Virus record (IMG/VR): IMGVR_UViG_3300030392_000835 | Span: 1-33,287 of that record | DNA length: 33,287 nucleotides | Strand: one strand, 5' to 3' | Source of the DNA: a virus | Taxonomy: Duplodnaviria > Caudoviricetes | Part shown: in pieces, positions 1-33,287 of the stretch | How positions within the stretch are numbered: the stretch's first letter is position 1 | How the letters are laid out: every line of letters starts with the position of its first letter | Translations under genes and position numbers: made by a program | The notes under the pieces: generated by a model | What the model saw: the letters and a program-made list of their open reading frames with translations, nothing else | What the model was told of the DNA's origin: nothing | The model's database searches: none

Positions 1-226
1 AGACAAACTACTGGTAGCTTGCTGCCTGTTGTTTGTCGATTCTTGCTTCTGAGTGGTACGTAGTATCACTGCTGGGGGTGGGTCTTATGTATCTGTATTT
101 GTATTGGTGGGTAGCTGTCTACATTTAATTTCCATAAAAAGGGGGTATGTGTCTACAAATCACCGTCCATAATGGCGAATAAAGTCCCAATACCCGATAT
201 CAGATAAGTGTCATGTGTAAAGTGTC

Positions 227-265
227 TGTAGCATGTAGCATGTAACAGATACTAGATACAGATAC
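227..265 (+). repeat. Short tandem 6-7-mer array upstream of terminase genes
   Basis: TGTAGCA TGTAGCA TGTAACA GATACTA GATACA GATAC (227-265). ATACAGATAC (256-265) is the exact reverse complement of GTATCTGTAT (89-98). Confidence 0.75.
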
Positions 266-287
266 TTTTATCTTTTTCTTTGTTTCT

Positions 288-340
288 GGGGGGATAATAG
301 GGGGGAGGGATTGTCAAGGGAGGGGGGGGGAAGAAGGGGG
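288..340 (+). other. G-run cluster, potential G-quadruplex
   Basis: Six G-runs in 53 nt: G6 288-293, G6 300-305, G3 307-309, G3 318-320, G9 322-330, G5 336-340, flanked by T-rich tracts. Confidence 0.5.
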
Positions 341-366
341 TCCCTTTTTATTTTCTTTACCGGGGC

Positions 367-403
367 AAAAAAGGGCCCCGTGGAGGCGATGAATCCACGG
401 GGC
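367..403 (-). terminator. Rho-independent terminator (minus strand)
   Basis: Perfect 10-bp GC-rich stem GCCCCGTGGA (375-384)/TCCACGGGGC (394-403) with a 9-nt loop, followed on - by CCTTTTTT (A6 at 367-372 on +). Confidence 0.7.
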
Positions 404-600
404 GGGGAAGGGGAACGGAGGTATTCATGTTATTAGGAGGTGCCGTTCCTTGGTAAGGGAGACTACACTATTCCCTGTTGTTTAACAAGAGGGAAGTACC
501 CAGGTTAGTCCGGGATTCACGTACTGGACGGTTTGGTCGGATGATGAGGCAGGCACCAATCCCGGTTACCGCTCCCCTCATCTTCATCCTAACAGATTGC
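367..600 (-). ncRNA. Candidate structured non-coding RNA
   Basis: Four consecutive hairpins plus an 8-bp loop pairing (510-517 with 558-565), ending in the terminator. No credible CDS. Strand inferred only from the U-tract. Confidence 0.4.
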
Positions 601-622
601 ATCAATGAACTTTGTTCTAATA

Positions 623-631
623 TGGTAGTAT
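623..631 (+). promoter_or_regulatory. Possible extended -10 promoter for the terminase operon
   Basis: TGgTAGTAT (623-631) about 30 nt upstream of SD GGAGGT (659-664). It overlaps a TATACT hexamer on the - strand (632-627). No good -35. Confidence 0.25.
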
Positions 632-668
632 ATTGCCGATGTTGTTTATTTACGTAATGGAGGTAGAG

Positions 669-788
669 ATGCCTAAAGTTGGTAAAAGACATTTTTCATA
701 TACCCCAAAGGGCAAGGCTGCTGCCCGTAAGCATGCTAAGAAGACCGGTAGGAAGATGACTACTACCCGTAAAAGAAGGTCTTACTGA
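669..788 (+). CDS. Small, highly basic 39-aa protein (below ORF-track cutoff)
   Basis: MPKVGKRHFSYTPKGKAAARKHAKKTGRKMTTTRKRRSY. SD GGAGGT at 659-664; its TGA overlaps the terS ATG (TGATG coupling). Confidence 0.8.
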   Translation: MPKVGKRHFSYTPKGKAAARKHAKKTGRKMTTTRKRRSY

Positions 789-1264
789 TGGCTGCATCGG
801 GAGCGAGGATACCGGGTCATAAGGGGGGAGTGCGTCCTGAGGATGTTATGGAACGCCAGTTGGCTTTCCTGGATGCGTACAGTGAGTTTGGAACTATAAA
901 GCATGCCTGCAAGAAGTTAAAGATAGGAAGAGAGACTGTTTACAGGTGGAAGAGGGATGACGTTAACGGGTTTGCGTCGCACTTTGAATGGGCGAAGGAA
1001 GATTTTGCAGAGGAAATAGAGAAGACCGTGTTCCAGAGGGCGTTGGAATCTGACTGCCCTCCTGTAATCCAGATATTTGTCCTTAACGGTTTAAAGCCTG
1101 ACAAGTACAGGCCCCAGACTTCTGTTACCGATGAGTCTGCAAAGGATGTTATGAAGGAACTTAAAAGTAAGTTTCGTGGTTTAAAGTTTGAGAATACCCC
1201 TACGGAAGATGAATTGTCAGTACATGAACAGGCAGAGAACATCCTTAAAAGTAAAGGCCATTGA
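788..1264 (+). CDS. terS: Terminase small subunit
   Basis: HTH-like segment FLDAYSEFGTIKHACKKLKIGRETVYRWKRDD, followed by IFVLNGLKPDKYR; directly upstream of TerL. Confidence 0.8.
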   Translation: MAASGARIPGHKGGVRPEDVMERQLAFLDAYSEFGTIKHACKKLKIGRETVYRWKRDDVNGFASHFEWAKEDFAEEIEKTVFQRALESDCPPVIQIFVLNGLKPDKYRPQTSVTDESAKDVMKELKSKFRGLKFENTPTEDELSVHEQAENILKSKGH

Positions 1265-1269
1265 TGTAG

Positions 1270-2619
1270 ATGACCCTGACCACCGCACATGAACTCTCCG
1301 AGTTTATTTACAGCAAGGTAGGTTATTCCCCTACTGAACTTCAAAGGGACATATTAAATTCACGTAAGCGGTTCACGTTAGTAGCCGGTGGTGAACAGGC
1401 AGGCAAATCAATGGTGGCTTCCAAGTACCTGTTGAGCAGGTTTTTGGAGACAGAGGGCGAGGGGTTGTTCTGGCTGGTAGCTGCAGACTATGAAAGGACC
1501 AGGGCAGAGTTTGAATATCTTGTAGAAGACTTTGCTGTTCTCGGACTTTTAAAAGAATCTTCCAAGAGGGTAGACCCCGGACGGATTATCCTTGCTGACG
1601 GCACCCGCATAGAGACTAAATCAGCCAAGGACCCACGCACTCTTGCCATGAGGGCACCTAACGGTATCATAGGATGTGAGGCAAGCCAGTTGGACCTGGA
1701 AACATTTCACAGGTTACGTGGCAGGTGCGCCCCGAAACGTGGCTGGATGTTCCTTTCAGGCACATTTGAAGGCAGTCTTGGATGGTATCCACAGATGTAC
1801 CAGTCATGGAAGCATGCCAGTTCACTGGAAGAACAGGCGTTTTCCCTGCCCAGCTATTCAAACTTACATCTTTACCCCGGTGGAAAGGATGACCCTGAAA
1901 TACTGGCGTTGAAAAAAGCCTCCTCCGATGATTTCTACATGGAAAGGATAGAGGGAATACCCTCACCGCCCCAGGGAATGGTGTTTACCGAGATAAGGCC
2001 TGACATCCATGTCCAGGATGTGAAGTACGAACCCGATATCCCCGTACATATATGGATTGACCCCGGATATGCAGAGGCTTATGCCTGTGAAATCGTACAG
2101 ATAGTCGGCGACCAGGTAAGGGTTATCGACGAGATATACGAAAGGAACCTTGTCACTGAAGATATTATAGATATAGCCCAGGGAAGGCCCTGGTGGAGAG
2201 ATGCGCAGTTCGGTGTGATAGATATTGCGGGCTACCAGCACCAGGCAATGGCTGCCCCGGCAGAAGTATGGCTGGATAATACCGGTATTTATTTCGATTC
2301 AGAGAAAATACGCATAAACGAAGGGACGGAACGGCTTAAATCCTTTCTAAAGGTAGACCCGGTAGACAGAACGGAACCGAAAATAGTGTTTAATTCCAAA
2401 TGTAAAGGTATACTATCGGAGTTCGGTATACGCCCTAACCCGTTTGACGGACAAAGCCGTGCATACAGGTGGAAGATGGACAGGGATGGCAATATCGTAG
2501 GCCAAACTCCGGAAGACAGGTATAATCACGGTATAAAAGCAGTGATTTACGGCCTGATAAACCGGTATGGATACGGATATGTGACTAATAAGACAAAGAT
2601 AATGGTGAAGCACTGGTAA
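1270..2619 (+). CDS. terL: Terminase large subunit
   Basis: Q-motif (YSPTELQ), Walker A (VAGGEQAGKS), WLVAADYERT, Walker B-position GIIGCEASQL, motif III LSGTFEG, RNase H-like nuclease WIDPGY...VIDEIYE. Lies between terS and portal. Confidence 0.9.
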   Translation: MTLTTAHELSEFIYSKVGYSPTELQRDILNSRKRFTLVAGGEQAGKSMVASKYLLSRFLETEGEGLFWLVAADYERTRAEFEYLVEDFAVLGLLKESSKRVDPGRIILADGTRIETKSAKDPRTLAMRAPNGIIGCEASQLDLETFHRLRGRCAPKRGWMFLSGTFEGSLGWYPQMYQSWKHASSLEEQAFSLPSYSNLHLYPGGKDDPEILALKKASSDDFYMERIEGIPSPPQGMVFTEIRPDIHVQDVKYEPDIPVHIWIDPGYAEAYACEIVQIVGDQVRVIDEIYERNLVTEDIIDIAQGRPWWRDAQFGVIDIAGYQHQAMAAPAEVWLDNTGIYFDSEKIRINEGTERLKSFLKVDPVDRTEPKIVFNSKCKGILSEFGIRPNPFDGQSRAYRWKMDRDGNIVGQTPEDRYNHGIKAVIYGLINRYGYGYVTNKTKIMVKHW

Positions 2620-4532
2620 TGGCTAACTACACACCGGAAGAAATAACATCTCTCGTAGATACCCACTACGACCTTACCGAACCCATGCGTACCCGCATGG
2701 ATAATGACCATAAAATCTACCGCCTGGATGAATTTGATGCCGGTGAAGGATACCAGTCATACACATCCAACGAACCCCAGGTATATGCCGATAAGTTAAT
2801 AGCCTGGATGACCTCTGCCGAGATGGTAGTGCGCATACCCTACGGTAATTCCGACAGGGAACAACGTGCGAACAACGATGCCAAGGAAAAATTTGTCATA
2901 GGACTGCTTAAAGCTGCCGATGAACGCCTTTCAAACAAGCTGCAACCCGGTGTGAGACAGCAACTCTCGTGGTACATCACCGTCAGGGGATGGTATGCGG
3001 GTAGGGCAATGCTTGTTAAGGACAAGGAAGGGGAGACATACGTCGATATCCAACCCTTTGACCCCATGCACACCTACTGGGGAGAAGGGGCGCACGGACT
3101 TGACTGGGCATGTTACAAGTCAAAGAAGACCCCCGCAGAGATTAAGTCAGCTTATGATACCGACGTATCCGGTGGTGACGATGATGACACTGAACCGGTT
3201 AACGTTTATGACTTCTATGACCGTGAGGACAATATAGTCTGCACGGATGAACAGGTACTCAAGAAGAGGACCAAGCACGGCCACGATGGTGTTCCCGTAT
3301 TCATAGGACCCGTAGGCTCTACCCCGATGGTACAGGCCATATCCGATACGGGCAATAATGACACGATGGAAGACTACGGCGAATCATGCTACAAGTCTTC
3401 CCGTGACCTCTATGAGAAGCATAACTTTATGATGAGCGTTATGCTGGAACTGACAGCACGTTCCCGCAGGCAGGGGCTCAAGGTAAAATCCAGGGACGGG
3501 ACCAAGACCCTGGAAGAAGACCCCTTCAAGGAAGGCTCCGAGATAGCCCTGGGACAGGGCGAAGACGTAGAACCCCTGGGACTTCTGGAGATGGCAAGAG
3601 AATCCGGTGCGTTTATGGGCATCGTATCAGGGGAGATGCAGAGGGGAGGATTACCACATTCCATCTACGGTCAACTGGAGTTCCAGCTTTCAGGATTTGC
3701 AATAAATACCCTGAGACAGGGTGTGGAAACCGTCCTCGTACCCAGGCTGCAGGCACTGGAACGTGCCTATATGTGCATAGCCAGGATGATTTCAGACCAG
3801 TACATAACAGGTGCTTTCAGGTCCATAGAAGTCAGTGGCCAGGATAAGAACAGGATGTATTTCTCCGAGGAGATTTCATCTGATACTATAAAGAACGCAG
3901 GTGATGCTGACGTATCACTCATAGGACAACTGCCACAGGACGACATGAGCCGTATGAGCATGGCGCAGATAGCCAGGGAAGGTCCCACTCCCCTCCTGCC
4001 CGATACGTTTATACGTGACGAGATACTGGGTATGCAGTCTGCCGACCAGATAGACACTTCTATAAATGCCCAGATGGCAGAAAGAATGCTGCCTGAAGCT
4101 GCATTGTGGACCATGTACCGCAGTGCCGTAGAAGAAGGCAGAGAAGATATCGCAGTATTTTATGAACAGGAATTAAGACGTATTCTTTTACAGAAAGGAA
4201 TGGAACAGATGCAGATGATGCAGGGTGGCCCACAGCCACCGGGACAGATGGGACCGCCCCCGCAGCAGTTGCCTATGGGAGGCCCGCCGATGGGTGGACC
4301 ACCTATGGGACCGCCTATGGGGCCAATGGGAGAACCTCCGATGGGAGGCCCTCCGATGGGACCGCCCGGACTGCCACCGCAGGTTATGCCTAACGCAGGG
4401 TTGGGAATACCACCCACGGCACCAACAGCCCCCGTAGGGCCATCAGTTCCCGGAGGCACTCCGAGGCCCGGAGCGCAGAATGTTGTATCCAGGTTGGCCA
4501 ACCTGGGCTTAATACCATCAGCAGGAGGATAA
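2619..4532 (+). CDS. Portal (head-tail connector) protein
   Basis: 637 aa directly after TerL (TAATG overlap), with SGFAINTL and a helical C-terminus typical of podovirus portals; Pro/Gly/Met/Gln-rich tail. Confidence 0.8.
   Translation: MANYTPEEITSLVDTHYDLTEPMRTRMDNDHKIYRLDEFDAGEGYQSYTSNEPQVYADKLIAWMTSAEMVVRIPYGNSDREQRANNDAKEKFVIGLLKAADERLSNKLQPGVRQQLSWYITVRGWYAGRAMLVKDKEGETYVDIQPFDPMHTYWGEGAHGLDWACYKSKKTPAEIKSAYDTDVSGGDDDDTEPVNVYDFYDREDNIVCTDEQVLKKRTKHGHDGVPVFIGPVGSTPMVQAISDTGNNDTMEDYGESCYKSSRDLYEKHNFMMSVMLELTARSRRQGLKVKSRDGTKTLEEDPFKEGSEIALGQGEDVEPLGLLEMARESGAFMGIVSGEMQRGGLPHSIYGQLEFQLSGFAINTLRQGVETVLVPRLQALERAYMCIARMISDQYITGAFRSIEVSGQDKNRMYFSEEISSDTIKNAGDADVSLIGQLPQDDMSRMSMAQIAREGPTPLLPDTFIRDEILGMQSADQIDTSINAQMAERMLPEAALWTMYRSAVEEGREDIAVFYEQELRRILLQKGMEQMQMMQGGPQPPGQMGPPPQQLPMGGPPMGGPPMGPPMGPMGEPPMGGPPMGPPGLPPQVMPNAGLGIPPTAPTAPVGPSVPGGTPRPGAQNVVSRLANLGLIPSAGG
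4222..4390 (+). repeat. Coding low-complexity repeat (GGPPM/GPPM)n in portal C-terminus
   Basis: QGGPQPPGQMGPPPQQLPMGGPPMGGPPMGPPMGPMGEPPMGGPPMGPPGLPP, with synonymous variation between units. Confidence 0.85.
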
Positions 4533-4535
4533 GAT

Positions 4536-6215
4536 ATGGCTACCTATAACACCGAGAAAGATATACGTGATGCACTGGCTGACGGTAAGTTTGACGGGCC
4601 CGGCGGTGTCTTGGATGAGAATTTACTCAACAGTGCCATTAGAAGTATGCAGGTTAAGGCTGGTGGTTCCCCTTCAAGGCAACAGGTGGAAGCACAGGCC
4701 CAGGGAATTCAACGGCAATTAGAAACCCATGACAACCGTATGTTTATGTCAGGTGGACAGAATTATGTGCGTACTCAAGATTACGGGAGGGTCCCTGTAA
4801 ACCCAGGTGAAACACCGAACCAGGCAATTGCCCGCCACGCTTCAGCACTGGCAAGCCAGTCAGCAGCACTGGCAGCCAGGACTCCCACAGAACAGGTAAG
4901 GTCCCAAAATATAATTAGAGCCCCTTCCGGTTTGCCTACCAGTGACATCTCCGTACTGTATACCTCTCCGGATGCAATATGGAATGCTATGAGCCGTGGT
5001 GAAATAACACCAGAACAGGCCCTTTCTCTTTATCAGGCAAATACTGAAGTGGGTGCAAGGTTAAGAAGCTCTAACCCGGAAGGATACCAGTATCTTCAAC
5101 GTAGAGCAGCAAGGGTAGCCGAAGGAGTCCCTGTACCAGATGATATGGCAGCTTTTGCAGCAGGGGCTGCCTCTCTTGAGGCAGCCAGGGGCAAGGCAGG
5201 GATAGTAACTCCTACTCCTCCCCCCGGAACCGTCGAGGCCCCTGTAGTTCCCGGTAAATCTGGTGATGAAACTTACTTAAAGGACCTGTTTAGTAGACAA
5301 GGTGACGAGTACAAAGTCAGACCTGCATTTTATGATGTCGATGAGGGAGATGGGGCTGATGAGCAACCCAGGTTCACCCCTGAGGTTCCACTTGATATCA
5401 CGCCTCCAGACTCACCTGTAGCCCCACCGATATACTCAGGTGATGTAACTGATACACAGGCTCTTTTAGGGTCACGTGACCCGTTTCGTGCCTATACACA
5501 GTTTCGTGGGGCCACTGAAGGTGTTCCTGGATTTAATCCGTGGATGGGTAGTTGGGATGCGTACCAGCGGTCGCTCGGTAGAGGGTATCAGCCATTAAGG
5601 GGACAGTATTTTCTATCTCCACTAGAAGGAGGCGAAGGTACGTGGGCTGAGTATTTAAGGAGAGGTGGAGGTTTGGGTACAGGAGATGAACTGGGAGGCG
5701 GACTCGCATCACGGTTCGGGGACATTGCCAGTATGATTGCAGACCCTTATGCTGATTATTCACGCTCACCGTATCAAGGCCAGTGGGCAAGGTTTTTTAG
5801 CCCAGAGGGAACAGGTCCCGGAGGCCGTCCACTGGGAGCAGCCGGAGTAGCTTCAAACCTTGCCGATGCAGCCCTTGCTGCAAGAGGTGGCCCTTCTGCC
5901 TTCAATGAGGCATTACGTAATTTATATACGAGAAGGTTTGAGATGTTTGGCGAGATGGACCCGACATTAGAAAAACGTCAGGCACTTCTGAATTATACCA
6001 ACTGGCTTAACCGTGGACTTGGAGCGACAGGCGACCTGGTTCCCGGTGCTAGTATGCCCTCTACACTTGACTATCCTAATGTTACCCCTCGTAATTGGAT
6101 GAATCCTGGCCAGCCTGATGTTGACCAATTTGTTCCAAACGTAAGAAAAACGTCAGGCACTATGCCTACCGAAGTACCAGTATGGCCTCCTCAAGGCCAG
6201 TTTCAGACGGTATAG
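4536..6215 (+). CDS. Hypothetical protein, probable internal virion/ejection protein
   Basis: 559 aa, SD AGGAGG, Ala/Gly/Pro-rich, between the portal and the giant protein. Function inferred from position only. Confidence 0.55.
   Translation: MATYNTEKDIRDALADGKFDGPGGVLDENLLNSAIRSMQVKAGGSPSRQQVEAQAQGIQRQLETHDNRMFMSGGQNYVRTQDYGRVPVNPGETPNQAIARHASALASQSAALAARTPTEQVRSQNIIRAPSGLPTSDISVLYTSPDAIWNAMSRGEITPEQALSLYQANTEVGARLRSSNPEGYQYLQRRAARVAEGVPVPDDMAAFAAGAASLEAARGKAGIVTPTPPPGTVEAPVVPGKSGDETYLKDLFSRQGDEYKVRPAFYDVDEGDGADEQPRFTPEVPLDITPPDSPVAPPIYSGDVTDTQALLGSRDPFRAYTQFRGATEGVPGFNPWMGSWDAYQRSLGRGYQPLRGQYFLSPLEGGEGTWAEYLRRGGGLGTGDELGGGLASRFGDIASMIADPYADYSRSPYQGQWARFFSPEGTGPGGRPLGAAGVASNLADAALAARGGPSAFNEALRNLYTRRFEMFGEMDPTLEKRQALLNYTNWLNRGLGATGDLVPGASMPSTLDYPNVTPRNWMNPGQPDVDQFVPNVRKTSGTMPTEVPVWPPQGQFQTV
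5159..5183 (+). repeat. Dispersed 25-nt exact direct repeat, copy 1 (hairpin core)
   Basis: AGCAGGGGCTGCCTCTCTTGAGGCA, identical to 10298-10322; contains TGCCTC-TCTT-GAGGCA. Confidence 0.9.
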
Positions 6216-6227
6216 AGAGGAGACACT

Positions 6228-6584
6228 ATGGCACAGAATAATCCTTTTGGGAATTTCTATCTTGACCTTTTGGAAGATGACCCAAGAATGGCTTTCCAGG
6301 CAGCTATACCGTATGCCGGGTTTTCTACCCTTGCCCGTCCAGAGCAGAGGCAGAGGGATTACTGGTCTAACCAGTATTCTAATATCTACAACGAGTTCCT
6401 TGGACATAAGGGACAGGGGCTGCAGGAACTGGCATCAGGGGAAAACAAGCCACGGAATTTCGGGACCTTCTCTGAGTTTCTTAGCAATACACCTTTTACC
6501 GAAAGATACGGTGCCCTTACCCCACAGCAGAAAGGTACGGGCATAAGGTCGTTTGCCCCTCAGACAAGACACATATATTTCTAA
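6228..6584 (+). CDS. Hypothetical protein (virion-module gene)
   Basis: 118 aa, SD GAGGAG; its stop directly abuts the ATG of the next gene. Confidence 0.7.
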   Translation: MAQNNPFGNFYLDLLEDDPRMAFQAAIPYAGFSTLARPEQRQRDYWSNQYSNIYNEFLGHKGQGLQELASGENKPRNFGTFSEFLSNTPFTERYGALTPQQKGTGIRSFAPQTRHIYF

Positions 6585-9500
6585 ATGCAAGAGAGAAGCC
6601 GGTATCAGCAACATGGTGAACTGCCTGTATATGATATGGATTATATGCGCAGGCAGGGAATGCCTACGCCTCCGATTCCGGTATACATACCACCTACTCC
6701 GGGACGGCAGGGCCCTGGGAATATAGTGTACCAGGAGCCACCTGCCCCCGTAGACTGGGGACAGAGAGGCATGGATGTCTTACAGGGATTTAGAAGTCTT
6801 CTGGGAAAATTCGACCCTTTCTCTCCAGGAATCTCCTTTGGAAGAAAAGCTCAAAATGTATGGGATAAAGACGAGGCTACCGCAGAAATCAGGGCCGACC
6901 TTGATGCCGGTGCCCCCATACCAAACTTTAGTGCCCCCGTTATAGGAAACATACCGGGCTCCGGTAGGTTTGCGGGACATTTATTAAAGACATTTGAAGA
7001 TGAATTGAAAGCCCTGGGCACGGTTGCGGAAACCGTTACCGACCCTGCTATGGGGCTTCTTACGTCACTTGAAACCCTGCCTATTCCGGTTGACAGTATG
7101 GTTATGCCCCCAGACCCATATATGCCGAGAGGCGGGGGGACAAGTGTTAATCCATTCCACTCCCCAGATGTGGAAGCGAGAAGAACTGCCCTGAGAAACA
7201 CGATTAATCCACGAACTAATGAACCTTATGGGCCGATGGAATCGGCAGCGAAGGCTTATGTTGACGCTGACATACCAGGAATGGAAAGGTTCGTCATGGA
7301 AAGTATCTTTGACCCTATTATTCTTGGAGGACCAATAGTTGGAGGGACTAGAAAATTAAGTGCATTAGGTGGTGCCATGCGCAGGGCACCAAGCCCCCCT
7401 ACAACCCCTCCTATTAGAAAATCTATAGGTTACGATGTAAATAGACAATGGGCTGGCATAGAATCCCCACAAGGACCATCAACAAGATGGACTCAGGAGG
7501 TGGGCCCATCCTATAACCGGTATTGGAGAGAGGGGATGGCAGTTCCCGAACCTCCTGCCCCGCCCGCTCCTGTATCCAGAAGGGACCCGTTTGTTACTCC
7601 GGAACGCCGTATTATTAGGGATGAACAGGGAAGGGAAGTTAATCAGTACTGGTCTGAGGAGAGGCAAGCGTTTGTTGTTCCGGAACGTCGTACCATTATA
7701 GATTCACAGGGCAGGGAAGTTAACCAGTATTGGGTTGATGATGTCACTGTACCCGATAGACCCGTACCTTCCCCTGCAGCAGCAGCCCCTTCCCCTGCAG
7801 ACGCAGCCCCTTCCCCTGCTGCAGCCGTACCGGATAAGACTACCATTGAAGCAGTAAGAGCAGCCTCTTCACTGGAAAATATTAGACTCGGATTAAATCC
7901 ATTTAAGACTATAGATAAAAATGGTAATGGTGTTTATAGGTCTAAGAAGCACAGGGCATATGAAGATAAAGCAATATCGGAAGGCTGGAATGCCAATGAT
8001 AGGTCAGTGGAAAATATAAAACTGGCACAAGAACATGCTGCACAATTAGACTGGTATATACTTAATGATGTATATATGAACCGAGCTACGCTGGGTGACC
8101 CTGATTTTGAAAAGGCTTTGCCCCAGAGGCGACAGACAGCTAACCCTAATGCTCCAGAATTTCAACCAGAAGCAGATTTTGATTCGGTTACTGGTGAATT
8201 TACATTTTTACCATCCGGTTCTGATGTACGGTTCACACCTGCAGCAGCAGCCCCTTCCCCTGCAGATGCAGCCCCTTCTCCTGCTGTAGCCGTACCTGAA
8301 ATATCTGCTGGTAGGCAGGCTGCACGGACGATTGATGATGTTGAGGCTTCCGATGAGATGGTAAACATATCTCCTGAAGATATGGACAGGGGCGCACAAC
8401 AGGAATTAGTTCGCCAGTCCGGGGACGCAAGTGGTCACGACGGGGCACGGGATGTATTGCAGGACGATGCTTTACGTGAAGTTGTTGATTCCGGTGGAGG
8501 TACATTTGACGACATTAAAAAAAGGCGGGATGCCCTCATATCATTTGTGAAGAACCGTTTCAGTGCTGATTCCTATATGAAATTTACGGGAAAAGGACAT
8601 GATTCAGGATTTAGCATGAGGGCCATAGTTGACTTCAGGCATAGAACTCGTAATTCCTCAAAAGATGTTCACGAAGCATTTCAGTATGGTGGTGTAGATG
8701 ACGTAGTTACCGCTATCCAACTTTCGGCAGGCCCCGTACCACGTGCGGTTATGACGTTTCAAAACTTTATGAAAATTTCTATTGAACCATTACTGGGGAA
8801 AATGAAAGGTGACCTTTTAGGTGTTACGTCTAAAGATATCAGCAAGATATTGATTGCACGGCACTACAAGTCACTTATGGATAATCCAAAAACAAGATTT
8901 AACAGGGATAATCTTCCTACGCCTGTAGATGATACAGGCCAACTACTTGATGCGGATATTGATGTTCTCGACTGGGAAAGGCGTATGAGGGAATCGATGT
9001 CTCCCTCGGAGTGGGCCCGTGTGGAAAAGGGAGTTGAGTCTATTCGTGACCTCTATATCAGGCAACGGGAGAACCTGGTAAAGAACGGGATAATTTCACG
9101 GGAAAACGCAGACATGTTTGCCGAGGAGTATCCCTGGTATAACCCAATATCATACATAGAATTTCTTGATGTGAATAAAGGTGCATCAGGGGTGCGTAAC
9201 AGTTCATCTCCTTTTTCTAACTTCAGTTCCGGGCTACGTCATTTTTCCAAAAAGGATGCAATAGACGAGGCTGGAAAAATACATGTTTTTAATGCGGTTG
9301 ACCCGTTGTCTCCGGAAGTTATGTTGAAGCAATTAACGCAAAATGAAATGCGGATAAGGCGTAATACAATTGGCAAGATGATATACGAGGCCCATGAAGG
9401 GAGAGAGTTGACAGACGAGTCTCTTGGTTGGTTACAGGACGTAACAAAAGATTTCCAGAGTAGAGAGCTTGTAGACGGAAAATACATTACCGTTAATGAC

Positions 9501-12500
9501 ATTGTTCCATACCAGGGTTCCACAGACCTTAAACGAGGTGAAGGATATCTTGTTTTCTATGAAAATGGTAAGCGTAAAGTATATGGTGGTATAGGTAAAA
9601 AGAGAGTTGATGGTAAACCACAACCATTGCCTAGCCCTATATTTGATATCGTATACGGAAAAGGCGGGCTTGCATCTAAAGGAAACTCTGAACTGGAAAA
9701 CTGGTGGGGGTGGATGGCAGGAATAAAACGTGGGTATTTAACAACGTTTAACCCGATATTTATGTTTGGCAACGGTATCTTAGATATGTTTACCGTTTGG
9801 GTTAAACGGGGTGTTCTGCCTCCTGGTGTTATAAATCAAATTGTTAAAAATTATGATGGCATTGTTAACGAGGCAGATAATGTTCTTATTGATATTATGA
9901 GAACATCCGGGGCATTCCAGTCACGTACTACAGATGTTAATACCTATGCGAGGAATTTACAGAGGAGGTTGGACACAGAAAACCTTGATGGGCTTATTCT
10001 AATGGCTGATGATTTTCATACCAGTACAAAGGTTAAAAATAAACTGGATGAAATCTTTGATGAGGGATTTCTTAGGACAAAGATTAAATTGGTAGGACAA
10101 AAATGGAGTCGCACCTCGCAGGTTATTGAACAGGCTGCACGTATGGAAGTTGCCGAAAGGACCATGATTGCACGACTTGGCGCACCGGAATGGAACAGGT
10201 TGAACCGTTTAAGCCGTGAACAGTTCATTGAAGAGTTACTTCACAATTATCGTGGTACTCCCGGCAAGGGACTGGCAGACCATCCAGCTATAAGGGAAGC
10301 AGGGGCTGCCTCTCTTGAGGCAACGGTAAATTTCTACCGTGGTGGTGAATGGATTAGGCGTATCAACCCTCTAACTTATTTCTTAAATCCAGCTATGGAA
10401 GGGACAAAGCTCCCATTCAGGGCAATAGGGGTAAACCTACATCCTACTATAAGACCTGTACGTAATCCCGAACCTGGTGGTCCTCTATGGGAATATGGGG
10501 AATACATGAAAGGTAGGCGCAGAGGCGTTACAGGTAAGTTGGAAGACTTAGATATCACAAGAAGAACTACTACCGGGAACGACCTTCTTGATGATTTACG
10601 CTACAAGCATAATACTGACACTATCCCCATGATGGATTTTATCCGTACCGCCTTTACAGGTAAGGGGCTTACCGGCGCAAATGGTGCAATGGTACGGATG
10701 GGAGGGATTTTAACTGCCCAGGCAACTATCATGGGATGGAATCTTATGTGGGCTGATGAATGGGGATACTGGGATATTCCCGGATGGATAAAGTATTCGG
10801 GATTCCTAATACTCCTTCCACCTAAGAGAGATGAAAATGGTGAATATATCCGTGACGATAAAACAGGAAGGGTAAAGCCGAATTTCATTGTAATACCTCA
10901 CAGGACGAGGGAGTGGTCTATAGTTACTGCGTTTCCTCAGTTTGCGATGGAAAAGATAGCAACCTCTTTTGATAAGTCATCAGAAGGCAAGGCAAGCTAT
11001 AAGGCATTTGTAAGTAGGCTTTTCTCAGAAGCAAGTCCCGTGGACAACTTACCGGTACTGGGAGGTGACCCTACCAATATATCTACATACCTTAAACCAT
11101 TTGTTGGTTTGCGTGAGCTAGGAGAAGAATTGGAGGGGAAGGATTACTGGAGAGGAGAGAAAATAGTTCCTCCCGACTTAGAGTACAGGGACCCTTCTGA
11201 CCAGTACCAGCCCTTTACATCACCTACCATTAAGACGATTTCCCGCCTTCTACCGGAGGACAGTCTGTATCGCAGTCCTTTAAGAGCGGAACATCTTGTA
11301 AACAATATATTTGGTGGTACGGGTAAAGTTGCATTATCTCTTCCTGACTGGATTATTGATACCATTGATGGAATACACAGAAAGAATAAGATGTCCGAAC
11401 CCAATACCCCTGATGAACAGGCTATGCACTACCGTTCCCTAAAGACAAGTATGGAACGTAAGGTTTACAGGGCATCTATTGCACGGCAAGGTATATACGA
11501 ATTAGAACAATTTGAAGACGCATTGCGTAAACCTAGAAATCAAATGAAGAATGTTTTTTCGGATATACCCCTTCTAGGTGCTTTGTCTCGTAGGTATAAC
11601 CCTCCTTATTCTGGTGGATTACGTGAAATTGGAGAACGCCAACAGGAAGCGTTGGGATTTAATATAGACAAAGAGAACCATGCAGAGCTACGGACAACTC
11701 TTAAAAGAACACGCAAGACGATATATGCTGCACAACTTGAAGATGATTCAGAGATTTCAGCATGGGCACGACGTAAAAATCCCAGTGAGCTTGTAGGTAT
11801 AAGTCCTACGCAGTGGCGAAAAAATAGGTCAGAAAGATTTGGCAATTATGAATTTTTTAAACAACAAATGATAGATATGTTTGGAGAAAATACAGTATAT
11901 GAGCTTAGTAGTGATGACCAGGAACAATATTACAATGCAGCATTCCAACTAGCTTCCAAGGCTGGGGTTATAGATATTAGGTTGCAGGCAGAGGTTTTGT
12001 TTACTGCGTATCAGAATATCAGATATCCAGAGGGGGAAGACCCCGACCTGGAACTTGTTAATAAGTTTTATGAAGACCGCAAACTATTTGTAGATAAATT
12101 GCGCAGTAAGTACGGGGATGAGTCAAAAGAGTTTGGTGATTTTGAAAACCTAAGACAGTCCAGTATGACCGAAACGGAAAGAAGATACGATAAGGCTCGT
12201 GAAATTATGAATCCCTATTTCAATATAGGAAGAAATATCAGAGAGCTTGTACCTGGGGCATCCCCGCAACAGGTCCAGATATGGGATGGATATCAAAAAG
12301 CAAGGACCAGACAGGAGAAAGACTGGTATACAGAAAAATATAAAGGCATCATAAATATGTTTAAATCCCACAGGGATTTAGCACGTAGGCGGTATGTTAT
12401 GAGTACCATTGATGTAAACGGTCAGTCCAACCTGGATGAGGCCCTTGCGTTTTGGTATGGAGATTCATATTACAGTGACAAAGCTGTAACAATGTCAGCA

Positions 12501-12566
12501 AGAGGGTTAATTGATTATTTACACAGTCCTGCGATTTATAATAAGCTACCTTCTGCGGTACGTTAA
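6585..12566 (+). CDS. Giant internal virion / polyvalent protein with LPD38-like domain
   Basis: 1993 aa. About 10760-11350 reads YWDIPGWIK...IVIPH...KDYWRGEKIVPP...QYQPFTS...SPLRAEHLVNNIFGGTG, resembling LPD38 as recalled. Pro-rich repetitive N-terminus. Confidence 0.7.
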   Translation: MQERSRYQQHGELPVYDMDYMRRQGMPTPPIPVYIPPTPGRQGPGNIVYQEPPAPVDWGQRGMDVLQGFRSLLGKFDPFSPGISFGRKAQNVWDKDEATAEIRADLDAGAPIPNFSAPVIGNIPGSGRFAGHLLKTFEDELKALGTVAETVTDPAMGLLTSLETLPIPVDSMVMPPDPYMPRGGGTSVNPFHSPDVEARRTALRNTINPRTNEPYGPMESAAKAYVDADIPGMERFVMESIFDPIILGGPIVGGTRKLSALGGAMRRAPSPPTTPPIRKSIGYDVNRQWAGIESPQGPSTRWTQEVGPSYNRYWREGMAVPEPPAPPAPVSRRDPFVTPERRIIRDEQGREVNQYWSEERQAFVVPERRTIIDSQGREVNQYWVDDVTVPDRPVPSPAAAAPSPADAAPSPAAAVPDKTTIEAVRAASSLENIRLGLNPFKTIDKNGNGVYRSKKHRAYEDKAISEGWNANDRSVENIKLAQEHAAQLDWYILNDVYMNRATLGDPDFEKALPQRRQTANPNAPEFQPEADFDSVTGEFTFLPSGSDVRFTPAAAAPSPADAAPSPAVAVPEISAGRQAARTIDDVEASDEMVNISPEDMDRGAQQELVRQSGDASGHDGARDVLQDDALREVVDSGGGTFDDIKKRRDALISFVKNRFSADSYMKFTGKGHDSGFSMRAIVDFRHRTRNSSKDVHEAFQYGGVDDVVTAIQLSAGPVPRAVMTFQNFMKISIEPLLGKMKGDLLGVTSKDISKILIARHYKSLMDNPKTRFNRDNLPTPVDDTGQLLDADIDVLDWERRMRESMSPSEWARVEKGVESIRDLYIRQRENLVKNGIISRENADMFAEEYPWYNPISYIEFLDVNKGASGVRNSSSPFSNFSSGLRHFSKKDAIDEAGKIHVFNAVDPLSPEVMLKQLTQNEMRIRRNTIGKMIYEAHEGRELTDESLGWLQDVTKDFQSRELVDGKYITVNDIVPYQGSTDLKRGEGYLVFYENGKRKVYGGIGKKRVDGKPQPLPSPIFDIVYGKGGLASKGNSELENWWGWMAGIKRGYLTTFNPIFMFGNGILDMFTVWVKRGVLPPGVINQIVKNYDGIVNEADNVLIDIMRTSGAFQSRTTDVNTYARNLQRRLDTENLDGLILMADDFHTSTKVKNKLDEIFDEGFLRTKIKLVGQKWSRTSQVIEQAARMEVAERTMIARLGAPEWNRLNRLSREQFIEELLHNYRGTPGKGLADHPAIREAGAASLEATVNFYRGGEWIRRINPLTYFLNPAMEGTKLPFRAIGVNLHPTIRPVRNPEPGGPLWEYGEYMKGRRRGVTGKLEDLDITRRTTTGNDLLDDLRYKHNTDTIPMMDFIRTAFTGKGLTGANGAMVRMGGILTAQATIMGWNLMWADEWGYWDIPGWIKYSGFLILLPPKRDENGEYIRDDKTGRVKPNFIVIPHRTREWSIVTAFPQFAMEKIATSFDKSSEGKASYKAFVSRLFSEASPVDNLPVLGGDPTNISTYLKPFVGLRELGEELEGKDYWRGEKIVPPDLEYRDPSDQYQPFTSPTIKTISRLLPEDSLYRSPLRAEHLVNNIFGGTGKVALSLPDWIIDTIDGIHRKNKMSEPNTPDEQAMHYRSLKTSMERKVYRASIARQGIYELEQFEDALRKPRNQMKNVFSDIPLLGALSRRYNPPYSGGLREIGERQQEALGFNIDKENHAELRTTLKRTRKTIYAAQLEDDSEISAWARRKNPSELVGISPTQWRKNRSERFGNYEFFKQQMIDMFGENTVYELSSDDQEQYYNAAFQLASKAGVIDIRLQAEVLFTAYQNIRYPEGEDPDLELVNKFYEDRKLFVDKLRSKYGDESKEFGDFENLRQSSMTETERRYDKAREIMNPYFNIGRNIRELVPGASPQQVQIWDGYQKARTRQEKDWYTEKYKGIINMFKSHRDLARRRYVMSTIDVNGQSNLDEALAFWYGDSYYSDKAVTMSARGLIDYLHSPAIYNKLPSAVR
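7589..7733 (+). repeat. Tandem duplication with 81-nt (27-aa) period
   Basis: FVTPERRIIRDEQGREVNQYW and FVVPERRTIIDSQGREVNQYW, starting at 7589 and 7670. Confidence 0.85.
7773..7831 (+). repeat. 59-nt direct repeat, copy 1 (PAAAAPSPADAAPSPAAAVP linker)
   Basis: 56/59 identical to 8238-8296. Confidence 0.9.
8238..8296 (+). repeat. 59-nt direct repeat, copy 2 (PAAAAPSPADAAPSPAVAVP linker)
   Basis: 56/59 identical to 7773-7831; offset 465 nt = 155 codons. Confidence 0.9.
10298..10322 (+). repeat. Dispersed 25-nt exact direct repeat, copy 2
   Basis: Identical to 5159-5183; both encode AGAASLEA in the same frame. Confidence 0.9.
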
Positions 12567-12606
12567 CAATAATGTATACTATAGTAATTTAAGGGTGAGG
12601 TAACAT

Positions 12607-13416
12607 ATGGTTAATCAGGCAGAACAACCAGAAAACACAGGGGCCCCTGCTGTTGATTCGGGTAACACCACTACAGATATAACATCTGAATTTAATGGTG
12701 TGGATACCTTTGATGATACCAGCACGGCACCAACAGATATTGATACAACAGATAGTACAGAACAGTCTTCTGTACCAGGAGATGTGCCTGCAGAATCTCC
12801 AGGTGGCACGGAAGCATTGCCTCCTTCAGATGCGCCAACTATGCCTCCGGATACAGGGCTGCCTTCCCTCCAACCTCAGGAAGATATTCAAAGGCGTATG
12901 TCTGCTTTGGAACAGCAGAATATGCAGTATCAGGTTGGTGAACAAGAAAGACAGTTAATGGCTCAGCGTGACAAGTACGCCACTGACCTGGAAAATGCGG
13001 GATATTTACCTGACCAGGCAGCGTATGTAGCAAATAACTGGTATTCATCAGCTAATGAACAGGTATCAAGGCAAAATGAACAGGTGCAGTATGCCGAGTA
13101 TATACGAGGGCAACAGGCTGCTGCCGAACATTTTGCAAATAAATATAAGTTAGAGCTTCCAGATTTGAGAGAGTTGCGACAGTATCAAACCCCAGAATCT
13201 ATGGAAACAGCAGCGAAGCGACTTGCTTCAGACCGAGAGAAGGATGCCGAAATTGCTAAGTTAAGGGCACAAATGGTCCCTTCTCAGTCCTTTGAGGACA
13301 ATCAGTCCACACCTGCTGCGTCAAATAGTGAGGAGAGATGGCTGGAGCGATATAACCAGGGTGACAGGTCACCCGAAGCCCAGTCAGCAGCAAGAAGGGC
13401 TGCTGGTCTTGGATAA
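12607..13416 (+). CDS. Capsid scaffolding protein (putative)
   Basis: Acidic disordered N-terminus, Q/E-rich coiled coil and basic C-terminal helix (AARRAAGLG), directly before the capsid gene; SD GAGGT. Confidence 0.7.
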   Translation: MVNQAEQPENTGAPAVDSGNTTTDITSEFNGVDTFDDTSTAPTDIDTTDSTEQSSVPGDVPAESPGGTEALPPSDAPTMPPDTGLPSLQPQEDIQRRMSALEQQNMQYQVGEQERQLMAQRDKYATDLENAGYLPDQAAYVANNWYSSANEQVSRQNEQVQYAEYIRGQQAAAEHFANKYKLELPDLRELRQYQTPESMETAAKRLASDREKDAEIAKLRAQMVPSQSFEDNQSTPAASNSEERWLERYNQGDRSPEAQSAARRAAGLG

Positions 13417-13434
13417 TGAATATAGGAGTTTGAT

Positions 13435-14331
13435 ATGGCCCAGACAGCAACAACGGGCAACTTAGAAAATGCCCAGAGAATAATTATTAGTTCCGCTCGA
13501 TATACCGAGGAACATAACGCACCAGCTTTAGCACTAATTGAGCAGTTCAAACTGCCCAAGGGAGCCAAGCAGGTAACTGTTCCAAAGGTTGGCACTATGA
13601 CTATGAGTGACCTGGTAGATGGTCAGGACATAATAGACGAGGAAGACATCGGAATGACCACTGTTGACCTTACCGCATCTGAGGTAGGAGCCAAGGTTAT
13701 TCTGACTGATAAACTCGTCAGGCAATCCGCACCTAATGTCTTCTCCATAATTGGACGACAGTTGGGTGAAGGTATGGCACGAAAGAAAGATACAGATGTA
13801 ATCGCATTATATTCTGCCCTTAATAGTGGTACAGACCTTAGTGCTGACGGTAGATTGATGACTCCCGCTAACGTTCATGCAATCATTTCTCAGGCTAAAG
13901 CCAACAAGTATGGTTCGCAGGTTTATATACTTCACCACCCGAATGCTGTAGCTCAACTTTCTAAAGGTGCTGCCACGGTAGCAACTGGAAATGCTGGTGC
14001 TATCGCAGCAGGTATGGGTGAGGTTACAAGTGGTTGGTCAGCAGACTTGCTGGGAAACTTCTACAGTGGGCTACGCCCAATCAATAATGTCGCTATATTT
14101 GAAGATGGTAATATAGACAAGGTTTCCGGTGTTGATTCCGGTGTTGGCGTAATAGCTGACAAGAGTGCTATGGCTGCTCTAACCAGTGTAGATACCCGGA
14201 CAGAACGACAGAGGGATGCCTCTCTCAGAGCGACAGAAGTTGTAATGACAGCAGACTATGGTGTATTTGAACTCGATGATACACGTGGCGCACCTGTTAC
14301 TTTTGAAATTGGTGACATTGCTACTGCTTAG
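13435..14331 (+). CDS. Major capsid protein (HK97-type fold)
   Basis: 298 aa with VTVPKVG, GRQLGEGMARKKDTDVI, ILHHPN and TERQRDASLRATEVVMTADYGVFELDD; follows the scaffold; SD AGGAG. Confidence 0.85.
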   Translation: MAQTATTGNLENAQRIIISSARYTEEHNAPALALIEQFKLPKGAKQVTVPKVGTMTMSDLVDGQDIIDEEDIGMTTVDLTASEVGAKVILTDKLVRQSAPNVFSIIGRQLGEGMARKKDTDVIALYSALNSGTDLSADGRLMTPANVHAIISQAKANKYGSQVYILHHPNAVAQLSKGAATVATGNAGAIAAGMGEVTSGWSADLLGNFYSGLRPINNVAIFEDGNIDKVSGVDSGVGVIADKSAMAALTSVDTRTERQRDASLRATEVVMTADYGVFELDDTRGAPVTFEIGDIATA

Positions 14332-14343
14332 TAGGAGTTATAT

Positions 14344-14745
14344 ATGGTAGGGATAAGTGAGCGAAATAAACAGAAAGTAGAGTTAGTCAATCAGGGGTTC
14401 TCCCTGAGGTATATAGACGAGTGGCAACCAAAGGTAACCTTGTACAGGCATAAGGCCAGTATGAATACCCAGAATGAAGTAGTCAGGGAAATTGGAACTA
14501 CCGTAAAAGGTGTTCCCGGCAATCCTGATTATGTGCTGCGTAAATCTAAAATCGGTTTATTTCCCTGGAAGCCAGGTGAGGAATGTGAGTGTAAGTGGTG
14601 CAGAGAGGGCGACTGGAGCCCTGAAACCCCTGATGGTACTAGAAAGTTCTGTGATGTATGCGGTCTTGCCGTGGAAGCACAGAACAGCGCAGGGGCATCA
14701 TCCAAGCTAACCTTTCACAAACGGGCATCACATCCAGAGTTGTAA
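14344..14745 (+). CDS. Hypothetical Cys/His-rich protein, probable Zn-finger
   Basis: CECKWC and CDVC...HKRASH (C2H2-like); SD AGGAG. Confidence 0.65.
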   Translation: MVGISERNKQKVELVNQGFSLRYIDEWQPKVTLYRHKASMNTQNEVVREIGTTVKGVPGNPDYVLRKSKIGLFPWKPGEECECKWCREGDWSPETPDGTRKFCDVCGLAVEAQNSAGASSKLTFHKRASHPEL

Positions 14746-14755
14746 GAGTTATAAT

Positions 14756-14842
14756 AGAGTCCTGAGAGTTGTAACGATTGACCGTGACTCTCAGGATTCT
14801 CTAAATATTAACGGTTGGTCGCAGGGGGCAAGCCCTGTAATA
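14756..14842 (+). ncRNA. Intergenic structured RNA with pseudoknot
   Basis: 15-bp stem 14756-14770/14786-14800; loop 14775-14785 pairs 11 bp (3 G-U) with 14811-14821; hairpin 14822-14837; TATTA/TAATA closing helix. Confidence 0.55.
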
Positions 14843-14865
14843 AGTAACCTTTAAGGAGGTTTGAT

Positions 14866-15612
14866 ATGTCGTTTCCGACAACAGTAGGTGGAAGTTATGG
14901 ATGGGAAAAACAAACTACATCAGCACAGAGGCAAGTCCTTGGGGCTGAGATGGCATTTCCAGATGGCAGAAAGTACAGATATGTAGAGAATGGTGGTACT
15001 GCTATTGAAGAAGGAATGATTGTGGCAAGTGAGGCTCCTGCTGGCAACCATGATGAAGACCTAGCGGTAGCAACAACTGCTGCTGGTGCTAGTTCAATTA
15101 CCGTCACGCTTGGAAATACTGAGGCAGCAAAGAATCTATATGCAGAAGGGTATCTCTTCTTTAACTTGCCTACGCTTTCAACAGCAGGGTCAAGAGTATT
15201 TTATAAGATTAAGAGTCATCCTTATGCTGCTGCTACTGCTACGTTGGCTCTGACTATTGATGAGCCTGACAATACTGTTATTGCAGTTACTAACGGAACA
15301 GAGACAGCAGGTCTAATCAAGAGTCCTTATAAAGATATTGTAGTCGCTCCTGCTGCTATAGCTGGACGGTTTGTAGGACTTTCTGTTTGTCAGATTGCTG
15401 CAAACTACTTTGGATGGATACAGGTTGCTGGTATGGGCATAGCTGCTATAGACGGTACACCTGCCGTTGGCACACTCGTTGGTGCTAGTGGTACGCACGC
15501 TGGCTCCTTGGTAGCTGTTGGTGCTGATACTACTCCTGCTCTTGCCAGAACACATGGTAAAGCAGGTGTGAACGATGAGTACCACACTGTCATGTTGATG
15601 AACCTATACTAG
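14866..15612 (+). CDS. Structural protein, probable capsid decoration/minor capsid protein
   Basis: 248 aa, Ala/Gly/Thr-rich beta-type sequence with DGRKYRYV and YFGWIQVAG; strong SD AAGGAGGT; close to the capsid gene. Confidence 0.6.
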   Translation: MSFPTTVGGSYGWEKQTTSAQRQVLGAEMAFPDGRKYRYVENGGTAIEEGMIVASEAPAGNHDEDLAVATTAAGASSITVTLGNTEAAKNLYAEGYLFFNLPTLSTAGSRVFYKIKSHPYAAATATLALTIDEPDNTVIAVTNGTETAGLIKSPYKDIVVAPAAIAGRFVGLSVCQIAANYFGWIQVAGMGIAAIDGTPAVGTLVGASGTHAGSLVAVGADTTPALARTHGKAGVNDEYHTVMLMNLY

Positions 15613-15613
15613 G

Positions 15614-15976
15614 GTGCAACCTTTAGAACTTTGGACACCTCAAGGCTCCACGTATGTAGGCGGTGAAGACACTGGCTACAATGGTGAGACAGGGGTGTCC
15701 ATTGTTGTACACACTTTCCAGTTCCATGACCCTGTAACAAATAGGTCCCAGATAGTTAAGATACCTGCAGACCCTACAATTTCCCAGGCTCATATAGAGG
15801 ACATGGCAGCGCAGGCACTGGAAACATTCTTGATTGAGTGTCGTGTTAAAGATAGCAAGAAGAAGCCTACAGCGTCACAGAAGAAAGAGATAGGTAAACA
15901 GTTAAAAGAGTTTCGGGAGTACGCTCTAAAGCGCAGGGAAAGTACAAACAACAGAATATATTACCGAGGTGTTTAA
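15614..15976 (+). CDS. Hypothetical protein
   Basis: 120 aa, GTG start, tightly packed between neighbours. Confidence 0.65.
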   Translation: MQPLELWTPQGSTYVGGEDTGYNGETGVSIVVHTFQFHDPVTNRSQIVKIPADPTISQAHIEDMAAQALETFLIECRVKDSKKKPTASQKKEIGKQLKEFREYALKRRESTNNRIYYRGV

Positions 15977-16176
15977 TGGTCGAACAAAACGGGGCAGGCA
16001 ACGAGTACGGACTAACGTCCGAAGATATTAGCGCAGCGTTTCAGGCTCATCCGCAGGCAGCGCAAGCTGCACAGATTAGCTTATTGCGCAGGGTTATTGA
16101 GAGTCGTGATAATGAGATAAGTGTATTGAAGCAAGAAATAGAAGACTTGTTAAAGGCAACATCAAATTCTGAATGA
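15976..16176 (+). CDS. Small coiled-coil hypothetical protein
   Basis: 66 aa, TAATG overlap, SD GAGGT, heptad-like C-terminus. Confidence 0.65.
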   Translation: MVEQNGAGNEYGLTSEDISAAFQAHPQAAQAAQISLLRRVIESRDNEISVLKQEIEDLLKATSNSE

Positions 16177-16185
16177 GGGTAGACA

Positions 16186-17481
16186 ATGCCTGTACAGGGA
16201 AGAACACGTGAACAGCTTAGACAGTCCATAGGACACAACCTGGGGGCCCTTAAAACAGGCACTGCTACAGGTGGCACTACTGAAACCCTTATTGATACCA
16301 AGACCCTGAGGGGTGGTAACGATACTTACAACGGCAAGCTAATTATTGTCACGGATGCTAGTGATGGTACTACCCAGGATACCCCTTATATTGATGATTA
16401 CACCGCAAGCAGTACCACTATTGCATTTCAACACGCATTAAGTTTTACTGTTGCCAGTGGTGATACTTATGAAATATGGGATGAGCCATATAAGCCATCG
16501 ACTATTCATGACTTTATCAACCAGGCAATCATAGACGCTACAGGTCAGGCATATGACCCCGTAGAGAACCCGGATATGTCCAGTTCTCCCCATACCGCAT
16601 TACATGCTGATGGTAAGGACTTGAGGTTCGATATACCCAGTAACATCTCTATCATCAATCATATCTACTATCGTAGCAGTGTATCGTTTACGAGCCTGCA
16701 TTCATGTAATGCTGCATTTGACGAGACTATAGATTCAGACATAACCGTAACTGTAGATACCCAGGATAAGAAACAGGGCACAGGTAGTAATAAGTTCGTT
16801 ATAGCTACTGGGGCAAGCGCAGGGGATATAGCAACAGATTCTATAACCAGTAAAGATATTTCTAAATATGACTATCTAGAGTGCTGGGTTAAAAGTACAG
16901 TTGCAACATCATCAGGAAACTTAAAGATATTACTAGATGATTCTGCTAGCTGTGCCTCTCCCACTGTTAATGGAGAAGTATTAAGTATTCCAGCTTTAAC
17001 AGCAGATACATGGACATATGTACGTATTGCCCTGGCGAATCCAGAATTGGATACTGCAATTATATCCATTGGACTTGAATATGATTCCGACCTTGGGGCA
17101 TGCCAGGTAAGACTTGATGATATCAAGGTAGTTCAGAACGATACTGCGATATGGGAGATATTTCCCAGGCATCTATGGAAGATAGACCGTAGTGCCCGTG
17201 ACCTGGTACTTACCGATGGTGGTAAGTTTGAAGCAGGATACTCGATGTTAAAGATAACAGGAGGGGATAAGCCTGCTCTTCTATCCGCAGAATCATCCAC
17301 CACGGAGATAGATGATTCATACATAATAGCGAGGGCTACGGGTCTTGCGTTTGCATCCGCATCCGGTGGTACTGGTACAGACCCTGACCAGTTACGGCAA
17401 CAGGCTGCTTTCTGGTTGGGCCTTGCGGAACAGGCAAAGCGTTCATTTCCGTTGTTAATCACCGGTAGGGTGGTTGAGTAA
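16186..17481 (+). CDS. Putative head-tail adaptor (tail tubular A-like) with inserted beta-sandwich domains
   Basis: N-terminal TREQLRQSIG helix, IHDFINQAI and a helical C-terminus as in podovirus adaptors. Central KDISKYDYLECWVKS...TWTYVRIAL...VRLDDIKVV resembles a galactose-binding/CBM-like jelly roll. Confidence 0.55.
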   Translation: MPVQGRTREQLRQSIGHNLGALKTGTATGGTTETLIDTKTLRGGNDTYNGKLIIVTDASDGTTQDTPYIDDYTASSTTIAFQHALSFTVASGDTYEIWDEPYKPSTIHDFINQAIIDATGQAYDPVENPDMSSSPHTALHADGKDLRFDIPSNISIINHIYYRSSVSFTSLHSCNAAFDETIDSDITVTVDTQDKKQGTGSNKFVIATGASAGDIATDSITSKDISKYDYLECWVKSTVATSSGNLKILLDDSASCASPTVNGEVLSIPALTADTWTYVRIALANPELDTAIISIGLEYDSDLGACQVRLDDIKVVQNDTAIWEIFPRHLWKIDRSARDLVLTDGGKFEAGYSMLKITGGDKPALLSAESSTTEIDDSYIIARATGLAFASASGGTGTDPDQLRQQAAFWLGLAEQAKRSFPLLITGRVVE

Positions 17482-19421
17482 TGACCAGCAAGGTCTTAGA
17501 TGATAACGAGGTATATATCGGGGGTACTTACTACCCTGTTACAAAACCCGTCCAGTCAACCCTTGCGTCTATATATCCAGCTAAAATAACTATTGGAGAT
17601 ACTACCAGGGACAGCCAGTTAAGGTCCTCTGTTATATCATGGTCAGACTGGCGTGGAGGCATTGGCGTAGACCGTATGCAGGGTGCTTCCGATTCTGATA
17701 GAGCATGGTATTCTACCTGCCAGTTGAGATACAGACATCACCTGGTTCTTCCTGCACTTTCCACAGAAACCAGGGCTCAACTATCTAATGGTACTGCGGT
17801 ATCAGGAGAGGTTACATTTATAGCAGAACTGGGAACAGTATTATATGTAGGCTTTAGTAATGCACCGTATTATTACTCTGAAGGTGGTGAGTCCCACGGG
17901 GCTGACCATCTTACCCAGGTTACCAGTAGCAGTAGCGCATATGAATTTCCCTCTACCCCTACCGATTCTATAACTATACGTATGGGTGGGACTGATTATA
18001 TAGTAGTGGCCCATACTGGTGGATATAGCTATTTTTCATCTGCGACAACCGTTGCCGATAAAACTACTGATGCAAAGTTCCTTACCTTCTGGGATGACAG
18101 GTTATGGGGAATAGATGTAACTGGGCAGCTATGGTATACATTGACCATATCTGGTACTCCCGTTAACGATGCACAACTACCTGTTCAGAGTGGGTTTGTT
18201 ACTGACTTGTTTGTAGGCCGTGATGCCAGTGGTGAACAGATAATATATGCTGCCACAAAGGTAGGGTTATATGCCCATGATGCTGCTAATGGCAGGTGGG
18301 TAGAGACACAGTTCCAGCTTCCATTCCATAATTTCAATGGTGTTGGCTCGGTAAGGTGGCGTGATTCTATATACACCCCTAGTGGCCTGGGTATATATAA
18401 ATATATTAACGGCAATAACAATGCTGTTATCACTGTTATGGGGCCAGACAGGGATGATGGATTACCTGCGGTACAGCGTGGAACGATTAAGAAGTTGATA
18501 GGGACTCATACAGAATTACTGGCTGCCGTAGACGCAACTACTGCCCCTGCTTCACAGGCAGCTACGGATTGGTCTTTCCATGTACCCGTAGGTCAGGCCA
18601 GCCGTACATGTGTAATGGATGCCAGTACAGGACAATCATCAATCGTTGGATGGAATGATACTGGCTGGGAAACCAAGTGGTCTGCTCCCACTTCTGCAGC
18701 CGGAAAACCTGTAGAGCATTTAATAGTGACAAATTCAGGAAAGGGCGATTACAGGATGTGGTGGGGATTTAACGGAAAGTTGTATAACCAGCTTGTGCCT
18801 TTTGACGTTATTAACCCTGCACAGCTATCCACGTTTGAGTATGACACTTCAGGTGTACATGAGACTCCCTGGTTTGATGCGCAGCAGGCAGAGGTAGACA
18901 AGCTGGCATTAAAGCTAAAGGTTGAAGTAGAGGATTCTGGAAGTAATGAAACTGTTAAGGTTGACTATGCACTTAATTATTCTGATACATATGAAACATC
19001 ACTGGGAACTATAAGCAGTGATGGTACAACCACGTACACGTTTGGTAGTGGCGTAGGAGTAAGTTTCAGGTCTATCAGGTTTAAGCTAACCCTTGCCAGA
19101 CAGGCAGGGTCAACAATTGCGATAATGAAAAAGTCTCCTGATGTTGTTTCTTTAACCCTGGAATACAGGAAGAAGCTAGAGGCAAAGTACGGTCATACCG
19201 TGGAAGTGGATTTAAACAAGACATACAAGGGAAAGGACCCTGCACAGTTACGTTCAGCCCTTGTCTCATCTATTGAGGCTAATACTCTACAGGAGTTTAC
19301 ATTCAGGGATGATTCGGGTGGCACAAGAAACTACTATGTTGATATCACATCGGCTACCGGTATTGAATATACCGGGTATGACGAGCGTGGTACATCACGT
19401 ATTACACTGGTAGAACCATGA
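17481..19421 (+). CDS. Tail nozzle / tail tubular B-like (stabilisation) protein
   Basis: 646 aa, WSDWRGGIG near the N-terminus, beta-propeller-like blades (FWDDRLWG, LWYT), C-terminal ETPWFD...FRSIRFKLTL; follows the adaptor. Confidence 0.7.
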   Translation: MTSKVLDDNEVYIGGTYYPVTKPVQSTLASIYPAKITIGDTTRDSQLRSSVISWSDWRGGIGVDRMQGASDSDRAWYSTCQLRYRHHLVLPALSTETRAQLSNGTAVSGEVTFIAELGTVLYVGFSNAPYYYSEGGESHGADHLTQVTSSSSAYEFPSTPTDSITIRMGGTDYIVVAHTGGYSYFSSATTVADKTTDAKFLTFWDDRLWGIDVTGQLWYTLTISGTPVNDAQLPVQSGFVTDLFVGRDASGEQIIYAATKVGLYAHDAANGRWVETQFQLPFHNFNGVGSVRWRDSIYTPSGLGIYKYINGNNNAVITVMGPDRDDGLPAVQRGTIKKLIGTHTELLAAVDATTAPASQAATDWSFHVPVGQASRTCVMDASTGQSSIVGWNDTGWETKWSAPTSAAGKPVEHLIVTNSGKGDYRMWWGFNGKLYNQLVPFDVINPAQLSTFEYDTSGVHETPWFDAQQAEVDKLALKLKVEVEDSGSNETVKVDYALNYSDTYETSLGTISSDGTTTYTFGSGVGVSFRSIRFKLTLARQAGSTIAIMKKSPDVVSLTLEYRKKLEAKYGHTVEVDLNKTYKGKDPAQLRSALVSSIEANTLQEFTFRDDSGGTRNYYVDITSATGIEYTGYDERGTSRITLVEP

Positions 19422-19711
19422 TATTCGATTCAGGAACTACAACAGTATCAACTGCAGGTACAGAGCAGCAGATATCCAATACTACTAACAAGGTACGTTG
19501 GATAAAGGTAAAGGCCCTGGCTGCTAATTCGGGTATATCTTATCTTGGCGTTGCTGATGTATCAGCTACCAACGGTTATGAGCTATCTGCGGGAAACGAG
19601 ATAGAACTTAGTTTTACAGAGGCAGGAGGGTCTGTTCCTTTCAGTGTGTTTTATGTAGATGTGGCATCCAACGGTGATAAGGTCTGTTGGGTTGTCATGC
19701 TGGACGGATAA
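19418..19711 (+). CDS. Small beta-rich virion-associated protein
   Basis: 97 aa, ATGA overlap, KALAANSGISYLG...NGYELSAG. Confidence 0.65.
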   Translation: MIFDSGTTTVSTAGTEQQISNTTNKVRWIKVKALAANSGISYLGVADVSATNGYELSAGNEIELSFTEAGGSVPFSVFYVDVASNGDKVCWVVMLDG

Positions 19712-20109
19712 TGGTTACCCAGTCAGGTCTGCCAGAAGCACCGGAAGGATGGGAAGGCTCTAAGCCTGAGTGGGCTTTTTACTCTGCTCTTGTTAGGCTG
19801 GGCCTACAGCCTGGTGAAGACTTTTCCTACCAGTCTCCCCTCATGGGGGGCAGGCTGGACAAGGGTGGGGCCATAATTGACTTCATGTTTTTTAATCCAC
19901 CGGACCTTGCGGTCAATGTTCAGGGTGTATACTATCACTATGAACTGGGTGCGGAGACAAGGGCCCGTGATATATTCACCAGGCAGTCTCTTGCAGGCCA
20001 GGGGATTACACTTATTTTTGTAGATGAAGATGATTTAGAACAAGACGCTATAGGCACTGCGAGGAATGCCTTATCATTCAGAGATACTTCTAGACTGGGA
20101 GGTAGATAG
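19711..20109 (+). CDS. Vsr/DUF559-like restriction-endonuclease-fold protein
   Basis: SKPE...FSYQ...IIDFMF...LAVNVQGVYYH...RARD. Start placed at ATG 19711, overlapping the upstream TAA. Confidence 0.6.
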   Translation: MVTQSGLPEAPEGWEGSKPEWAFYSALVRLGLQPGEDFSYQSPLMGGRLDKGGAIIDFMFFNPPDLAVNVQGVYYHYELGAETRARDIFTRQSLAGQGITLIFVDEDDLEQDAIGTARNALSFRDTSRLGGR

Positions 20110-22023
20110 ATGGCTGCTCCTACCATTAACTTTGCAGGATTCGTATATGACGATGCGGGAGATGCCGTATCTGGGGCAACTGTTCATATATATGATAAGA
20201 ACTCCACCAGTACTGCACGTGAATCATCCAGTATTACGACTAACTCAAGCGGGTACTGGAGTTATGCCCATGCTACCCCAGGGGAATTTGACGTAGAGGT
20301 TGTAAGTGGTGCTTCAAAGAGGCGGTTTAAGTTTGATGACAAGATACATATTGCGGAAGTAGACGCAGAGAAGATAAGCATACGTGGTAACGAGGGGGCT
20401 ATAGCTGCCCTGTTCATGTATGCGGATGAAGGGGATGATGTTAGTGACCAGTGGCGTGTCGATGTAGGTACTGATGGTGTTCTGGCCTTTGGTAACGATG
20501 CTGCTTCCCAGGGTTCATTCGTAGACCATTTAACTATTACTCCCAATTCAACAGTAGCTAACAGCACTGTTGCATTTAAGGGTGGGGTCACAATTGCCGG
20601 GGACTTGACTGTCACTGGTGACGACATCACTATGGCTACGAATACCTCTACTGCCATACTCGTAGCTGATGGTACTAACTATAATCCTGTGGTTCCTACT
20701 GGGGTTATTGACCTAGCTAATGATGGTGCGTTTACCGTAGACAACACATTCATATCTAGCCAGACAGAGATAACCTCTGGGCTAGCTGCTGCCGATGAGC
20801 TGCTATATTCCGATGGGGGCACAGTTAAAAAGATTGGACTTGATAATCTTGTCGAACTTGGACCAGCCCTTTCTACTGAGGATGCTATAGCTAACGGTGA
20901 CTACATCTTGTTCTTGGATGGTGGTGCTAGTGGGAACATGAACAAAGAAGCGGTCCATGACTTGGCTACTCTGTTTGCAGGTAGTGGACTAACAGCTACT
21001 AACTCTGTAATAGCTGTAGATACCCTGAATCAAGACACTTCTGGAACTGCTGCTATTGCTACTACTGTAACCATAACGGATAATGAAAGTACTGATGAAG
21101 ATAATGCCATTATCTTTACGTCGGGTGGGGATGTTGACGGTGGGAATATTGGTTTAGAATCAGACGGTACTCTAACTTATAACCCTAGTACAGGGAAGAT
21201 TACAGCTACTGGTTTTCTAGGGGCTATTGATGGGATTCTAGGAGCGAATAGTGCTGCTGCTGTTACAGGAACGACTGGAGTTTTTACCACTAGTATAGAT
21301 ATTACTGGCTCTGCTGGTATTATCCTAGAAAATGACGAGACTATTACTAATAGTACTAATGGAACAGTTGCTTTTAGTGGTGGTATAGCAATACCCAATG
21401 CAGGGAATATTGGTTCCGCAAGTGATTTAGATGCTATCGCTATAGCATCTAACGGTGTAGTTAATTTTACACAAGCACCAACAGTAGCATCTGCTGCTGT
21501 CCTAACAGCAGGGGTTGAAAATATCTGGGTTCCTGCAGCAGCTATGACTCCAAGGGATAATGCTGGTTGTGCTGCTTTAACTACAGTTGCAGCAGGTACA
21601 AATGGCAGACCTGACTTTCATGTTTTGGACTTTGATAATTCTTCTGACGAACATGCTCAGTTCACCATAGCCATGCCTAAGTCATGGGACGGTGGAAATG
21701 TTTATTACTATGTATATTGGATAGGTCTTGCAGCCACTACTGGGGTGACATGGGGATTGGAGGTTCTTTCTCTTAACGACAACGAGGAGTTTAACCAAGC
21801 ATATGTTAACCCTATTTTAGTTGATGATGATTCTCAGGGAGATGTTACCGAATTACTTGTTAGTGCTAAGAGTGCCGCTATAGCCTGTAGTGGTGCAGAT
21901 AACGACCTATTATGTTTTCAGGTATATAGAGATGTGTCTGCTGGCAATGATGACATGGCTGGCGATGCCAGACTCTGGGGCTTACTCCTAGAATATACAA
22001 CTAATGCAGCGACGGACGCATAA
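20110..22023 (+). CDS. Tail fibre / receptor-binding protein
   Basis: 637 aa with an N-terminal Ig/carboxypeptidase-regulatory-like segment (GFVYDDAGDAVSGATVHIYD...TTNSSGYWSY), G/T/A/D-rich shaft with knob repeats, and a C-terminal beta-sandwich (LDFD...AQFTIAMPKSWDGG). Confidence 0.75.
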   Translation: MAAPTINFAGFVYDDAGDAVSGATVHIYDKNSTSTARESSSITTNSSGYWSYAHATPGEFDVEVVSGASKRRFKFDDKIHIAEVDAEKISIRGNEGAIAALFMYADEGDDVSDQWRVDVGTDGVLAFGNDAASQGSFVDHLTITPNSTVANSTVAFKGGVTIAGDLTVTGDDITMATNTSTAILVADGTNYNPVVPTGVIDLANDGAFTVDNTFISSQTEITSGLAAADELLYSDGGTVKKIGLDNLVELGPALSTEDAIANGDYILFLDGGASGNMNKEAVHDLATLFAGSGLTATNSVIAVDTLNQDTSGTAAIATTVTITDNESTDEDNAIIFTSGGDVDGGNIGLESDGTLTYNPSTGKITATGFLGAIDGILGANSAAAVTGTTGVFTTSIDITGSAGIILENDETITNSTNGTVAFSGGIAIPNAGNIGSASDLDAIAIASNGVVNFTQAPTVASAAVLTAGVENIWVPAAAMTPRDNAGCAALTTVAAGTNGRPDFHVLDFDNSSDEHAQFTIAMPKSWDGGNVYYYVYWIGLAATTGVTWGLEVLSLNDNEEFNQAYVNPILVDDDSQGDVTELLVSAKSAAIACSGADNDLLCFQVYRDVSAGNDDMAGDARLWGLLLEYTTNAATDA

Positions 22024-22817
22024 TGAGTAGATTTGGATATCAAGTTTTAGGATTCGGAAGCACAACATCAAGAGTATCTGCGGCAACACCGGCTGCCCTT
22101 GAATTAGATATGGACGCTTCTAACGATGGTGACTCTCTCGTGCTTATACATGCAGATGCGTTTGACTTTGCCGATGATGACTTTACATTAGAAGGTTGGT
22201 TCCGTTCTGAAAGAACTCATGCAGGTGGCCCAACAAGTGGATGGAGAGCATTGTTTGCCATAATGACAGGTGCTGGATACGATGGGTACGGTGGTAATAT
22301 TTGGATACGTCACGATAGTGAATCTATTGAATGGAATTGGAACAACTCTGCTGGTGCAGGTTTAGTTGACTTTACAAGTAGCAACGCACAGCCACAGTCA
22401 AGCTCGCCAAGTACTTGGTTTCATTTTGCCGCTGTTATGGATGGTGGTACAGCGGAGATGTTTATTAATGGAGTGTCAGGTGGGACGACATCAAGAAATG
22501 GAAATGTTGTAGATGCTTCAGCACTTAGGATAGGTGTTTCTACTTCTGGTACTGCGGATTTCAAGGGATGGATAGATGAGATAAGAATTAGTAATAATGC
22601 TAGATACGACAGTGATTTCAGTGATAGTTTACCAACATCTGAATTTACATCTGATGATAATACGATAGTCCTACTACATATGAATGGTGATAATGACGGT
22701 CAAGTGTTTACAAATTCAGCATCTGGAACTGCTGCTAAAGACGTAACAATTACTGTCGGAGATGATGCCAAGACTAATACATCATATGGTATTGGTACAG
22801 GTAATGCACCGTCATAA
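22023..22817 (+). CDS. LamG/concanavalin A-like lectin domain protein (tail appendage)
   Basis: DFTLEGWFR, TWFHFAAV, MFING, FKGWIDEIRISNNARY, DDNTIVLLH. Confidence 0.85.
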   Translation: MSRFGYQVLGFGSTTSRVSAATPAALELDMDASNDGDSLVLIHADAFDFADDDFTLEGWFRSERTHAGGPTSGWRALFAIMTGAGYDGYGGNIWIRHDSESIEWNWNNSAGAGLVDFTSSNAQPQSSSPSTWFHFAAVMDGGTAEMFINGVSGGTTSRNGNVVDASALRIGVSTSGTADFKGWIDEIRISNNARYDSDFSDSLPTSEFTSDDNTIVLLHMNGDNDGQVFTNSASGTAAKDVTITVGDDAKTNTSYGIGTGNAPS

Positions 22818-22831
22818 TAAATGGAGTAACT

Positions 22832-23077
22832 ATGCCTAATCCATGCTCATGTAATTATAATCAAAATGGCTCTACGTCATGCAATCTATGTGGGTCATTG
22901 AGTGAATGTTATTGTCAGCCGAACTGTGATTGTTCCACATGTGCTAGTAAGAAGGTCACGGCTTATAATAAAGCTAATGACTGCCCCTGTGGGGCGTGGA
23001 GAGAAACATATACATGGCAATCTGGCACAACGGTCTATGTGCCGTATCCTATACATCCAGCTTGTACATGCGAGTAA
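22832..23077 (+). CDS. Metallothionein-like Cys-rich small protein
   Basis: 13 Cys in 81 aa, five CxC motifs plus CxxC; SD GGAG. Confidence 0.65.
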   Translation: MPNPCSCNYNQNGSTSCNLCGSLSECYCQPNCDCSTCASKKVTAYNKANDCPCGAWRETYTWQSGTTVYVPYPIHPACTCE

Positions 23078-23104
23078 CATATATCTAGAGGGTAAAGGTA
23101 GCTT

Positions 23105-23284
23105 ATGAACTTAATCAAGGCTGTTAGGTTTGTTTTACAGTATCAATCTTGTATTGATGAACTAATGTCACTGGTAACGACTTTGCACAATTCAGTGAAA
23201 GACGGAAAGATTAGCCAGAAAGATAGCTCAAGATGTATGAAAAAGTATTGGGCCCTGGTAAAAGCAATAGAAAAGGTATCCTAA
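23105..23284 (+). CDS. Small helical hypothetical protein, 59 aa (below ORF-track cutoff)
   Basis: MNLIKAVRFVLQYQSCIDELMSLVTTLHNSVKDGKISQKDSSRCMKKYWALVKAIEKVS, preceded by AAGGT. Confidence 0.7.
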   Translation: MNLIKAVRFVLQYQSCIDELMSLVTTLHNSVKDGKISQKDSSRCMKKYWALVKAIEKVS

Positions 23285-23356
23285 TGGTAGTGGCAGTCTC
23301 CCGTAGAGCGACGTAAAGCATGCGGGCGGTATCGTGGTATAGGGTGGTTAAAATAA

Positions 23357-23404
23357 ATGGCTGTTTCAGAAAAAGATTTACAAGAGGAGTTAGCTGATGG
23401 ATAG
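23357..23404 (+). pseudogene. Possible truncated gene start or leader peptide MAVSEKDLQEELADG
   Basis: 15-codon ORF with a purine-rich upstream region; contains the GAGGAG SD of the next gene and overlaps its ATG. Confidence 0.3.
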
Positions 23405-24446
23405 AATCAAAGCGTTCTTTCTAGTAGTTAAGCTGTTCTTTTTAGGATGGTGGCTGAATATAAAAGCTGCATGGGCATACACAATAGCCATACCGGGTAA
23501 GGTGTTTCGTGCCATCAAGCGTTCACCTATCGCAGCATATCGCAAGGTAGCAGCATGGCGTGATTGGATTATTGCCAAGGTTGAGTACCTCAACTCCGAA
23601 TCTGCCAAATGGAAACGAACATTTAATATCCTCAAAAGCCCTTATTCATTCTTGAGAATGATGGGGCTGTCTCCTCAGATGGCTATAGGACTACTTGCGG
23701 TAGGGTCAACCGCTGGTACTGGTGTCGTGGTTAACGAAACGATTCTCTCGGAGCGTAGCTTCAGCAATGGTGATTCAGGAGTCTATGCTGCACCAACAGA
23801 TATACCCACATCGTTTTCCGATGACAATAATACGTTGCGTATTGACTTAGGCACTACGCCAGTACGAGAAATTACTATCGAGAACGTATCAGTTGGTACG
23901 GTTTTCACTGGTTCTGCACTGCCAACCGGGCAGAATAATGTAGTTCAAATTTCAGGAGTGCCACTCTCTGCTACGTCAACCAGGCTGGAAGTAGGGCATC
24001 TGATTTTTGAGAAGAGTAGATGCAAGGAACTGCTTGTGTCTGACGTTGTAGCTCATACCCTGATTATCAAGGGGAATGCATCGGACGGTCAGTCAATTGC
24101 GCCATCACCAGGTACTGGAAGGATGAGGGCTATTGGTGGTGGGCACCATCAAGCTGAAGCAATGACTACATCCGGTGGTACTTATGACCGAATATGGATT
24201 CAAGCCCCAACGAGTGGTGTGAACGGTAAGGTAGGCACGTTGAAACTTTCTAATCTATTTACCAAGGGTGGTAACTGTGTGCTAAATCGCATGGATATCG
24301 GGACGCTTGAGATTAACCTTAATGAAGTTGGTGAAGGTAATGGGTTTGCCACTAAAGAATTTGTGATTGCGACCTCTACTACAGCATCTGTTATGACCAT
24401 ATCTGATAATGTGGAAGTGACGATAGCAGAACCTGACACTCAATAA
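23397..24446 (+). CDS. Membrane-anchored protein with amphipathic N-terminus and beta-rich C-terminal region
   Basis: 349 aa; hydrophobic/basic Trp-rich first ~90 aa, second hydrophobic stretch (MAIGLLAVGSTAGTGVVV), then a G/S/T-rich beta region; SD GAGGAG. Confidence 0.75.
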   Translation: MDRIKAFFLVVKLFFLGWWLNIKAAWAYTIAIPGKVFRAIKRSPIAAYRKVAAWRDWIIAKVEYLNSESAKWKRTFNILKSPYSFLRMMGLSPQMAIGLLAVGSTAGTGVVVNETILSERSFSNGDSGVYAAPTDIPTSFSDDNNTLRIDLGTTPVREITIENVSVGTVFTGSALPTGQNNVVQISGVPLSATSTRLEVGHLIFEKSRCKELLVSDVVAHTLIIKGNASDGQSIAPSPGTGRMRAIGGGHHQAEAMTTSGGTYDRIWIQAPTSGVNGKVGTLKLSNLFTKGGNCVLNRMDIGTLEINLNEVGEGNGFATKEFVIATSTTASVMTISDNVEVTIAEPDTQ

Positions 24447-24454
24447 GGAATATT

Positions 24455-24847
24455 ATGGATGTTAAGAACATGAAAGCCTCTATTGCTGTTATCGTAGCAA
24501 TAGTCGCTCAGGCGTTTGGCTTAATCTGGTATGTTGCACAACTTGATAGTACGGTTACGAATCTTGATTCTGCTGTTGAGGTAATGCAGGAGTCTCAGGC
24601 AACAGTCGATGTTGCCGTACTCCAGACAACAGTTGAAGGGCTGAAAGAAACACTTGATTCCTCAGATTTGGAAGAGGCTTTAGATGAGTTGGAGGCCCGA
24701 CTCGATGATGTAGAAACTACTCAAGCTCTCATAAACAATGAAATGCGTACCATAATGGCAGAGCATTCCACCATAAATGAAACCTTAAAAAGTATGGGGA
24801 AAGAGGGGTATGGAGATAACAGAACTTATGGTAATTACGGGAAATAA
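24455..24847 (+). CDS. Single-TM coiled-coil membrane protein (holin/spanin-like position)
   Basis: TM segment SIAVIVAIVAQAFGLIWYVA followed by a long acidic heptad repeat. Confidence 0.7.
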   Translation: MDVKNMKASIAVIVAIVAQAFGLIWYVAQLDSTVTNLDSAVEVMQESQATVDVAVLQTTVEGLKETLDSSDLEEALDELEARLDDVETTQALINNEMRTIMAEHSTINETLKSMGKEGYGDNRTYGNYGK

Positions 24848-24861
24848 CGGACGGTTATATA

Positions 24862-25044
24862 ATGGATAAAAGATGGTGGGAAATAATAGGGCACCTACGT
24901 CCCCAGGTACTTACGGCAATTATAATCCTTGGCATTATAGCTATCATAGCTATGTATGAAGATTTACCGGAAATTGCGGGAGTGGCAGGGGCGGGAATCA
25001 TTGCATTAAGCAAGGATGTTATAACCTCTGATACTAATTCTTAG
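24862..25044 (+). CDS. Small two-TM protein, holin-like
   Basis: 60 aa; VLTAIIILGIIAIIAM and IAGVAGAGIIAL hydrophobic segments; last gene of the late arm. Confidence 0.65.
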   Translation: MDKRWWEIIGHLRPQVLTAIIILGIIAIIAMYEDLPEIAGVAGAGIIALSKDVITSDTNS

Positions 25045-25246
25045 ACCACCATCCTATATTTTGTGATGGTATTATAAGTATATCGTCCGTATAAACTACT
25101 GCTTTTGTTTTAGGGTTTCTCCTGGGACGCCTTGGTCTATTGTCTGAGTTACAGAATTGCATGGTAGCCTTGCATTTTTTGCACTTGCCCTTGCTTTCAG
25201 GGCCGTTGGGTGTATCAATAATCCAGTGATGTATGCAGTCACTCAT
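25034..25246 (-). CDS. Small CxHHW...CxxC zinc-ribbon protein
   Basis: CIHHWIIDTPNGPESKGKCKKC...FCNS; pattern recalled from small Dehalococcoidia proteins. Confidence 0.75.
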   Translation of the reverse strand: MSDCIHHWIIDTPNGPESKGKCKKCKATMQFCNSDNRPRRPRRNPKTKAVVYTDDILIIPSQNIGWWSKN

Positions 25247-25415
25247 CTTTTTTACCCTTACGTTTCTCTCTTAAACTATCTCTGTCCCGCCGGTCCCAGC
25301 AGGTAACACAGTACCCGTTTCCTAAAAGGCCAAAGGTATTGCATCCATATCTCTTACACTCCCCTTTGCTTTCCGTAACTTTCGGGATTTCCTCGTAGGA
25401 ACGATAATCTGTCAT
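25239..25415 (-). CDS. Small Cys4 protein, 58 aa (below ORF-track cutoff)
   Basis: MTDYRSYEEIPKVTESKGECKRYGCNTFGLLGNGYCVTCWDRRDRDSLREKRKGKKDE; overlaps both neighbours. Confidence 0.7.
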   Translation of the reverse strand: MTDYRSYEEIPKVTESKGECKRYGCNTFGLLGNGYCVTCWDRRDRDSLREKRKGKKDE

Positions 25416-25786
25416 TATACTTCCTCGATATCTAATATGGTTTCGTTCTCGTCTATCTTATCTCCCCACTCGTAGTGCAGGGTATAGGACAGGTGCTTTG
25501 CGGAGTCATCTACTATGACACCTGCATGTATAAGGCCGTCGATACTACCTTTCATTGCAGAGAGCAGGTTATCTATATCACGGTCCCGTTTGTCCTTGGA
25601 ACGCCAGGTTATGGTGATGTGGGCTCTTTCTAATGTATCATCGGGACGGCCCTGTTCCAGTACGTAGGCAATCATCTCTTCCTGTTGCTCTCTACGTATT
25701 TTACTGAGTTCCATGTAATGGGTTTTTCTGTTGGGATACGCTTTACCCGGCGGGAGGTGCGGTAGTGTTATCTTCATCTGTTTCAC
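25415..25786 (-). CDS. rusA: RusA-like Holliday junction resolvase
   Basis: RDRDIDNLLSAMKGSIDGLIHAGVIVDDS matches the RusA D-x-D-N...K...D-x-L...DD motif. The start may be ATG 25777. Confidence 0.8.
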   Translation of the reverse strand: MKQMKITLPHLPPGKAYPNRKTHYMELSKIRREQQEEMIAYVLEQGRPDDTLERAHITITWRSKDKRDRDIDNLLSAMKGSIDGLIHAGVIVDDSAKHLSYTLHYEWGDKIDENETILDIEEV

Positions 25787-26099
25787 CTGTGTATATAAAG
25801 ATGGGAGTATGGGGTCCCACCCATGCCCCCTTCACGTTAAACTCAAAGTATTCCCTGGCTACAAACATAGGGTCGTTGTACTCGTCATCGGGGTCATCGG
25901 AATCTCCTGCAGGTTCCATGTCCCTTGCTATTATCTCTATGATTTTGGATTCATCATATATCACACATATACGGTCATCGTTCCAGTGCCCATCTGATAT
26001 ACCCAGTATTGCAGGAGCGTAAAGTTCTACTGGCTCGACAAACTGGAGCCCTTCAATGTCCGTAGACATAGCGTATTCTTGTATATCTTTTAACCGCAT
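25743..26099 (-). CDS. Phage hypothetical protein
   Basis: AILGI...VIYDESKII...AREYFEFNVKGAWVGPHTPIFI, a pattern recalled from aquatic phage ORFs. Start uncertain (26108, 26099 or 26069). Confidence 0.7.
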   Translation of the reverse strand: MRLKDIQEYAMSTDIEGLQFVEPVELYAPAILGISDGHWNDDRICVIYDESKIIEIIARDMEPAGDSDDPDDEYNDPMFVAREYFEFNVKGAWVGPHTPIFIYTGETDEDNTTAPPAG

Positions 26100-26512
26100 G
26101 CCGAACACTTAACAGGTGAGCTTTCAGGGCATGAGCCATCTGTAAATATACATCCCTTGTATTCGTATAGGTTTCTTAGGAGTCTTTCCAGTTCATCCCA
26201 TTTGTCCATGTGTACAAATACAAACTTATACTCTAGTTCACTTCCTATCATCACGGGCCGGTTGTTATCGTCCCACAGCTTCTTGTCTGCTGCGATGAAC
26301 CACTCCACCCCTTTACGTAACCTGGCCCTCAGTTCATCTTCAGGTGAGTCTTTGTGTTCCAGTGCAGCCAGTACGTCATTCTTATGCCTACTCAACTCTT
26401 TGACTATAGACTCTGCAGACTTGGGACCCCGTATTCTTAAATGTTCCCCATTCCGGGTTACTGTTAACCCTGCCTCCTCCGCACGTTGAAGTAATCTCAT
26501 CCCGTTGTCCAT
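26090..26512 (-). CDS. Protein with TubC_N-like N-terminal domain and C-terminal Cys cluster
   Basis: LLQRAEEAGLTVTRNGEHLRIRGPK...LSRHKNDVLAAL; C-terminal CIFTDGSCPESSPVKCSAC. Confidence 0.6.
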   Translation of the reverse strand: MDNGMRLLQRAEEAGLTVTRNGEHLRIRGPKSAESIVKELSRHKNDVLAALEHKDSPEDELRARLRKGVEWFIAADKKLWDDNNRPVMIGSELEYKFVFVHMDKWDELERLLRNLYEYKGCIFTDGSCPESSPVKCSACG

Positions 26513-27852
26513 TCGACTTCCTCCTCGGCGGTCACCATATGTAATGTTTCTTTATCTGCCCCGACCTTGAGCGGATAAACTAACTCCCCGTCCTTCTTAA
26601 ATGAAAAGTTTTCTGCTGATGTAATAATAGTATTCTCTGTGATAGAATCAACATCCTTTATCCTGCCGACGCTTATGGCCAGAATTGTTGCGGTCAATGA
26701 GCCCTTGGCTTTGACCAGTTCGTAACAAATCTCTCCTATGCCCATCTTTCTCATGTATTCATCAGAGGCTTCACCAACGGAAAGGGATTCAAACCCTACC
26801 CTTACAAGCCTATCATCATAGTCATCTATCTCATAATCAAAGAACTTCTCTGTATCAAATTCTATCCGGTATCCTCTTGGGCTTTTAATTCCTGAGTCGT
26901 TGGCCTTGCGGTGATATAAAAACACCTCGATATTGCCTTCATCATCCTCCTGGACTTTCTTCAGTTCGTATACCTGCCTTGCCCGTGCGTATTTAAATAC
27001 GGAGCCATGAATCTGCCAGTTACCTGTTGTTTCCCCTGCCCTGTTCGCATGGTCTATGCTTACCCATGTAATACCCAGTACGTTCCCGGCAGCAAAGTAG
27101 TCCTCTACCACATCCTGTAGTGCGCCATTGCCTCCGAGGGCTGCTCCTACACTGTCAACCACCATGAACGTAACTCCATGCTTTAATACTATTTCTGAAA
27201 TAGTTTCTATGCTATCGGAAAGACTGCCAGACATTTTCTTGTATATGATTCCTGATGTGCTTGCGAGGTTAAGGCCCTCGTGTACCGCTTTAAGGCGTTG
27301 TCTAAACACATCCTCATTTTCCTCCCAGTCAAGGTATAGAGCGACTCCCTTCCGGGCTCTCATGCCCATTACTGCAAGACCCTTATCTACCATGACACAC
27401 GACAGTAGCCCAAAGTAAGACTTGGCACTGCCACCTGGTGCCCACATTAGGTTGGCTACCCCTGCAATAAACATGGGCCTTATCGAATATATCCTTGGCT
27501 TTATCTCGTCGAGGTTATCCATGACTACGGCGGGTTCTCCCTCACGGTAACTATCGATGATTGCGTTCTTGGCATCATCTATGAGGCTACCCCAGAAAAA
27601 GGACGGGTAGTCTTTTGTTTTATCCTGGAGGGTATCTATTAACCTGTTCACTTCCATATCATCAAGCAGGTCAGGGTGGCTGCGGTTGATACGCACCATG
27701 TTACCCCTGGCCCCGTTTGAGGGAAGCTGGGCAAACACCTGTAGTTCTGCCTTGAACATCCCGTTACGGTCCTTAATATATGATGCTCTGAACTCGGTGT
27801 TATCCTCAGGAAAGTTTACAATAACCAGTGTACCTTTCTTAGTCACTTCCAT
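26497..27852 (-). CDS. AAA_25/RepA-like (RecA-fold) replicative helicase
   Basis: Walker A WAPGGSAKS, ALYLDWEE, Walker B MVVDSV, IDHANR, IHGSVFK. Start at MEVTKK (27852) with SD GGAGGAG. Confidence 0.75.
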   Translation of the reverse strand: MEVTKKGTLVIVNFPEDNTEFRASYIKDRNGMFKAELQVFAQLPSNGARGNMVRINRSHPDLLDDMEVNRLIDTLQDKTKDYPSFFWGSLIDDAKNAIIDSYREGEPAVVMDNLDEIKPRIYSIRPMFIAGVANLMWAPGGSAKSYFGLLSCVMVDKGLAVMGMRARKGVALYLDWEENEDVFRQRLKAVHEGLNLASTSGIIYKKMSGSLSDSIETISEIVLKHGVTFMVVDSVGAALGGNGALQDVVEDYFAAGNVLGITWVSIDHANRAGETTGNWQIHGSVFKYARARQVYELKKVQEDDEGNIEVFLYHRKANDSGIKSPRGYRIEFDTEKFFDYEIDDYDDRLVRVGFESLSVGEASDEYMRKMGIGEICYELVKAKGSLTATILAISVGRIKDVDSITENTIITSAENFSFKKDGELVYPLKVGADKETLHMVTAEEEVEWTTG

Positions 27853-28111
27853 AGTTGTATCTCCTCCCCCTTGTACCCCTGGTATCACTGGTACTTGTAA
27901 TTTGTCTTATCTGTGCTTTTAATTCTTTTGTTTCTTTAAACAATTCTTCTATTGTATCTTGCATCTCTGTTACATTATTGTAACTATGTACTGGTTTAAC
28001 AGGTTCTTTTTCTGGTTCCTGATACCACATAGCTGAACAGTAACTTTTAGATACAGGCATATCCCACTTACAAGTTTGTAACTGGATACATGTACTGTCA
28101 TCGCAATTCAT
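27839..28111 (-). CDS. Hypothetical 90-aa protein (N-terminal Cys cluster, coiled coil)
   Basis: Start placed at MNCDDSTC (28111) because of SD GGAGG at 28120-28116; the upstream part of the listed ORF is structured intergenic sequence. Confidence 0.65.
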   Translation of the reverse strand: MNCDDSTCIQLQTCKWDMPVSKSYCSAMWYQEPEKEPVKPVHSYNNVTEMQDTIEELFKETKELKAQIRQITSTSDTRGTRGRRYNYGSD

Positions 28112-28123
28112 AAATCCTCCTAA

Positions 28124-28155
28124 CTGAGCAGTTTTAACGACGTACTCAGGTCGTT
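28124..28155 (-). promoter_or_regulatory. Compact H-type RNA pseudoknot just upstream of an SD
   Basis: Minus strand AACGAC-CUGAGUA-C-GUCGUU-AAAAC-UGCUCAG: 6-bp P1 and 7-bp P2 (one G-U). Confidence 0.6.
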
Positions 28156-28274
28156 GTTTGAACCGTACCCGCTGGAACATCAGCCACCAAGTTGGCGGGA
28201 TTATCAGGTTACACAAGTGGATGATGTCAACAATAAAACACATCCTTGTATGCCAGAGGTGACTGGCAGGTGGC

Positions 28275-29096
28275 TTAACCCCTAACGGCTCTCGGTTTAC
28301 GTACCCACTTGTCACGGGAACTCATCCACTGCCTCAACTTACAGGCATGGGTGAATGCTGCCTGGTGTTTCATAATATCTGCCACTTCTTTTATTTCTGG
28401 CAGTTCCCCTTCTTCTTTTGGCAACCGTATAACAATTGCCCTGGTTTGTTCTATCTGTTCATAAGAAAAGAACTGATAGCTATTGTTACAGTATGCCAGT
28501 GCCATAGAATAGGCACCCATCTGTAAGGCTGCCTCTCGGTATATATGTGCCCCGGTTTTGTAATCAACAATTACCGGATAGCCGTCACTGTCAACCGCTA
28601 TCAGGTCAGCCGTTCCTGCAAATGCGATATTGTTATGGTAATACATTGCCACTTCCGTATCTATTATCCTTAAACCGGATTCGGCCATCCACTTATTCCA
28701 TGCGGTTACCACCGGAAGAAACTTGTCGGGTATCGCAATCTCAGAATCTATACATAGATACTGGAGAAGGGCATGTGCCTCAGTCCCGTAGTTGGCTGCA
28801 GTGTCACGCTTTTTCCTGTGCGCATTCGGTGCATTTTCTAGGATGTTATCAAGTAGCAATGACCCTACCACAGGGTGACCGCTGGTCTGTTCCTTTATGT
28901 ACGCCAGGGCCTGGTCCATAGCCCATGTTCTCAACGCAGGTTTATCTATTACGTTCAATATACTGGTAACCCTTGGCAATACCTTGTCGGGTTCAATCCG
29001 TTCATCACCAGTGACGTTGTACCCTTTGTCATCTTTGCTTAATGACACCTTTACATTTTCTTTCCACAGTGCTAGTCGTTCTTGTGTTAAGTCCAC
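28275..29096 (-). CDS. PD-(D/E)XK nuclease (phage exonuclease / Cas4-like fold without Fe-S cysteines)
   Basis: PRVTSIL, GTEAH, IDTEVAMY, AGTADLI, IVDYKTG, LQMGAYS. Confidence 0.85.
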   Translation of the reverse strand: MDLTQERLALWKENVKVSLSKDDKGYNVTGDERIEPDKVLPRVTSILNVIDKPALRTWAMDQALAYIKEQTSGHPVVGSLLLDNILENAPNAHRKKRDTAANYGTEAHALLQYLCIDSEIAIPDKFLPVVTAWNKWMAESGLRIIDTEVAMYYHNNIAFAGTADLIAVDSDGYPVIVDYKTGAHIYREAALQMGAYSMALAYCNNSYQFFSYEQIEQTRAIVIRLPKEEGELPEIKEVADIMKHQAAFTHACKLRQWMSSRDKWVRKPRAVRG

Positions 29097-29098
29097 TA

Positions 29099-29455
29099 CT
29101 ATATGTTCTCCTCTGAATCCTTTATTAACATCTCTATATTACTAATACCGTTGTCAATAATTTCTGATACCAGGGTATTGTCGTTATCGAAATCATCAGG
29201 GGTTGTCCGGGTATCTACCGAACCAGCTTCCGCAAATGCCTTTTTGAGGATTTCGGACTTTGCGAACTCTGGAATGAGGTCATTGGGTTCGTGTAGTATC
29301 AGTCCAATGGGAGCGGTGTCTACCATTAGGGCAAGGGAATATTGCCCAATCGAGTTAGACGCTATCATAACATTAATTTTATCAGGGTTACGTCGTACCA
29401 TTTCTGCTTTCTCGTATGCCTTTTGAGCATGGGATTTATCTGACATATTTATCAC
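29099..29455 (-). CDS. Hypothetical protein
   Basis: 118 aa, SD AAGGAG, overlaps the upstream stop. Confidence 0.65.
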   Translation of the reverse strand: MINMSDKSHAQKAYEKAEMVRRNPDKINVMIASNSIGQYSLALMVDTAPIGLILHEPNDLIPEFAKSEILKKAFAEAGSVDTRTTPDDFDNDNTLVSEIIDNGISNIEMLIKDSEENI

Positions 29456-29670
29456 TCCTTTTCAGTGCCTTTTCTATCTTCTTGTGTAAACTCTAACGAT
29501 ACATTGGTTATTTTTATTAACTCACCATCGAATGCGAGTAGGGCATGCAGGTGAGAGGTTCCCTCCATAGTCAACATAATCCGTACAGCATCCTCGTTGC
29601 TGTCTGCAACGAACTGGACGGTGCCAGTCATAACGGCCTCTGAAGAGAACTCTTGTTTCTGATTCAACAT
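29452..29670 (-). CDS. Hypothetical protein (72 aa)
   Basis: Start placed at MLNQKQ (29670), just after the stop of the 29675 gene, with GAGG upstream. Confidence 0.6.
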   Translation of the reverse strand: MLNQKQEFSSEAVMTGTVQFVADSNEDAVRIMLTMEGTSHLHALLAFDGELIKITNVSLEFTQEDRKGTEKE

Positions 29671-29674
29671 TACC

Positions 29675-30052
29675 TCAGTTCCTCGGTCTAAATGTTTCTG
29701 GGACTGTTCCATCCTCCAGCCGTGTTGCGTGGGCTTTTCTGGCTCCCTCGGTCTTGGATTGGCTGATGATGGTATTACGGCTCCGATTGATTGCCTCAAT
29801 AACTTTATGTGGCAGGACAATACGGTGTCCCTTATTATCAAGGTCCACCCATTGAACGACCAGATTCCATCTGCCATCAAGTCGCTCCATATGTCCATTG
29901 TAAGTAACGGTCTGCGTTAGGTCGCCTGTATTTGTCCAGTCTTTTACTGGTCTGCCATCGTTTCCCGTGACATTCTTGCCACTGGGTTCTCTGACGTCTA
30001 CGTTAAACCGAGTCGTAAAGTGGTCTCCACTTAAACGGGTCTGTCTACGCAT
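29675..30052 (-). CDS. Hypothetical basic protein
   Basis: Start at MRRQT (30052) with SD AAGGAGG. Confidence 0.65.
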   Translation of the reverse strand: MRRQTRLSGDHFTTRFNVDVREPSGKNVTGNDGRPVKDWTNTGDLTQTVTYNGHMERLDGRWNLVVQWVDLDNKGHRIVLPHKVIEAINRSRNTIISQSKTEGARKAHATRLEDGTVPETFRPRN

Positions 30053-30108
30053 GGTATCCTCCTTCATTTTTTTTAATAAAAGCGGGCTTCTTTTACTCCT
30101 AACCCTTC

Positions 30109-30441
30109 CTATATAAGTCTTAACTGTTCTTCCCTGATATGCCCTGGCTCTTCTATATCCCAGAGATTAGCTACCAGTGCAAGCTGCAGGTTGTACCCAC
30201 GTTGGAGGGGGAATGCTTTTTCTTTGAACTTACTCATTGAAACAGTGAACACGTTACCGGTATCCCCTGCTTCAATGCGTATTGATTTAGCACCATGCTG
30301 CATGGCTGTAGTAATAATAGATTTATCAAACGCCCATGCCCTGGGACTACGTAGCATGTGCTTTAGTTCTCTTGCGTTCTTGACGAGGGTGCCGTCAACC
30401 AGTCTGGCAACGACAACCCCGTCATCTGTCCTCAGTAACAC
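30109..30441 (-). CDS. Hypothetical protein
   Basis: 110 aa (KHMLRSPRAWAFDKSII...QRGYNLQLAL); abuts the upstream stop. Confidence 0.65.
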   Translation of the reverse strand: MLLRTDDGVVVARLVDGTLVKNARELKHMLRSPRAWAFDKSIITTAMQHGAKSIRIEAGDTGNVFTVSMSKFKEKAFPLQRGYNLQLALVANLWDIEEPGHIREEQLRLI

Positions 30442-31128
30442 CTATATCTCTGCGTCTAAGAGAGGGTCGGGCTTAGTGTCGGGCTCCTCAAAGGTAGGCA
30501 TCTCACCAGTAGTAACATAGTCCAGAAGTTTCTGGGATAATGTCACTGTCATCAACGCTGCTTCCTTTAGTTCACCATTAAGTTTTCCTTGATACAGTCC
30601 CTCCATTACTTCGGGGTGCCGGGATGAGTTATTCCACTCAACCAGAGGGGCGATAAGGATAGAGGCATAGTGCAACGTTGACTGCCTCATAATCCGCATC
30701 TGATTCTCGTCTACCAAGGGAGCCTGTACATTATCAGACACGGGCCTCAAGGGAACAGGAGCCACGGGAGTAGGTGCTGCTGCGGTTGGTGGAGGTGTGT
30801 TTGGTGGGGGTGCAACATTGCCACTGGTTTCCCACTGGATAATTTTCCATCGGAACATCCAGTCACGCTCCCCTGAAAACGGTGCGTTAGTTGTAGAGTC
30901 CTTTTTTACCTGGCCTCGTTCCACCAGTACATTATACGTGCCTACGTTTAACGTAGCAGGGCATTGTTCTTTGTATACCCAGACCTTGTCGCCCCAAGTG
31001 TTATTCGCAGGGGTCCACTCAAACCGCAGGCTCAACTCAAACTGAGGATTACCGTCACGGTCCTGGGTACTGGCAATTTTTTCTATATTAATAGATGTCC
31101 ATATCTGATTGATTTCTTGTTCTTGCAT
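30442..31128 (-). CDS. Putative single-stranded DNA-binding protein
   Basis: Aromatic beta-rich N-domain (OB-like), Pro-rich linker, IMRQSTLHYA helix and acidic C-terminal tail, within the replication arm. Confidence 0.45.
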   Translation of the reverse strand: MQEQEINQIWTSINIEKIASTQDRDGNPQFELSLRFEWTPANNTWGDKVWVYKEQCPATLNVGTYNVLVERGQVKKDSTTNAPFSGERDWMFRWKIIQWETSGNVAPPPNTPPPTAAAPTPVAPVPLRPVSDNVQAPLVDENQMRIMRQSTLHYASILIAPLVEWNNSSRHPEVMEGLYQGKLNGELKEAALMTVTLSQKLLDYVTTGEMPTFEEPDTKPDPLLDAEI

Positions 31129-31392
31129 TTACAATTTCTCCTGGCCAGTAACAACGGCCTCCATTTCTTCTCTTATATCTTTTTCGTAGAAGTATAATCC
31201 CCGCTCAATATTTTTAGCTTTAATACCTATGGTTCCTCCCTTACCCACAGCCCCACCGTTACGTACATAGCGTATGTTTCTACGCAGGGATTCCGGATGC
31301 AATTCCAGTACCCTCGCAGCCTGCACTAAGTCGTAAAGCGGAGTCTTATGTTTACACTTTTCACACTCAATTTCTAATGATGGCTCAGACAA
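31129..31392 (-). CDS. Small HTH DNA-binding protein (MerR/excisionase-like) with N-terminal CxxC
   Basis: CEKC, then LYDLVQAARVLELHPESLRRNIR...LYFYEKDI; TTG start with SD AAGGAGG. Confidence 0.65.
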   Translation of the reverse strand: MSEPSLEIECEKCKHKTPLYDLVQAARVLELHPESLRRNIRYVRNGGAVGKGGTIGIKAKNIERGLYFYEKDIREEMEAVVTGQEKL

Positions 31393-31411
31393 AATTCAAA
31401 CCTCCTTATGG

Positions 31412-32278
31412 TTATTTATCTAAGTTGCTTCTAACTATTTTCCGTCGTCGTTCAATTTCAAGTTGAAGTTGTTCAATCTTTTTTAGTTCAGTCTCAACAT
31501 CGCCGATACCGTCAAGCCACTTTTGTGCTTGTTGATGCCATTCAAACAGGCCGTCAATTGTTGTAAACATCTTGGTTAACTTATCGTCGAACTGTGTGAG
31601 TAACTCTTTAAATGATTGAGTCTTCCTCTCAGTGTAGTGAATGAAGTCCTCTCCCCGGTCTTTTGTCACACTTGGTTCACGTATGACCGTGCCGTTTATA
31701 GCTTCTATCGGGGATTCGCCTAACACAGCATCACTGCCTTGGATGGGAATGGAGTTCTGCCTAGCTTCAAGGAAGTTCTGCCTAGATTCAAGCATGGTGT
31801 TTGAAGTCACTACCGACGATGGAGAGGAACTGTTTTGGGTAACTTTAACGGGAGTATTTTTGTTGATATTGTTAATTGTATTTGCGGTGTGGGTCACTGA
31901 GTCTTGAGCTATTTGCTGTACACTTCTCGGACTTACTGACTTTGTACACCCATTACAGCCACTTCTGTGACTGGGATATTTGATATTGAGAACACCAATA
32001 CCACAGTGGGCCACCCTCCATTCACCTGGCTTGAGCGGAACTGGATTTTTATTTACTAAAAACTGTCGCTCTGACAATACCTCGGTGTCTATACGATAGG
32101 ATATCTTGTTTTCAATTTGTTGACGCTGCTCTCTCGATGATTCTGTTGGTATTACCCACTCGGCCATCGTGGTTTTTTGGTCAACGACAACTACGTGAGT
32201 TGCCCCCAGTTTTAAAGCTAACGCACTACGTAGTTCCTTTGCGTGACTAGGGTTGTAGCTTTTAAATTTTTTCCACAT
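31412..32278 (-). CDS. Hypothetical protein with Cys/His cluster and C-terminal coiled coil
   Basis: 288 aa, SD AAGGAGG; HCG...HRSGCNGC; heptad C-terminus. Confidence 0.7.
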   Translation of the reverse strand: MWKKFKSYNPSHAKELRSALALKLGATHVVVVDQKTTMAEWVIPTESSREQRQQIENKISYRIDTEVLSERQFLVNKNPVPLKPGEWRVAHCGIGVLNIKYPSHRSGCNGCTKSVSPRSVQQIAQDSVTHTANTINNINKNTPVKVTQNSSSPSSVVTSNTMLESRQNFLEARQNSIPIQGSDAVLGESPIEAINGTVIREPSVTKDRGEDFIHYTERKTQSFKELLTQFDDKLTKMFTTIDGLFEWHQQAQKWLDGIGDVETELKKIEQLQLEIERRRKIVRSNLDK

Positions 32279-32357
32279 GGAAAATTAAACCTCCTTTGCA
32301 GGCACCTCCCAGTACCTAATATCGTGGTTACAGATTACAACAACAACAGTCTATATG

Positions 32358-32639
32358 TCAACCATGACCACCTCCGTTGTTGCTATCTTTTTTTCTCCTT
32401 GCGTGTCGCTGTCGCTCTGTGTTTCTCCAGTTTTCAAGTTGTTCCTGTTCAAATAATTTAACCGCTTCAATGATTGTATCTTCTACTTCTTTCAATGCGT
32501 CTAGCCTGTCACATACCGAGTGATACCTTGGATTCCAGTGTGACAGTTTTTCTTTCTCATTCTTCAAACTTATAATCTTCTGGTCCACCCACTCTTGTAC
32601 GTGATAGATTTGTCTATAAGAATTAGGTTTAAATGTCAC
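32358..32639 (-). CDS. Hypothetical helical protein
   Basis: 93 aa, GTG start, SD GGAGGT. Confidence 0.65.
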   Translation of the reverse strand: MTFKPNSYRQIYHVQEWVDQKIISLKNEKEKLSHWNPRYHSVCDRLDALKEVEDTIIEAVKLFEQEQLENWRNTERQRHARRKKDSNNGGGHG

Positions 32640-32641
32640 AG

Positions 32642-33001
32642 TTACCTCCCGTCGAATTGTGATAACTTGAAGTTAGTGCCGAACTCTTTATTGATATCTG
32701 CAAGAAACTCCAGGGCCCGTTCTTCCCCTACAACCTGGGGTGCTGTGACTTCTCCATAGTTATCCTCATCCCAACAGTATGGAATGTCGCCATCCTTGAA
32801 ATTCTGAAAGTTATCTAAAAGTGCTGCTGCTGGTGGATGCACGGCAGGCGCACTGTACAGCACTCCGTCCTTGACCTCGTAGCATGCACCGTACTTCTTA
32901 AAGTATGTCATTCTGTGGCTGCCAGTAACTGACGGCAACGTGGCCTCCATTAGCTCATCCCTCTCTCTATCTATTATTTTATCGTTACCCTCGTGACTCA
33001 T
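32642..33001 (-). CDS. Hypothetical protein
   Basis: 119 aa, SD GAGGT. Confidence 0.65.
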   Translation of the reverse strand: MSHEGNDKIIDRERDELMEATLPSVTGSHRMTYFKKYGACYEVKDGVLYSAPAVHPPAAALLDNFQNFKDGDIPYCWDEDNYGEVTAPQVVGEERALEFLADINKEFGTNFKLSQFDGR

Positions 33002-33176
33002 TACCTACCTCTCTCTTATCATCTTTTTTGTTTACAGTTGCTACTTCACAGTCACATTCTTCACACCAGACATCATCAAAGACACTCCCGATTTCTTCTC
33101 TAGTGTTGTACCAGACAAAGATTGCCTCTCTAATCTGGTCACTTCCACATTCCTGACAAACATAAATATCTTCCAC
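32985..33176 (-). CDS. Small zinc-ribbon protein
   Basis: CQECGS...WCEEC; GTG start abutting the upstream stop. Confidence 0.65.
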   Translation of the reverse strand: MEDIYVCQECGSDQIREAIFVWYNTREEIGSVFDDVWCEECDCEVATVNKKDDKREVGNESRG

Positions 33177-33287
33177 CTATTTGCCTCTCTTTTCTTTGCT
33201 TAATACTTCCAACGTCACATCGGTACTAACATCACCTCTACATCCATACATAATTTCTACGCCCTTTGCTTCCCAAGTCTCAAAGTC
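33177..33287 (-). CDS. Partial CDS running off the window end
   Basis: Open frame ...DFETWEAKGVEIMYGCRGDVSTDVTLEVLSKEKRGK*, stop TAG at 33179-33177. Confidence 0.5.
   Translation of the reverse strand, partial: DFETWEAKGVEIMYGCRGDVSTDVTLEVLSKEKRGK

Follow-up and report, generated by a model that had tools for sequence, protein, structure and literature searches.

A membrane-anchored beta-solenoid protein and a small membrane protein as a candidate release module of marine tailed phages with no detected endolysin

The end of the late operon and its conserved core

Tailed phages normally pair a holin with an endolysin. The locus considered here raises the question of how a tailed phage might leave its host when the end of its late operon, where such pairs are found, codes for small membrane proteins and a protein of no known family alongside no recognizable wall-degrading enzyme. 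The window, i.e., the whole stretch of DNA analyzed, is a linear virus record of 33,287 bp that is 85% complete. Words from it are found in marine metagenomes, with four runs of one study containing half or more of them, while no RNA runs containing its sequence are listed. A previous sequence-only reading proposed that five ORFs (22832-25044) constitute an egress cassette directed at a wall-less host, with a 349-aa protein as its candidate effector.

Based on Pfam and PHROG matches, the + strand of the window encodes TerS, TerL, a 1,993-aa LPD38 protein, the major capsid protein, tail-region genes, a fibre and a LamG protein, with the replication genes being convergent to these late genes. 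As no tape measure was detected, the phage reads as podovirus-like. The genome is incomplete in this window, as had been cautioned, but the late arm is nevertheless whole, extending from TerS through to the convergent early genes, and the DNA missing from the record is likely that of early genes. The region flanked by the presumed portal and scaffold genes (4536-12566) codes for Pro/Gly-rich proteins and the LPD38 protein. These probably serve in ejection, and none was found to contain a lytic transglycosylase domain. The five ORFs are indeed situated on the + strand at the end of the late operon: they follow a conserved tail-region gene (17481-19421, +), which furnishes an independent anchor for the comparisons below, and the genes for the fibre (20110-22023) and the LamG protein (22023-22817), and they abut the convergent early genes, which begin at 25034. 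Four of the five are preceded by a Shine-Dalgarno-like motif, and scans for promoters and terminators returned chance-level results. Barring one weak Rz-like match discussed below, none of the five matches a Pfam or PHROG family of known function.

Comparisons across viral records indicate that two of these genes, coding for p349 (349 aa; 23397-24446, +) and p60 (60 aa; 24862-25044, +), form a conserved core, with 2,213 and 1,875 homologues, respectively. The p349 family is represented at 80 viral loci at 52–76% identity, including phages of different morphotypes, and a profile search of 50%-cluster representatives recovered 184 matches that include a distant solenoid clade of 230–330 aa. In most of the 34 loci of this distant clade, a homologue of p60 or p59 or a 2-TM gene adjoins the solenoid gene. 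A tblastn search over the 80 solenoid loci recovered p60 in 18, p59 in 11, p130 in seven and the Cys-rich peptide in none, whereas profile searches placed p60 at most 1.5 kb from the solenoid gene in 34 of the 80, many of which are truncated, and found it in all 13 whole records. In a six-frame search, p60 was present in each of the 30 solenoid-bearing records that are 85–100% complete, three of which are part of the p60 alignment by construction and which are kin in groups rather than 30 independent events. These carriers span at least five unrelated phage architectures: podoviruses like that of the window, a type that carries an integrase, phages of 42 kb whose capsid protein has 746 aa, siphoviruses possessing a tape measure or tail tube, and 66–85 kb phages with PolA and ribonucleotide reductase. 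The solenoid gene is absent from T7-like controls (0/17).

The upstream tail-region gene offers a view of the locus from outside the p349 family. It was used to fetch 80 loci, of which 37 retain 3.5 kb or more of downstream sequence; 30 of these possess the solenoid gene, and the seven that do not all end within 4.21 kb. Where 4.3 kb or more is available downstream, the solenoid gene follows the fibres in 28 of 28 loci, 20 of them on contigs not found by p349 itself. Thus, the central place accorded to the 349-aa protein by the earlier reading is borne out by its being a core gene at the end of the late operon in this set and by its constant co-occurrence with p60. The LamG gene and phrog_13182 retrieved too few loci to serve as alternative queries. 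Records selected by an SNase-family gene were rejected as an independent control, with 6/7 of those at least 90% complete carrying the solenoid gene and the sole one without it, G089, ending within the tail-region genes. The SNase-family gene often adjoins the solenoid gene (L035:1336-1818 and relatives).

The proposal of a fixed five-gene cassette was not sustained beyond this core: the tblastn counts and the variable order of the genes led us to reject it. The order of genes around the solenoid varies between architectures and, in several, the solenoid gene lies away from the tail genes. In G001, about 13 kb separates the two core genes, and in the large (66–85 kb) phages the solenoid gene follows that for ribonucleotide reductase, far from p60. 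In the closest complete relative, G012, the p60 homologue (L089:12977-13201) opens the late operon, ahead of a 715-aa gene and TerS, and is not beside the solenoid gene.

Among the other ORFs, p59 (59 aa; 23105-23284, +), a small, helical basic protein with a DGKI..E.S...W.L motif, is a frequent accessory: it is encoded no more than 1.5 kb from the solenoid gene at 23 of the 80 loci and is present in 10 of the 13 whole records, two of them marginal. p130 (130 aa; 24455-24847, +) is an occasional accessory combining one strong N-terminal TM with an acidic, coiled-coil-like body, and it matches PHROG families of unknown function, with a weak match to an Rz-like coiled coil (E 0.006). Spanins pair an inner-membrane coiled coil with a lipoprotein. 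We rejected a spanin role for p130 given that it has no lipoprotein partner, that no lipobox is present in the cassette ORFs (the five lipobox-pattern matches in the window are all in shadow frames) and that it is confined to 7/80 loci. The Cys-rich peptide (81 aa with 13 Cys; 22832-23077, +) has its own ribosome-binding motif and, going by its distribution, probably lies outside the conserved module.

The solenoid protein p349 and its small membrane partner

p349 displays the features earlier ascribed to it, namely a basic, Trp-rich amphipathic N-terminus, hydrophobic segments and a beta-rich domain. Among its first 92 residues, 17 are K/R, 4 are D/E and 6 are Trp, and amphipathicity peaks at residue 34; hydrophobic windows cover residues 4–22 and 94–113, with the beta-rich domain following thereafter. 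The N-terminal helices are likely cytoplasmic or interfacial, and the membrane anchor, at about residues 93–112, is Gly/Ala-rich and weakly hydrophobic. A first full-length model was mediocre (pLDDT 63.5); residues 131–349 were then modelled as a beta-solenoid with pLDDT 93.3 and pTM 0.88. The relatives of p349 are mostly 430–500 aa long with additional N-terminal TMs; in some, a 2-TM gene and a separate solenoid gene take the place of the single ORF. Of 92 representatives, 86 have between one and four TM segments, and 81 of these 86 carry more positive charge ahead of the last TM; the solenoid is therefore predicted to face outward. N227, D230, G231, S233, D264, N338 and E340 are each kept in 71–83 of 93 representatives, and a loop at residues 242–252 (24120-24152, +), corresponding to interface residues 112–122 of the modelled domain, is nearly invariant in alignment A1.

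The oligomeric state of p349, which the sequence-only reading had singled out for prediction, was addressed with three copies of the solenoid. These are predicted to bind with a homo-oligomer score of 0.47 as against 0.00 for the best control, on a scale where the mark is reached by 20/30 solved pairs and 1/23 single chains and with the three-copy job lying outside the calibration of the tool. Agreement between runs covers at least 89% of contacts, and pLDDT is at least 85. In the resulting model, one copy makes contacts via both its faces and the two outer copies via one face each, with loop 242–252 resting on the flank of the neighboring solenoid. We read this pattern as an open, extendable chain and not a closed trimer. 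Taken together, the models and the charge distribution predict p349 to be a membrane-anchored, outward-facing solenoid that associates with itself side by side.

p60, in turn, is a small membrane protein that is holin- or pinholin-like in its anatomy. In its alignment (A5), RPQ is invariant, one Glu is conserved and motifs of small residues are seen. Of the earlier description of it as a 2-TM holin-like protein, one strong TM (residues 14–32) stands, while the second, Gly/Ala-rich segment is weaker, making a 2-TM topology likely rather than certain. As in holin cassettes, it is a small membrane protein encoded in a late operon; neither it nor its relatives match any Pfam or PHROG family, those of described holins included.

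From the late position, the co-occurrence of the two genes and the absence of an endolysin (see below) we infer a lytic role, and consider release, whether by self-assembly or by an enzymatic route, to be the probable function. For the more specific proposal that p349 and p60 are a two-component release module for a bacterium without peptidoglycan, with the solenoid acting by self-assembly, we regard the case as evenly poised. In this scheme, p60 would accumulate and permeabilize the single membrane as a holin-like timer, with p349 anchored beside it and its solenoid facing outward. The solenoids could then join side by side beneath the S-layer into arcs, rings or a lattice, and their assembly would tear membrane and S-layer, bursting the host; p59 might be a cytoplasmic accessory.

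A less probable alternative, though the foremost among the competing readings, is that the solenoid has enzymatic activity. It would be a depolymerase tethered to the membrane and, after depolarization of the membrane by p60, would cut S-layer glycans or a different surface polymer, standing in for the endolysin much as in pinholin/SAR systems. The domain has no match in the PDB at E<=0.001 (Foldseek), and a wide fold search (VIA) recovered generic beta-helices alone (best Z 3.8, rmsd 3.8, 104 aligned), among which the weak best matches (Z 3.8 or less) are tailspikes, glycoside hydrolases and pectate/alginate lyases; matches of this strength neither place the domain in a family nor keep it out of one. 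Searches of BFVD recovered five entries, none of them named; the ESM Atlas yielded unnamed clusters alone, all under 0.9 and viral wherever an origin is recorded. Beyond these fold matches, an enzymatic role is in keeping with the weakly hydrophobic, Gly/Ala-rich anchor, with the retention of N227, D230, D264, N338 and E340 in 71–82 of 93 diverse representatives and with the glycoprotein-rich surfaces described for SAR202 (PMC11994032). However, a Z below 4 is background for any beta-helix, the conserved Asn/Asp residues may be structural, and the long basic N-terminus and the extra TMs of most relatives would block release of the domain. Right-handed beta-helix tailspikes and polysaccharide lyases (5w6f, 4mxn) share the beta-solenoid architecture, but p349 differs from them in being membrane-anchored and short with no recognizable catalytic motif. 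Moreover, its conservation across phages with different fibres would suit a self-assembly surface more than a variable glycan target.

Muralytic enzymes in the window and its relatives

The claim that the window codes for no recognizable muralytic enzyme holds across 40 ORFs (Pfam and PHROG), 49 further stop-to-stop frames (PHROG) and six-frame searches with ten families. It also extends beyond the window to its near-complete relatives. Since the ORF caller missed the amidase of one control (G078), we treat the six-frame searches as primary and ORF-based scans as secondary. In six frames, seven families (PF00959, PF08291, PF01510, PF01464, PF05838, PF13539 and PF01551) were found in none of the 30 solenoid carriers that are 85–100% complete, nor in any of the 24 at 90% or more, and the virion-type SLT is likewise absent from these 30. 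By comparison, 12 of 17 T7-like controls from the same collection (11 of the 14 at 90% or more) have matches over the cut-off, by type amidase in 12, SLT in five and lysozyme in one, these controls being a single clade with an easily detected amidase that is not matched to the carriers for habitat or divergence. CHAP, Amidase_3 and Hydrolase_2 were found in none of five records in six frames, and ORF-based Pfam scans of 471 cluster representatives (>=80 aa, from 13 records) gave no muralytic match. GH108 matched neither carriers nor controls and is hence uninformative.

These searches bear on a further alternative, which we consider unlikely, wherein the host has peptidoglycan and an endolysin of unrecognized type is encoded elsewhere; p60 would then be a conventional holin, with p349 as an accessory protein of the envelope. 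A muralytic fold of unknown type could hide in these phages because most of their proteins match no family; further, five of the 17 controls, two of them complete, also show no match over the cut-off, and the host assignment is tentative. On the other hand, at least five unrelated architectures would each need both undetectable endolysins and undetectable virion hydrolases, and the tail-anchored neighborhoods contain no other conserved enzyme-sized gene beside p60.

Slightly more improbable is a role for p349 in superinfection exclusion or receptor masking as a surface protein with no part in release. Its membrane anchor and predicted outward orientation, its differing position among architectures and the presence of an integrase in at least one carrier would be compatible with such a role. 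Exclusion genes are usually patchy and variable, however, whereas p349 is co-oriented with the late genes, near-universal in its lineage, tied to p60 and conserved at 53–76% identity between morphotypes. That p349 is a virion fibre or another structural protein is very improbable despite its location after the fibre genes, its beta-helix fold and its predicted self-association, as it bears TM segments in nearly all representatives, is common to podo-like and sipho-like phages, is distant from the tail genes in several and has a predicted interface that reads as an open chain and not a closed spike trimer. Accordingly, both roles that the sequence-only reading had named as potentially fatal to its proposal fit p349 poorly.

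The host and comparable systems

The self-assembling release module posited above presupposes a host without peptidoglycan. The host looks bacterial, judging from the gene content of the relatives, which encode RecA, RuvB, DnaB, DnaG, PolA and sigma-70 region 4, and from a tRNA-Trp-like 5′ half with a CCA anticodon in G010 (L092:5910-5953, −), located between the integrase and an excisionase-like gene. This half is a probable attP; integration at the 5′ half of a tRNA is less usual. Its best plasmid matches are from Clostridioides and actinobacteria (87–93%), which point loosely to Terrabacteria. Within the bacteria, we lean towards a SAR202-type Dehalococcoidia host on an argument that is partly circular: such a host is favored because the virome is of a marine bacterial type and has no detectable wall hydrolase for either exit or entry. 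Marine Dehalococcoidia, including SAR202, are described as being without peptidoglycan synthesis and as having an S-layer-like coat (PMC10284905, PMC11994032, PMC10444878).

Direct links to this host were not forthcoming. The prophage homologues that the earlier reading proposed to look for in SAR202/Dehalococcoidia did not materialize, with neither the p349 alignment nor TerL having a relative in GTDB. INPHARED likewise offered no match for p349 and only matches of about 22–28% for TerL; an integrase scan of metagenomes yielded two short phage contigs only, contigs overlapping the attP-like stretch gave partial tRNA matches only, and cluster look-ups and a search for homologues of the ribonucleotide reductase returned no taxonomy. 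In the literature, marine Chloroflexota viruses have been linked by Hi-C, with lysis genes not described in the accessible part of that source (PMC13035462), while the main texts of PMC4981710 and PMC7174320 never mention SAR202 or Chloroflexi, though their supplements may carry host predictions. Certain host-like genes in the carriers, namely RuvB (G009, L095:17420-18355, −), and Hsp20 and YbjQ (G001, L084:7346-7774, −; G003, L109:13214-13597, +), are candidates for host phylogeny.

With respect to known lysis systems, the module shares its end-of-late-operon position and a holin-sized membrane protein with holin–endolysin(–spanin) cassettes, including the pinholin/SAR variety, and resembles pinholin/SAR-endolysin systems in having a membrane-anchored partner with a Gly/Ala-rich helix. 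It differs in its lack of a muralytic domain, a lipoprotein spanin and a holin-family match, and in having as partner a beta-solenoid of no known family; as no muralytic enzyme is detected, we do not count it among the holin cassettes. In SAR endolysins, a Gly/Ala-rich anchor at the N-terminus precedes a lysozyme-type domain, whereas the anchor of p349 is at residues 93–112 and its domain is a beta-solenoid. TatC is absent from all 50 records in which it was sought.

The nearest functional analogue, by analogy of mechanism, is the archaeal pyramid system. The virus-associated pyramids of Sulfolobales viruses, built by PVAP of SIRV2/STIV and GP43 of SIFV (PMC10791045), likewise involve a self-assembling membrane protein acting against membrane and S-layer with no wall hydrolase, self-assembly being predicted only in the case of p349. 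However, the pyramid proteins are small (GP43 is 10 kDa) and belong to non-tailed archaeal viruses, while the solenoid protein is of 35–50 kDa, is accompanied by a dedicated partner and belongs to tailed phages of bacterial type. Homology to PVAP or GP43 did not emerge from the Pfam and PHROG searches, in which neither core gene matches any family. Tailed haloarchaeal viruses share the tailed form, an S-layer-enveloped host and the lack of an endolysin, and differ from the present phages, for which the host signs are bacterial. The main lysis players of these haloarchaeal viruses are termed "completely uncharacterized", and the exit of tailed viruses from S-layer cells without peptidoglycan is presented as unresolved even for archaea, in the portion of the source available (PMC10791045).

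The p349–p60 module is real and widespread, and the release mechanism that we infer for it is undescribed in the openly accessible literature searched: no description of the module was found there. It presents two abundant, conserved candidate egress genes, for which a confidently modelled domain and a predicted interface are available. More tentatively, it may be that in the tailed phages of SAR202 the endolysin has given way to a membrane-anchored solenoid that polymerizes side by side into a large portal across membrane and S-layer, with a new holin family setting the time. If this were true, it would constitute a bacterial counterpart of the archaeal virus pyramids, and the two genes a marker for the whole SAR202 virome. 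Should the host be SAR202, the pair would also flag phages infecting a major lineage of the dark ocean, none of whose phages we found described in the literature searched, and p349/p60 would represent a new class of membrane-disrupting protein.

Two further observations concern the gene content of the carriers. A segment resembling the C-terminus of ribosomal L7/L12 exceeds the Pfam cut-off in phage proteins of G001 (L082:4609-5073, −) and G002 (L101:5653-5937, −). In addition, runs of small, very basic Lys/Arg-rich ORFs (57–98 aa) are found upstream of the distant solenoid (L203, L205, L209 and L228), and a similar 51-aa basic ORF precedes TerS in the window (633-788).
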